Assembly (NCBI GenBank): GCA_034226945.1
Contig: CP120457.1
Coordinates: forward strand, 186,001 to 250,000
Source: Picochlorum sp. SENEW3
Lineage: Eukaryota
DNA: 64,000 bases
Reading direction: 5' to 3'
The position numbers and the translations under genes are program-made. Below the pieces are notes generated by a model. The model searched no databases and was not told the DNA's origin. It saw only the letters and a program-made list of their open reading frames with translations. Of the stretch, positions 1 to 64,000 are shown piece after piece (positions within the stretch are counted from its first letter, which is position 1; the number at the start of each line of letters is the position of its first letter).

Positions 1-325
1 TAGACTTCATCACAAGCTCTGGCCTCATCACACCCATGGCTGCTATACCCACCCCAGACTTGGCTGTCCCATAGGCAGCTCCAAAGCATGAGAAAATAAT
101 GGCCGATGCCGCTCCCAAATATCCAAAGAATGGAGCAATCTGCACACCATGATCATCCATGCATCAGTCATCATACAACTATACGTTCCCAATCCGCTGC
201 TGCCACATCCCGTGAGACATGGACCAACAGCCACCCCGTCAGCCACACAATCCCCAAACCCCACCCCCTCAACCCATACAAATACCATAGAAACCCACCT
301 GATCTCCGTTCCACTCCGCTGCCAT
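1..325 (-). CDS. VHA-c: V-type H+-ATPase 16-kDa proteolipid subunit c, 5' part (runs off the window start); exons 325-299 and 139-<1
   Basis: Not in the ORF track. The spliced translation [55 protein letters not shown] is the hallmark V-ATPase c N-terminus. Intron GTGGGT...GTGCAG at 298-140. Confidence 0.95.
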
Positions 326-1016
326 GATTTATTACGTCCGTGCGTGATACCAACACAAATCTACTCGATCAATCAAGCGTCACTGGATCGATCAACCAAG
401 CAATGGTTTCTCCCACTATATATCTACTATATAAGAAGAATTGAGAGCCCGGCTATGCGTATAGGATACGTTACAGATACAACGAGGACCAACGTCAGAT
501 GCTCGTTCGACCAACACCAGCGTCCTGTATACTCGTCAATACGATGCAGAGAGTGATGATATGGCTCTATCCAAGCATACAATACTAGTATGTAATACTA
601 TTATAGTACGAATGACCACCCGTGCTGCTTGGGTGCACTCCGGAGACCGACCATGAAGTAAATATACATGGTACCGGTCAAAACTATAGTTTCATGGGAT
701 GACTATTCATGCTACAACGATGCCCTACCACGGAGGCACCGCCCCTGTCAGCAGAGTCACAAGACCGAAGGGGCTTGATCCATCTAGAATCTTTCGCCTG
801 GACTGTGGACATTCCAATTCACGTGGATTGTTAGGGTCTGACTGACGATACCTCTTCTGTATTCTATAGTTGAATAAGAATTCACATGTACTAGAAATTT
901 TGCGTACTCTATAGAGAGAGCACCAAAGGAAGGAGAAGAAAACAGACTATCAATCAGTCAATTGGCAATTGGAATAATTCTTCTGGAAGAGAGCACAGGA
1001 GTTCAGGCTGACGTGA

Positions 1017-3044
1017 ATGAAACGAGAGGTTCGGTTTGCATTACGTCAGATTGTAAGGAATGCATGTTCTCATGCGAAGGGTGTGCCCAATGTGAATGGC
1101 AGTGGAGGAGGCGTGGTCTCGGAACCATGGCATAGGGCTTTTGGCTCTCGAGGAATCTGTCACGGTGGAGGGGGTGGCATGGGGTATCGGTCTGGTGATT
1201 CCCATGCTTATTATGGGCAATATGTGCATATGAATAGGTATCATGATGGGCGGAGCAGCAATGGTGGGGTTGTTGGGGCCATGCGATTGTTGAACGACGG
1301 CATGTTCCCCCGCGGCTGTGGAGGGGAGTGCGTGGGGAGATCGAGGCCGTCGCATGTGTACATGGGATATCGGGAGTACTATGGGACTCCTCATGATATG
1401 CGAGCATTGACGGCGGAGGAGGAGCAGGCGGAGCATATGGACCCAAGTTTTGCCAGGGGGACGCCGAGTGTGTGTGTGGATGCGCATGCGACCATGGTGG
1501 AGGAGATGGATGTTCCGCTGGATTTTGATGATCCAAAGGCTGCGTTTGCGAGTAAGACGACGTGGGAGATTATGCGATCGCTGATTGTGTTTCGAGTGTG
1601 TAAGATTTCATGGTTGGTGCAAAAGGCTGATACAGCGTTGAAGTGGAGCAAGCGGTTGTTTACGCCGTACCTGGTGAACTTTGTGGTGAAGAACTCGTTT
1701 TATCAGCAGTTTGTGGCGGGGGCTGATGCGGAGGGTATTCGGCCTGTGATGGAGCATTTGGAGAGGAATGGGATTCATTCTGTGTTGGACTATGCGGCAG
1801 AGGATGATGTGGATGAGGAGACTGGGGTGGCGCAGAGTCGAGCGTTGGGGGGTATTTCGAGTGCGGAGGATTTGAGGATCAGTACTGTTGTAGCGAGGAC
1901 GTACAGATATGAGGATGAGGAGGCTTGTGATAAGAGGATGAATAATTTCCTGAAGAGTATCAAAGCTGCTGGGTTGGTGGATAGGCAAGGGTTTACGGCC
2001 ATCAAAGTGACGGCGTTGGGAATGCCGATGCTGTTGGAGAGAGTTTCAAATGCTCTTTTGGCTGTTCGAGACTTGTTCAAGCAGTTGGATGAGAATGGTG
2101 ATGGTCACTTGGATGTGGATGAGTTCAAGCGGGTGTGCAAAACCATTTTTAATGCAAGCTCTGATGATTTACACCGACTGTTTGACCGTTTGGATACTGA
2201 CCATGATGGAAAAGTGGACTACTTGGCCTTTACAAAGGGGATTACTGTGTACAGAGGAACTGAAATTGCATCTCGTTGTAAAGAGGAGGGTCCCTTTTCG
2301 AGAGCAGCGTTGGACGAGGAGGAGTTGCGGTTGCTCGATAATATGCTGCGGCGTGTAAATATTCTCGCCGAGGCTGCTGTGGATGCTGGAGTGAGGTTGA
2401 TGGTGGATGCCGAGCATTCATATTTCCAGCCAGCGATTGATTCTGTGGTGACGGAACTTCAGAGAAAGTTTAATAAGAACGAGCCACGCGTGTACAATAC
2501 ATATCAATGTTATTTGAAGGATTCTCACGATAGAATTTTGGTGGATTTGGAGAGGTCTCGTCGTGAGGGATACAAGTTTGGATGCAAATTGGTACGAGGT
2601 GCATACATGGTATTGGAGAGGGAGAGAGCGGCAGAAAAGGGGTATCCCTCGCCCGTGTGGGATACCAAAGAAGAAACTCACGCATGTTATGATGGAGCTG
2701 TGGCGATGCTGTTGCCGTGGGTACAGAATAACGGTGCTGAATTCATGGTTGCCTCTCATAATCAGAGGTCTGTGGAGCTTGCGGTGGCAGGTATGAAGGC
2801 CAGTGGGTTGCCACCGGATGCACCAGTCTACTTTGGACAGCTCTTGGGAATGGCTGATAATTTGACGTATACGTTGGGCGCCCATGGGTATGGTGCATAC
2901 AAGTATGTTCCTTTTGGAAGCGTCGATGAGGTCATGCCATATTTGATTCGAAGAGCTCAGGAGAATAGCGATGTTCTCGGAGGGATTGCAAAGGAGACAA
3001 AAATGTTGCGATCTGAATTGAAAAGACGATTGCTTCCTTTCTGA
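1017..3044 (+). CDS. PRODH: Proline dehydrogenase (mitochondrial) with an EF-hand insertion
   Basis: Motifs LDYAAE, VDAEHSYFQP, YNTYQCYLKD, KLVRGAY, ASHN, GQLLGM, YKYVPFG, PYLIRRAQEN. Two DxxxDG EF-hand loops. Confidence 0.95.
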   Translation: MKREVRFALRQIVRNACSHAKGVPNVNGSGGGVVSEPWHRAFGSRGICHGGGGGMGYRSGDSHAYYGQYVHMNRYHDGRSSNGGVVGAMRLLNDGMFPRGCGGECVGRSRPSHVYMGYREYYGTPHDMRALTAEEEQAEHMDPSFARGTPSVCVDAHATMVEEMDVPLDFDDPKAAFASKTTWEIMRSLIVFRVCKISWLVQKADTALKWSKRLFTPYLVNFVVKNSFYQQFVAGADAEGIRPVMEHLERNGIHSVLDYAAEDDVDEETGVAQSRALGGISSAEDLRISTVVARTYRYEDEEACDKRMNNFLKSIKAAGLVDRQGFTAIKVTALGMPMLLERVSNALLAVRDLFKQLDENGDGHLDVDEFKRVCKTIFNASSDDLHRLFDRLDTDHDGKVDYLAFTKGITVYRGTEIASRCKEEGPFSRAALDEEELRLLDNMLRRVNILAEAAVDAGVRLMVDAEHSYFQPAIDSVVTELQRKFNKNEPRVYNTYQCYLKDSHDRILVDLERSRREGYKFGCKLVRGAYMVLERERAAEKGYPSPVWDTKEETHACYDGAVAMLLPWVQNNGAEFMVASHNQRSVELAVAGMKASGLPPDAPVYFGQLLGMADNLTYTLGAHGYGAYKYVPFGSVDEVMPYLIRRAQENSDVLGGIAKETKMLRSELKRRLLPF

Positions 3045-3187
3045 GGTTGGTGCATTTTGATCAGGATGGGCACTGGTTTCCAAAAGGAAAAATAAAGTGT
3101 ACAATAATTCATGTCTTGTATATCAGAGATATTTATCCCTGTTCTTGTAATTTTTAATTCAAAAGATCTTGTAGACAGTGAAGGAAT

Positions 3188-4123
3188 ATGCACACGACAG
3201 TAACGTCGCCACGGCGATTCTCTGGTGGTGCAAGGAGGGGCATTCAAACAGCGCACGAGGTGTCCCACGTCACGCCTCAGAGTGCACGATGCTTCAAAAT
3301 ATGGTCTACTAAAAGGGATATTGATCTTATAATAACCGATGTGGATGGTACATTGTTGAATAGCGATCAGAAATTGACAGAAAGGACGGTGCAGCATATT
3401 CGTCTAGCTGAGGATGCTGGAGTCCCTCTGATGATTGCTACAGGGAAAGCGTACGGGCCGTGGACGAATGAGATTCTTCCAGCATTAGCATCACCGATGC
3501 CTCAGGTATATTTGCAAGGGCTCTTTATACGTGATGTGGATGGGAATGAAATGTCTAGTCGTGTTTTGGATCGAGACATACTATGCCAGGTTGTGGAACT
3601 TGCCGCTGCATTGTCACTTACACTGGTCTTGTACTCGAGCGACAGAATCATATGTCAAGAAAGGAATCATCAGACGGATCGCTTGATATTCTATGGCGAG
3701 CCAACCCCGGAGGGTGTTGGTCCAGTTGTCCCTTTTCTTGAATCGACAGACGTTCGGATTCACAAATGCATCTTCATGGCTGATGATGATGCTATTGCAG
3801 CTGCGAGACCTGTGGTACAGGGTCAATTTAGAGACGAAGTATCTTTAACATCTGCGATATCGGGGATGTTGGAAGTATTGCCTGCAAATAGTTCTAAAGG
3901 GAGGGGTGTGGAGTTTGTCCTGAACACACTGAATATTGCACCAGAGCGATGCATGGCTCTCGGAGATGGAGAAAATGATGTAGAAATGTTACGCATGGTT
4001 GGTCTCGGGATTGCTGTGGGGAATGCGACCGAGAAGGCAAAAGAGGCAAGTGACATTGTGCTTGATTACACAAATGACCAAGATGCAGTTGCTGAGGCAA
4101 TTTCTCGTTATATTCTCTCTTAA
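3188..4123 (+). CDS. Cof-type HAD-superfamily (subclass IIB) hydrolase, probably organelle-targeted
   Basis: DVDGTLL, ATGK, SKG and GDGENDVEM motifs. Confidence 0.9.
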   Translation: MHTTVTSPRRFSGGARRGIQTAHEVSHVTPQSARCFKIWSTKRDIDLIITDVDGTLLNSDQKLTERTVQHIRLAEDAGVPLMIATGKAYGPWTNEILPALASPMPQVYLQGLFIRDVDGNEMSSRVLDRDILCQVVELAAALSLTLVLYSSDRIICQERNHQTDRLIFYGEPTPEGVGPVVPFLESTDVRIHKCIFMADDDAIAAARPVVQGQFRDEVSLTSAISGMLEVLPANSSKGRGVEFVLNTLNIAPERCMALGDGENDVEMLRMVGLGIAVGNATEKAKEASDIVLDYTNDQDAVAEAISRYILS

Positions 4124-4173
4124 ACATGCTGTAGTACTGTAAAATATGATGGATTGAAAAATGCAGAAAATCT

Positions 4174-6678
4174 TCATGGGTTCTTGGAGCACACGTAAAA
4201 TGTTGGAACATCGACTGCATTGATGCCATTGAATTTGGATGCTCCACACAGTGTGTAGGCACCCATACCTGGGAACATGAGCCAATCCCCAACTTCCATC
4301 TCAGGCAGGCTGTATTCTCGCAAGACTGTATCAAGTCCATCGCAAGTTGGCCCAAACACGGTGGAGCGTCTCAATGGACGCTGCTTGCCATCATCATTCA
4401 ACACCAAGGCACGTGGTGCCAGGGTAGCATGATCATACATGAGACAATTCATCGAGCCATACAATCCATCTGTGATCCAGTAATCAAAATCGATTGGGGA
4501 ATTCTCTTCATACGTGTGTGGTCTTGAACGGCGCCCATACACCAACGTTCCAAGCGTGGCAATAGATTCAGCGAAGAAGCGGCCAGGTTCGGCAATGATT
4601 GAGACACCAGAACTTTCTGGGAAGTGCTCATCCAATGCAGCGTTGAGGGCTGCTGGAACACCTTCAAGATCGACCTTGCCAAAGGAATTGAACTTTCCTC
4701 CGCAGAATCCACCTCCAACGTCCAGAATCCTCATATCAAACCCATATGATGATCCCAAGTCAAATGCCTTCCGTGCCAATTCAATGGCAAACGTGAATGC
4801 ATTTGGATCCGTCGCTCCTGACCCGACATGGAATGACACACCATCGACAGGTATTTTGTGTCTCTGTGCTGCTGCAAAGAGCTCCTCCCATTCCCATTCC
4901 TCAGCTCCAAACTTGTTGCCAAGAGGGCAACGTGCAGATGGATCATCTGCTCGGATGCGAAGCAGCACTCTGGACCCTGGCGCCAACCTGTTCAATTTGA
5001 TAAGCTCTGATTCTGTATCAAATGTACTGTGCATAATTCCACGCTGAGCAGATGCTCTGATATCCGAAGGCCTTTTGCATGGATTGGCAAAGATGATGCG
5101 ATCAGCAGTAACTCCCAAGGACATCACTTGTTCCACCTCTGCCTCAGACGCGCAATCAAACCCTGCACCAAGAGATGCAAGAGCTTCAAGAAGGGCCCGA
5201 TCATTGTTGCATTTGACAGCATAATGTGGGTGAATGCGAGGCATGGCCTCCTGCCATGCATGATACAACCTCCTCACAACTGCCAAGTCCATGATGTAAA
5301 AGTTGTCTTCAATCATATGCTCCTCAATCAACTTGCGAGCGAATCCATCAATTGTTGCTGGCAGACAATTTTCCAACTGCGTTGCACCAACAGATGTCAT
5401 GACATCCTCAAACGTTCTGTTTGCATACATGGCAGTAACACCACAATCAGAGGAATTCTCCGAGGATGTGGCCATAAAATCCGAATCTTGCTGCAACGTA
5501 GAAACAAACGTCTTTGACGATGGAATCTGTTTCAAAACCGCTCTGGGACTTTGTTGCCCATCCGCATGCTTCTTCTTCTTTGCAGTCTCCACTCTGGAAA
5601 GGGTGAAAAAGGCCACTTCTCCACCGCAAGAGTCCTCTTGATAGGATGTGCAGCTGAATGTATATCCAGTTGGACAAATCAAGGATGCTGGGAAGTGTTG
5701 ATGGTTTGCATCAACGGAAAATGCCACGGCTGCATATGTTGGCTCAAACGCCCTGACTGTCTTTGACACATATTCACTCACTGCAGCAGCGCTCACCTTT
5801 TCTCCACACACCTCGAATGATGCATATGAGAACTCCTCTTCTGGGGTAATATGAATGGTTGAAAACTCTGAACCACATGTTCCATTCATCGAATATCCGC
5901 ATGGTTCAAACACATAATCATCAATGGCGTGGCTTGGTACAATGGACGAAATGCCTGATGACATGGTTGTCATCTGGGAAGACACAAAAGATTCTCCCCT
6001 CACAAACTGACTCGCCTTTTCTGGCGCCAGCCCAGTCATGCAAATCTCCAGAGTGTTGGTGCCAGCCACAGCACTGTTCTCTTGAGATGCATCACCGTCT
6101 TTGTCTTGCTTCATTCCAGCCACAAATACATGCCACTGCAGCCCACCCAACGCATCTCCGAGCACATAGGCAGACGTGGCATCCAAATGATTGTACAACC
6201 CAAACATGTCCTTCAACATGGAGCACTCGTTGTCAAACTTTTGATACGTCTCTGGCTGCTTCTCAGGAAACAGAAATGATGCACGTGAGTATTTCACGCG
6301 ACATGGCTCCATTCCAATCCCATCTGCCGTTTCCAACATGAAAGGAATGCATGACAGCAACTTTGTTGTCCCACACGTCTTCAGCACAATCTTATCCGAG
6401 TACACAAACAATGACGATTCAGACAGCACATACGCATCCAAATCGGTATTCGATGTATGAGACACAACCTCACATTCTGCCATGCGAAGCATAGCATCCA
6501 GCGTGGACTGCGTCACATCTCTCCTCAGGCAGGGGTGACGCCGTGCACCCCCACCCTTGGTGTCCTTGCTCTTCTCCTGAAAACTCACTACAATCCTCTT
6601 CTCACTGCCTTCAAACACAGGCATAGGATACACCTCTTCAGCATAGACCTCACCGGTCGATGTCACTCCAATACCCAT
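4174..6678 (-). CDS. SAMDC-ODC: Bifunctional S-adenosylmethionine decarboxylase / ornithine decarboxylase fusion
   Basis: N-half: FEGSEK, YVLSE/SSLFV (pyruvoyl cleavage site), KTCGTT, FEPCGYSMN, TIHITPE. C-half: YAVKCN (PLP Lys), FDCAS, SFHVGSG, DVGGGF, EPGRF, YDH, GPTCDGLD, GAYT. One uninterrupted ORF. Confidence 0.95.
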   Translation of the reverse strand: MGIGVTSTGEVYAEEVYPMPVFEGSEKRIVVSFQEKSKDTKGGGARRHPCLRRDVTQSTLDAMLRMAECEVVSHTSNTDLDAYVLSESSLFVYSDKIVLKTCGTTKLLSCIPFMLETADGIGMEPCRVKYSRASFLFPEKQPETYQKFDNECSMLKDMFGLYNHLDATSAYVLGDALGGLQWHVFVAGMKQDKDGDASQENSAVAGTNTLEICMTGLAPEKASQFVRGESFVSSQMTTMSSGISSIVPSHAIDDYVFEPCGYSMNGTCGSEFSTIHITPEEEFSYASFEVCGEKVSAAAVSEYVSKTVRAFEPTYAAVAFSVDANHQHFPASLICPTGYTFSCTSYQEDSCGGEVAFFTLSRVETAKKKKHADGQQSPRAVLKQIPSSKTFVSTLQQDSDFMATSSENSSDCGVTAMYANRTFEDVMTSVGATQLENCLPATIDGFARKLIEEHMIEDNFYIMDLAVVRRLYHAWQEAMPRIHPHYAVKCNNDRALLEALASLGAGFDCASEAEVEQVMSLGVTADRIIFANPCKRPSDIRASAQRGIMHSTFDTESELIKLNRLAPGSRVLLRIRADDPSARCPLGNKFGAEEWEWEELFAAAQRHKIPVDGVSFHVGSGATDPNAFTFAIELARKAFDLGSSYGFDMRILDVGGGFCGGKFNSFGKVDLEGVPAALNAALDEHFPESSGVSIIAEPGRFFAESIATLGTLVYGRRSRPHTYEENSPIDFDYWITDGLYGSMNCLMYDHATLAPRALVLNDDGKQRPLRRSTVFGPTCDGLDTVLREYSLPEMEVGDWLMFPGMGAYTLCGASKFNGINAVDVPTFYVCSKNP

Positions 6679-6683
6679 GGTCT

Positions 6684-6711
6684 TGTTCTTCTTCTTCTTC
6701 TTCTTCTTCTT
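6684..6711. repeat. (CTT)n/(AAG)n microsatellite in the SAMDC-ODC leader just upstream of the ATG
   Basis: Run of ttcttcttc... seen directly. Confidence 0.85.
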
Positions 6712-6760
6712 GATGTAAAGAGTGTGAGTGTCTCCAAATATGTGACACTTCTACTATGTG

Positions 6761-7106
6761 TTATTTCGGTTTCTTCACGCAATCAGACGTAATCGCGCTG
6801 TAATACTCTGCAACATACATATTCATACCATCACATCCCCTTCTCCACACACACACACACATCATCATCCACTCCAAACGCACCTACTCCCCAGGGCCTC
6901 AAGTCTTCCACAAGTGGCGGCAGCGGTGGCTCTCTAGATACTCGAGGAGCGCTCACACAACACTCCCCCGCGCCTCTATTCAAATAAAAATCGCTATACT
7001 GACTACTACTAACAGCCCCTCCTTCTATTCTATCAATCTCAGAGGCGGGTAATCGACAACGCGAACGAGTCGACGACGGCGAATCTTCTTCTGACGATGC
7101 AAGCAT
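6761..7106 (-). promoter_or_regulatory. Conserved-peptide uORF of AdoMetDC mRNA, intron-split (exons 7106-6884 and 6807-6761)
   Basis: Removing the intron GTGCGT...TTGCAG (6883-6808) gives the C-terminus ...PLPPLVEDLRPWGVEYYSAITSDCVKKPK*. This resembles the plant AdoMetDC small uORF end (roughly APLGYSIEDVRPNGGIKKFxSxxYSNCxKxPS*). Confidence 0.85.
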
Positions 7107-7451
7107 GCTCTGATACCACCATAAATTTCTTCATATGTATTCGTATATCTAAACCTGTCACTTCAAGATGAATTGATGGGTAGATGGATAGTCAACGCCT
7201 CACACACGGACTCTTGGTTGCTCAGTGATCGAGATGATCGACAACAACAACACCTGCTGTGAATCACAAATCCTCTCACACACAGCAATTTGTAAAGTTA
7301 TTACAATATAAATACAGGCGGATCATGCCATGAGCAATATTCATCAGCCAACCACATCATGCTGCATGCAGCATGATGTGGGATTGTCGCAGACGCCGCG
7401 GCTCTCGACAAGCTCCCTCCTCTTCAAAGAGGAATGGCGCTCCATCTACTA

Positions 7452-7721
7452 CTATTCAGTATGCCTTGTCACACATGCATCTAATGCTCGACTCTCTTCA
7501 TGACACAGCATAGGAGAAGAAGAAGAAGAAGAAGACGATTCTTGGCACTGGTGCAGAGCATCCACCTCCTCTGGGCACATGGTCTTGAGTCGGCACCACA
7601 CAAGCCTTGTGGCAAGATGCTTGCAAGGTCCGTGCATTCCATCACCCGTATTAGGTGGTAGTATCTTTTCCATTCTCTTCATACAAGATATGTATGCTGC
7701 TTCGACTCGATCACAGCTCAT
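7452..7721 (-). CDS. Small quadruple CX9C (double CHCH) protein, putative mitochondrial intermembrane-space MIA40 substrate
   Basis: Cys pairs C3/C13, C33/C43, C49/C59 and C73/C83 are each exactly CX9C. Confidence 0.8.
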   Translation of the reverse strand: MSCDRVEAAYISCMKRMEKILPPNTGDGMHGPCKHLATRLVWCRLKTMCPEEVDALHQCQESSSSSSSSPMLCHEESRALDACVTRHTE

Positions 7722-8130
7722 GGCAGAAGTACAGTCTCTTTCTCACACTTTTCATATTCCATCTCATTTCAACAGCAAGAAGAAGAAGAGCAGTGTGTGT
7801 TGCATACCAAGAAGACGGCAGAGAGACAGTGCTCTTGTATAAATATATGACAGATGATGATAAATAAATAATTAATGTCTGTTGACTAGAAGAAGAAGCA
7901 TTATAACTATGCTTGTGAAGAAGAATACCAATCCTTCTTCTTCTTGTTGCAAGGAAAAAAACAAGGAAAGCAGATCTATATATGCAAGGGTATCCTATCA
8001 ACGGTATCCTTGGATGGTACCTGAATGCCAAGATTGATGATGCATGGTACTGTGTCGGGATTCGCCCGATACGTACCTATGTGGTATCTATTCCAATAGA
8101 AGTAGACGTCATAATTTAATACTAATTAAA

Positions 8131-10656
8131 ATGCAATTTACGAGAAAATCCTTCTCAAATCTTCAAGCCCTGGAGGATGGTGGTTCGATTGGCGAGCTTC
8201 AGGGTGGAGGACCATTATCATTCGAAGAAGGGAATTCGTATGCGAATGGGTCTCAAGCATCGATGGATAGCGATGTTGGGAAGCGAACAAAAAGGCTGGT
8301 GTTTGTATCGAACCATTTACCTTTGATTATGAAGCGAGATACGATACAAGGCTGGGTGTTTGAATTGGACGAGGATGCCTTGATTGTTCAAGCACGGGAG
8401 GGGTTGCCGGATGATATGAAGGCAGTCTATGTTGGTTGTTTACCGAATGAAGTGGATCCTATGGAGCAGGATGAGGTTGCGTTGATGCTGCAGAAGCAAT
8501 TTGGGTGTTACCCTGTGTTTCTAGGGGCAGAATTGAAGGAGAATTATTATAAAAAGTTTTGCAAGCAGCAGTTGTGGCCGATGATGCATTATCTGATTCC
8601 TTTGAATCCGTTGTCTCTTGGAAGGTTTGATCCGGCGCTGTGGTCGTCGTATGTGAGGGCGAATATGGCGTTTGTGAACAGATTGGTGGAGGTGTTGTCG
8701 TCGCTGGAGAATGATTTCGTGTGGATACATGATTATCATTTGTTGGTGTTACCGTCTTTGTTGAGAAAACGGTTTCATCGGATCAAGTGTGGTTTCTTTT
8801 TGCATTCACCGTTTCCGTCTTCTGAGATTTTTAGGACGTTTCCTCGCAGAGAAGAGGTGTTGCGGTCTCTGTTGAATGCGGATGTGATTGGGTTTCATAC
8901 GTTTGATTATGCGAGGCATTTTTTATCTTGCTGCTCTAGAATGCTGGGGTTGGAGCATAAGACGAGCCGAGGAAGTATTATTGTGGAATATTATGGGAGG
9001 GATGTGGGGATTAAGATTATGCCGACAGGGGTGAATCCAGAGAGGTTGTTGGCGGTGAGGACGTGGTCGGACACGGAGTGGAGGATTGGGGAATTACAGG
9101 CAGAGTATAGAGGTAAAATGATTTTGCTGGGAGTAGATGATATGGATGTGTTTAAAGGTATTGAGCTCAAGTTGGCAGCGTTTCAAGAGGTGTTGATTCA
9201 TCATCCAGAGTGGAGGGGGAAGCTGGTGTTGATTCAGGTGACATCGGCGCCTCGTGCGCCGGGTAAAGATGTGGAGGATTTGCATGCGTATGCCCTGTCG
9301 TTGGTGGAGGCGATTAATACGAGGTTTGGTGAGGATGGATATCAGCCTGTTGTGTGGCTGGAGAGGCCGGTGCCCCTGTATGAGAAGATTGCATTGTATT
9401 CGATAGCTGATGTGGCTGTCGTGACTGCGAGTCGGGATGGTATGAATCTGATGCCGTATGAATATATTGTGTGTCGCCAAGGGCACGAGGAGAAGGAAGA
9501 TGTCAAGCCTAGTATGTTGGTGGTGTCAGAGTTTGTGGGATGCTCTCCATCATTGAGTGGTGCTATTCGAGTCAATCCGTGGAGTATTGAGGCTGTCCGA
9601 GATGCGATTTATGCTTCTATTCGGTTATCTCCATCAGAGAGATTGTTACGTCATGAAAAGCATTGGAAGTATGTTGGGTCGCATACGGTGAAATTCTGGG
9701 CCAAGTCGTATGTGGCTGATTTACAGAGGATGACGCAGAATCACCGGAAGATGCAATGCTTTGATTTAGGATTCGCATTGGACACATTTAGAATGGTTGC
9801 ATTGACGTCTGACTTTAGAAAATTGAATCAGGAGGATGTTTCCAAGGGATACAAGGCGTCCGAGAATAGAGTGCTGCTCCTGGATCATGATGGAACTCTC
9901 GTTCCACAGAGCTCGATTTCAGCCAAGCCTGATGATCACTTGCTGCATGTGTTGACAGATCTTACAAGTGATTCGAAGAATCATGTGTACATCATCTCGG
10001 GAAGGGCTCGTGCAGAGTTGGAGGAGTGGTTTGCATCTGTTCCTCGGTTGGGTTTGGCTGCAGAGCATGGGTTTTACATCAGACATCCGGGAGAAGGAGA
10101 GTGGACTGTTCAGGATCCAGATGCAGAGTTTGGATGGAAGGATATTGTCATGCCGATTCTCGAATTATATACCGAGTCCACGGATGGGAGTCATATTGAA
10201 ACAAAAGAAAGCTCTCTCGTGTGGCACTATGGGAATGCTGATCCAGATTTTGGTTCTTGGCAAGCCAAAGAGTTGCTGGACCATTTAGAGGGTGTTCTGT
10301 TCAATGAGCCAGTTGATGTTGTTCAGGGCCAGACTATTGTGGAAGTCAAGCCTCAGGGTGTCTCAAAGGGAAGGGCAGCAGAGAGGTCAATCGCAATGAC
10401 AAAAGATAAGAGTAGATTTATTCTCTGCATCGGGAATGATAAATCTGATGAAGAGATGTTTTCGTCAATTTTTGCGCACCATCATGAAAATGATTCCGTC
10501 TTTGCGTGCACAGTGGGTCAGAAGCCGTCCAAGGCTCCATATTATGTGAATGACACGTCAGATGTGTTGCAATTACTGGAAAAAATGGTTGGAGATGGAC
10601 AGGATGACCAGCCGCAAAAGGCTCCTCCCACGAAAGAAGTGAAATTCTATATATAA
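8131..10656 (+). CDS. TPS: Class II trehalose-6-phosphate synthase/phosphatase (GT20 plus HAD TPP domain)
   Basis: WIHDYHL, FFLHSPFPS, DGMNL, SEFVGCS, VNPW; TPP motifs DHDGTL and EVKPQGVSKG. Likely start MQFTRKSFSNL at 8131, resembling the plant class II N-terminus (the ORF is open from 8044). Confidence 0.93.
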   Translation: MQFTRKSFSNLQALEDGGSIGELQGGGPLSFEEGNSYANGSQASMDSDVGKRTKRLVFVSNHLPLIMKRDTIQGWVFELDEDALIVQAREGLPDDMKAVYVGCLPNEVDPMEQDEVALMLQKQFGCYPVFLGAELKENYYKKFCKQQLWPMMHYLIPLNPLSLGRFDPALWSSYVRANMAFVNRLVEVLSSLENDFVWIHDYHLLVLPSLLRKRFHRIKCGFFLHSPFPSSEIFRTFPRREEVLRSLLNADVIGFHTFDYARHFLSCCSRMLGLEHKTSRGSIIVEYYGRDVGIKIMPTGVNPERLLAVRTWSDTEWRIGELQAEYRGKMILLGVDDMDVFKGIELKLAAFQEVLIHHPEWRGKLVLIQVTSAPRAPGKDVEDLHAYALSLVEAINTRFGEDGYQPVVWLERPVPLYEKIALYSIADVAVVTASRDGMNLMPYEYIVCRQGHEEKEDVKPSMLVVSEFVGCSPSLSGAIRVNPWSIEAVRDAIYASIRLSPSERLLRHEKHWKYVGSHTVKFWAKSYVADLQRMTQNHRKMQCFDLGFALDTFRMVALTSDFRKLNQEDVSKGYKASENRVLLLDHDGTLVPQSSISAKPDDHLLHVLTDLTSDSKNHVYIISGRARAELEEWFASVPRLGLAAEHGFYIRHPGEGEWTVQDPDAEFGWKDIVMPILELYTESTDGSHIETKESSLVWHYGNADPDFGSWQAKELLDHLEGVLFNEPVDVVQGQTIVEVKPQGVSKGRAAERSIAMTKDKSRFILCIGNDKSDEEMFSSIFAHHHENDSVFACTVGQKPSKAPYYVNDTSDVLQLLEKMVGDGQDDQPQKAPPTKEVKFYI

Positions 10657-10678
10657 TTATTATTATTCTGATCTGATT

Positions 10679-11305
10679 TTAAATGGATGGGTACCCCGAC
10701 AATTTTGTCACGTCAATACCTTTTAAGAATTCTGCATTTTGGATTGCTTCGAGGCCTCTCGGGGCGTCTTCAAAACCAACACAATACTGGGGTGGGACTC
10801 CTAGTAACTCTGCTGCCTTGAGAAACGTCTCTGGATGTGGCTTACCGTGTGTCACCTCGTCCGCTGTCACAATCGCATCGAATAAATCGTCAACCATGGC
10901 TGCCTTCATGGCCTTTTCAACTTGGAGCCTTGTGCCACCAGTGGCAACGGCAATCGGCAAGCCGCGCTTTTTCGCCAGTCTCGCCGTCTCTACCACCATA
11001 GGAATGACTTCAGTTTCATGTGCTAATGATACATAGATCTTTTGTTTCCGTAATGCGGCTGCTTTTGTGTCAATTGTGATTTTCTGTTCTCTGGCCAACT
11101 GCTCCATGATGTGCTCCGATGGTGTGCCAGCCATTGATAACAGCGTCTCCTTTGTCAATTCAAAATTATACTCTATTGATACTTGCTCCCAGGCTTGCCA
11201 ATGATGGTGCATTGTGTGTAAAACAGTGCCGTCCAGGTCGAAGACCATGGCCTTGACTTGATCTGGAATGCCTGGGATGGGATAGTCTTCACTCTCCATA
11301 CTCAA
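10679..11305 (-). CDS. HAD-superfamily subclass IA sugar phosphatase (beta-PGM/YqaB-like)
   Basis: FDLDGT, ATGG, GKPHPETF and FEDAPRG motifs. Confidence 0.88.
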   Translation of the reverse strand: MSMESEDYPIPGIPDQVKAMVFDLDGTVLHTMHHHWQAWEQVSIEYNFELTKETLLSMAGTPSEHIMEQLAREQKITIDTKAAALRKQKIYVSLAHETEVIPMVVETARLAKKRGLPIAVATGGTRLQVEKAMKAAMVDDLFDAIVTADEVTHGKPHPETFLKAAELLGVPPQYCVGFEDAPRGLEAIQNAEFLKGIDVTKLSGYPSI

Positions 11306-11650
11306 TAAATTCCTAATTCTGAATGGGGTTTTTCGATCTATGTATGGCGCTAGGGATTTTCCCGCGCATTAGTGGAAGCACGCCAATGATGCCCTCAGGA
11401 GCAATGGTAGTGGCGGTAGACTGGGCGCCACCACTGCAGGGCAAAATTTGGATTTATATCTCAGAGAGCCCATTGCTGACGTCATCCCCAGAAGAGAGGA
11501 GTAGGGGCTGATGTGGATGAATGCATGCGGGTTTCGCTATAAAGCAGCGACGTAACAGGTTCTTCCAGCTAAAATAACAATATCAAATGCAAAAGAGTGA
11601 GCTTTTTGGTGTCGGACCAGGTTTCTCAGTTCAAACCAGGTTTCTCAGAT

Positions 11651-12841
11651 ATGACCATGACAATGCACCGAGTGCTCCTTCTGCTCTTCTTAGCGCAATG
11701 CGCTCTTGCGAGGCTCAAGCCAATATTCTCATTCTCTGATCAAGAGGACGCTATCGCCTGGAGCAAAGAAGTCCTCAAGCTGAAGGAGCAGTATGACTCC
11801 AACAACGAGGAGGAGGCTCTTGCTGCGAGGAAAGAGGTCGCAACGCTCAGTCGGGAGTGGCGCGAAGAATTTGACGTGAAATGGCCTGAAAAGCTAGTAT
11901 CAGAGAAGTTCAGGATCTTCACGAACAATCTGTGGTATGTGGGGAAGAAGAATATCAGACTGGCAGAGGCAAAGAGTCCTTGGTGGGTGTCACAGGGCAA
12001 GTTTGCTGACCTGACCTTTTCTCAATTCAGGAGAGAATATCTGATTGATGACCTTGTCAGACCGAGGAAAGACATTTTCTTGTACAAATTCAGAATCAGA
12101 ATATTTAGGTGCTTTGACTGGAGGAATCGGGATGTTGTGACTGGTGTCAGGAATCAAGGAGCGTGTGGGTCTTGCTGGGCCTTTGCCGCCATCGCTACCA
12201 TCGAGTCCAGGTACTTGATCGAGAATGGAGAGACTGTGGATGAGAATCCGATCAATTTGTCCGAGCAGCAGTTGGTGGACTGCGTGAGATCACCCAGGAG
12301 GGATTTCAGCAATGACAGGTATGACTCTGTTGGTTGCTCGGGAGGGTACTCCAACGAGGCGATGGAGTATGTTCGCCAGCACAATGTCACCTATGAGTCA
12401 GTCTATCCATACACTGCGTCTAATGGTGAGTGCAATCAAAATCCGCTGGACGGGTCAAGTCCTGCACCAGCTATCGAACTGGGAGGTCCAATTCCAGGAT
12501 GGAGTTACTACTCAGGGGGCAACTCTACCATCATCAAATCGCTGGTCAATGTGGCCCCTGTGGTCAACTACATCAGGGTAGAAGCTGCTTTCCAGTTGTA
12601 CAATGGTGGGGTCATGGATACAGCTTGTGCCAATCAGGGAGTCAATCATGCTACTGCAATCGTTGGGTACTGCTCCAGTCAGCTTTTGTTTGGAAACTTC
12701 AACTATTGGATTGTGAAAAACAGCTGGGGAACTGGTTGGGGAGAAAATGGATTCTATAGAATTCAAACTGTCCGAAATGGGGCAGGTATCTGCCAGAGCC
12801 AATCAAGCATTTTCCAGCCAACAAAGCCAAGGGATGCTTGA
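11651..12841 (+). CDS. Secreted papain-family (C1A) cysteine protease, copy 1
   Basis: Signal peptide, I29-like prodomain (FADLT), QGACGSCWAF, LSEQQLVDC, NHA, VKNSWG. Confidence 0.93.
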   Translation: MTMTMHRVLLLLFLAQCALARLKPIFSFSDQEDAIAWSKEVLKLKEQYDSNNEEEALAARKEVATLSREWREEFDVKWPEKLVSEKFRIFTNNLWYVGKKNIRLAEAKSPWWVSQGKFADLTFSQFRREYLIDDLVRPRKDIFLYKFRIRIFRCFDWRNRDVVTGVRNQGACGSCWAFAAIATIESRYLIENGETVDENPINLSEQQLVDCVRSPRRDFSNDRYDSVGCSGGYSNEAMEYVRQHNVTYESVYPYTASNGECNQNPLDGSSPAPAIELGGPIPGWSYYSGGNSTIIKSLVNVAPVVNYIRVEAAFQLYNGGVMDTACANQGVNHATAIVGYCSSQLLFGNFNYWIVKNSWGTGWGENGFYRIQTVRNGAGICQSQSSIFQPTKPRDA

Positions 12842-13570
12842 TTCAACCAATGCTTCCTTGAATGTAGTGCAAGACAGCAATACATCGAGAGGATTATCAG
12901 AGTTGAAATACCGGATGTTGATGAGATGAAGCACCCAAGAGAGAAATGTTGATGTATATTCTCCGTTGTTTTTTCCCTTTTCTTTTCAGAGAGCACTCGC
13001 TGGAACCAGATGCTTGATTCATTGCGTTACAATCTGCATGCTGGATCCGCCTTTTCTTTGTTCGTGAATATAAAAATTGTGCTTGAAGTGTAAGACTGTA
13101 CGCCTCCAGTGATAGATTTTGCTTTCTCATGCCTACTTATCCACCAGTTCGAGGCCACTTGTGACGGTATGTCGCTGAAACCCAACATTTGAACTGGACA
13201 CTCATTCTTGACATTGGAAATCGTGCCCCAAAGCCCGGAAAGTGATGCGTAGTCATACTGCACTTGCCCTTGTCTGCTATCACTTTTGACTTTGTTTGAC
13301 AGACTGAGAGAATTGTTTGGCCTGCAGGCCTAGGCCTCAGTCATGACTGACCTGTAATCACAGGGCGCCCTCAACCCACCTTAGGATGGTAATCGCGCCT
13401 GTTACTAATTCATCCCCCTGCCTATTCAGCGGACCCTACGTATATGCAAGCGGTTCTTGCCTCGAATCACGATATTCGTTTTCGTATTATTGGAATTAGA
13501 CATATTCAACGCAAAAGTGCAAAGCTTTTGGTGTCGCGCAGTCTTTGTCCTCTGAAACCAACGCTCAGCC

Positions 13571-14755
13571 ATGACAATGCACCGAGTGCTCCTTCTGCTC
13601 TTCTTGGCGCAATGCGCTCTTGCGAGGCTCAAGCCAATATTCTCATTCTCTGATCAAGAGGACGCTATCGCCTGGAGCGAAGACGTCCTCAAGCTGAAGA
13701 AGCAGTATGACTCCAAAAACGAGAAGGAGGCTCTTGCTGCGAGGAAAGAGGTCGCAACGCTCAGTCGGGAGTGGCGCGAAGAATTTGACGTGAAATGGTC
13801 TACAAAATTACTTCAGAAAAAGCTCAAGGTGTTCACGGACAACTTATGGTATGTTGGGGAGAAGAATGTGGAGTTGGCCAAGGCAAAGAGCCCATGGTGG
13901 GTGTCACAGGGCAAGTTTGCAGACCTGACCTTTTCTCAATTCAGGAGAGAATATCTGATTGAAGACCTCAAAGTACCAAAGTTTGACTTTGATCTAGAGG
14001 ACTTGAAGATCAGGTTGTTCAGGTGCTTTGACTGGAGGGATGAAGATGTTGTGACTGCTGTCAGGAATCAAGGAGCATGTGGGTCTTGCTGGGCCTTTGC
14101 CGCCATCGCTACCATCGAGTCGAGGTACTTGATCGAGAATGGAGAGACTGTGGATGAGAATCCGATCAATTTGTCCGAGCAGCAGTTGGTGGACTGCGTG
14201 AGATCACCGAGGAGGGATTTGAACAATGACAGGTATGACTCTGGTGGCTGCACAGGGGGATGGTCCGAGGAGGCCATGGAGTATGTTCGCCAGCATAATG
14301 TCACCTATGAATCCGCCTATCCATATACTGCATCGAATGGTGTTTGCAATCAAAATCCACTGGACGGGTCAAGTCCTGAACCAGCAATGACCTTGGGGGG
14401 TCCAAATCCAGGATGGAGTGGCTATTCAGGGGGCAACTCTACCATCATTAAATCTCTACTTGCTGTATCGCCTGTGGCAAACTACATCAGGGTGGAGAAT
14501 GGTTTCCAGTTGTACAATGGTGGGGTCATGGATACAGCATGTGCAGGTCAGGGCATTAATCATGCTACTGCAATTGTTGGATACTGCAACAGCAAGCTTC
14601 TTTTTGGAAACTTCAACTATTGGATTGTGAAAAACAGCTGGGGAACTCGCTGGGGTGAAGATGGCTATTACAGGATTCAAACTCGGCGAAGCGGGGCAGG
14701 TGTTTGTGAAAGCCAGTCAAGCATTTTCCAGCCAACAATACCTACAGAGGCTTGA
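13571..14755 (+). CDS. Secreted papain-family (C1A) cysteine protease, copy 2 (tandem paralog)
   Basis: Same motifs as copy 1, with long stretches of near-identical nucleotide sequence. Confidence 0.93.
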   Translation: MTMHRVLLLLFLAQCALARLKPIFSFSDQEDAIAWSEDVLKLKKQYDSKNEKEALAARKEVATLSREWREEFDVKWSTKLLQKKLKVFTDNLWYVGEKNVELAKAKSPWWVSQGKFADLTFSQFRREYLIEDLKVPKFDFDLEDLKIRLFRCFDWRDEDVVTAVRNQGACGSCWAFAAIATIESRYLIENGETVDENPINLSEQQLVDCVRSPRRDLNNDRYDSGGCTGGWSEEAMEYVRQHNVTYESAYPYTASNGVCNQNPLDGSSPEPAMTLGGPNPGWSGYSGGNSTIIKSLLAVSPVANYIRVENGFQLYNGGVMDTACAGQGINHATAIVGYCNSKLLFGNFNYWIVKNSWGTRWGEDGYYRIQTRRSGAGVCESQSSIFQPTIPTEA

Positions 14756-15190
14756 TGATATCTTTTTTGGAGCCGTGTATTCTGCACGCCAATGACTTTT
14801 TCTCTCCTGCTCCTTTTCTGTATTTTTCAGGAGTCGAAGAACTTTCAGAGACGCGATGCTCATGTCATTGTTTTGAAGCACTGTCACTGATGAGAGGGAT
14901 CATCTTTGTTTGAATAGGCTAGTAGGTGACACCAGATGCTTGATCCATTGCCTCATGATTGGCATCTGTCTCATTCTATTCCTCTATGCGTTTCTCGGAT
15001 TGAATAGATTGCATTTCTCTATTGATAATATAATTTAAAAGATGTGATTTCACATTGCCTTTCTAGGCAACTTGATGATACCAGCAGGTGTGTTATGACC
15101 ACATGTAGCATGTGGAACTAATTCTGAGTACAAGAATTGCACACTGACTGAATACATCCAAGGCAAATGTTTGAAGTGAAGCGAGGAGAC

Positions 15191-15208
15191 AAAAAAAGCT
15201 AAAGAAAA
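15191..15208 (-). terminator. Pol III oligo(dT) terminator of the permuted tRNA gene
   Basis: TTTTCTTTAGCTTTTTTT on the minus strand right after the 5' half. Confidence 0.7.
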
Positions 15209-15211
15209 GTA

Positions 15212-15297
15212 TGGCAAGCGGACGTAATAGCCGTTATACCACTGGAGCTCAGAAGTTAGATCTGCTCCAGCCCGGAGTCGAACCGGGGTATCCCGCT
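15212..15297 (-). tRNA. trnG-GCC: Circularly permuted tRNA-Gly(GCC): 3' half 15297-15263, 14-nt spacer, 5' half 15248-15212
   Basis: 3' half A GCGGG ATAC CCCGG TTCGACT CCGGG CTGGAGC A precedes 5' half GCTCCAG TG GTATAACGGCTATTAC G TCCGC TT GCC A. Reassembly gives a 72-nt cloverleaf with a perfect 7-bp acceptor stem. Oligo-T tracts follow. Confidence 0.92.
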
Positions 15298-15627
15298 ATT
15301 TACTAAGTTGACAATCAGTTGTAAGAGAGGAATTTCCTATTCTATATGTAGCGTATGATTACATTATGACAACCTTTTGGCCCCCCGTTTCGGGCCATTC
15401 ATGGGTAGAAATGATGACATCAAACTTATCAATGAGTTCTATATCATCCAAAATGGTACCTGAGATGGTAGAGACACTAGAAACTACGAAAGAACGCGAA
15501 GCAGCTTTGGAAGTTCTGTACTACTCATTCACCTGATCGATTAGGTATGGATATACATGCGAAAGAATTCGAGATTCTTTACATTGGTATGAAATTAAAT
15601 CCGGGCATCATGAAAGGCAATCAACAA

Positions 15628-16107
15628 TCAAAAGAAACAAGCACCTCCACCCTGGTGCTCCAAGGCCAACAGCACTGCCCACGCCAGCATGGCTGCCCGC
15701 CCATTCACCTTCTCAGCTCGAACCGACATAAATCCGAAATCTTCGTCCTTAACATTCTTCAGAATCGGTATCATCGACGCCCAAATCATCAAGCAGCAAA
15801 GGGCAACGTAGCCATAGTTGGGATTCAAGAACTGCTCAACTATGGATTCAGAGGTTTCCATCTCCCGCAACGCCATGGGAAAAAACATAAGCATGGATAA
15901 TCTGCAGTTGATACGTTCCGGAGCGGGGCCAAATACTCCCATGGCTTCAAACAGTGACAACTTGTTTCTAGGTACCACGACGGAGCCAGTCGTGCCTGTG
16001 GTGCCATTGGAAGCTTTGGTCCTCATATTTTGTAATCTCACTAAATTTGGTACAGATTGTGTGGACCGGATCGGCAATGTGCGCAATCCTTGTGCCAACG
16101 ACGACAT
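15628..16107 (-). CDS. ELIP-like / LHC-superfamily stress protein
   Basis: Two LHC motifs (PERINCRLSML, AEKVNGRAAML) after a transit-peptide-like N-terminus. Likely start MSSLAQ at 16107. Confidence 0.85.
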   Translation of the reverse strand: MSSLAQGLRTLPIRSTQSVPNLVRLQNMRTKASNGTTGTTGSVVVPRNKLSLFEAMGVFGPAPERINCRLSMLMFFPMALREMETSESIVEQFLNPNYGYVALCCLMIWASMIPILKNVKDEDFGFMSVRAEKVNGRAAMLAWAVLLALEHQGGGACFF

Positions 16108-16186
16108 TGCTAAACTTTCTAAGTGCTGTATAATATGCTCTATATGCGTGTATACGATGGTATTCTTACCATATGAAATGCTATAA

Positions 16187-19043
16187 TCAATAAAAATTCT
16201 TGGTTTTTCCAACAATGGCCTCCAGAGATGCTCCCGGGCTGAACTCGGTGCCTCCATGGATCTTCTCGAGGACCACAAGTTCCTGGCCTGCCTCCTGAAC
16301 GGTCTCAGGATTCAGGAAAAGGCTACCGCAGTGAGCCAGGACCATGGTTATGTCTTTCTCTATGGATGGGAATCTATTTGATTTGCACCGCATCAGAAAA
16401 TCTCGCACGAGCAGCTCGCAGTAGTGGACCCTTTGGAAATGTGGGTTCTCCACCGAAGCACCTCCTCCCCATTCAATCTTCCATGGGGATTTGGGCACTT
16501 GGTATCCGACTCCTTGTCTCAATTTGAAATGCAGCTTTGACGGACCTTCCCGTCGGGCAAGCATTGTCACCTTTCTACCTTCCTCCAGGCGTACAGCCCT
16601 GTCAAGGTACTGTACTGCCTGTCCCCAGTAGTGGCCATGCTCTGTAAAGGGATTGTTTGAAATTGTGTCAACATCATCCAAATGCAAGTCAAACCAAAAC
16701 ATGACTGCATTTAACAGTCCAGATGTTTTCACTTGCAACTTGAGGAGTTTTTCACGAATGTTTTTGCGGTCCTCTGAATCAAAGAACACCTCTGTAACCT
16801 TGACAGGATCAGTGATTGCTCTGTACTGGAAGTCCCTAGCATCCACAACCTCGTAGCTCGAATCCCATCGATACCTATCAAAGCATGCCAGCTTTACACC
16901 TTCCATGGGTCTGGTGACAGCCTCAATGCCCATGCAGTATACCGTTGCTGCCTGGGGAATGACTTTTGCGCCTGGTTGGACAACCTTTCTCCTTGTGAGG
17001 CTAAGGATGTACTCAAACTGATTCCCCAACAAACCTGCATCAAACATGTCAGCAATGACCACGTTCGTTCCCAAGGGTCGCACTTCTTTTCCTCTCTGTA
17101 ATAGGGCGGCATCCCGGTGTACTACTGATATCTTTTTTGAATACCCACTTGCCGCGGCAGTCTTCCTGGCAATATCACACAAAGAAGCATGCAAGTCACA
17201 GGCGACGACAGACGTCGCTCCGGCTTTCGCAGCAGAAATGGCCAAGATACCTGTTCCAGTCCCAATATCAAGGACATGGGCTTCCCCTGATTCTTCCAAT
17301 ACTTGCTTGATTGTTCTGTCAATAGCTCTCTGATATCTCTGAATCCTTGACTCATCCCTCAACATTCCAAAGTGTTCATGTGGGAAGGATGCGTCTCTCT
17401 TGGCCAGACTAATATAATCAGCGCTTTCAATATCAAACTGCATCCTGACTGTATTGTGGGTCGCTAGGATTGGGATGATGGTGTCCTTGGCCACGCTCAA
17501 CTCTCCAGCCAGATACTGGATACCTGGTTGGAGGGACTCTGATTCCAAGCTGTTCAGATACACGTCTCCATACAAATGTATTTCATACCAAAACATGATG
17601 CCGTTCAACCTTCCATCCTGTGTGAATGTGACGTCCAAAGTCTTTGTCTCACTCTTTGTAGGAGGATTGCCAAAGTCAAAGTACCATGCTTCAATGGGAT
17701 CTGATAAGGCTTTGACGCAGTCTTTGTTCACTGTACCGCATGGAACTTGATTTGGGCACCACCTGTACAAATTCGCTGAGCTCATATCGACACCCGCCAC
17801 GTGGTTGACTCTCAATTCAACAGCCTGGGCATACACAGTTGCTGACGCTGGCATGATGATGTGACGCTCCGGGATCATCAATTCGCTCAGACTGTGCTGA
17901 ATCGCCGGAATGAGACCACTAGAAAGAATTTCCTTGTCAAATATATTCGCAATGAGGAGATTGCAGCAGATCTCAACGTCAGTATTGATTCTCAAATCCG
18001 TTGGCCGTTTGTACACAATACTGTACAAATCCTCATCAACTTCATTCTCCATCATCGTCTCTTTACACGCCAATGCCAGATACAACCATCGCTCGACGGC
18101 GGTCACGTGTCTTGCGCCAGCGCGAAGGGCGTGTATCGCCTGCACCCCTGCCCCTGCCCCCAAATTCAAAACTCGGCAGTCTGTATCAGAGGATTCAAAA
18201 TAATCAACTGCTTGCTCGATCGCTCGCCTATACTGTCTATTAAAATATGGATCCTGAAGCTGCTTGAGAATCCTTTTGGGCATTCGTATATCCGATTGGA
18301 CCGTCATATAATTGTAGGTATCTTTGATATGATGATCATTTTCCGCTTGGAATGGCGTCAGGAAGCTCACTGGAAGCAAATCATCCGTCTTAATCCTATG
18401 CAGCGGAGCTGCATATGGATGGTAGGAAATTTTTTGAGAAGCATGGGGATACGTAATCGTCCGATGCTCCTGGCTCTTTCCCTCTGCGAGGTCCTTGAGA
18501 ATGGCTTGATTTGCCTTCTCCAGCCCCAGCTTGAGATCAGGATTAAATGCATCCATCGACAGTCCTTTTTCAAAAACCCCAACAGCCTCACGATATCTAC
18601 CCAATCCCATCAACGCCGACCCTTTTCGGTGAAATGCTTTGATGTACGACGACGACCCTTTGAAATTCCTCCGCAACGATGACTGTGCCAAAAGCATACT
18701 CCTCTCAGCATGCCACAGAGCCTCCTCATACTTTTCCAATTTCAAATACGCTGCTGAGCAATTCCCATGGCATATGTACATCTCGGGATGCGTCAAATTA
18801 TTCTTCTTTGCCTTCTCAAACATGATGGTATAGATGGCAATGGCATCCTCCAACTTGTTCTCCTTGTACAGGGCAGTAGCCTTGGTATTCAGGGAAGACA
18901 GGGGCAAATCCATGATTTTAACCTGTATTTAACAAACATATATGTGATTGTAGGCGCCCGAGGTGGCATTTTCAAGCTCTCTTCCTGACTATACGTACCT
19001 GTTGGGACGCCTTGTCCAGTTGACCAACACCGTCCTCGTCCAT
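16187..19043 (-). CDS. TPR-repeat plus tandem PRMT-fold protein (PRMT7/PRMT9-like); exons 19043-18999 and 18922-16187
   Basis: N-terminal TPRs; two SAM-binding modules (VLNLGAGAG; VLDIGTGTG), WFDL and HYWGQ motifs. In-frame first exon MDEDGVGQLDKASQQ with a GTACGT...TACAG intron. Confidence 0.85.
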
Positions 19044-19367
19044 CTTGTCAGGAGTGTATGGCATATGCGGATTACCCATTAAGTATTATTACTACGGTGA
19101 CAGGTGATGGAAAATCTATACTCTTGGATCTCTACTCCAGGATTCGTGGTTTGAATCTTGTCAATCAAATGCTAATGCTGCGAAAAAGAACGCCGTTATC
19201 TCCTATCGATCGTTTCAAAAGCAGTACTAGTAATATTTGATATTCATAAATAGTCGAGAGTATATATCTGATCTTTCTTCTACAGATGAGGGATGGTCAC
19301 TATTCCTTTGTTGACCTCCTCAATAGTCAACGCGCGACTCTCCTTTGATGAACTCGAAATCGAGTCC

Positions 19368-20587
19368 TCACATGATGCTACATTGTGCACTATGGTCTAC
19401 ACGTGCTGCTTTCACATCATCACCTTCATCATTGTACTTGGAAAGTATCATATCTAAGAGTTTCTTTGCTTCCTCATCGTAATCTACAGTCGCGCTCATC
19501 TCCATACACGAGTCTATATCCCCACCTCGGTGCTGTGGTGGCTCATCTACATCCTCTTCGTCTTCCTCATGAGAGTCCTCACCGGCCTGAATAATCTGTC
19601 GCAGCGATGCCATGACACCAAGGATAAAGTCCTTATCTTTATGGGACAAGGCCTCCAGAATCAGATTCTTCGTATTATCCAGAGTCATCTGGCAGAGCGT
19701 GTTGACTGCAGCATCCTTGACCCTCAGGCTGTCAGCAAGTATCAAAATCTCCATAACTGAAAGTACACCACCCGCATCAACCAAATCAAACCTCAAAGAA
19801 GGATCTTTCTCGCATAGCGTACTTATAAGGCTCATGGTCAGGGTAATGCGCTCGCAGTCAAGGGATTGCTCATTACAAATTCTGTGCACAAGACCAAGGC
19901 AACGAGGCCGCAGCAGACTCGCCAGCGCCTCATCAATCGTATCAATGGTTGCCACTGTCCTATCCAATAATTCCAAATATGTTATATTTCCATCGTCAAT
20001 GTATTCGCAGAGGTATTCAATGAGAGTCATCTTTGCATTCTTGTTGAAATGGCAAATATTTGAAATAGCTTCCATTGCTGTGGCTGATTTGATCTGACGA
20101 ACATCAATTGTCCACGGCACTAACGTCGGAATGGCATCTAAGAAATAATCCTGCACTGGATTGAATAATATATTGCAGCTCTGGTTTTCTAGTGCAGTCA
20201 CTCCACTATACAGTCTCACTTTTGAGGAGGAACAATGGTCCGTCAGTGCAGCAATCACAGTTGCTGCTTTGACTCCCACAGCTTCGCTCTCGTCGTTTAG
20301 AAACTCCAAGAGGACATGGGCCACATCGGACTCCACAAGAATGAACTGATTCCTATAGTTTGGATCAGAGTGATCGATACATTGGATCACTCTGTCGAGA
20401 GCCTGCATTCAGAGAGACTTTAATGTCACAGAGACATGGCATGTGCAGGACGACAGCGACATCTCCATACCTTGAGTTTCACATCAATTCCTTTCCCAAA
20501 TGTAGACCCAATCTCTAAAGCTATCTGAATAACCTCTTGGTCGCACTCATCGTCCTCTCGACTGCGTTTTTTTGATGGTAGTTGCAT
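19368..20587 (-). CDS. ARM-repeat-like protein with C-terminal CaaX (CSIM); exons 20587-20471 and 20402-19368
   Basis: Helical leucine-rich repeats (LVDAGGV..., VKDAAVNTL), an in-frame 68-nt GT-AG intron and a terminal CSIM. Confidence 0.7.
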
Positions 20588-20639
20588 CTCCGTATTTCTA
20601 AATCTTTGTCAGATATCATTTGCATACATTTTTACAGAT

Positions 20640-22710
20640 TCATATGTAATTATTATGATCCGTCTTGCGACAATCTGAATTCTTGGTCTGTTTTTCATTC
20701 GCATCGGACTGCAGACTGACATCGACTTCGCAGAGGGACAGGGCAGTTCTCTTCTTTGGAAGGTACACGGCAACATTGGTCCCTTTGAGTGGAGTGGTGC
20801 ACTGGATAACGATTGGCGACCCTCTTTTCACTTTACTAGGTACTTTTCCACATAAAGAGAACCTCTTTCGATCTCCAGAGCCATCCCATGTCTGATTGCC
20901 CACCATGATGTTGGCACCTGTGATGGAGGAGGAGCAGCAGTCTGCTCTCGTGGTGATGGTCACAGAAGTCACGACATCCTGTTTTGGGAGTGGAGCCGTC
21001 CACCATGGATAACTGCGCTTAGGATTGGTGATGGCGCATGACTTGGCATGCCTTCTAGCATTGTGTCTGCAGTCTCCATTGTTCCCGTATGTAGCCACAT
21101 ACTTTTTATATGTGCTTGACTGTGTTGCTGGCCTCCCTCGAATGCTTGTCGTTCCACACTGTGGTGCTGCATCGGGTGATGATTCGCCGACTTCAGGATT
21201 GGGCTCTTGAGGAATGTTTTCTGGATTCTTTGGAAGCCCTGGGACAACGTCTGCTTCCTTTGGAATTTTCAACCCGAGTTTCTTCACAGCCTCAAAGGTG
21301 TTGAGCCTTCCACCTGAAATGGTGTATTTGCTTCCATCTTGGAAGGGTGTTGCTGTCTCGACTAATAATGATTTAATTTCTGCTGGTTGAAGATCGTATC
21401 CTGCTTCCAGAGCAAGAGATTTCAAAAGCGCTGCAGCCCCACACACAATTGGTGCAGCCATGGATGTCCCGCTCATGACACCATACTGTCCGTCATTCGT
21501 GGTACTGTAAATGGAGGAGCCAGGAGCTGCCAGATGCACTGTACTTCGCCCTATATTGGAAAACGCTGACATCAAGTTTGTACTCGTGGTGGATCCAATG
21601 GTCAAGACGTTGCTTTCCTTGTATGATGCTGGGTACAGAGGGGACCTGTCAAGGTCAAGGCCATTGTTATTCCCTGCCGCAACAACGAACAATGCGTTTT
21701 CACTGTTCAGCTTCTTGATCTCATCGTGAAGAATCTCAGAGTACCCAACGCCTCCCCATGAATTCGAGTATATGTGTGCACCCTCTTCTTGGCACAGTCT
21801 AATGCATGTGATGGCATCAGAGATGTACCCAGCTCCACTGGCAGTAATGAATCTGCAAGGAAGCAAACCCACTTTCCATGCACCGCCGGTTACTCCTCGT
21901 GCATTATTACTCACAGCTCCAACAAGTCCAGCAACATGCGTTCCATGGCCGAGGCTGTCGTCGAAATTGGCCCACTCAACACTTCCTGGGGTTGGATAGC
22001 TGTTCCCATCAGACAGAGGGACAACATTCCATCCCTTGAGGATATTGCCAGCAACGTCAGGGTGATTCATATCAACACCACTATCAATCACACAGACCTT
22101 CACATCAGCTGATCCAGTAGTCACGTCCCATGCTTTATCGTTACCAACCACACGGTGATGCCACTGATTCTGATACAAGGAATCTGAAGGCGTTTTATAC
22201 AACTCAATTTCGTAGTCAGGTTCGGCGACGGCAACGTCTACTCTCTTTTTCAGTTGTTCTACTTTCTTCTCAACGCTCATTCCATCAATAATGTCATATG
22301 CTATAGCAACGTGATTCCTGGAGAAGTCGGTGGTCCCAGCTGCATAGGATTTGGTGCTCTTTCCAACATGAGCCAATCTCAAACCTAGGGACCGATCTTC
22401 CTCCTCGACGGATAAAACCGTGGCTCTAAAGCGAACTAATACTCTGTTTGGAGCATGGGGTTTGAGCACCTGCGCGAGCAAATGAAACACGAGAGTAAGC
22501 ATGCTCTGTCCACAGGGGTTTTTAGATCACAACTATCCCTGGCCTGTCTTCTGCCTTTCTTTCTTCATACCAACCAGCACGCACCTGCTTCGCTCCAAGT
22601 ACTCCTGAGAGCTGTATGTATAGGAAAAACAATACAAGCAGCGATCGATAGTGACGCACGAGGCGAGAACCTGTGGTGCACTTTTGCCACGCTGCCAGGG
22701 TGCAAGACAT
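20640..22710 (-). CDS. Subtilisin-like (S8) serine protease with C-terminal F-type-lectin-like domain; exons 22710-22585 and 22469-20640
   Basis: Catalytic triad motifs VIDSG, HGTHVAG, SGTSMAAP. C-terminal ATQSSTY...PWW...TRADCC...LCEVDV. Exon 1 encodes a hydrophobic signal. Confidence 0.9.
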
Positions 22711-22743
22711 GATCACTCTCAAACTTTGCAGGTTATGATATTA

Positions 22744-24072
22744 CCCAGTATGGCACGCGATCAAACTCTAATCTACAACAATACACCAAGTTTTCAAACG
22801 TGAGAATACGATTCCCAGCAACAGAGGGTTGGTTGGTAGAGAGAGCTGTTGTTCTGGTGAGGCACAGACACTTTCTGGATCAGTTGGGTGTCAAAGGAAA
22901 ACCTATTCGTGATGATCAGCGTCGCTTGACAACGTGCGATTGCCTGATCAAAACTCGATCTCCCTCCTTCGCGAATGAAATATGTCGAATTGGAATTGTA
23001 TCCTTAGCATTGTGATCCCCCAATGTTGAAAGCAGGCTCACATCTGCCTTATGCCCCCTCCCATGAGACCATCATAGATTCATCCCTCCCCTCCCATCCA
23101 GGCTGCCTTTCAATGGTCATAAATATTCAAATAGAGGGGATTGACACGGGCAACACCCCTCCTCCGCGTCACACGCAAAAGCGATCTACTTTGGGAACGA
23201 AGACACCAAAGTTCTGGAGACGGCCTCGCACGCACCCCAGCCCATCGATTTTGACCACATATGGAGTTGTAATGATGTCTATACTCCTGCCGTGGTCGAT
23301 CATCGGCCAGCAGCAGCGACACGCCTCGAGCGGAATTGCTCGGAGCAACCTTCCCCCCAGCCCCCCACGTGTATCCACTATAGAGAGCAACGATCCCTTC
23401 CAACATGTTTGAAGACCATATTAAACCGAAAGAACCTCCATTCTGGACCTTTCCCCGCACCTTGGATGACAACCCCCCCTCCCCCAACCGATCCTTTGGA
23501 ACCACAGACTCGTGGCTTCTGCCTCGACTACCAACCTCATACAAACCCATCAATACAGGACACGCACGCGTACAAACACTTTCAACCAGTGATAGAATGG
23601 TTCTGCACGGGTACAGCACCTTGTAAATGAAATATCAGTCAACGAAAAGCTCTCTTCAAACCGCCGGCTCGAGTGCAGACAACGGTCAGCAGAGGACGCG
23701 TTAGCAGCGGCCTAGGTGTCTGGTTCCCCCTCCAAATAAATTTACAGTATAAAATTCTCAAATGTACATCTAATACACCTGAGATTCGGCCCATCCGCCC
23801 TTTATTGCAGCATTCAGTTCAAACCCCTTTCGGAGTCGGTCATGCGAGGTTGGTTCTGAAGCTGGCACCCGCCTCTTGATTCAGGTTGTATTAGATTACC
23901 ACCACAAATACCTACCTTGGCATCGATATAACGTGAACAATAGTCAAGATGTCGTTTATTCTTCGAGTAGATGTATGAGGGCATCCCCTTGAACACAATA
24001 GGGGAGGTGGGCATGAGTCGTGACAAACCCAAGGTTTGAATATCTCAGCCGGGCGCCCCCCTCCCAGTATGG
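22744..24072 (-). other. Non-coding, highly self-complementary ~1.3-kb element flanked by a 10-bp direct repeat (putative structured RNA or non-autonomous mobile element)
   Basis: CCCAGTATGG at 22744-22753 and 24063-24072, several nested antiparallel helices, a GAAA tetraloop hairpin on the minus strand, and no credible ORF. Confidence 0.55.
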
Positions 24073-24218
24073 TTGTCAGTGTCTCAATTGAAGGGAAACG
24101 CGATTCTGCTCATTGTAATAAAAATTTGTTGTATCAAAAGATACTGTGTACTGTAGAATGTGCTTTAGATTTGGTTGAAAAAGAACTTTCACTGCATGGC
24201 ACAACCCACGTATTGAGA

Positions 24219-24955
24219 ATGGGAGTCTCTACTCGAAAGTCCAAGGTATGATGTTCAAATTACAAAATTTTTCATTGCAATGGATGGTTGTTGTCCATGC
24301 AACGCATACGATCGAAAGAAGGGAGGAACAAGTTTGTGGGACGCTGTGCTGCAGGCGACGTCACCTAAGAATGCTCGGCCGGAGAAAAGAGGGCATGGGT
24401 CGGTGCGACAGAAGAAGAAGACAAAGATTCAGGCAAAGAAGGCTGCCTTTCGGGAGAGTGCGTGAGATGATGCTTGCTCCTGCTCACAGGAGGAGCCCAC
24501 AGAGTTGTGTGTGTTACTGAACCAAGTTGTCACATTCACACATATATTGTCATCACGATGCAGAGTTAAAAGTTGAGCATGCCAGCAAGGCATCTGGGAA
24601 GACAAAAATGAAGAAAAAGAAGAGGAATGAAAAGAAATATACTGCCCTTAATGATATGAAGAGTCTGGCTGAGACCTTGGGAGATTTTGGTCAACATGAT
24701 TCACTTGCCATGAAGGTGACAACAGTGAAAACCGCAAAACAGAGGGACAGGATTCTGTACGTCTTTTTTACTATATTTATGCATGGTGTGTATATTAATA
24801 TTAATGATATATGCTTCTTGTTGTTGTTGTTGTTGTGCAGACAGGAGGAGAAGGAGAGAATGTCTCAGGTGCATGGCCATCCAGTTTTTCAATCAGATCC
24901 TCTCAAAGCTGTCCTGGGGCATTTAGAAGCCACGCTTCCGCCACCTCCAAGATGA
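24219..24955 (+). CDS. SLX9: SLX9/FAM207-like ribosome biogenesis protein; exons 24219-24245, 24355-24457, 24564-24756, 24841-24955
   Basis: Lys-rich spliced protein ending EKERMSQVHGHPVFQSDPLKAVLGHLEATL, typical of the SLX9 C-terminus. All three introns are GT-AG and preserve frame. Confidence 0.75.
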
Positions 24956-24961
24956 TTCTTT

Positions 24962-26078
24962 TCATGCATGTATAGACCATGGATCTGCCTTCATCTCTGC
25001 TACATCTGTATAAAAATTTCTTCTCATGGGATCAACATCAACCAACCAGGACACATCTTTCCCTATTCCATGGTGTTCTATTTCTTCTTCTTTCGAAGTA
25101 TGTAAGATTGCTTTTTCAATCTGAATGGCTGTTAGGACAGGCCATTTTGCACGAGGTTCTAGTTCGTGTATCTCACCACACATGGTGAGTTCCTCGCAAA
25201 GCATGTTGAGCACCCGAGTCTTCTTCTCCTCTTCCTGACTCGCGGTGCACTCTCGAACGTGCTGACCCAAGCACCCTAACAGCCACCTATGATAAAACCA
25301 TCCACTTTGATCCAGAGGATCCGTGTAGCAGGCTTGTCGAACAAATTGGAATTCTTCCTCCAGTGTGTCCAGGGGAATATCATGCACAGCTTTGGATGAC
25401 AAGTTCCCAACGCTCTTCTCAATCTCATCCTGCTCCTTACCTTGCAGCGGTAAGAGCGTACTTCTATGATGCCATGCAGAGTAATTTGAAAAGTTCTGTT
25501 CAATCTTTTTCCGAGAGTACTCTAGTTCTCGGGAAACAGGGAGTCCCATGTGCTTTGAGATACATCGTCTGTATCCCCATCCGTGGAAATTCCTATCATC
25601 AGCATCCAGTAATTTCTCCACAAGATCCAACTCATGCTCCAACGAGCAAAACCCACTGGACACAACCCATCGCCTGTGATGAAACGTGGCATATGACTTG
25701 GGGTTCTTGAACAATGCTCTTTCCGTCACAACCAGTTCCTCCTTCACCGCAGCCACAGCCTCATCACCACCTTTATCAATAATAGATTCTAAATACTCTC
25801 TTCTATAGTTCCATACAGTATACATTTCAGGATTCATCTGCAAGAGCTTGGAAGACATGTTCAAATTCTCTACAGTGAATAGTCTCTGCTGCCTTGCCTC
25901 CAACACACGGCGACATAGTTCTCCAAACAATTCTGCCTGTACAAGTATAGCATTGGTGGCCCTGTAAGATTCCACGTATACATGCAAACGTTCCTCCAGG
26001 ACGCACCTTTTTCTCTGCTGCCTTGACTTTCTCAGGGTTCTGAGGACCCACATCTTTCACCCGTGGCCTTCCATGCAT
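24962..26078 (-). CDS. RABGGTA: Rab geranylgeranyltransferase alpha subunit; exons 26078-26007 and 25936-24962
   Basis: N-terminal MHGRPR; PPTA repeats NPEMYTVWNYRR, NPKSY, RNFHGWGYR, NFSNYSAWHHR, DQSGWFY; DPMR. Confidence 0.92.
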
Positions 26079-26317
26079 GATTACAATCTTTTCAAATATT
26101 TCTTTATGCACTTGTTGTATCCTGTGCGCCACATCCCTCTGTTTGGGATGTTGATGAGAATTCCCACCCAGACTGATCTCACACTCATTGCTCATTTGTT
26201 GCATTAGATGTCTGCCGATCGCATCGCCAGGGATTTGTGGAATTATATTTTAAATTTAAGCATTGAGAGCGTGCTGAACATTGTATTATCACCGTGTTGT
26301 GTTGTTAAGACCGCAGG

Positions 26318-28865
26318 ATGTCGGGTCCTTTGATAGGTGGTGGTACGTCACTCCTGATCCATTCATTTGGAGACTTGATTGGACCTTTTGAATATAGACT
26401 ATATATTTTTGGGATGCATTGGTCTCATGCGTGGTTTTCATCGTTGACGGGAGGGATATCGAGGGATTGGTTTTCTTGCTTTTTCTTCTGTGCAACGGAA
26501 CGACCTGGGTATATCGTGATCGATTCATGGTGGACTGACGTTCAGGACATATATTCTTGCAGATGAAGTGAATGCAATTGTGCTGGATGTGGGGACATAC
26601 CAGGTGAAGGCTGGGTATGCTGGAGAAGATGCACCAAAGTTTATTTGTCCATCTGTACGTCTGGTATTGTACTCTTTTGGCATTGCCATAGGTTGGTTCC
26701 AATGTGTCTAATCAATATGCGCATCGTACAGGTTGTTGGTGTTGGTGGTGAGTCTCTTGCTGCAGCAAAGAAGGGTTCAGACAGTGCTGCAATGGAAACG
26801 GATGAGCGTATGATCCGAGCTGGAGTGAATGCGCTAGAAGTACCACGAGATAATATGGAAGTAGTTTCACCTTTTAAAGATGGTCTTTTGGACGATTGGG
26901 ATGCGGTAGAGGCGCTCTGGGACCACATGCTCAAGTACGGGGTGTCGTTGGGTCTGCACATGTTGTCTTGATATACATAGATTTCGATTGACGATGCAAT
27001 GTGTGTATGCAGGGATCAAATGAGACTGACAACGGATGAGCATCCTATGATGCTTGCAGAGCCGTCACAGAATGAGAAGGCTGTGAGGGAGAAGATGGTG
27101 GAGATTATGTTTGAAAAGTATAATGTTCCAGGTGAGTATATTGGAACTACTATGACTGGTATATATGTATATAATACGAACGGTGTATCATGTGGCTTAT
27201 ATAATGTGTGCAGCCGTCTTTGTTGCCAAAAATGCTGTACTAAGTTCATTTGCAATTGGAAGGCAAACCTCTCTGGTGATTGATTCTGGACACGAGTCCA
27301 CCGTTGGTGCGTGATTTTACAAGTATACTAGTATACACACATGGTTGTATATGGATACGGGGTATCCACGTACTAAATGAGGAGCTTCTCAATGGCAAGC
27401 TTGAGCTGCTGAATCTGGTTCTTCAGCTGGCTTCCTTCATTTGTGGTGATGCTTGCTGCAATCACTGGTCTTGTGACTCCACAAGCACGTCCAAGCGCAG
27501 CTTTGGATGGAACGAACACATATGGAACGTTCTTGTCCTCAGCAAGCAGGGGCAGATGAAGGAGAATCTCAATTGGCTCTGTGTCAGCAGCCATGATGAC
27601 AACTTCACTGATTCCTCTGTTGAGAGTCTTTGTCGCTGCACAATATGTCGAAGGTTAGCAGTAGAACAACCAGATTCGGATGCTATGTGAGAACGTACCT
27701 TCGTTTGCTCCCTTCTTGATTTGCTTATAGTTGGTGGCTTGTTGAACAAGATCCAACAACGTGTTTGTCAGCTGCATGTGTTGAATATATAAATAGTTAT
27801 GGGTTGATTTGGGGATCGAGGAATGCATATGGGAAGATGAGGTTTCCTTCGACGCATGGCATGCACATCGTACCTGAGCATCTGCGAGGGGGTATGCCTT
27901 GGGGTTCACAGCCTCACTCATTTTTCTTAGATCCTTGACCGATCACTACCCTTGTCGATAGATTTAGTCTGTTTTGTGTCGTACGGGTGTGGGAGGGGGG
28001 AATTCGACACTTGTGTGTTGCCGCAGATGGACTGTGGACAGAGTAATTCGTTAGTGGCTGACCATGTAGTACATATTCTGTTGCAGTATCCGCTGTTCAT
28101 GATGGTTACGTGCTGAAAAAGTCTATTATCAAGACTCCTATCGCCGGCCACTTTCTTACGAAATGCATGCAGCATACAATCGAAGAGAAGGGGATTGCTG
28201 TGAAACCGAGATACTCTTTTAAACGGGTGGATACCGCTGGAGCTGCTCCAATAGTGGAAGATATAGACTGCTCGCGCATTACAGACAGTTTTAAGGCATA
28301 CCATATTGACGCTATTTGTCAGGATGCAAAGCATGCGGTGTGTCGCCAGCTCTCTGATACTCCATTTAGCCCAGAGGAGAATGCAAACATTCCAAACGTA
28401 ACCTACGAGCTTCCAGATGGTCAAGAAATTCACATTGGGCCTCAACGTTTCTCTATCCCCGAGTTATTATTCAACCCCTCTCTTGCAAACGGGTTTGGTA
28501 GTGTTGGTGAGGAAATTTTGAGAACTCCTGATGTAGAGAACAAGGGACTTTCCCAATTGGTCACAGAGTGCATAGGAAAGTGTGACATTGATGTGAGACG
28601 AGAACTGTACAATGGTATTTTGCTTACAGGAGGTACTTCCCTCTTTGCTTCTCTTCAGAAACGTTTAGAGGATGAGGTGACAAATTTGGCTCCATCCATG
28701 ATGAAGGTTCGCGTCATATCACCAAGTAATGCCATTGAGAAGAGGTATTCTACTTGGATTGGTGGGTCAATCTTGGCCTCCCTTGGAACCTTCCAGCAAA
28801 TGTGGATGTCCAAATCTGAATATAAAGAATATGGTGCAGGGTTAATTCACAAAAAAGCTCCCTAA
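26318..28865 (+). CDS. ARP4: Actin-related protein 4 (nuclear); exons 26318-26342, 26563-26654, 26732-26934, 27013-27131, 27214-27306, 28087-28865 (436 aa)
   Basis: [13 protein letters not shown]...[58 protein letters not shown]. Exon phases are mutually consistent. Confidence 0.9.
27373..27921 (-). CDS. SNU13: 15.5K/SNU13 kink-turn-binding protein; exons 27921-27874, 27771-27699, 27635-27373; nested in ARP4 intron 5
   Basis: [51 protein letters not shown]...[20 protein letters not shown], 127 aa. Confidence 0.95.
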
Positions 28866-28877
28866 ATATACATGTAA

Positions 28878-29850
28878 TCACCATTCTATGATGGATCTGT
28901 CCCAGGCAAAGAATTGCCCATTCTCATCAAGGGTACAACTCTCAATGATCTCTAAAAGCTGCTGCACTCCACGTTCACGTGAAAACAGCTTTCCATCGGG
29001 AACATTACGATGCCAAGGTTTCGATAAATCTGTATCACACGTCCCAGGGTGCAGCAGAATAGCTGCGACGTTGTGGCCTCTCCTCGCCAGTTCAAGAGAG
29101 AGACATTTTGTCAATTGATTTAATGCTGTCTTCGAGGACCGATACGAGTACCAACCCCCAAGTCTATTGTCACTTATACTAGATACTCTTGCAGACATAT
29201 TCGCTATAATTGCTGGCCGCGCTGAATCTTTGCCGCCCTCTATCAACAAGGGTAGAAATGCTTGGCATGTAAGAATCGGCCCGACTGCATTTGTTTCAAA
29301 GGATCTCATCAAATTACGCCGATTCACTCTCGTATAACTCGTCTCTGGTTTCATTGAATCGTCATGCAAGATTGCTGAGCAGTTTATGAGGCGATCAAGC
29401 TTTCCATACCGTGACGAGACATGTTCAAACGCTCTCTGAATATCCTCATCACGTGTTGTGTCCAGGCAGACAATATCCAGCCTGTCACCATACAGTGATT
29501 TCAATTCTCTCAATCCCTCAGCTTTCGAAGGGTTTCTACAAGATGCTATTACAGTCGAGTTGTCATATCGATTGAGAATTTGACTCGCATATTCTAATCC
29601 CAAACCTGAAGAAGAGGACAACAGGAATATGAGGCCAGGATTGTCCCACCAAAGTAGCATGCACCATTGAGAACAGCGCCATTAAGTTATCATTATAATT
29701 AACATCAGTACCTCTACTAGCGCCCTGAATGAGCCATCTCGTTGGTTCTGCCGAAGAAGAAGCAGACGACGCATTCGCCCTATGCAACTGCAAACGCTTG
29801 CCTGCGATTGGCAGTCTATTGTATCCGAATGTCGACCAGAGTAATCTCAT
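28878..29850 (-). CDS. CsgA/C-factor-like short-chain dehydrogenase/reductase; exons 29850-29712 and 29605-28878
   Basis: Spliced GASRGLG, SARVSSISDN, YRSSK (YxxxK), LHPGTCDT. Confidence 0.88.
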
Positions 29851-30008
29851 GATTAAAAAAAAGTATAGACAAACTTTTACAAGAGGAAAAGATTAGGGTA
29901 AGTCAATTACACAGGTAGAGAAAGGTTTTCACTTGGATGCCTGTCCTCTTGTTCAGTTGAGTTTTCATCACGATGACATGATCGATCGCCAGCTGGTAGA
30001 CTTGGTAC

Positions 30009-30647
30009 TTACTTTTCCATACTTGCTTGAGCTGGGGCTTGTGTTGTCTGAATTCCCCAGTCAAAGTCCTGTGGCTGGATCTTCTCAGCAGCCCAGTCCT
30101 GTCCACGAGCAATTAATTCCATATAATCTTGGATGATAGCCATCTGGCCCACGTAAGGGATGGTGTTCGTGGTGCAATCTGGGTTGCAGAAATTTCCGTC
30201 AGAACCACAGTTGGCGAGGCACCCTGGTGCTACTGGGAGGTTGTACTTGTCGCGAATGGCCTTTCTTGTTGGACCTGCAACCACTCCGCAGAGGCAGATG
30301 AGTGAATACAACGTGTACTTCAGGCAATGATCCACCTGTCTTCCTCCATGCACTTTTTCGGCAATTTCTCCGTAGAGCATGCCATTACCGCAAAAGCCAA
30401 CCAAGCCTGCATATGATGATGTAGCGGTCAGTGTCGAGGCAGCTCCGGTCGAGGGGGGTAGGTAACGGCTCGGCGACTTCCGTCCGGCACTCGGAGCTCG
30501 GGAGCGCACCAAACCATATCTCGTCGAGCAAGGAAACTTTTGGAAAAAAAATTAATAAAAATCTCAAGTTAAACAAAGGTGAAACGCACATACGACAGGA
30601 TCGTCGAGGCAGCCAATAAACTCGTGGTTCCAGTTTCCAGTACTCAT
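30009..30647 (-). CDS. PLAC8-family Cys-rich membrane protein; exons 30647-30590 and 30406-30009
   Basis: Spliced MSTGNWNHEFIGCLDDPVV|CLVGFCGNGMLYG...TRKAIRDKYNL matches the PLAC8 pattern. Confidence 0.75.
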
Positions 30648-31028
30648 AGTGAGGGTAAATCAAACGTATTTACAGGGATGTTGACAAAGCAAAAATCTTT
30701 AGATTTATGAATTCCTGTCGATTGATGTGGAAAGCAATGTTCGTGATGATACGCCAAGGTTTCAGATTCACCCGAGATCTTTCTGCCACGTCATCCACAG
30801 GAGAAAAATAGCATGATGCTAGATCCCTGTCCAGCAACGTGCCCGATCGATGCCCCTTGTTGTTGATCAAGGCACCCAATCAATCCAAAACAGTCCATGA
30901 TTATGATTGTATTACATATCTATCATTGATTTGATCTCAACAGTATACCTCTTGGTGAAGACATACCACTGGATGACGCCTTGCTCTACGACATACCCTG
31001 TAGAGAGACAGCATGCTTGTGTGACACA

Positions 31029-31937
31029 TTATTGTTTCTGCTTGACACACTCTAACAATTCACCACTGGCATGCATCTCCTCAATAATGTCAGCTCCACC
31101 GACAAATTCACCATCGACATAGACCTGGGGAATAGTAGGCCATTGGCTGTATTCTTTGATTGCTTCGCGGAGTCCAGGATTGTATACTTCATCAAGGACA
31201 TTGACAACCTCAAAGTCTTGCCCAGAAATTTCTGTGAGCATGGTCAAGACTTTGTAAGAGAATCCACAGGCAGGCTCATAGCGAGTTCCCTTGACGAAAG
31301 CAACCACACGATTGGTTTTGACCACCTGATCAATCAAGTCATCAATGGAGCATGTCAAATCTTCGAGTCCCTTGCCAGGAGTAAGCTTGATCTCTGGCTT
31401 GGCCATTCTACGGCGCCGTTGTTGCCACATTTTCTCTCCAGGAGCATTTCCTGGAGGAATAGAGCCAGTGTCTTCGACCGCACTTTCGATCCATGCCTTC
31501 CAAGCCTCTGTAAGCTCCTCCTTGCCAGCACCAGGCATCTCTCCAACCTTGACAGAAGAAACCATATCTGGGCCCAGCGCCTCGATATGCGTCTGAATAC
31601 TAACTGCAACCTTGCGTGAAATTCCGATGTATTGCAAAGAATCGTCTTTGTCGTATACAGCGTAGACACCGGGCTCCAATGTAATGTCAGCAGATATCTG
31701 CTGTTTGTCTGCAGTCAACACTGCAACTTTGTCACACTCTCCAAACGTGGCAGAAGCCACAATGGAGCTGAGACGTGAACCTTTTGTTGCAATAGTTTGG
31801 ACCATTGGCTTGCAACGTGGTACCTTTGGTGCTCCCATTCTGGCATACAGGACAAGGCTTTTCTTGCCTACAGTGCCAGGGTGCATTCTGGTCCCCATGC
31901 AGGACGCATTCTTCCATTGGCAATGCAACATTGACAT
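31029..31937 (-). CDS. GRXS16: Plastid monothiol glutaredoxin with N-terminal GIY-YIG domain
   Basis: PGVYAVYD...QYIGISR (GIY-YIG-like) plus CGFS and WPTIPQ. Confidence 0.92.
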   Translation of the reverse strand: MSMLHCQWKNASCMGTRMHPGTVGKKSLVLYARMGAPKVPRCKPMVQTIATKGSRLSSIVASATFGECDKVAVLTADKQQISADITLEPGVYAVYDKDDSLQYIGISRKVAVSIQTHIEALGPDMVSSVKVGEMPGAGKEELTEAWKAWIESAVEDTGSIPPGNAPGEKMWQQRRRRMAKPEIKLTPGKGLEDLTCSIDDLIDQVVKTNRVVAFVKGTRYEPACGFSYKVLTMLTEISGQDFEVVNVLDEVYNPGLREAIKEYSQWPTIPQVYVDGEFVGGADIIEEMHASGELLECVKQKQ

Positions 31938-32275
31938 TGTTATAAGCTATAATTCTCTATGAATATCTACTATTGCTGGATGGCGATATGTTCGTTTCTC
32001 TTCCGTCGGTCTCGTCACACAGGGATGGCACGTGCCCACAGATGGTTCGATTATGAGCGAAATATGCGTGATTTTATACTCTCAAGAATCAAATATATAT
32101 TTGAAATGCATCAAAACCGCACAATGAGTCTGCATCGATGGCGTTGTGCCATGCACGTTTTGATCCTGTGATGGCCATGGGGTCTTTCGTTTACTTCATC
32201 CCAGTCGAAACCTGGGTTGATATTCCATGAGCAGGCCAGCCGAGTCCTCAGTTGAAGATAGAATATGAAGAATTA

Positions 32276-33423
32276 ATGGGGCAAGGGTCGAGTAAGCCTT
32301 CTGAGGAGGTTTTGAGGGACCTGCCAGACTCAGAGCGTTACTTTGGGTTCGAAAACTTTGGCAATACGTGCTACTGTAATAGCGTTCTTCAGTCCCTCTA
32401 CTTTTGTAAATCTTTTAGAAACAGAGTACTGGAGTATAAGCAGGATATAGCTGATGGAACTCGCAGCCCTGAAGAGCAGGAGACGATTTTGAGTTGCCTT
32501 GCGGACCTTTTTGAGTTGGTACGTGACTCTCAAGGCATTGTTTTACTAGTTTCATGCCTTATGGACAATACTGTGTCATGTAGGTGGCGAGAAATAAGAA
32601 GAAAAGTGGGTATATTGCTCCCAGAAAGTTTGTTGGTAAAGTCAAGTCTGAGAATGAGTTGTTCAGGTCGTTTGCCCATCAGGATGCACACGAATTCCTC
32701 AGTTACTTGTTGAATGATATAGCAGAAACTCTTTCATCTGCGAACAAAGCCCATGGACAGGACGTCGGATCAGATGCGGGCCCCCAAACTTGGGTTGATG
32801 AACTATTCCGAGGAAAGCTTGTGACAGAGACAAAGTGCCTCTGGTGTGAGAATGTGACGAAACGGGAGGAGCCGTTTTATGATTTATCATTGGAGATTGA
32901 GAAGAATTGTTCTTTAACGGCGTGCCTACAGCGCTTCTCATCTGCAGAGACGATGCGAGATGACGAGAAATTTTTCTGTGATCGGTGTGGCAGGAAGCAA
33001 GAAGCTGTGAAGCGAATGAGGATAGGTAGCACACCTCGCATACTCTGTTGTCACTTTAAGAGGTTTAAGTATGTTGAAAGTGTGGGGCAGATGCGAAAAC
33101 TGACCCATCGGGTTGTCTTTCCATTTGATTTGAAACTTCGAAACACGACAGATACATGCCCAGACACAGATGCGAGGTTTTCCCTGTTTGCTGTCGTCGT
33201 GCATATGGGTGCCCACATGAATCACGGGCATTATGTAGCTCTAATAAAAAGTCATGATCAATGGCTCTGCTTCGATGATGACCAGGTCATGGCAGTCACT
33301 GAAGCACAGGTTCGCAGTACATTTGGCCACCCACAGGACCCCATCATGCGACCGAATGGGAGCATGACTGGCTCCATGGATCATGGATACATTTTATTCT
33401 ATGAGATGGTGTCAGATGATTGA
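32276..33423 (+). CDS. Ubiquitin-specific protease of the UBP3/4 (USP12/46) type; exons 32276-32518 and 32584-33423
   Basis: GFENFGNTCYCNS, HQDAHEF, HFKRF, HGHY; MG N-terminus. Confidence 0.92.
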
Positions 33424-33469
33424 CCATTCTTCGTGGTGATGATATTTTATATATTTACATATTTACCCT

Positions 33470-34226
33470 TTAATAGCAAGCGGCACTTGGACGAGATGCC
33501 TTGTATGTGGTCTTGTAGACACGGCTACTTGGGCGAACCATTCTTCTTGGAACTGGGAAGCTGATCTTTGAATCGTGGAACTGAGTGATGTTTGGTCTCT
33601 TGCAATCAGCTGCCTTGACGGTGGCCGTCTTAATGATGGAGATGGCACTATGTCTAGCACGGTGTCTACTTCCCATTTCCTGGTACATTTGTTCTACAGC
33701 GCCGTTAAGTGTGGTATCTCTGTACTCCTTGTATGCATTATGCACTCCGGTACGAGAGTTATATCTAACCCAGATGCCATAATTCTTAATGGTGGTTGGG
33801 TTCTTCTCGAAAATTTCGTTCACTGCGAGAATCTGACCGTTAGCCTTCTTCACACGACGAAGCTTTCTCAAAAAGTACCAGAACTTGGACTTGGCCTTGA
33901 CCTCGTCCCTAGCCCACATCTTCATTCTGTAAATCTGAGGGTTTGGATCCTTCTCAGTTGGAACGTGACGTCCAACAATCTGGAACTGACGGTACAAGAA
34001 CTGCATCAACCAAAGAACAACATAACGGTGTTAGCATTTATGTATGTATTCTTCTACAAGATCAATGCTCAGATCAGAGGGGGGAAGGGTTCCTCGCAAC
34101 CTGCCAGCAGACATGGCCATGGCCATGTCTGCTGCCCATGCACCCGTGGCCATCCATGCCCATCCATGCCATTACTATGATAAAATTCAAAAAGAATTTA
34201 TTCTCATATCCAAACGAGCATGCCAT
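33470..34226 (-). CDS. RPL18A: 60S ribosomal protein eL20 (L18a); main exon 34000-33470, probable ATG-only first exon at 34226-34224
   Basis: QFQIVGR...AKSKFWYF...[23 protein letters not shown]. Clear acceptor TGCAG at 34001; the first exon is inferred. Confidence 0.9.
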
Positions 34227-34802
34227 TCCCTGAGGGAGGCAGTCTGTTCGATGACAAGGTTCCTCGTCGGCGGACAAAGATACAGCGCTGCGGTCGCCTT
34301 TCCCCCTTTACAGCGTTGAATAACAATCGACGTATAGAATAATCGAATATTTCTACGCCCGATGTATTATTAGTCGCTGAAAGCACCCAATATTGGGTTG
34401 CACTCTATATCTCAGCGGCGGCCAGTCCGAAGAGACCAGTCCACGCTTCTCTATTCATCCGTACCTTGACCATCTTGTCAAATAGAATAATATATAGACT
34501 AATATAATATATTAATGGCCAGGCTGGCTGTTGTATGTGAAACCTCTACTCCAGAGAGTGTTCTATGCGGCCGGCAAATTGCGACTCGCAATGTAATTGA
34601 TACCCTTCCGATCCATAGGAGCATTTGACCGATGATGTGCACCTAGCCCACTCGCACCGAGCGAACGAGTCATCTTTTCACATGTTTTGACAAAGACGAG
34701 GGCAAATAATATTCTAAAAACTATATTTATCTTAACAGATACCTACTGTATCGAATACTGGCGCATATTAGACGGAATACTGCTACAGGAAAAGAATAGA
34801 CC

Positions 34803-35763
34803 ATGGCTCAGCATCTTGCTACCATTTTCGGTACCGAAAAGGATAGGGTGAACTGCCCTTTCTATTTTAAAATAGGGTATGTGGATTATAACGTATATTT
34901 GTACTGTTGTTGCTGTCCTTTCTTGTGTTTATGCTGTTTTCCAACTCTTGTCTTTCTTATACTCATTCCTATTCATTGTTTGCAGGGCATGTCGTCACGG
35001 AGATCGATGTTCTAGAATACACAATAAACCCACAATTAGTCCGACTATTTTATTGCACAACCTGTATATGAATCCAGTGTTGAATGCTCCCCTTGGGCCT
35101 GATGGACTGCCCATTCCTGTGGATCCCCAAAAGGTTCAGCAGTTTTTTGAAGACTTTTACGAGGATGTATTTCTTGAACTTGACAAGTATGGTCGGGTGG
35201 AACACGTATGTATCTGCGATAATTTAGCTGATCACATGGTTGGGAATGTGTATGTCAAGTACAGGGATGAGGAAGCTGCAGCAAAGGCGCTCAAGGGCTT
35301 GCAAGGACGATTCTACGCAGGGAAGCCGATTCAGGTCGAATTTTCACCCGTGACAGATTTTAGAGAATCTACATGCAGGCAGTATGAAGAAGGAACATGT
35401 ACAAGGGGAGGGTATTGTAATTTTATGCATGTGAGACCAGTTTCCAAAGAGCTTCGAAAGCAATGTTTCGGTCGCTATGGCGATGGAACGACTGGTTCAA
35501 CGCAATTTCATGTTGGAGCGCCACCTCGAGGAGGAGGCAGGAGATATGATGATCATAGACGGAGCTATGGGCGTCGGTATGATGATCGCAGAGGATACAA
35601 TAGTAGATCATACGATAGAAGAGACAGGCGGGATAGATATGACGGACGATATGATGATAGGCGTGGAAGAAGAGATAGATATGACGATGACAGGCATCGC
35701 CGACGCGACGACTCGGCAGAGAGACGAGCTCGAATTGCTCAATGGAATGCAGAAGCTCGATAA
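34803..35763 (+). CDS. U2AF35: U2 snRNP auxiliary factor small subunit; exons 34803-34876 and 34986-35763
   Basis: [38 protein letters not shown] domain, second CCCH finger, RD/RS tail. Confidence 0.96.
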
Positions 35764-35772
35764 TAATAACAA

Positions 35773-36925
35773 TCAATGGAGTTGTGTCCATGACCACCAT
35801 AATATTGTAAATATTCCTGTTTCCAAAGCTATTCGCCCAATAGTGTTTCGAACATCATCTGGTGATGGTTTCCTAGAGCCAGCTAAATCTCTAAACCTAA
35901 GTTTTCCTGAATCATGTGTCAGTGCATAACAGACACCACGCATGTGACCCTTCCCAAGCACACCCACGACACGCTTCGTTCCATTCACGGCCTTCGATCG
36001 CTTCAAACTCCATGCTAAATACAAATCTCGTTCGAACACAAGCGCTTCTGCAACCTCAGGAAAGGCGTCAGCAAGGGCATACAGCATGGCATTGACTGCA
36101 TCATCATCCTTCCTAATCTCCTCTAATTTCTTCACATCTACTAGATTGCTATTTGAATACTGAAAGCCTACAATGACAAGTTTCAAAAAATTGATCTTCT
36201 GTCTCAGTGAAAGACTTTCCCACGCCCTCTTGAGAGTCACTTCAATTGGCCTATCACCCAACACAACCTGCGCATCTATCGCCTCCGCCGCCCTCCTCGC
36301 TGCAACAAACTCCATACCAGCCTCAACATTCAACCTATTTGCCATTCTTGAAGCCACTTGGCTCAACAACAGACGCAACAGAAGTGCACTTTGACCTCCA
36401 AGCGCTACAGACCTCTGAAACGTCTCAATCATATTCTCACCAGTCATATCCAACAAATTCTTCCCAGAATTATCCAATTTCCTGATCGCACTAGCCTCAT
36501 ACATCACTGATGATCTACTCTTACACAATTCCACCACAACATTCTCTGGTTGTATGGCAGATATCACCCTGTCTACTTCAGCTGCTGCTTGAACGGACAC
36601 ATGCGCCGTCCCTAGCACAAATACAATCTCGGGCTCTCTATATCCATCAGTTCTCCGCTCTACGTAGTCATCAGGCCTCGGTATCGCGATTAATGTCCCT
36701 GGACACATTTGAAAGAAGAAAGAATTATAGTTGGGTCAATGCTTCACCACAGTCGGCTCCATTCGTACCTTCATCGGATAAATCCTTCAATTCTGGATAT
36801 TCTGATTCAATAATTGCTCGAGAACGCTGTTGTAGTATCCGTCTGTGGTCATAATCCTTCGGAGGACGAATGACCTTTCGTGGTTCTGCCACAGCTGCGA
36901 CTACCACAGCCTTTAAAGAATTCAT
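35773..36925 (-). CDS. TraB-domain protein; exons 36925-36769 and 36698-35773
   Basis: LGTAHVS, VVVELC, LGDRP, ERD, GKGHMRG motifs. Confidence 0.88.
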
Positions 36926-36936
36926 TTTACAAATAT

Positions 36937-37908
36937 CTATGAAATATCTAGCAGCTGGGCCATCGCCTCTTCTCTACCACGCAGGGATCCACCAACAGTG
37001 GATTGCTCCATGCTATTTGAAGAAGAAGAAGAAGAAGAAGAGGAAGTCAACCCAATCACTCCTTCTGGCTTTCTATTCATCGCCACCATGGCGATACACA
37101 ATGCCACATCTTCCCTTGGAATACCACCAGACGCCTGTCCATCCTGTGATATACCAACGGACACGGAGCCACCAGGTGCATTGCTCAGTGCTGCAGCATC
37201 CACCTGCACTATTGTGTACTTCAAACTAGAATCGCTCAACACAGTCTCTCGAGACACATCTGTCAATTCTCTATATTCCTTTCCAGGAAAGAAGGAGGCG
37301 ATACCTGTCGGCTTGGATCCAGAACGGGCCCCTGACAACAACACTACGTGTGGAACCTTGGCCTTTTCCAACACAGCCACAAGCCGGGCTGACACATTTC
37401 CACACAGAACAACAGATTGACTGACCCGACACGCTTTCAATACCCCATCAATGGATGTGCTCTGCACGACATCGACATATGTTCCGTACCCAGCTCGCGC
37501 CTGAGCAGTGTCCTTTGTTGCAACACATACAGGAGCTCTCATCAGAATGAGCTGAAGCAGCACCTGCTCCGCCATCGGGCTTTCTTCTGAATACAGTACC
37601 ATGATTTTATCTCGAGGCCCTTGCATGTCGTCTTCCATATCCCCATCATCTTGAACACCTCCATCCTTTGGTAACACCTGGCCCTCCTGACCATACCATT
37701 TTCGAAGCTTCTTCCCAGCATACATGAAATCCAACAGCTCATCCCCAAAATTACCTTCTCCTCCATTACTACTACCCTTTTTGCTATGACATTGTACCAA
37801 TCGGTGCTGCAAAGGAGCCCGAGACAGTCTCCCACCACACCCTACTCCTTGGGTGATGCAACCACCCATGGAGGGTCGATGAGACACACTCTGATATGCC
37901 ATTGCCAT
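36937..37908 (-). CDS. Plastid-targeted NAD(P)-binding Rossmann-fold-like protein
   Basis: Transit-like N-terminus; C-terminal SLKYTIV...IPREDVA typical of atypical SDR/NmrA proteins. Confidence 0.7.
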   Translation of the reverse strand: MAMAYQSVSHRPSMGGCITQGVGCGGRLSRAPLQHRLVQCHSKKGSSNGGEGNFGDELLDFMYAGKKLRKWYGQEGQVLPKDGGVQDDGDMEDDMQGPRDKIMVLYSEESPMAEQVLLQLILMRAPVCVATKDTAQARAGYGTYVDVVQSTSIDGVLKACRVSQSVVLCGNVSARLVAVLEKAKVPHVVLLSGARSGSKPTGIASFFPGKEYRELTDVSRETVLSDSSLKYTIVQVDAAALSNAPGGSVSVGISQDGQASGGIPREDVALCIAMVAMNRKPEGVIGLTSSSSSSSSSNSMEQSTVGGSLRGREEAMAQLLDIS

Positions 37909-38473
37909 TTAATTGTATACATAAGGAATATCATGCCCTATAGGCAACCATATGGGCCCATGGCAGGGTCTGTCGAAGAGGATATTCAACGTCCCATCAA
38001 ATGCTCATCTGGATGGGATGGAGTCCCATCTCATTCGAGATCCCTCAGACCTCCCGTCAGGAGGAGGATGAAGACGATGTCAGTCTCTGGATAACTCCTC
38101 TCATTATTATCTAGTATATAAACATCCATCTTGCAGTATATCATCGTCATAGCACCACCATGTTGGAGGCAGTGTACAAGGTTTGTTGTTTGTGACGCTT
38201 TTTCTCTTTTATTCGACTATGGTTTGCTAGATACTGACTGAATATCTGTTTTTTGTAGACATTTATGCGCAGAAATAGCGTATATATAGCGTTTATCATC
38301 GCGGGAGCCTTTGCGGGAGAAAAAGCTCTGAATGGGACAATTGATTCCATGTGGGAGTCTAGCAATAAGGGTAAATTGTTCAAACATATGGAAGCCACGC
38401 TGGAAAGTAACTCTGAATAAGTATTATGATATTGTTTTGTAAAAGATTGAAAAAAAAGACAATGCCAGTATTA

Positions 38474-39420
38474 TTATCGTGGTGAAATAGCCTGAGCTTC
38501 TGGGCTGAGGACTTGGTCCATGATTTCCTGAGGTACCAATTGGGCACCGAGTTTTGTCTCTGCCTCTAGCATAATCTTTTTGGCTTCTTCAGAGTCTGTT
38601 GCGTAGAGTACTTGTTCGACGATTCGAAGAACTGGGACATCTGCAAGTTCAGGGGCTTGGCACAGAATCTCAATGTCACGGAGCTTGTCAAAGTAAAAGT
38701 CTCTCTCCCTCTCGGCTGTATCTACTTTGAGCCTGAGCTCTGTGACTTCTTCCATCAACGACTGCACTTTTGACTCCAACTCTGGATCGACAACGTGGAC
38801 TATTTCCTTCTCTACTCTGGCAGCCTTGATGGTTGATTTTGCATTCCCTCGTGAGGATACGACGGCAGGGCTCTGCGCAACCTTCTTCGTCACTGCTGCA
38901 ATTCGTCCTTTAGGAGCACTCGAAGTGGAGTACTTTTTCCAGTCCCCAGTCTTGCAATTCTGCCTCCTCTCAACAGCACTGTACTCACTTGCCACATCCT
39001 CCCCATTGGTGACGCTGTCCCAGTATCCTTTGAACCACTGCATGAATTCAATACTATCTTGACGCTTTCCTTTCGACAATTGGTTGACGTTGAATGCTTT
39101 ATCAACCTTCATCTTGGTGAAGGCCCTCTGAAGTTCTTTATAGTTGTTGACATACTCCCAATCGTTCCGAACGTTGAAGTCAACCCGCTTCATATTCACC
39201 GACCCAGGGAATAAGCAATCCATCAATTGGCATGCGACTGCTCCCGAACACGTCTGCAGAGATGAACACGTGTGAGCAACCGCATCGAGATTCATTCGAG
39301 TGTCATGCGTCATACCTCTTCAATCTTCTCAAGCCTCAAAGATAAAGTATTATTAAGCCATTGAAGGAGCTGGGATTGTCCCAAGAACATATTCTCCGCC
39401 ATAAGGCCTCGATTCGCCAT
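38474..39420 (-). CDS. EB1: Microtubule end-binding protein EB1; exons 39420-39316 and 39253-38474
   Basis: CH domain (LLQWLN...CSGAVACQ...EFMQWFK) and EBH motif ERERDFYFDKLRDIEILCQ. Confidence 0.95.
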
Positions 39421-39755
39421 GGTTGGTACAAGTGGTTGGTCGTTAGCAAGTCGGTATTCTTGGGTGCCACTGAAGGTATCCTCTTGCTGCGTATTTCACA
39501 CTTTTGTAATCATATACATGATTTGGTATGAGCCAGGGAAGTACTTAATGGCTTAGGATGCCTCACGTGCGGCATGGTTGACGACGGTAGCGGTTACCTA
39601 TTTACTCTCCCATCCACAAGAGTGTTTGATCGGAGATACTGTGTTTTCTTCGGAATCTTGGCATCTTCCAGTGTTTGGACAGAATGATTCTCGATCAAAC
39701 GGGTCAAACTCCCCAAAGATGGGCCTATGAAATGTAGTTTTTTTTTCAATCGACT

Positions 39756-40838
39756 ATGAGAGAGTCCACAAAGGTTGTTGTGTATACCCTGCCAGCAGGC
39801 AAGCAGAAAACAAAACATCATGTTTTGCCGGCATGCGGGAACGACTTGGCAACAGCGCCACTATTGGGCGATTGCGACAATGCGATATATGAACTGGGTG
39901 TAATAGAGACAAAAAATAGATTGCCTGTGTTGGAAATCGCAAAGCGTCGACCGATTGCTTTGTTGGGGATGATTCCCCGGCCTGTAGTATTGTTTTCGGC
40001 AGGGGCGCTGTCTGGCGCAATCGCCAAGACATTAACAGCGCCGCTTGATAGGGTGAAAATATTGTTACAGGTTCGAGGGGGGCTTCAGAAAGGGGCGATC
40101 GCGGAAGCTGCGCAGAGCGGATCGCTGTTGAAATCACTGATAGCTGTAGGAAAGCAGGAGGGTATTGGTGGGTTCTGGAAAGGGAATCTTCCTCAGGTTC
40201 TCCGAGTTGTGCCATACTCTGCAGCTCAGTTATACTCATATGAGGTATTCAAGCAGCTTTTTGTGGACAAGAGGACTGGGGAGCTTAATGTACAGAGGCG
40301 ATTGGCTGCAGGAGCATGTGCTGGTATGACTGCCACCATCCTGACACACCCACTTGATACATTGAGGCTTCGTATAGCAGTAGATCCAAAATGTCGTAGT
40401 TTATTAGGCGCTGTAGCTATTCTGGCAAAGGAAGGTGGTTTGCCTGCATTTTATAGAGGACTCTGGGCTTCTATGGCAGGTATTGCACCATACATGGCTC
40501 TTGAGTTGGCAACGTATGATATTTTGCCCAAGAACATTCCATCATTTGCCAGAGGATTCACATCTGCTTTGATTGCAACAGCATCTTGCTATCCTCTCGA
40601 TACAGTGCGCCGTCGCATTCAACTCGAAGCTGCAAAGTCCATTCCATGGGGTGTTGCAGCTGGTGCTATTCTTAGAGAGGAGGGCATTGGAGGAATGTAC
40701 AGAGGTTTCTTGCCAAATGCAGTTAAAAATCTTCCAAATAAAGGGGTCAAGCTGACAGTGTTTGACAAGGCGAAAACAGCCTACAGTGTTGGAACTAGTG
40801 CTCTTGAGGAAGAGAAAAAGGCATTGGGACTTGAATGA
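39756..40838 (+). CDS. Mitochondrial-carrier-family protein, plastid TAAC/PAPST1-like
   Basis: Three PxDxx[KR] repeats (APLDRVK, HPLDTLR, YPLDTVR) and FWKGNLPQVLRVVPYSA. Confidence 0.88.
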   Translation: MRESTKVVVYTLPAGKQKTKHHVLPACGNDLATAPLLGDCDNAIYELGVIETKNRLPVLEIAKRRPIALLGMIPRPVVLFSAGALSGAIAKTLTAPLDRVKILLQVRGGLQKGAIAEAAQSGSLLKSLIAVGKQEGIGGFWKGNLPQVLRVVPYSAAQLYSYEVFKQLFVDKRTGELNVQRRLAAGACAGMTATILTHPLDTLRLRIAVDPKCRSLLGAVAILAKEGGLPAFYRGLWASMAGIAPYMALELATYDILPKNIPSFARGFTSALIATASCYPLDTVRRRIQLEAAKSIPWGVAAGAILREEGIGGMYRGFLPNAVKNLPNKGVKLTVFDKAKTAYSVGTSALEEEKKALGLE

Positions 40839-41074
40839 TTGAAACATTTGATTATGACCTACCATGATATTCATGTACGCATATTGATTCTGCTGTAATG
40901 CTCCAACGAGATGATTATATTGATTTATGATTGTGTGTGGTTCAAGGACGGTTGTGTGCAAATTGTCCTCACCCAATTCTGCATAGACAACACACATGGA
41001 TCGATTGAGGGGATCCAAGACTAGGCGGTGCACCTGTAATTGATATAGAACAAAGACATATATAAGTTTTTTAA

Positions 41075-42025
41075 ATGTTGAGATTGCCCAAACGAGCAGG
41101 CATGGCCAAACAGGGCCTGTCGGGCCTCGCTCTTAAACTGACATGTCAGAGACATGTGAGCCAGGTATTCTTAACCACGAATTTTGGGAGACATGCGTGT
41201 ATAGGATACGGCTTTCATCAAAATAAGAGTATATCTCAGTATAGAATTAGATCGAATGAATCGAATGATGATCGTTCAGCATTGTCAAGGCAGTTGTCTC
41301 AGGACGAGCTTATAGTTGTGTCAAGTGCTCTTGGCCTTTCCTTGCTCACAGCGATTGGTATTATCGCCATCCCTGGATACCTTGAACAGTCTGATGGGTA
41401 TTATTTCGACTCTGGATTCTCATCAGGGGATATGGTGGGATCTCTACTCTGGGCGACAAGCTATTACTTTTGTTCTCCCTGGCAATTGCTCTTGCTCTTC
41501 TTGGGCAGGATTGATACCGAGCGGCCGAGCGACTGGCTGATGCGAGTCATGGGTCGAGTGATGGGTTATGATGTGGATGGGTTGGGGTACGAGCCCCCAG
41601 CAGCTTTGAAAATCGCTGCAGTGGCCATGGCAATCCTTTGGGGCGTGTTAACAGCGTCCATCCTTGAAATTTCGTTTGGTGACGGATCTTGGTCGGTATC
41701 AACAGGCATTGGAGCATGTTTCGCTGCTTTTGTCTATGAAGTAGGTCGACCAAAGAGACTATCGTCCGAGGAGGCAGTGCTTTTGGAGAAACAGTGGGTA
41801 GACTTTAAAGCATTTGCAGATGCATCCCTTAGTCCAGCAGGCAGATGTCATGAAACAGAAATAATGAGGGAATTCCGCAAACGATTTGGGAAATATAGAA
41901 GTGAAGAATCTCTCTCTGATGCGAGAATCAGAGATATGATCTCGAACTGGAACAGCAATGTCAAAAGATCCAGAAATGGATACTACACCAACATTTCAAT
42001 CAGGTCCTCCATTGATCAGATATAA
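41075..42025 (+). CDS. Conserved-looking plastid membrane protein of unknown function
   Basis: 316-aa ORF with a transit-like N-terminus, several hydrophobic segments and a basic C-terminal domain. Confidence 0.7.
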   Translation: MLRLPKRAGMAKQGLSGLALKLTCQRHVSQVFLTTNFGRHACIGYGFHQNKSISQYRIRSNESNDDRSALSRQLSQDELIVVSSALGLSLLTAIGIIAIPGYLEQSDGYYFDSGFSSGDMVGSLLWATSYYFCSPWQLLLLFLGRIDTERPSDWLMRVMGRVMGYDVDGLGYEPPAALKIAAVAMAILWGVLTASILEISFGDGSWSVSTGIGACFAAFVYEVGRPKRLSSEEAVLLEKQWVDFKAFADASLSPAGRCHETEIMREFRKRFGKYRSEESLSDARIRDMISNWNSNVKRSRNGYYTNISIRSSIDQI

Positions 42026-42057
42026 GCAATCCATTACCAATATTTTATATATTTATT

Positions 42058-44226
42058 CTATAAATAATCGCTATGTTGCCAATGATCTCCCTTCTCGATG
42101 AAGATGTTCTTCATAAAGTCGACAAATCGGTCAGCATAGTGTTTTGGATCTGACACTGAGACCCCATCTCCATGCAAGGTTTGCTTCCAAACCTTTTCAA
42201 CCCTTTTGCGAGTATTGTATTTCTGCAAAAAATCTATAATGCCAAAATAGAGCAAAACAGGTTGCCTTTGTTCGTTGCCATCACTATCTACCTGTATTGC
42301 AACAGCAGGTGTCCCCCAACCGATTGGATCACTGAACCTCAGGTCATTCACATTCAAACTGGAATTACTACCGCTGGTGTCTGTAAACTTTCTCGTCAAA
42401 TTTCTCGATGGCATTCCTTTGACTTTTGTTTTCGACACCTCGAGAGACGTAATTCCAGAAGCTGCAGATGATCGTGCTGCATCCCTGACTGAATTGGCCG
42501 AGGCAATCAAATTTGCAGCATCCTTTGCATAGTCTTTTGCCTGCTCATCCTCCAGGTACTCCTCCATATTTTGCAACATATTTCTACTAAACGCAAGGCT
42601 TCCATGAAATTGTCGCTGTTCCAACGCAATCAGCTTGGCTCGAGAAGATGGCCCCCATACTTCTCCTGGCGGATACCATACTGTATCCCCCCATGCTATA
42701 AAATGCACCCCGAGCAGAAGTGAATAATCAATCAACCTCCTTTTTGACAAAAAATGAACATCCTTTACTATCATATGCATAATCGCCTGATATCGTTCCG
42801 TTGTAATCTCGAATTTCATATCAATATCCAAATCTTTGAGTGTCGCATCTGGGTCCTGCATCTTCTCCGCCCCCACCGTCCTCTTATACGTGCTTCCCTT
42901 CAGATCATATTTTCTATGCATTCGCTTGCCAGTTGGTAGAACGTTCCCCATCACAACGAAACGCGCGTTCTGCCCAAGCCACGGACGCACCCTATGGATT
43001 CCATAAAACTTGACAAGCAGTGTCATTGGGTTTGAACACACATATTTCTCATACTGCTTCATGAAATGCAGAAATATCCCCATCTCCTCCTTTCGAACAG
43101 ACTTGATCAAAAACCGATCATCCTCTGATAAAAAGAAAATACACCCTGATGACCCAGGAGAGGGCATTTCTCTCAACGCAGGACCCCCTGTCAAACTCAC
43201 TAAATAATCAGCACTATCAATCCCACAACTCTCCCGTAATCGCTGGAAAACCTTTGGTAAATATTCTTTATACTTAAACCCCGGCACATCCCCGATATTT
43301 GGAAAATTCTGCACCACAGCTGATGAGTAATCCTTTCTCCTCAATGAATCTACTGGACTTTCCTGCGCAATCCCATACATGATCCCAACCTGAAGCTGCC
43401 TCATCAAATCGTACGAGTGATGCCCTTTATAAATAACCTCACCAGGCTTCAAAGGCCTCGAATCCATATGATACTGCTTCTTAATCTCCTTCAACTGCTG
43501 CTTATCCTTCTTTTCTTTCATCCGCAAACCTATGTTCTTCACCAACTCCCCATTCCTATACGTCCTCAAATACACCGTGGGATCTGACTCACCCACATCT
43601 CCGGGCGCCGGTCTATACACCCCATCCCCATCCTTGACACCATTCTTCCACCCACCATAATACACAGAACCATCCACAGCAGCATACGTCCCCTGTCCAT
43701 TCTGCAAATCATCCCTCCACTCACCCTCAAAACGATCCCCATTCGCCCATAAAAACACGCCTCTCCCATGTATTCGCCCATTCTTCCATTCACCACTATA
43801 TGAAGACCCATCATCAAATAGAATAGCATGCTCCCTCTCCTGCTTCTCATCAGATCGCGCATCCACTTCCTCGCTACCCTCAGCAATAGACCCACTCCTA
43901 GGCAAAGAATGTCGCATCTTGTCCATCTCATTCCCACCAACAATACTGCGTATCCTTGAGTTGGTCACCTTGTATGACTTTCTAAAAAACTGCTGAGGCT
44001 TTACACCACCCTCCCGCCAAGGCAACCTCCAAGGTCTAAACTTGCCATTTCTCTTGGAAGCTACTTCAAAAGGAGACCCAAGGTCAAGCTCCTTGGCATC
44101 CTTTGGCTCCTCTGACGACCCATTGCATTCCACAACACCGCCTTGGAATGTCCCTTTGGGAGACCCAGGTATAGATGACGACGACAAGGTCGCCGCCATA
44201 TTTAAATTTTGCAAAAATAATGCCAA
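42058..44226 (-). CDS. PIP5K: Phosphatidylinositol-4-phosphate 5-kinase with MORN repeats
   Basis: MORN repeats (YSGEWKNG..HGRG), SPGSSG, FLIKS, YDLKGS, DYSLLLG, GIIDFLQ. Confidence 0.93.
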   Translation of the reverse strand: MALFLQNLNMAATLSSSSIPGSPKGTFQGGVVECNGSSEEPKDAKELDLGSPFEVASKRNGKFRPWRLPWREGGVKPQQFFRKSYKVTNSRIRSIVGGNEMDKMRHSLPRSGSIAEGSEEVDARSDEKQEREHAILFDDGSSYSGEWKNGRIHGRGVFLWANGDRFEGEWRDDLQNGQGTYAAVDGSVYYGGWKNGVKDGDGVYRPAPGDVGESDPTVYLRTYRNGELVKNIGLRMKEKKDKQQLKEIKKQYHMDSRPLKPGEVIYKGHHSYDLMRQLQVGIMYGIAQESPVDSLRRKDYSSAVVQNFPNIGDVPGFKYKEYLPKVFQRLRESCGIDSADYLVSLTGGPALREMPSPGSSGCIFFLSEDDRFLIKSVRKEEMGIFLHFMKQYEKYVCSNPMTLLVKFYGIHRVRPWLGQNARFVVMGNVLPTGKRMHRKYDLKGSTYKRTVGAEKMQDPDATLKDLDIDMKFEITTERYQAIMHMIVKDVHFLSKRRLIDYSLLLGVHFIAWGDTVWYPPGEVWGPSSRAKLIALEQRQFHGSLAFSRNMLQNMEEYLEDEQAKDYAKDAANLIASANSVRDAARSSAASGITSLEVSKTKVKGMPSRNLTRKFTDTSGSNSSLNVNDLRFSDPIGWGTPAVAIQVDSDGNEQRQPVLLYFGIIDFLQKYNTRKRVEKVWKQTLHGDGVSVSDPKHYADRFVDFMKNIFIEKGDHWQHSDYL

Positions 44227-44413
44227 TCTGTTGCCTTTTTTACAGACGCAGTAGTTGAAACACGGGCGGTCAAAAGGCTCCAGTCGACCACCATGAGCAG
44301 ATGTAAAATACCTTCCAAGGTATCGGAATTCCGATCCAGGCGATACGTTGATGGGAACATGGTTTGGACCGTGTTCTGTACATCCTCATGGGATTCGTCC
44401 ATGCACACCACAT

Positions 44414-44929
44414 ATGGATGTAAATGAAACAAAAGAAATAGTTATCATGCCAGTGGTACGTAAGGTACGACTGAGGCACGTATGCGGAGACTTGGGTCCG
44501 TTTGACGTGGAATCCACTGCCCGCGTGGAAACCTTGGCAGAACAGGCATACAAAGAATGGCCGAAAGGTGGGTTTTAAATACATGTGGTTTATAACGGGG
44601 CGAATCTGATGTTACGGTTGACCACTGCAGAAGGGCCAATGGCTGTGGATCCTCCCTTGTCTCCAGAGGAAGTTGGATGCATCGTTCAAGGGAAGATATT
44701 GTCTGGATCACAGGATGTAGAGAGTGTGTATGAGAGGTATTTTGGAGGGTATGAGGAGGAGCAGGAGGAGGATGTGGTGATGACGATGCATGTTGTTGTC
44801 AGACCTCCAAAGCCCCCATCAAAGCATAGGAGTAAGAAGAAGAGTCAACGAGGGTCGCGGTCGAGGCAGCAGGGTGGGGCGACGACGTCGCGTTCATCGT
44901 CTGGTTCGCAGTGCTGTATCGTCATGTGA
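44414..44929 (+). CDS. MUB: Membrane-anchored ubiquitin-fold protein; exons 44414-44567 and 44631-44929
   Basis: GDLGPF...EWPK|E...QGKIL...TMHVVVRP and a C-terminal CCIVM CaaX. Start codon tentative. Confidence 0.8.
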
Positions 44930-45067
44930 TGTCTGAATGAATTATAGAAGCTTGAGGCAATGCGTGTGTGATTATGTACAACGTGAGGAGTTGCGTACTG
45001 CTGGAATAGATTTGTTTATGTGAATTCGTTACATATTTATTTTTAATGTCAACCTATCGTATATTTC

Positions 45068-48000
45068 CTATGATGCTGCTAGAATGTCGTCAAGATCTTC
45101 ATCTTCATCTGAGGAGGAGGACTCGTCATCATCATCATCTTCTTCTTCTTCTTCTTCTTCTTCTTCCTCATCATCTTGATTGTCGCTGCTGCTACTACCA
45201 CTTGTGTGTTCTTGTGCTGGCTGAAGTTCCTGGAGTTGTTCGTCAATGTCTGATTCTTCCTGGTCAATATCCATGATTCCATCGTCACTGTCGCTTTCAT
45301 CACCGAGTTCGAAGTAACTCGGTTTGAGACCAAGAGAGAGTTTACCACCCTCTGTATCGACAGTGATGACACGAGCTTTGACATCCTGTCCAACGCTGAA
45401 TAGTTTGAATACGTCTTGCACATACCCGTCTGAAAGTTCACTCACATGAGCTAGACCAGTCACGGGTGAGTCTTTGATGGACACAAAGACGCCGAATTTT
45501 TCTATCCGTTTGACGACTCCATTGACAATCTGTCCCTCAGAGAATCCTTCAACGCTGACGGTTGTCTTTCGTTTCCGTAATGTAATGTCGATGTTGCCAT
45601 TTTGAATGGTCATTACTGTGCCTTGCACGAATAGTCCTGGAGGATATGATGCTTCTGGGTCTTCGACAAAGTCATCCTGGAGCTGTCTCAGTTTTATTCT
45701 GGCTTCCACAGCTCGGCCCAGGGAGACAAAGACTCCCATTTTCCCTGCAGACTTGACATATCCTGATACGGCCGATCCTACAGAGAGATCTTTTGCCTTT
45801 AACGATGGATTTGGGATAAGAGCACCGTCGATGACGTCGAGCGTGCCTTCGTCTATATCAGAGACTGCTCCTGATGAGGGCCTCAAGGATGCGCTATACT
45901 TGTTGCCTGTTTGGGACACTATGGATACCTGTACAAAGCGATCCGTTTTGATGGCATTCAATGCGTTTTTAACCGCAACTGAGTAAATATCTGTGAGATT
46001 GATGACTCCGAATGTGTTCCAGGATAATTTGACAGTCACGCCATGACTGTTTGCTTTGGTGATGTATCCAACTGCCAATGTGCCTGGTTTGAATCTGTTC
46101 TCTCTGTCTACTGGCATGCCATAATGCTCTAGCGATACTTCCAATGAATGTTTTTTGGGATCCACTGACAGCACTCGCGTTTTTACTCTCATTCCCGTTT
46201 TGAATGTGGAGGAGGCAGTTTTGCACTCGTGCAATGATTCAATCTGGTCTGGAATGAATGCTCTGCCTTTGACAAAAGGACTGTATGCTATCAAAATATT
46301 CTCATTCTTTATGCCATGCACATATCCCGTCAATGTGTCATCTTTGGAAATTGTCTTCCATGTGACAGGGTCTGGAGAGGTTAAGGAGATGTGTACCAGA
46401 CCAGGCTTGGTTGGTTTTCCTCCTGCCGTGCCAATGACAAATCCTTTATGGGTCGATCCTGGCTCCAGTTTTCGTAGTGGATTGTCAGAGGTGTCATCTG
46501 CATCATTTACTTGAACTTGGGAGATGTGGATTGTCCCCTTCAAGTTGCTCTCCTCCAAGGTGACATCGGCATGTGTAGCATGCACTGAATCAATCTTGAT
46601 GTCGACTTCGATTCCACGCTTTAACGATGTACGCTTTCTTCCAGACTTTTGGGTCTCGTTATTCTTTGACTTCATCTGGTTCTTAGGGACGAGGAGTAAT
46701 CTGTGACCTGTGTCTGCTGACGGTGTGCTTGTCACCCTTGCTTCCAGTTTTTGACCAATGTTGAATTCTTTAACCGATCTATCGTTGAAGTCGGCGACAC
46801 AAAGGTGTCCTATAGGCGGATATGTTCCTTTAGGGAGTGATACGATGTAATACCCCTCCTCAGACTTGCATTGTCTGAGGACAACCTCCAGTTCCTGTTC
46901 CTCCTTGACAGGATTTTTTGGATCAGAGCCCTGGACAGCGGATTTCACATTGTTGAGGCTGCATAAATCGATGATCCCGTCTTTTTTTGAAACGTCCATG
47001 ACAATTGCTGAAACCGAAGAGCCTTCTTTGATCTTGTCTTCGTCTTGAGCCTGCCCATTTGCAAGAAGGCCTACCAAATCTGGATACTCCTCAAAGTCGC
47101 ACAAGACTCCATACTCTTTCCTGCCGTGTACAACCACGTCAACTGCATCGTATATATTAATGTATTAGGTGCTAAAATGTATGTGATTGTGTGTGAGAAA
47201 TATTCGTACCTGTAGACCCAAATGGGAATGTCCCAGCCCAGTCCATGTTTTCATCATGATCTTCATCAATCTTGTATGCCACGTCCATGTCTCTGATATA
47301 TGATTTTATGTATGATGCGTCTCCGGAAGCACAAATACTTTGTTTCAGGGATGCTGAGAACTGTTGTTTCTGCGTGTCCACTCCGGTCACACATGCCCTG
47401 ACTGACATGTTCACATGGAAGAGGGACGAGGGATTAGCCACAAACGAATCTGCAAGCTGAGAGAGACCGACTCGACCACTCAAATGATCCAAAAATCTAA
47501 CGAAAACTGCATTGGAAGATACGGATGCAATATATCCTGGAATGACGTTCCCTACTTTCAAATCCTCAAGCTTGTCTGGCATTGTTCCTGAAACAACTGC
47601 AGTTCTGATTGAATTCTTATTTGTGATTTTGACCTGTTGAATCGAATCTAAGCGTTCTAAAACCACCAAATCTTCCAATTTCGAGCCTATTGTGAGCGAA
47701 TCACTCAACGCTTGACAAGCCGCTGGGTGGTCAGATAGATGACCAACATCGAGTCTACCCAAGATGCCCTTCTTGTCTGGTACATCAAGTTCAAAAACGT
47801 AACCTGTGGCTTCTTCCTCATTGTCCTTACCTTTCAAAATATTCTTGACCGTTCCAGAATACATTTCACCAGGTTGAATATTCATGAGCACGCCATTTGC
47901 GGACGCAAGGTCGGCAACTTGCTGTTTGGTCAGCAATGTGAGTTTCAACCGCTGTGTACGCTCATTGACTCCTAATACTCGAACTTTGATGATCTGCCCC

Positions 48001-49857
48001 AAAGTAAACACTTCATGTGGAGTTTCACTAGATTTGATTCCAAGATGATCATTTCCTATCAATCCAGAAAGGCAGTTGAAGAATGTGACAAAAATACCAT
48101 GATCTTTGATTCCCGTCACAACACCATATGATTTCATTCCTGCGCTGGCGTCCTTGATGGAGGCTAAAATGGGTAGCTTGCTATCCACAAGAGTCTTCTT
48201 CAATGTTATGACGATCTTTTTCTTTCGCTTGTTGACTTCGAGGACTCTACCCGAAATTGTCTGGCCAACTTTGAACTTCTTATGAGACCTCTTGTGGGCT
48301 GCATCTGAGAAATGGATTGCAGGGACAGATGCCTTGAGAGTTGGAGATAGCTTCACAATCATCGAATACTCGTCCACTTTCTCGATTACTGCTGAAACTT
48401 TCAGACCAGGTTGAATCGCAGAGAAATCCAAGAGGCTTCCATCTACAATGGTGGGTTTTAATGACGCACTTGCAAGCCCATCAATTGGACGCAATCCAAT
48501 CACTCGACATTTCACAATCTGTCCTGATTTGAAACGAGACTCTATATCATCTATTTTACTGTCACTCAAATCCGATATGTGTGCAAACGCTGAGTAGAAA
48601 TCAGGACCATCTTCAGCCTTTTTGCATGGCAGATTCAGACTGACACCAAGGCCAGGATACACCCCCTTTACTATTGCATCATCATACACATCCCCTTTGG
48701 AGGGGAGTTTCGGAATAACAGACTTTACCAAGTGTGGTAAGAGCGACAGGCCAATCTTTTTTGTCTCCACGTCACAGAATAATATCCGTGCCTTGACCTT
48801 TTGACCTTCCTGAAACTTTGCCAAGTCCTGACCAAGGTGGAACGGGTCTACCGTTCCATTGAAAAACGTTAAAAATGACACAACGATCCCATCAGATAGT
48901 ATTTTCCCCACTTTCGCATTTACCAAATAACCAGGCAGGAGCGAGCTTATATTGACTCCAGACCATTCATTGGTCATGGATGTATCAACATCTTTTGGGA
49001 TACCAGTGACAATAGCATGCCCTTCATGCTTCATACTCTTCACCATAACATCCAGTATACTACCTTCCAGATACTCTTTTACTGTATTTTTCTTCATCAG
49101 GAATCCCGTGGTACCTTTGATCCCAAAATCAACAATATACCCATGGTCTTCCACACTCTTCACACATGCTATCAAGCAAGACCCCTCCCGTACAGCATCT
49201 CTATCAAGCCCTTTGTTAACACTAGATACTTTTGTACTTAGAAAAATCTTCTTCTTTTCTTGCTTTCCACTCTCTTGCCCCGCGACATCCACAACAGAGC
49301 ACCTCACATAGCTCCCAAGTGAAAAATATGCATTCAAGTGCAAAGACTTGGTTCCCAAAGCATCCGCTCCACGTGGAATGTAGTCCGAAGCATTTTCTAA
49401 AATCACAGTACCACGTAGCCCGTGAGGAAGACTCACCGCCATTGATGTTGGTGATACCTCTGTAATCATCCCCCAAAATTTCATGCCTGGCTTGACAGCT
49501 TTGAATTTCAAGAGTTCCACAAACTTTGGAACTTTCTCCATGACTGACAGTGATTTGAAAAAATCATCCTCGTCCACATCAATTGAACTCTTGTCGCTCT
49601 TTCGCTTCTTCCTTTTCTTTAAATGGCCACCAATCTCACGCTCGACTTCTGCCTCTGCTTCCTGCATGTCGTCCACGGCAGCAGTCATTCCGATGCCCTC
49701 GATTGGGTTTTACCACTATATATTAATGACATACCTCTCTAATTCGTTTCAATTCAACCGGAGCTATACCAGATCCTCCCCCTCGGGGAAAATTCTCTTC
49801 CTCCTCAGCAGCATGACCGTCATGCATGGCTTGCGCAACCTTTTTGCCCTTTTTCAT
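45068..49857 (-). CDS. RRP5: rRNA biogenesis protein RRP5, S1-repeat portion; exons 49857-49735, 49661-47210, 47142-45068 (~1549 aa)
   Basis: N-terminal FPRGG motif, many tandem S1 domains (SVEDHGY, GVFV..., GLAHVSELSD, LSLGLKPSYF), acidic tail. Confidence 0.9.
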
Positions 49858-49976
49858 CTTCATTGACAGTCCTAATAGGTTTTTATGATCTAAATTAAAT
49901 TCATATTTTCAACATGACATGCAAGAACGGCAGTCATGGACGACATCGTGTCCATTTTGATGACAACACTGTCTCA

Positions 49977-51593
49977 TCACTTGGTTGAGAGGGGGGAGGC
50001 CAATTTGCTTTGGAGCATGAGTAACCCAACATCAGAGAGGACAGCTTTGAAGTTGACCGATGGTTTACTCAATGTTCCCCTGATTGCAATGGAAAAAGGT
50101 TTTTGATCCTGGATATTCCTACCAACAACATGCTGTAATGTAGAGGAAGAAATCTGCACCATTGTGTCCATGGTTGCATCAGGCCCTGTCCCATTGATGG
50201 TTGCGCGAACACCAAGTTCAATTGGATACGATACTCCAGGAACCTGGAGGGACAGCGATGCAATATCTGATGCCACGGATGCTCCATTGTCACTGACAAT
50301 GACGGATGCTTCTGAGGATGAAATGGATACACTCATGTCCTTTTCAAGAGCGTGGCGAAAGCCAGAATATTTTGAACCCATGGAGGCGTCGCTCAACATG
50401 GTCAAAACTCGGATCACATCCCGCAAAAGAGGCCCCTGCTCAACCTGAGCACTCCATGGAGCAACTTTGGCAATCATCCGTGTCGCCGGAAGAACCCCAT
50501 CTTCCGAAGTGATTGACATTTTTATTGGCGATTCAGATATAACATGCACACCTCCAATAAATAAAGGGTTGATGAGTGCCATCACTGCATCCGAAAATGC
50601 TTGTGTGACTCTAGTATCAACATGGACTGGGGACTCTTCATCCAAGTATAACTCATCATTATTGGTTTGAGACCCTTTCAAATCCAAATGAAACGCTGGA
50701 GAGTCCATATCAACCGCAACTTGGGACACGAGGCGTCGGTTTTTGTCGACACGATGGCTAGATGAAAGTGCTTGTTGAGAAACTGACATGAACAGTCTTC
50801 CACCCATCAGTCGACTTATTTCTTCATTCAAACGAAGACGCCCCTCAGAAACAAAACATGTAATTGTGTCATCAATCACAATTTCTGCCGAGAAAGGATG
50901 GTTGACATGGACAGACCCTCTAAAAGCTTCTGGTAGCACTGGTTGTTCAATTGCTCCCAGCACCCCTGTCTTTTCTAATTCATTCAGAATTCTAATCTGC
51001 CCCCGTTCATCTGTTTCTAGATTCAAAACTGGATTATGAAGGAAAACCTCAGCCTTTTGATGCCGTCCAAGCATCTGCCATAGACTTTTTGAACTCTGTA
51101 TGCGATCTATGGACAAGCACTCCTCTGCTCCGCAACCAACCCGTATATTCTTTACATAAGGTTTTCTTGTACGCCACCTCATATCAACAGAATCCACGTG
51201 TATGCTCACCGGTGCGACTTTATTGGCAACATACAGGGCAGCCCTCAAACCTCTTCTGCTTGAAAGAGCACAAGGCAAAATCCAGGCCATGGCAGCAGTA
51301 CACGCAAGCACCCCAAGACTGACTCGACCCAATACAACACCAATCTTTGATATTCTTCCACGCATCCTCCCATGATGAGCACCATCATCATGAGAAGAAG
51401 ACTGGTCTGCAAAGACAACCAGACCCACCACCCTTGTGTTCCTTCTTTTCTGTCTCGATGGTACTACATTGGCGACACAATGTCTGCTCGGACCCATTAT
51501 TCTGCTTCTCGAACGCGTTGAGACGCATGAAACCCGACACTGACCTCGTCTGCACGAGGGGTGTACAACGTGTGTACCCATAGAGACTTGCAT
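49977..51593 (-). CDS. Plastid-targeted beta-rich protein with an N-terminal TM anchor, possibly AsmA-like
   Basis: 538-aa ORF with a transit-like N-terminus, one TM segment and the C-terminal string IAIRGTLSKPSVN. Confidence 0.65.
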   Translation of the reverse strand: MQVSMGTHVVHPSCRRGQCRVSCVSTRSRSRIMGPSRHCVANVVPSRQKRRNTRVVGLVVFADQSSSHDDGAHHGRMRGRISKIGVVLGRVSLGVLACTAAMAWILPCALSSRRGLRAALYVANKVAPVSIHVDSVDMRWRTRKPYVKNIRVGCGAEECLSIDRIQSSKSLWQMLGRHQKAEVFLHNPVLNLETDERGQIRILNELEKTGVLGAIEQPVLPEAFRGSVHVNHPFSAEIVIDDTITCFVSEGRLRLNEEISRLMGGRLFMSVSQQALSSSHRVDKNRRLVSQVAVDMDSPAFHLDLKGSQTNNDELYLDEESPVHVDTRVTQAFSDAVMALINPLFIGGVHVISESPIKMSITSEDGVLPATRMIAKVAPWSAQVEQGPLLRDVIRVLTMLSDASMGSKYSGFRHALEKDMSVSISSSEASVIVSDNGASVASDIASLSLQVPGVSYPIELGVRATINGTGPDATMDTMVQISSSTLQHVVGRNIQDQKPFSIAIRGTLSKPSVNFKAVLSDVGLLMLQSKLASPLSTK

Positions 51594-52340
51594 CCCTTTT
51601 TTCCAGCACTTTGATATGCTAGTAGAAGCAATACCTCAATGATAGTAGTATCAATGCCAAATTCACATCAGTCACCTGTTCTCGTCGTTTTTATACGTTC
51701 TATGCATCACCATCCGCCTATCGATCTGCTTGCTGCCTTTCGACAGGGTGAGCATGGCAATCCTAGAGATGAGCGTCCCGAACGCTCGTCGTGGTACTGC
51801 ACACCATCATCATTTGCACCACAGCCAAGCGAAGGACCGAAACAATCAGTATTGGAAATATATATTCTGAAATTGTATTTTTGGGATTGGTTATCTGCAT
51901 TATTTTTGCGTATGGACACCCGTAGCTATTTGACAAGGCCCAGCGCCCCATGCGTGTTCTGGTGTTTGTATTAGAACAGTATTAACGGTTCCGTTTTACC
52001 CAAAAAAGTTTCTAGGTGCGTTATTATATGTACTTAATGCCTCTCTGAAACGTTTAGGTGTCGTGCTCGATCAAGCGTTTTTCTCTGTTGGGTACTGCTG
52101 CTCTGCGCTCCTTCCAAGCGCGTGGCCAGCAATGTTTGAAAAATTCTACATAAATTTCCAATTGTGGAGACGTCACGGGGTGGGGAATGGCTAGGGCGTA
52201 TTTGTACGAAAGGGCAGCCCTAGGTCTCCACTGCCCTAGTGGTCGACACCTGTAACGACAACCTTAGGGTATCTCAGGGTTTTATGATGTATCAAACTCA
52301 CCATGTGATGTCTATGTCAATGTGATGCAGTGGTATTGTC

Positions 52341-54503
52341 ATGGAGAATAGTGGTTCGAGAGAGGGCTCTTCGTATGGTGGTGGTTGGAAGTATCCTACG
52401 TCTCCTGTGCAGTCATTGGATAAAAAAGGACATGGGTCCTCATTGGCGTTGGCAGCACTCGCTGAGGCGAACGCCAGCATGGCATCATCAGAGGGTCTTC
52501 ATATAGGAATGATGAGCAGCCCTGACTATTCAAGGAATCAAGTTTTTGGTTTTGGTCGACATGATGGTGGTGGTCCGTTTGCATCTGCATTTCACAATGA
52601 AGAAGATGAGCAGTGTGATACGATTTCTGATAAAGTCACGGTGCACAAAGTGGATGTGGCTGTTCGGATGGGATATTCTTGTAGGAAAGGGGAGAAGGGG
52701 GTGGAGGTGGAGGTGGGAGCGTGCGAGAGTGAAGTGGTCTCTGTCATGGGATTTGCAGGCAATCCTTCCATCACCTTTGTTGGAGTTTTTGAGGGTCATG
52801 GTGAGTATGGCCGTCATGTTGCGTTGCTTGTAGCGTCCTTTGTGACCAAATATTTAGAAAAAAGTCTTAAACAGATGGGCTTGTTGAGCGATGAAGGAGT
52901 CAAGGAAGCTTTGCATGATGTTTCTAGTGCTGCAAACAAGCACCTCATCTCGTCAGGTATTGATGTGTCGGCTAGTGGCAGCACGGCATGTTTTGGACTT
53001 CTTTTGTCAGATAAAGCATTTGTTGCTAGTATTGGAAATGCTCGATGTCTTGTTGTGTCGGATGATGCTTTGGGCAGAAGCCTTGTGGTGGAGAAGATTT
53101 CATGTGATGCAAACCCTAGCTCACCTGTGGAATTGGAACGAATACAAAATGCTGGAGGAATTGTTGGTCGATTTGAGAATGAAGATGGGATTCCGTATGG
53201 ATCTCTGAGAATATTTAAGGATGGAAGTAAAGTTGTCCCAGGCGTGACCTCGTCTAGGATACTTGGGCATGAATCTGCACATTCTTGTGGCGCTGTTGCT
53301 GAACCTCTTGTTTGCGAGTATACTTTGAATGATAGGAATAAAGTTGTTATTTTTGCCACAGAAGGAACATGGAATGCAATCCAAGACGAGGATGCTGCGA
53401 GAGTTGTGGCTCAGTTTGGAAAGTATCCTGTGGATGGTCTCACTGCTGCCGACTTGCTGAGTCATTTTGCTCAGAGTGCAAGCGAGCAGAAAAATACAGA
53501 TGAAGAGATATCAGACGTTGCATTGGCAGTCATATATATGGGCACTTCGTTTGCCACAGCAAAGCCTTCCAAGGATCTGCATGAAATGGATCTTGCTGTG
53601 TTTGCTGCTGCAACCTGCAATGAAGATGCATGCATGTCTTCCAGAGAGCTGCAATATGCTGGTTGTATGGGTGAACAGAAATCAGCGGCCGATCGAACGT
53701 TTGTATTGCTGGAGACTTTGTGTCATTTGAATGAAAAGGAAATGTTTGAGATTAGTGAAAGGACGTCAAGTTTGACACTTGCTATGAGACGAGAGTCTGA
53801 GGATTTACCAAATGCGCGCCAACCTGGCAGTACTTCTGAAGGAACCAGGCAGCCTAGCTTCGCGAGAGGGTCACAAGATGATACTTTTATTCCATCCCAA
53901 GCCATCGGGGTTCCTATATCGAAAGTTCGGATCAATTCGCAAAAGGCACATCAATCAGCACCAATGAGTAGATTGTTATCAGGTGAAGAGGATCTCCCAC
54001 CAATCAGGAAGGCTCATCTGTCGTATATGAATTTAAATGGATCCCTTGAAGGGAATAATTTATATTCTCAAAAGTCTCAGCCCGAAGCCTGGATGTTGGA
54101 TGGCGTGGAAACACCAAGAAGCTCAGATAGCTGTGGATCAGGGTTGAAGGACGAAAAACCTCACAGGGGGGAATTACGCCATGAAGGAAAGGTACACAGA
54201 GGGATCCCGTGCTCTATCTCGTCCGTTGGCTTGCGTCTCTCATCAGACTCGGACGGCAGCATCAATCGCTTGGGTTCACTTGATGAATCGCTGTCCCTTG
54301 GCCTTCGCTCACTGGATATCTCAAGTCCGATAAAGGCTCGCACTGGCAGTGGATCTATTCATAAAGGCGAAGTATCACCATTGCGTCACTCATCATTGTC
54401 AGTGCCAAAAACGTCAAAAGCATTAGAAGGAACCAGTAATAACCAGGGATATCCCATCAGCAGGTCTTTTAGCAACGTCGTGGTGCTCAAGGACTTGCAG
54501 TGA
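52341..54503 (+). CDS. PP2C-fold protein with degenerate catalytic motifs and a long Ser-rich tail
   Basis: GVFEGHG, SGSTA, SIGNAR, ELERIQNAGG, SRILG, FATEGTW align to PP2C motifs. Confidence 0.82.
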   Translation: MENSGSREGSSYGGGWKYPTSPVQSLDKKGHGSSLALAALAEANASMASSEGLHIGMMSSPDYSRNQVFGFGRHDGGGPFASAFHNEEDEQCDTISDKVTVHKVDVAVRMGYSCRKGEKGVEVEVGACESEVVSVMGFAGNPSITFVGVFEGHGEYGRHVALLVASFVTKYLEKSLKQMGLLSDEGVKEALHDVSSAANKHLISSGIDVSASGSTACFGLLLSDKAFVASIGNARCLVVSDDALGRSLVVEKISCDANPSSPVELERIQNAGGIVGRFENEDGIPYGSLRIFKDGSKVVPGVTSSRILGHESAHSCGAVAEPLVCEYTLNDRNKVVIFATEGTWNAIQDEDAARVVAQFGKYPVDGLTAADLLSHFAQSASEQKNTDEEISDVALAVIYMGTSFATAKPSKDLHEMDLAVFAAATCNEDACMSSRELQYAGCMGEQKSAADRTFVLLETLCHLNEKEMFEISERTSSLTLAMRRESEDLPNARQPGSTSEGTRQPSFARGSQDDTFIPSQAIGVPISKVRINSQKAHQSAPMSRLLSGEEDLPPIRKAHLSYMNLNGSLEGNNLYSQKSQPEAWMLDGVETPRSSDSCGSGLKDEKPHRGELRHEGKVHRGIPCSISSVGLRLSSDSDGSINRLGSLDESLSLGLRSLDISSPIKARTGSGSIHKGEVSPLRHSSLSVPKTSKALEGTSNNQGYPISRSFSNVVVLKDLQ

Positions 54504-54571
54504 TACCATGTATAATTATTATACGTCTCATTATATTGTTTGTTTGTTTCGTGTTACAATATTGATATGGA

Positions 54572-56377
54572 TCACATATTTTCGAAATTCATGACATTGA
54601 GTGCTTGCAGCTGTCGAAGCTCCGATTCTGTGATGCCCAGCAAACAGTCGAACGATGCTCTCGTAACAAGTGGCTGAAGAATATCACTCAAATCCATCGG
54701 CTTATGGATCATCCTTTTCCACGTCTCATTCGACTTCTCATACACGTCTCCACCAAATACACTCTTGAAAACATGCGCAATCTGCTCCTCTCCAACATCC
54801 CGAGACACTGCAGCATCAAATGCCTCACAAAAGCTAGATGCAACACTATGCAGCATCCTCTCTCCTGCAAGACTCAAACTCCTCGCCGCATTATCAGGTT
54901 CCATCTCAAATGGATCTCGAATATACAGATGATATGCTCTGTATGTATCCATATCGTATTCATACGTGAATGCTGCATCCCAGCAATCAATCCTTAAATT
55001 CTGCATCAGAGAATCGGTCCTAATTGTACGCGGCATTGGTGGCAGCGAATCAGAATCAGAACTATGCGGCGATTTTGGCATCACGAATAGTATATCATCA
55101 GGGTCGAACCCAGGATACTTGTTCGTGTAAAAATCTTTCTGCAGCCCCGTGAAGTGTTTCACAAACCTCACAAATGTGACAAACAACTCTGACAGAGTTT
55201 CCCTGTTCCTTGGCCTTTTACCTGACTCTCTATCTTTCACGAAATCAACAGCATATGACTGAAATTCTTTAATATACCGACGCATTCTCTCTCGAAAACG
55301 AGAAAGCGACTGGTCCCCATCATTCTCAATGGGTCTACGTGATCCTCCCTCTGCCAACGGCACCACGTCCAACCTCGGCAACACAGGCACAGGCCGAGTT
55401 TGTAAATGAAATAGCACCAATAGCTTGAGCGTATACGAATTCAGCATACCATGAGGAGCATCAACAAGTCCGTGATGCTCTGCCCACAGTTTCACCAACC
55501 TCACAAGTGCCAAATATTTGCTATCAATACTGCCAAGAATGGCCAGAATTGTAGATTTGAACCGAAACGATTCACCCCCAACAATCACATCACAATGAAC
55601 ACCAGTGACAGAATCAGTATAATGAAACACCGGAACCCGAGCATATATAATTCTCTCCAAATCCTTTGCCACAGCAGAGGAAATCAGGCTATCTGCAAGT
55701 TCATGCAGAAATTTCTGCTTTGAAAACCTCGCCACATCGGCCAACCTCCCCTCCTCCCCCACGCCATCCCATGTATTTTTAGGAGCATCATCAATCTTTC
55801 CATCAATGCATATATCTAAATCAGCCTTGCGATTATGCATCCCACATGACGTTGAGCCAAACGCATAGCACACAAGCTGACTGCATGAGACGGGTCCAAA
55901 TTCATACATACGATTGAGAATCGCCTGCAAACGATCCAAACATTTGGAATGGTTCTCACTTAATCCTTTGCACGTCTCATTCCGAAGCAATGCGTATAAT
56001 AAATAGTCCATGGCCGTCAGAACCACTGCCTTGCTCTCTACTCCACTGCTCGACTCTGCCTGTGCCTTCAACGACTCATTCAAGAACTCCACAGCCTCTG
56101 ATCCAGCTCCATAATCATCCATGCTGGTATATTCCCGTACAATTGTCATATCGTGGCACCCATACTCACCAGAAGCCAACAGCAAGGCATCGCCAAGAAT
56201 TTCCCTGTGATGAAACGGATCGACCGTCTCATCGGTTAGAATTTCAGGTAAAGAGTGTATTATATATACCTACAGGAGCATGGAGTCATCGATTGAGGCA
56301 AATCATGTCCGTGGAATATGTATGATCGAGTTCAAATTACGCAGGAGGAAGACCAAAAATACCTGTGGGAGCGGCAT
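54572..56377 (-). CDS. Non-canonical poly(A)/terminal uridylyltransferase (HESO1/URT1-like); probable exons 56377-56363 and 56269-54572
   Basis: FGS...ADLDIC, ARVPV, LVKLWA, GMLNSYTL, IRDPFE...NAARS. The 5' exon is tentative. Confidence 0.85.
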
Positions 56378-58684
56378 CCGATTTCTTCTTCTGCCAATTC
56401 GATACTACCAAATACTCTTTCCCGTCATTTCACCAGAATATAAAAATACAAAGCACTCTTGCTTGCATGTGTTGCTATAAAAACATTCCCGCGATGCTGT
56501 CTTTGAGTACCTGCCTTTCATCGGGATCTGTGTCTTGATTTCAAATTTCGTACATAGATTCGAGGATTCGTTCGGGGGCGTCTCTGGACCGACCAGCCTC
56601 ATGCGAGATGGGATGGTGCAGCCCATGTGTTTGGACGTATGGTTTGATGCGGATACTTCAAAAATTTGGACATACACAGATGGTTCCAAAGCTACGGGCT
56701 GTTTGCTTGTGGACTTGAACATGAGACAGGGTAGTTTGAGGACATATGTTGGTCGTTGCCGACGGAAGAGGTGCTCGAAATGCGTGGCAGGTGTGTTGAC
56801 CAACAGAGAATTGTAGCCAGGTCTGTAGAAGTTCGAGTGTGCACCGATATTGAAGGCAGTGCCATGTCCCTAGTCCCTAGGCAGTTACAGAAAACTATAT
56901 CATTATAATGGATCAAATATATGGTCTATGTGATTCAACGTCCCCACGGCAATTAACAGTGCAATTTGTTTTCTCTGTATTGGGCAGGAGGCTAGTATCA
57001 GATGTCTTGTGGAGCACTCATCACCGTTCTCTTGCTCTTAAGCGCCTTTAATTCCTTTCATCATACTATATATGGTTGTTCAGTCCTTTGATCGGTGTTG
57101 TCTTTTTCGTATATCAGCGTTTGGTCGCAGTATCCGTGATACATCTGAGATCCTTTGAGGTACCTGAGAGTTGCTCACTTCCAGTCATACCTTTCCTTGC
57201 AATGCTTGGTGTGCATCAATCCGGTATCCTTCACTGCTAGAGAATGCTCTATTCTTTCTTATAGGCGAATCTCTTGGCGCTTTGGTCGCTGTTTTATTTT
57301 CTTGAATCTTCTTGCCTTCTATTTCCCACTGTATGGATGTATGTCATTCCAACCTATACCTTCCTTTTGTTTCGGCAGATCTTCGTGATCCTTTTGTTTT
57401 ATCTCATATGATCGGTAAATATAATACTGGTTTTTGTGTGCTGAGAGGTCAATTGAAGGTATGGAGTAAACTGGAGGTGCTGAAAGTGAGCTATGGTTGG
57501 TGCCATAATTCCTGATATTTGTCGACTGCTTCCTGACTTGATAATCTGCCTCAAAGTGATTTCTTGTGGTTGATGCCAGCTTGGAATCAACAGTCTTCTG
57601 GATTCCTTGGACACAAGGACTTTGTGAGGCCGGATCAATAACAACAATACGATCGTGGCATTCTGATTGTCCCATTGTCCCCCTCATATGATTTGAGAAT
57701 TCTCAATTGGGACTGATTTTGTAAAGCGATCCTGCATTTCAAATCCACCATTTATTGTCTTCAAATTAATTCCATTTGAGATGCTAGTGCTACCCTACTA
57801 TCCGATATATCCTACTCTGTCTCAGTGTACACATAGCGAACTTGGAAATTGGATTAGACAACAGACAGGTCCTCTTTCAACGGAGCGTCAGGTCCAGCAC
57901 AGACGAGACACGAGTCTTCAATCAATAGGATCGAAGCAAGGATGCTATGAATGGGGTCACAATGGCTATCTCACCTGAAACACTCGCTTGGCTGTCAACC
58001 CTTGGTGGGTACAAAAAAAATTAGACCCAGATCCACATTTGTTAGCAGGTCTCAGTTTCCTTCTCCCTATCAGATTCCACACTCAATAAACTCAGCCATG
58101 GAAATGAGTCCCAACGGAAGCAATATTGATGGTATCAATATGCTAAAAAGTTGCATCCCGTGAGAAAGGGCACAGGTAGATTCTTGATGCCCTACAGTTG
58201 AGACGAAAACCTTCATCTGGTGGTCCCTGCTGATAATAATTCAGATCCGGCCACTCTTTTGGACGGTGTTGATTCATTCTCTGCATGCTAAATGCACTCA
58301 TGAACCGACTTTTTCATCTATACCATGAAAATATTTGATTTTTGCAACAGTTGGACCAGTCAAAAAAGCCATCTGTTCTGGAGGAATACATGTATAACTT
58401 TGTGGTCTAATGCAATTCCCCCCGAATTTGATCATACGCGCCGGGCTCAAAGAATCCGGGCTGCCTGATTTTGGTCTTGGAGGTCGATGAGTAAAATATC
58501 GGGACATATATTGGTCGGGGCGGACGGAGGACATGCTCTGAATGCAGGGCAGTTGTGTTGACTGACAAAGTGTTCACAGGACAGCACCCTCTCATGCACC
58601 TCATGAGAATCAGTGCCATGTCAGTAACCATTTGCTTTTTGAGGATTATACTGATCACTCTGAACATGAGCAATTGCATCGAAT

Positions 58685-58890
58685 CTTCCCTCATCTCTTT
58701 AGATGTTGATGAAATGCTCTTAGGTGCTCTCTGATGTTCTTAGAGCTTTGTCAGGTGTTTTCAGATGATCTTGGATGTTCCCAAGAGCTCATCAAATGCT
58801 CCCAGATGTTGATCACATGTTCTCTGATGATCTTAGATGTTTGTTGAATGTCCATGAAATATTGATCTGATGTTCTCAGAGATTCTGAGA
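58685..58890. repeat. Degenerate short-period tandem repeat (GATGTTCTC / GATGATCTT-like units)
   Basis: Recurrent gatgtt, tgttctc, gatgatctt and gctc units at short regular spacing. Confidence 0.6.
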
Positions 58891-59707
58891 GGTCCTTGTT
58901 CATTAAATCTTCTTTCATCTTCTTTGGCACTGCTGTTTCCGTAATAAGTTGGGGGCACTCTGGGGAGTGGGTCGATCGAGCGAATTGGCCGGCCCACCGA
59001 AGGCCGCGACAGGTGAAGAAGGCTGGTTTCGGAGGTGTCGGCACCTCGCCTTTGCGGCGCTGGGCCGCCCGGCAGGAACGCCCGTTGCCGCCCGGACCGT
59101 AGCCCAGCCCAGTTTTTTTGGAATATCTTTTCGTCGGGGGCCGAGCGAGGAAATTTCGGGGCCTGGCGAGGGAGCGATTTTCGGCCCATTTCCGGAAATC
59201 GCGCACATCGGCGGACACCGCCCCTCGCTCCCGGCACCTCCGCCGGCGAGAAATGCAAAATCTCGCAGCCACGGACGCAAATATTCGATCGGGAGGATCT
59301 TTTGCTCGGAATAGATTCCGCGGTGGCCGCCGCGATTTAAAGAAAATCCCGATTTTTTTATGGTTACAGCAGAAATCCTTAATCTACGCATCGCAATTAC
59401 CAATGCTTCGCTTGACGAACTCCTCCGGTGGGCGGACGGTTGCAACCGTCGTTCCGAATCCATCGCGATGGAGAATCTCCATTGGAGATCCGGATCCGGA
59501 TGGAGATCCCAAGCGATTCTACGGCAAAGACCTTGTCATGCATATGGCGAAGAGAGATTGGTAATTGGTTGTATAGACATTTAACAACTGACAATTTGAC
59601 TATTTGCCGCATAAAAGTTGACATCTTGCCGAACCTGTGACTGTTCTTGTCTCCTTTCGCAGCGGAGATCTAGTTGGTTGACGAGGGAAACCAACCTGAT
59701 ATGCCTC

Positions 59708-60712
59708 ATGGAAAACCACGGACACAATAATCTACACTATAGTGATAATCACTTTGTCGCGAATGAAGGTACGCTTCATGAAGGGAATCCGGTGACGTTT
59801 CCAGACTCGCAAGAGCGATATCACCGGGGAGAGGGACTTGCGCAAGTTGAGTCTTTTGCTCCAATTTTAACCCGCCTAGATTCGATGGAACAAAAGTTGG
59901 AGAACTTATCTAAACTTGAGGGGATTCTTGAAGCTGTTAAAGGAACGAATCACCTCTACCAGGAGTTGCACGGCAAGATGGAAAAAATGGTCGAGGAACA
60001 GAGTCAAACAGCTCAGGCAACCCACACAGAGATCTCGGAACTCGTAGCTAGGCACAGACAAGGCTCTCAAGACATTATAGAGGTAATTCGGGATGTCTCT
60101 TCGTGTATCAGGGTAGAGAATCGTGAGGTAAACGACGATCCCCCTCAAGGTGCTACAGAGACAGCCATGGTGGCAGGGACAGAGATGCCTGGGCCATCTT
60201 CAGGTACAGCATTGCAGCCTAAAGACACCAATATTGATGAGAACCATGACGATCAACCGTCTCAAATAACGCCAGAAGACTATATCGAAGATCAACTAGA
60301 GACATTAAAGGAAATCTTTGAGAGAAAGGTGGGAGAGAAAAGGCTGAAATATAAGACAGCAGGATTAGCTTTACAGTCAAAAATGGCTGAAAAAGATTTG
60401 AATAAGAATAATACAATTCGCACAGAGTATACGTGGTTCGATAAATTCTTGTTTGAGAAGGGCTATGTTGCAAAGACAAAGAAGAGAGACGATAAAAAAA
60501 CGATTGTAAACTCTTACAGGAAGGTAGCAGATCCGGATTTTGACATTGATAATGGTCTTACCCACTTCAACAGCGTGTATAGAAATGATATTAAACCTCT
60601 TGAAGAAGATGCAGCGCTCGCAAAAATAAATGGCAAAGAGGTTGATTACAAAAAGATATGGGAATTTCGTTTGGAACAGATAAAGAAGAACAAAGAGTAT
60701 TATCATCAATAA
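59708..60712 (+). CDS. Orphan ORF: coiled-coil, low-complexity linker, Lys-rich C-terminal domain
   Basis: Open frame of about 1 kb with protein-like composition; no motif recognised. Confidence 0.55.
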   Translation: MENHGHNNLHYSDNHFVANEGTLHEGNPVTFPDSQERYHRGEGLAQVESFAPILTRLDSMEQKLENLSKLEGILEAVKGTNHLYQELHGKMEKMVEEQSQTAQATHTEISELVARHRQGSQDIIEVIRDVSSCIRVENREVNDDPPQGATETAMVAGTEMPGPSSGTALQPKDTNIDENHDDQPSQITPEDYIEDQLETLKEIFERKVGEKRLKYKTAGLALQSKMAEKDLNKNNTIRTEYTWFDKFLFEKGYVAKTKKRDDKKTIVNSYRKVADPDFDIDNGLTHFNSVYRNDIKPLEEDAALAKINGKEVDYKKIWEFRLEQIKKNKEYYHQ

Positions 60713-60803
60713 TGGTTTCAGTCTAATGGAAACTGGTGGTTGCTCACTGTTCCCAGTGATTGTACCCTTTAAGTATGTGCACCTAAATCTTCTTTCTACT
60801 GTC

Positions 60804-61870
60804 TCACTCTTGGAGACGTAACTTCTTTTTGAGGTCATTTAGTTGTTTCAACAGTTCTCCTTTTTTCTTTGCTATTAGGTCCTGATTCTGTTCCTTTACA
60901 GACCTGACTTTGTCGCTTAAGGTTTCTACCTCCTGGCGTATCTTTCCAACGTTCTGATCTATAATATCTTTGGCGTCGTTAATCCTCTTCTGAGCAGCGC
61001 GATGCCGCTTCTTGGGAGGTTCTTGATCACCATATTTTTGCGTTTTTGACTCTTGATCCATCATTGTCACTGAAACCTGCACCATTAAATATAAATGCTT
61101 CAAATCACCGTATCATCATTATTTCAGAAAATATTAGTTAATAGAACAAGCAAGCGAATACTCACGTAGGAGTCCGTGTTTTTTATGAACTCCTCCAAAA
61201 TATCTCTGGCTGCATCACAACGAACATGTGTCCAAGCATTCAATACCTCATCAGGGCTCTTCGAAGCATCGATTGCCTTACAAAATGACATGATTGCCTC
61301 TCCAATACGAGTCTCTGACCTAAAGCCTTCCTGAGTAAACATCATTTTCGCATGATACAGAGATTGGACCACACGCAACCTCTCAACACAACCTTCCTCT
61401 GTGACATATTCCGAATTCTTAAGTGTTGGCTCTTTACAGACACATGCTTCCTTTCTCCATTTATCTTTTGTCCTCGTATCCGTTCCTTCCCAAGAGTTAT
61501 TGGCTGCGTATTTATGCACGGAAGCATGGTTTGTCTCATCCAGTTTTTTCAGTTCTCTGAGGAAGAAACTATCTCCTGTTACAACATCATATTCCCTTGT
61601 TGAGCCAATCCTACCCAACCAGCATAGAAATTTCTCAAAATAATTGATTAAATTTGCGGAGTTATCATATGACAGATGAAACGCCGCTGCCTTGCACAAA
61701 TTAAAGCCGAAATTTTTCGCAGTGTTCGTATGATCTCTCAGCCTTTTGTCGATTTTGTCTTTACTCTGACCTGCTTTGCTACCATAATGTTTACCATTCT
61801 CTACTGTGAAGCAAATAGTATATAAATGCCCATTATCGCCTTCGGTTGTTCCCCGGGACGTGGACGCCAT
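60804..61870 (-). CDS. Orphan protein with N-terminal GIY-YIG/T5orf172-like segment and C-terminal NLS/coiled coil; exons 61870-61166 and 61076-60804
   Basis: LYTICF...SKAGQSKDKIDKRLRDH pattern. An in-frame GTGAGT...TGCAG intron joins two ORFs of the track. PPKKRHR is NLS-like. Confidence 0.55.
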
Positions 61871-62500
61871 TGTGTTGACTTAACTACTAGGATACACGTA
61901 TGATGGTATAATAGTTGTTGATTTAGATCTGATTTGTGAGGCCGGCTCAAGTCGACTGTGGGATTTCTATTTGCCCCACCCACAGGATTTTCACCCATAG
62001 GTAGGCTTGGGGCCTCGCCCTATTTCAGGTCCACCCTATCGGTCAAATATGCCCTATGATAGGGTAGGGTAGGGTGGAAAATTTTTTTGGCAAAGGGTCC
62101 TATCAAAGAACAAATTTGATGGGACACCTGGATTGAGTGTTGGATGGGGAAATCAAACCAAGAAGACCACTCAAACTTATAGGAAATGCTGACAAACCTC
62201 TACAAATGAATATGAGACTTCAATAAGAGCGTCGAAATGTTTCCATGAAAGGGCAAATGATGTCTTAGCCTTGCAGTGTGAAAGATCACATTTTCATCCC
62301 GGTAGTTCGGGAAGAAAGACAATACGAGGCCTTTTCCATGGGTCAAGGTCACTCAGATATGATTGAAATGAGCATATATATCATTTAGAATACTTACATC
62401 AAACTGAATATGGAAGGCATTGATGGAAATAGCGTATAGGTCCACAATAGGGTCAGACCCTATAGGGTTGATACCTATCAACTTCGTGACCTATTATATA

Positions 62501-64000
62501 CAGTCGTCCGAAAAATGATGACCCAAATTCATCGGGAACACCTTCATGAAGTGGAGGTATTTCATTTTTGTGATCACCCAACGCGCCATATCTACCTACC
62601 CACTAGAAATAGACCCTCTAGTCTCTGCTACAGGCATCTACTGGCTCCAATCTATCCATCCGTCCCCAGAAATCGACATTCCACGAGAGGTCAACAATTG
62701 CATCCTGTCTGATTCAGTCAGGCATCACCAGATGTGGTGATGCATCATTAAACCGACACATTCTTGTATTGATCATTCCTTTATTGATTTAAATGGCCTA
62801 AAAGTCAAGATACACTATCTAGATCGCTCATACATAGTTCTGGAGGTGATTTTCTCTGTGCTGCATTTTCAAAATTCTGGTGACATTTTCAAATGGCATC
62901 TGCGAAGATGAGGCGCAGTGAATCTGATTCACGTCGCCAGAATATACATAAAAAGCAAGATAAATCTGGTATAGAAGATTTGAAGACTTGGCAGGAATTA
63001 TATGATGAGGAAGAGGGAAATGAGATCTGTTTCATGCAAAACAAAGGCACGTGGTCCACCAATGATACTATGGTCCAGTGGTTCAAAGAGCATTTCATTC
63101 CACGCGTTCATGTGGCACAAGCAAAGAGGCGATCACAAGGAGAAATCGTATCCAATAAATATGTCGTTCTCCTTGATGGCGTGAGCACCCACTGTCTCAC
63201 GACTTCTTGGATAACAGAGCTTGAGGGACATGATCCTGATCTGATTTTACTTTGGCTTCCTCCCAATATGACGGGTGATCAACAATCCGTGGATGTCAAT
63301 TTCAATAGACCTTTGAAATCCAAATTCAGGCCTATATAGGCAAGTTAGAAAAGAAGAGGAGGGATGTAGATGAGTCCAACCCACTGGTGGACAATACTTC
63401 AAGGGAAAATTCAGCTGCTTATCAATTGAAGGCTGTTATGATCGAGGGGGTCATGCATACATACAAGATAATTCCAGAAATACAAATTGAATGAAAAAGG
63501 ATGGACAAAGGTTGGCAAGTTTGTATACGAGGGTAATGACAAGCCTCATGATGGTTCTGGCTATTACTTAGCATGGGCACAGACACCCAAATTGATGCTA
63601 AAACTCGATATGCCGCAGGAACATTGTTTCACCAATATATGAGTAGTGGTATATCGGATATTATAGGGAATTTATGATTCATTCCCAAGGCTGGAAGGAA
63701 GAAGAAACAGACCAAAGAGAAAGGTACAGACCTGGATCCTGAAGATATGGAGGAAAGCGTTGAAGAGATTGAGGCACGCACTCAACAGTTTCCAGAATAT
63801 GTTACCTCGGACTGTGTCCAGGTGAATTCTTTGAGGAAGAGGCCGCTTATGATATGGTAGTTGACCCCATTTCTGATTGAAGCACTTGACTGGTGGGGGG
63901 TTGGTGGGCCCATATGGCATCTCATACCCAATGACGGCCCCATATCGACTCGAAATCACTGGAATCGATGTAAGATCCCTTTGAATGCCTTCTACTAGGT
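62501..64000 (+). mobile_element. Degenerate pogo/Tc1-mariner-superfamily DNA transposon (DDE_1 transposase remnant)
   Basis: TA|CAGTCGTCC... putative left end at 62501. ORF 62893-63339 has W...WF..., LLDGVSTH, LPPNMT..QSVDVNFNRPLK (DDE_1), truncated by stops. Confidence 0.75.

Follow-up and report, generated by a model that had tools for sequence, protein, structure and literature searches.

Background

The closest described counterpart of the locus analyzed here is the leader of green-plant AdoMetDC mRNAs. The available part of PMC2811004 describes, for land plants, a small uORF in this leader that acts by a sequence-dependent, polyamine-responsive mechanism, and gives a penultimate proline as a feature of its peptide. 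The same pages report the small uORF in green algae, with peptides printed for Chlorella NC64A, Chlorella vulgaris, Micromonas, and Ostreococcus, and report the accompanying tiny uORF as absent from Chlorella and prasinophytes. The same AdoMetDC uORF is noted in Ulva and Chlamydomonas in the accessible text of PMC2075485. As for the enzyme, a review available in part calls bifunctional AdoMetDC/ODC unique to plasmodia (PMC3253432). In the portion of PMC6356823 that is available, Table 2 lists a single accession of Micromonas pusilla under both ODC and SAMDC, and the green fusion is thus at least implicit in print. In a search confined largely to openly accessible literature, we found no paper describing this fusion in the green lineage, and the available portions of PMC10407285, PMC12803844, PMC8545783, PMC3476827, PMC13582744, and PMC9305500 do not mention it.

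We analyzed a stretch of 64,000 nt from Picochlorum sp. SENEW3 (hereafter the window), in which a leader of this type precedes a fused enzyme. The first-pass annotation of this DNA had presented the small uORF as a land-plant element newly placed upstream of both enzymes. The placement stands, since AdoMetDC and ODC are encoded in one ORF. The novelty does not, since the algal uORF has been published (PMC2811004, available part) and the association of uORF and fusion is widespread.

The fused AdoMetDC-ODC gene

The main ORF (4174..6678, minus strand) encodes 834 aa. Its first half is an AdoMetDC (aa 21-329; PF01536 of Pfam, E 2e-93) and its second half an ornithine decarboxylase (aa about 457-831; PF02784 and PF00278); a match of the fusion to TIGR00535 is also above the cut-off. 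The best solved relatives of the ODC half are mouse and human ODC (E 1e-102), with the chlorovirus arginine decarboxylase ranking behind them, and the close homologs of the whole protein are Picochlorum proteins. Residues E87-S88, C102, S263, H276, K489, and C779 show no variation among 19 aligned homologs, and the invariant positions presumably correspond to the pyruvoyl site, the PLP lysine, the catalytic cysteine, and the ornithine-binding aspartate. Judging from the sequence, both active sites are intact.

In the genome G000 (13.85 Mb, 14 contigs), AdoMetDC and ODC were each matched once, counts that are lower bounds; the remaining PF02784 match is best assigned to lysA. The fusion is thus apparently the only source of both activities in this alga, and, both domains being in one main ORF, any repression by a uORF would affect both enzymes. 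A search of G000 for antizyme gave no match, and the control of that search likewise matched nowhere.

The small uORF and its intron

Read without splicing from the ATG at 7106 on the minus strand, the small uORF is a 91-aa frame that ends in a GT-rich tract. Removal of positions 6883-6808 leaves an 89-aa ORF whose stop (TAA, 6763-6761) lies 82 nt upstream of the main ATG (6678). The first exon (6884..7106) has a conserved acidic/serine start, a variable linker, and a conserved P-L..ED-L-R-P-W-G core. It is followed by a 76-nt GT-AG intron of phase 1 (6808..6883) and by a second exon (6761..6807) with the conserved C-terminus, the penultimate proline, and the stop. The spacer to the main ORF (6679..6760) varies in length, from 82 nt here to 31 nt in locus L002. 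On all these points (coordinates, intron, distance of the stop from the main ATG, and low-complexity end of the unspliced frame) the first-pass annotation was exact. In the window (6763-6758, minus strand), as in L002-L005 and most prasinophyte-type loci, the two nucleotides after the small-uORF stop are CA, a stop context that may be under selection.

The intron is used, at least at the level of assembled contigs. The joint 6807|6884 occurs in contigs of three of the four runs examined among 22 listed (X1, X6, and X9, from three studies); X9 alone is recorded as RNA, X1 and X6 being guessed to be RNA. The contigs with the joint cover 7106, and the transcript therefore includes the uORF start, as had been supposed. 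In X14, which is probably DNA, a contig over 6514-7326 has the intron unspliced. A single X6 contig (7262-4885) runs from the leader through the uORF and the AdoMetDC domain into the ODC domain, although an assembled contig is not a single molecule and loses rare variants. The X6 contigs reach up to 7262 and those of X9 to 7242, points past which that of X14 continues, and X1 extends to 7672; these ends hint weakly at a transcription start near 7262-7242, which would give an AUG-free 5' leader (7135..7262). The spliced leader has no ATG before 7134 and has exactly three, at 7134, 7122, and 7106.

The position of the intron is shared with L002 (74 nt) and L005 (155 nt), while L003 and L004 are intronless there and the intronless relative P0126 has identical residues across the junction site. 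Intron-bearing uORFs were also found in land-plant-type (L059, L062, L068, L077) and prasinophyte-type loci (L047, L050, L052, L057), with the intron nearer the stop; L049 is the spliced version of L050. The intron had been put forward as a special feature of this leader. On the evidence of these loci, introns in the AdoMetDC small uORF are ordinary, and it is the position here that differs from the other two types. In the related strains P0127 and P0128, the intron contains no stop and keeps the frame when left unspliced, so that read-through yields 113-114 aa with the conserved C-terminus.

Two further candidates were discarded. Intron retention as a switch finds no intron-covering contig in X1, X6, or X9, and its outcome would depend on the strain (a stop here, an in-frame read-through in P0127 and P0128). 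The X9 joint 6659|6742 (AT..AT ends, depth 5.2) was rejected as splicing and is attributed to a strain whose spacer is shorter (cf. L002). The small-uORF intron is probably constitutive and lies outside the switch.

On the same strand, directly upstream of the fusion gene, lies a CHCH/Cmc1-like ORF of 89 aa (7721-7452, minus strand; PF08583 above cut-off), which is found upstream in L002 and L003 too. A TGTAA signal at 7305 precedes the apparent start of the fusion leader by about 40 nt, and the X1 contig 6898-7672 reaches from the uORF into the CHCH region; read-through or a bicistronic RNA from the CHCH gene is possible. A proline-dehydrogenase-like ORF with an EF-hand-like insert (1017-3044, plus strand, read by eye) is convergent with the fusion gene and adjoins it also in L003 and L004; proline and ornithine metabolism are linked. 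The window further contains a tandem pair of papain-like cysteine protease ORFs (11651-12841 and 13571-14755, plus strand, read by eye).

Family membership of the small uORF

A profile built from six streptophyte leader peptides gives the spliced peptide 19.4 bits, the form made from an alternative donor (see below) 11.0, and the unspliced form 8.3. With the same profile, shuffled sequences reach at most 8.7 bits (none of 2000 attains 19.4; 1639 were reported), and the 1292 stop-to-stop frames of the window at most 8.0. Profile-profile comparison (hhalign) of six algal with four plant peptides results in a probability of 87.5 and an E of 3.5e-6 over 34 columns. The homology to the AdoMetDC leader proposed in the first reading is thereby borne out.

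P0130, a public 89-aa Picochlorum model beside the fusion gene, is identical to the spliced peptide at 88 of 89 positions, and its sole Pfam match is PF08132 (E 8.2e-4, 19.6 bits), under the curated cut-off of 25 bits. However, the peptide of L042, recognizable as the published Ostreococcus uORF, scores below it as well (14.3 bits), which means that the cut-off leaves out accepted algal members. The scores are 92-109 bits for land-plant-type uORFs and 20.5 and 16.9 for L003 and L004, close relatives without the intron; two of the 11 distinct uORFs scanned (L023, L033) have no PF08132 match. No Pfam match was obtained with the unspliced 91-aa ORF, with exon 2 by itself, or with the final 45 aa encoded by exon 1, and a six-frame PF08132 search of G000 missed the uORF locus, its single match (E 0.585) being at L001. 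A scan of metagenomes kept 80 stretches of 488 confirmed, with an AdoMetDC domain in 67 of the 80 loci.

Comparison with L003 over the final 26 codons shows 21 identical residues, with 16 synonymous and 5 non-synonymous changes; by this measure, the C-terminus is under purifying selection at the protein level. The spliced uORF is real, and it is the Picochlorum member of the already published green-plant family of AdoMetDC leader peptides.

Some public gene models offer another reading, in which exon 1 is taken as the first coding exon of an N-terminally extended enzyme and is joined to the main ORF by splicing: the Picochlorum models P0143 and P0132 and the Chlorokybus model P0060 splice or fuse the uORF sequence into the enzyme. 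We give this almost no credence. A joint from exon 1 to the main ORF is absent in the four runs, exon 2 and its stop are conserved, P0143 and P0132 give conflicting joins, and 18 of the 19 aligned homologs begin near the main ATG. Furthermore, P0130 annotates the 89-aa peptide separately, under the label of hypothetical protein. The four models are likely annotation errors, and public annotations thus carry a gene-model error in which this uORF is either spliced into the enzyme or called a hypothetical protein.

The alternative donor

The sequence has a GTAGGT (6882..6887, minus strand) 4 nt upstream of the used donor. Splicing from 6887 would give an 83-aa product with a frameshifted tail, and the first-pass annotation had suggested that regulated use of this site swaps out the inhibitory C-terminus and switches repression off. 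The site does exist and would shift the frame. It matches the U1-complementary consensus at five of nine positions, against six of nine for the used donor, and the frameshift deletes the conserved tail, at a cost of more than 8 bits of the profile score (19.4 to 11.0). Several strains of the L002 lineage have valine at the codon concerned, so that the site is not unique to the present strain. However, the corresponding joint 6807|6888 was found in none of the four runs. The strains behind X6 and X9 do carry the GTAGGT, since within this exon their contigs depart from the window only at positions 7015 and 7174. The alternative form could still escape, as contigs, which are not single molecules, lose rare variants and as its use might call for polyamine treatment; its abundance is therefore bounded only loosely.

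The comparison with relatives gives another account of the site. L002 and L005 keep the intron but have GC in place of the donor-like GT, and the valine at the codon overlapping the donor is also present in intronless relatives. GTAGGT accounts for 13 of the 427 NNAGGT hexamers in the window. The site is thus explained by the valine codon, a by-product expected when an exon ends in GTAG. Moreover, the alternative product would still be an 83-codon uORF, and a uORF of that length is a poor substrate for reinitiation. A switch by alternative splicing is unsupported, and we hold it to be very unlikely.

The overlapping uORF

The first two ATGs of the leader open a second uORF, missed in the first-pass annotation. 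It runs from 7134 or 7122 to the TGA 7041-7039 (7039..7134, minus strand; 31 or 27 codons) and covers the small-uORF start out of frame, in the register of the green-algal 'tiny' uORF. Its starts lie 28 and 16 nt before the small-uORF ATG here and in L002 and L003, and 22 nt before it in L004/L007. Both starts have a pyrimidine at -3, a context weaker than that of the main ORF or that of the small uORF, which has A at -3. Among the 21 loci examined, an overlapping AUG uORF in this register occurs in L002, L003, L004, and L007 (its length is 21-29 codons in L003 and L004). It is missing in L005 and nine prasinophyte-type loci, and is therefore dispensable elsewhere. The upstream ORF of L053 ends short of the small-uORF start, and five land-plant loci have their own short overlapping uORF; the automated choice of starts in this survey misassigned that of L059.

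Some loci show other arrangements. L005 (3421-3455) has no upstream AUG, but in the tiny-uORF register CTG codons precede its small-uORF ATG by 34 and 22 nt, and the more distant of them has A at -3 and G at +4; a non-AUG overlapping uORF is possible there. The land-plant-type loci L065 (162-191) and L067 (654-680) have an overlapping uORF of 8-9 codons that starts 7 nt upstream, in the algal register and not with the usual 1-nt overlap.

The overlapping region is strongly conserved. Its block 7134-7072 is identical to L003 at 59 of 63 nt, as against 96 of 269 four-fold sites of the main ORF; with L002, the identity is 95 of 96 in the overlapping-uORF block and 160 of 262 at four-fold sites. 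Such conservation could also be that of a DNA or RNA element, the overlapping frame being incidental. In favor of this, the block is conserved at the nucleotide level, its single-frame part has one synonymous change, and the overlapping peptide of L004 differs in sequence. Yet L004 retains the upstream AUG and the register despite its changed sequence, and this register is that of the three published algal tiny uORFs (PMC2811004, available part). An RNA hairpin was rejected as the cause of the conservation, since the block folds worse than shuffled sequences (z of +1.6 to +2.3 in five of six folds), which also speaks against a structural element. We consider an incidental frame rather doubtful.

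The overlapping uORF has the position and the conservation of a tiny uORF but not its shortness; on this sequence evidence we treat it as one that would work like a tiny uORF, without classing it as one. In the plant model, the tiny uORF hides the inhibitory AUG, which makes the overlapping uORF a natural candidate for the switch, and probably a likelier one than the alternative donor.

Proposed regulation

Taken together, the Picochlorum leader is probably the green-plant AdoMetDC dual-uORF leader, in which a stalling peptide and its bypass would set the activities of both enzymes. Ribosomes starting at 7106 would make the 89-aa peptide, and high polyamines would hold them at its Pro-x-stop end, blocking the main ORF. 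Ribosomes starting in the weaker contexts of 7134 or 7122 would pass over the small-uORF start and stop at 7039, from where reinitiation might take place 284 nt downstream, although the 27-31 codons of the overlapping uORF may limit it. Leaky scanning beyond all three AUGs may contribute. With AdoMetDC and ODC joined in a single polypeptide, and no other copy of either found in G000, such feedback would set both together.

We infer that the leader responds to polyamines. Features that count against the dual-uORF account include the length of the peptide (89 aa, versus 48-55 in land plants), the PF08132 score of P0130 (19.6, versus a cut-off of 25), and the lack of an overlapping AUG uORF in L005 and nine prasinophyte-type loci. 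The small uORF might instead be a sequence-dependent constitutive dampener, or respond to another signal, with polyamine feedback located elsewhere. The polyamine response on record is indeed for land plants (PMC2811004, in the part available), and the algal peptide is long and divergent; but the core and the penultimate proline are conserved before AdoMetDC from prasinophytes to angiosperms, and we regard this alternative as unlikely.

A small uORF in Picochlorum was in itself to be expected, and it is rather its context that may interest specialists of polyamines and translation. In a small transformable alga, it could be tested directly whether a single stalling peptide keeps the supply of putrescine and decarboxylated AdoMet in balance.

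The fusion in the green lineage

Both enzyme domains are present in 118 of the 120 homologs listed (of 832; length 458-1460 aa), from prasinophytes to ferns. The matches listed include fused proteins of the algae Micractinium, Trebouxia, Coccomyxa, Bryopsis, Tetraselmis, Cymbomonas, and Klebsormidium, and of the land plants Marchantia, Riccia, Selaginella, Adiantum, and Ceratopteris. In the Chlorokybus protein P0060, PF08132 is above its cut-off ahead of both enzyme domains. At 15 of the 17 loci with both domains in one ORF there is a recognizable small uORF, called by motif in 11 cases, by reading in three, and by profile score only in L051. These loci represent about nine distinct types, and the uORFs of L020 and L063 are divergent. 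The arrangement of uORF and fusion thus spans algae, liverworts, lycophytes, and ferns.

In a quick tree of 52 AdoMetDC domains, midpoint-rooted, without a non-green outgroup and with fused rows taken from a length-filtered search, seven stand-alone sequences of land-plant type (support 99) fall within a grade made up of fused proteins from charophytes, liverworts, lycophytes, and ferns; the state changes four times overall. This placement suggests an ancestral fusion and repeated fission in green plants. The stand-alone AdoMetDCs L066, L071, and their near-copies group with prasinophyte sequences in this tree, and within 1000 nt upstream of them no match to the small-uORF profile was found (2-3 bits).

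We tentatively propose, as a scenario with somewhat less than even chances, that the bifunctional AdoMetDC-ODC is ancestral in green plants and that the uORF circuit arose on the fused mRNA as one feedback on both rate-limiting enzymes, as antizyme provides for ODC in animals and fungi; the stand-alone AdoMetDC of seed plants would then be a fission product that kept the uORFs. As Picochlorum keeps a long overlapping 'tiny' uORF, the dual-uORF design may predate the core-chlorophyte split.

Comparison with known systems

The Picochlorum small uORF resembles that of green plants (PF08132; CPuORF homology group 3) in its position before AdoMetDC, its core motif, and its D-C-x-K-K-P-x end with the penultimate proline. 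Compared with the Chlorella sp. NC64A peptide in Suppl. Fig. 2 of PMC2811004, a source available in part, 18 of 31 C-terminal residues are identical (ungapped, counted by eye). The Picochlorum peptide ends in lysine after 89 aa, whereas the shorter peptides of land plants end in serine. Its intron comes right after the core, in contrast to about five codons before the stop in land-plant-type and prasinophyte-type loci.

The overlapping uORF shares its register with the tiny uORFs of Ulva, Volvox, and Chlamydomonas, which start 16, 13, and 16 nt upstream according to the available part of PMC2811004, and shares with the green-algal tiny uORF a weaker start context. It is much longer, with 27-31 codons as against 7-9 in Chlamydomonas, Volvox, and Ulva and 2-3 in land plants. 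Picochlorum, of the trebouxiophyte lineage, has it despite the absence reported for Chlorella in the accessible pages of the same study (PMC2811004), while prasinophyte-type loci lack an overlapping AUG uORF.

The enzyme also has counterparts. Micromonas pusilla, like Picochlorum, has ODC/SAMDC as a single protein (PMC6356823) and a small uORF (PMC2811004), both sources being available in part; the accessible portion of PMC6356823 does not comment on fusion or joint control in this alga. Like the AdoMetDC/ODC of Plasmodium falciparum, as described in the available part of PMC3253432, the Picochlorum protein consists of an N-terminal AdoMetDC, a linker, and a C-terminal ODC in one ORF. The Plasmodium enzyme is about 170 kDa (PMC3253432, same part), whereas the Picochlorum fusion has 834 aa and stands behind a plant-type pair of uORFs.

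Follow-up and report, generated by a model that had tools for sequence, protein, structure and literature searches.

Can a tRNA gene whose two halves stand in reverse order be a working gene? The question is raised by a locus on the minus strand of CP120457.1, within the 64,000-nt stretch of DNA that was analysed as a whole (hereafter the window, in which all positions are counted). A preliminary description had read this locus as a circularly permuted tRNA-Gly(GCC) gene, and we reproduced its coordinates and sequence for both halves and for the spacer between them exactly on the minus strand (Table 1). In minus-strand order the 3' half comes first, followed by the spacer and then by the 5' half, i.e. 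the arrangement is permuted. We joined the halves by script from their coordinates and gave the product to ARAGORN, which accepted it as a 72-nt tRNA-Gly(gcc), so that the gene structure, the break at 37/38 and the isotype proposed earlier are borne out. The joined tRNA has a perfect acceptor stem of 7 bp, a T stem of 5 bp, an anticodon stem of 5 bp in which one pair is U:G, and a D stem with 3 bp and U:U. The two halves meet at 37/38: the 5' half stops at A37, right after GCC, and the 3' half opens with A38 and runs on into the anticodon stem's 3' strand. U8, G18G19, U33, T54-Psi55-C56, A58 and G53:C61, the universal tRNA elements, can all be read in the joined sequence. A73 together with C2:G71 forms the identity set of eukaryotic cytosolic tRNA-Gly, and both are found here along with the anticodon GCC; CCA is not encoded, as the 3' half ends at the discriminator A73. 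From this anatomy and the comparisons described below, we consider it very probable that the locus works as a nuclear gene for cytosolic tRNA-Gly(GCC), circularly permuted in the type II manner (37/38), in a Picochlorum-like alga.

Table 1. The permuted tRNA-Gly(GCC) gene and its surroundings. Positions are those of the 64,000-nt window; negative numbers count upstream of A38 and positive numbers count past A37.
Feature	Position	Strand	Description
Papain-family (Peptidase_C1) protease genes	11651-12841 and 13571-14755	(+)	I29-like propeptide
T7 run	15197-15191	(-)	+16 to +22
Trailer past A37	15199-15211	(-)	contains the first Pol III-type T run
T4 run	15208-15205	(-)	+4 to +7
tRNA-Gly(GCC) 5' half	15248-15212	(-)	37 nt, G1 to A37; acceptor 5' strand, U8, D arm (A box), anticodon-stem 5' strand, loop U32-A37 with anticodon GCC
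Spacer between halves	15262-15249	(-)	14 nt, links A73 to G1
tRNA-Gly(GCC) 3' half	15297-15263	(-)	35 nt, A38 to A73; A38, anticodon-stem 3' strand, 4-nt variable loop, whole T arm (B box), acceptor 3' strand, A73
Proximal leader	15298-15303	(-)	GTAA at -6 to -3, AT at -2/-1
TATA-like ATATAGAA	15340-15347	(-)	-50 to -43, i.e. 43-50 nt upstream of A38; candidate promoter element
ELIP/LHC-like ORF	15628-16257	(-)	weak Chloroa_b-bind match exactly at cut-off
PRMT7-like ORF	16187-18913	(-)	

Standard scanners miss the gene, as had been anticipated. Run on the intact window, ARAGORN returned a single call, a spurious 'tRNA-??? (acaa)' with a 4-base anticodon at 15263-15352(-), which takes over the genuine T arm and acceptor strand of the permuted gene, and Rfam at its gathering threshold returned 0 families across the 64 kb. 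Automated annotation could log 15263-15352(-) as a pseudo or undetermined tRNA. A permissive Rfam scan of 15000-15500 gave four sub-threshold matches, all at chance level. A match to YrlA, a tRNA-like Y RNA (E = 2.7), was discarded, as it mirrors the T arm preceding the D arm and nothing else. In the intergenic sequence upstream of the tRNA gene, at 15406-15441 (+), there is a TGATGA box with weak C/D-box snoRNA-like matches (SNORD18, E = 4.9; sR17, E = 8.7), far under the gathering score, which are probably due to chance.

How readily such an arrangement arises by chance was controlled for in two ways. Firstly, we moved the 35/14/37 geometry along both strands, position by position, through the whole window, and the resulting 127,830 pseudo-joins were scored by ARAGORN. 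Sixteen were accepted (16/127,830), all of them at the permuted tRNA-Gly locus and within a few bases of its register; elsewhere in the window no pseudo-join was accepted as a tRNA. Secondly, in a looser scan we required a T arm with a stem of 5 bp and, 0-80 nt further on, a 7-bp stretch complementary to the bases that come after the T arm, that is, an acceptor complement. It found two sites in the window, the tRNA-Gly locus and a weak, G:U-rich site at 2040(+) that has no D arm, while 50 shuffles gave a mean of 0.26 sites and a maximum of 2. A SINE or repeat origin is unsupported within the window, since the T-arm scan yields one tRNA-like unit in 64 kb.

The permuted order could also have been created in assembly, for example by mis-collapse of a tandem tRNA array, a danger of which the preliminary description had warned. 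About 20 sequencing runs from 9 studies contain part of 15000-15600, none of them recorded as RNA, and we aligned the Logan contigs of four of these (X3, X8, X9 and X14) to 14800-15800. In X3, which comes from a different study, one contig (record 5, 15211-15298, 88 nt) bridges the permuted unit with zero differences, and records 3 and 7 overlap it, one on each side. The depths of the X3 contigs sum to the whole bin depth, which implies that no other contig of this run spans the spacer. Downstream of the unit, X3 holds record 3 (14841-15240), without differences, and record 4 (14915-15240), with 22 other letters and 6 gaps; upstream it holds record 7 (15269-15413), with 1 difference, and record 6, with 17 other letters in 145. 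The first listed variants are at 15299 (leader position -2) upstream and a 1-nt deletion at 15210 downstream, so the divergence in X3 halts where the permuted unit starts and stops. In the run X8 (organism B), 15227-15289 is covered by two contigs, of 66 and 63 nt, which are distinguished by an insertion behind 15256, i.e. within the spacer; neither half shows any difference, and records 14-17 reproduce the permuted order. X14, a run only guessed to be RNA, contains a contig of depth 8 over 14933-15270 and one of depth 567 over the ELIP-like gene, depths from which neither strand nor transcript can be inferred. In none of the four runs did we find a joint to the conventional order, 5' half then 3' half, which is weak evidence given that contigs can drop rare variants. 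Because contigs from runs of other studies (X3 and X8) bridge the same order, and because an unrelated metagenome contig, L002 (see below), has it as well, an assembly artefact is so improbable that it can practically be set aside; the independent contigs bear no sign of one.

Each of the runs X3 and X8 contains two sequence versions over 14800-15800, with an intergenic divergence of ~7-15% and several indels, which suggests that the alga is diploid and heterozygous or that strains of it co-occur.

The genes around the locus identify its host. The flanking ORFs are long and largely uninterrupted; their products are a HAD hydrolase, a tandem pair of papain-family proteases, an ELIP/LHC-like protein and a TPR-PRMT7-like methyltransferase. 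The last of these shares 99% identity with a protein that is named from Picochlorum sp. BPE23, and its next named relatives are from Micractinium, Coccomyxa, Auxenochlorella and other trebouxiophytes. Judged by these proteins, the host is a Picochlorum-like trebouxiophyte and hence a core chlorophyte, a lineage (Trebouxiophyceae) missing from the permuted-tRNA lineages that had been listed when the locus was first described. The tRNA unit lies on the same strand as the ELIP-like gene, ~330 nt past the stop codon of the latter. If the first ATG is taken as the start, the ELIP/LHC-like ORF overlaps the end of the PRMT7-like ORF by ~70 nt; its true start is probably an internal ATG, because the orthologous ORF in L002 is shorter (156 aa). 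The signal and propeptide N-termini of the two tandem proteases are nearly identical, which suggests that the pair arose by recent tandem duplication.

We searched a metagenome collection for the pattern made of a T-arm part, a gap and a D-arm part in the order of the window, and obtained two loci. One of them, L001, is a chance match to the pattern and contains no tRNA, and the other, L002, carries the same permuted tRNA-Gly(GCC) gene. Viral contigs searched with this pattern yielded 0 matches and prokaryote genomes one, which was rejected as the T arm of an ordinary bacterial tRNA-Cys. Synteny in relatives, a check proposed in the preliminary description, is partly preserved: upstream, L002 keeps the ELIP-like gene (81% nucleotide identity over 772 nt, with a Pfam Chloroa_b-bind match) next to the permuted unit, while downstream its neighbour is a Peptidase_M43-like ORF, 18-1493 (-), on the same strand as the tRNA, where the window has the convergent papain-like proteases. 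Synteny between the two sequences therefore breaks at the tRNA gene.

Comparison of the window with L002 gives a measure of the constraint on each part of the locus. All tRNA positions are identical, 35/35 in the 3' half and 37/37 in the 5' half (72/72 in total). The spacers, of 14 and 18 nt, agree in only 5 of 18 alignment columns, and the flanks in 51/110 positions far upstream and 26/69 far downstream. As a near-neutral yardstick we used the third codon positions of the adjacent ELIP-like gene, of which 90/124 are identical; at this rate, the probability of 72 identical positions out of 72 is ~1e-10. Because the halves are unchanged while spacer, flanks and third positions have diverged, the comparison places both halves under strong purifying selection and leaves the spacer free to vary in sequence and in length, the latter being 14 nt in the window, 18 nt in L002 and longer in one allele of X8. 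This is the pattern expected if the two halves form one tRNA and the spacer is discarded. Selection on the unit also fits X3, with its zero differences between diverged flanks, and makes the function inferred in the preliminary description likely.

The same data bear on whether the locus might be a relic, namely the inner 3' half, spacer and 5' half left behind as a non-functional pseudogene when a tandem tRNA-Gly(GCC) pair lost its outer halves. Tandem duplication and subsequent loss is the usual scenario for the origin of permuted tRNA genes, and the weakness of the BHB-like motif described below would also suit a pseudogene. A relic would nevertheless be expected to decay neutrally, yet every tRNA position is kept in L002 with spacer and flanks diverged beyond alignment, the unit in X3 is free of differences while the flanking contigs differ by ~7-15%, and all stems are still perfect. 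We consequently judge it very unlikely that the gene is dead.

If the permuted gene is functional, it should be transcribed, and the preliminary description had pointed to a TATA-like element and CAA upstream and to oligo-T downstream. The downstream part of this claim holds up well: the T4 run is conserved, with its first T at +4 in the window and one position earlier, at +3, in L002, and with further T runs after it, and there is no TTTT within the leader and the unit, spacer included, of either sequence. The upstream part fares worse, as neither ATATAGAA nor the CAA at -13 to -11 of the leader is conserved in L002, where there is just AT-rich sequence between about -41 and -31; ATATAGAA may be regarded as a weakly supported candidate for an upstream promoter element. 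Moreover, the permutation places the B box upstream of the A box, in inverted order with respect to a normal tRNA gene. The same problem is raised by a 2014 review of permuted tRNA genes, which proposes TFIIIC-independent transcription driven by upstream elements (PMC3978253).

This inverted box order makes normal TFIIIC-driven transcription doubtful, and could be taken to mean that the unit is conserved for something other than a full-length tRNA: as a TFIIIC or B-box boundary in chromatin, as a source of stable small RNAs resembling tRNA halves, or as a tRNA-like processing signal of the ELIP-like transcript. Such a reading is also in keeping with a unit that lies ~330 nt past the ELIP-like stop on the same strand and retains this adjacency in L002. 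A B-box site, though, would constrain ~11 nt and not all 72, and the perfect complementarity between the halves (7 bp in the acceptor stem, 5 bp in the anticodon stem) is needed only if they fold as one tRNA. The junction, in addition, falls exactly at 37/38 with a conserved pairing partner at -3 for position 32, and Pol III-type T runs follow directly after A37. A role of this other kind is improbable on these grounds, if less so than a relic.

The proposed tRNA requires processing at the 37/38 junction. The model given in the preliminary description was a bulge-helix-bulge (BHB)-like substrate with a 4-bp helix and a 3-nt bulge, in which leader bases G(-6)U(-5)A(-4)A(-3) pair with C35, G34, U33 and U32, A(-2)U(-1) together with A38 form the 3-nt bulge that contains the 3' processing site, and C36-A37|N(+1) contains the 5' site. 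The pair between positions 32 and -3 would correspond to the anticodon-intron pair on which 3' cleavage by eukaryotic splicing endonucleases depends. This helix can form and is conserved: the leader TAGTAA (-8 to -3) is unchanged in L002, and its GTAA is also unchanged in the diverged haplotype of X3. On the other side of the junction, the trailer ACTTTTCTTT is, by eye, common to the window and L002 if a 1-nt indel at +1 is allowed; the MAFFT columns of the trailer are identical at 6/13, a figure lowered by this 1-nt shift.

Energetically, however, the helix is marginal. With the four tRNA stems enforced and the rest of the precursor folded freely, the leader-anticodon helix adds only -0.7 kcal/mol (-26.4 versus -25.7 in the window, -26.1 versus -25.4 in L002) and is not the constrained optimum. 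A rival helix scores better, the optimum (-29.9 in the window, a small hairpin in the spacer included) pairing leader AGUA (-7 to -4) with trailer UACU (+1 to +4), plus U32:A38. The outer helix h' cannot form in the BHB register, where +2 and -7 are both A. Between the window and L002, no covariation was seen in either the BHB-like or the leader-trailer helix, neither of which varies. Shuffling the leader reproduced the helix in 0/500 cases, yet the native sequence did not reproduce it either, so this control is uninformative. Two natural changes, A>T at -2 and loss of the T at +1, are shared by L002 and the second X3 haplotype. Both fall in bulges of the BHB-like model, with -3 to -6 unchanged, and the loss at +1 removes one base pair from the rival leader-trailer helix, which is why we regard a relaxed BHB as modestly supported. 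The junction would accordingly be described as a relaxed and not a full BHB, conserved but thermodynamically marginal. Unmodified tRNA transcripts commonly fail to fold as a cloverleaf in silico, and unconstrained folding of the precursor gave no cloverleaf in the window or L002 (z = -1.9), a result that we set aside as evidence.

Taken together with a functional permuted gene, these features are compatible with the following maturation pathway, which is modelled on that of Cyanidioschyzon merolae, where it has been shown biochemically (PMC3978253). Pol III would make a single RNA containing leader, 3' half, spacer, 5' half and trailer, terminating in the T run that lies 4-7 nt past A37. The halves would fold into a cloverleaf, with the spacer as a loop closing the acceptor stem, and GUAA (-6 to -3) would pair with U32-C35, placing the 3' site in the 3-nt bulge of a relaxed bulge-helix-bulge. 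The tRNA splicing endonuclease would then cut after A37 and before A38, and a ligase would join A37 to A38, giving a circular RNA. Cleavage by RNase P at G1 and by tRNase Z at A73 would release the spacer, and CCA would be added as the last step. By analogy with the red alga, transcription, circularisation, the participation of these enzymes and the eventual aminoacylation of the product may all be supposed to take place in Picochlorum.

The gene has consequences for how tRNA sets of these algae are read. Picochlorum is a fast-growing biotechnology chassis, and its tRNA sets, as well as analyses of codon usage and tRNA adaptation that build on them, are probably incomplete, because standard annotation returns nothing or a bogus 'tRNA-???' at this locus. 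Two Picochlorum genome papers annotate nuclear tRNAs with tRNAscan-SE only, and one of them gives counts of 42 nuclear tRNAs in P. costavermella and of 24 and 75 in two other assemblies. The gene also offers a natural relaxed-BHB substrate for the study of how eukaryotic splicing endonucleases recognize open-ended junctions.

tRNA-Gly(GCC) decodes GGC and GGU. We entertain, with slightly less than even confidence, the further reading that the permuted gene is the only source of tRNA-Gly(GCC) in Picochlorum and that its permutation is independent of that in Mamiellales. If this is true, a core chlorophyte would make an essential and much-used elongator tRNA exclusively via a circular intermediate, from a junction without a full BHB, and permuted tRNA genes would recur in streamlined picoalgal genomes instead of being an ancestral oddity of prasinophytes and red algae. 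Ostreococcus tauri has a gene of the usual, non-permuted layout for Gly(GCC) (supplementary table S4); that the same isotype is conventional there and permuted here supports repeated independent origins in small, compact green-algal genomes.

In the literature covered, which does not extend to the Bathycoccus isotype list, there is no report of a permuted tRNA in Picochlorum or of a permuted Gly(GCC), and on this literature the gene adds both the isotype and the genus to the rare class of permuted tRNA genes. The suggestion made earlier that the combination of isotype and lineage may be undescribed thus stands as regards Gly(GCC) and Picochlorum, but not for trebouxiophytes at large, as a report of permuted tRNA genes already exists for Auxenochlorella UTEX 250-A (Plant Cell 2025, PMC12636532). 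That alga belongs to the same class, and its genes were found in a similar way, starting from an incomplete tRNAscan-SE set and proceeding to the detection of reversed halves (PMC12636532). The example in its Fig. S1 is Pro(UGG), in contrast to Gly(GCC) in Picochlorum, and the covered parts of that paper mention neither Gly(GCC) nor Picochlorum.

The wider class was tabulated in 2014 as 34 permuted genes from six algae and one archaeon (PMC3978253, Table 1); 7 permuted genes of Bathycoccus and 1 of a prasinovirus were reported separately in 2013 (PMC3673656, Table 1). According to the review, the intervening sequences measure 1-74 nt, type II is found more often than any other type in green algae, a T stretch lies downstream and CCA is not encoded (PMC3978253), and the Picochlorum gene, with its 14-nt spacer, type II junction, T stretch and absence of CCA, matches these features. 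With few exceptions the green-algal entries in the table belong to type II, and their spacers measure 5-64 nt; their isotypes are Ser, Leu, Cys, Arg, Asn and iMet, and none is Gly(GCC) (PMC3978253, Table 1). A close likeness is to the genes of Mamiellales, known from Ostreococcus as well as Micromonas (Maruyama et al. 2010, PMC3978253) and from Bathycoccus (PMC3673656), which are likewise nuclear, place the 3' half first, break at 37/38 and have no intron, and which share short spacers (11-64 nt tabulated), AT-rich sequence upstream and a stretch of T downstream. They differ in belonging to prasinophytes, whereas the gene described here is from Trebouxiophyceae, and in their tabulated isotypes, which do not include Gly(GCC).

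Outside the green algae, the archaeon Thermofilum pendens (Chan et al. 2011, PMC3218864; PMC3978253) shares the permuted order and a maturation that depends on splicing endonuclease, but its genes are archaeal, encode iMet and Tyr, are joined at 59/60 (type IV) and carry introns at 37/38 (PMC3978253). Nearer in design is the Gly(CCC) gene of C. merolae (Soma et al. 2007; PMC3978253), which serves the same amino acid and has the type II break at 37/38 and a short spacer (7 bp). In that species, maturation via a circular intermediate and aminoacylation have been demonstrated experimentally (PMC3978253). The C. merolae gene is, by contrast, that of a red alga, has the anticodon CCC and contains an extra intron at 55/56 (PMC3978253), and the junctions of this species are described as BHB motifs, whereas that of Picochlorum could adopt only a relaxed form with no outer helix.
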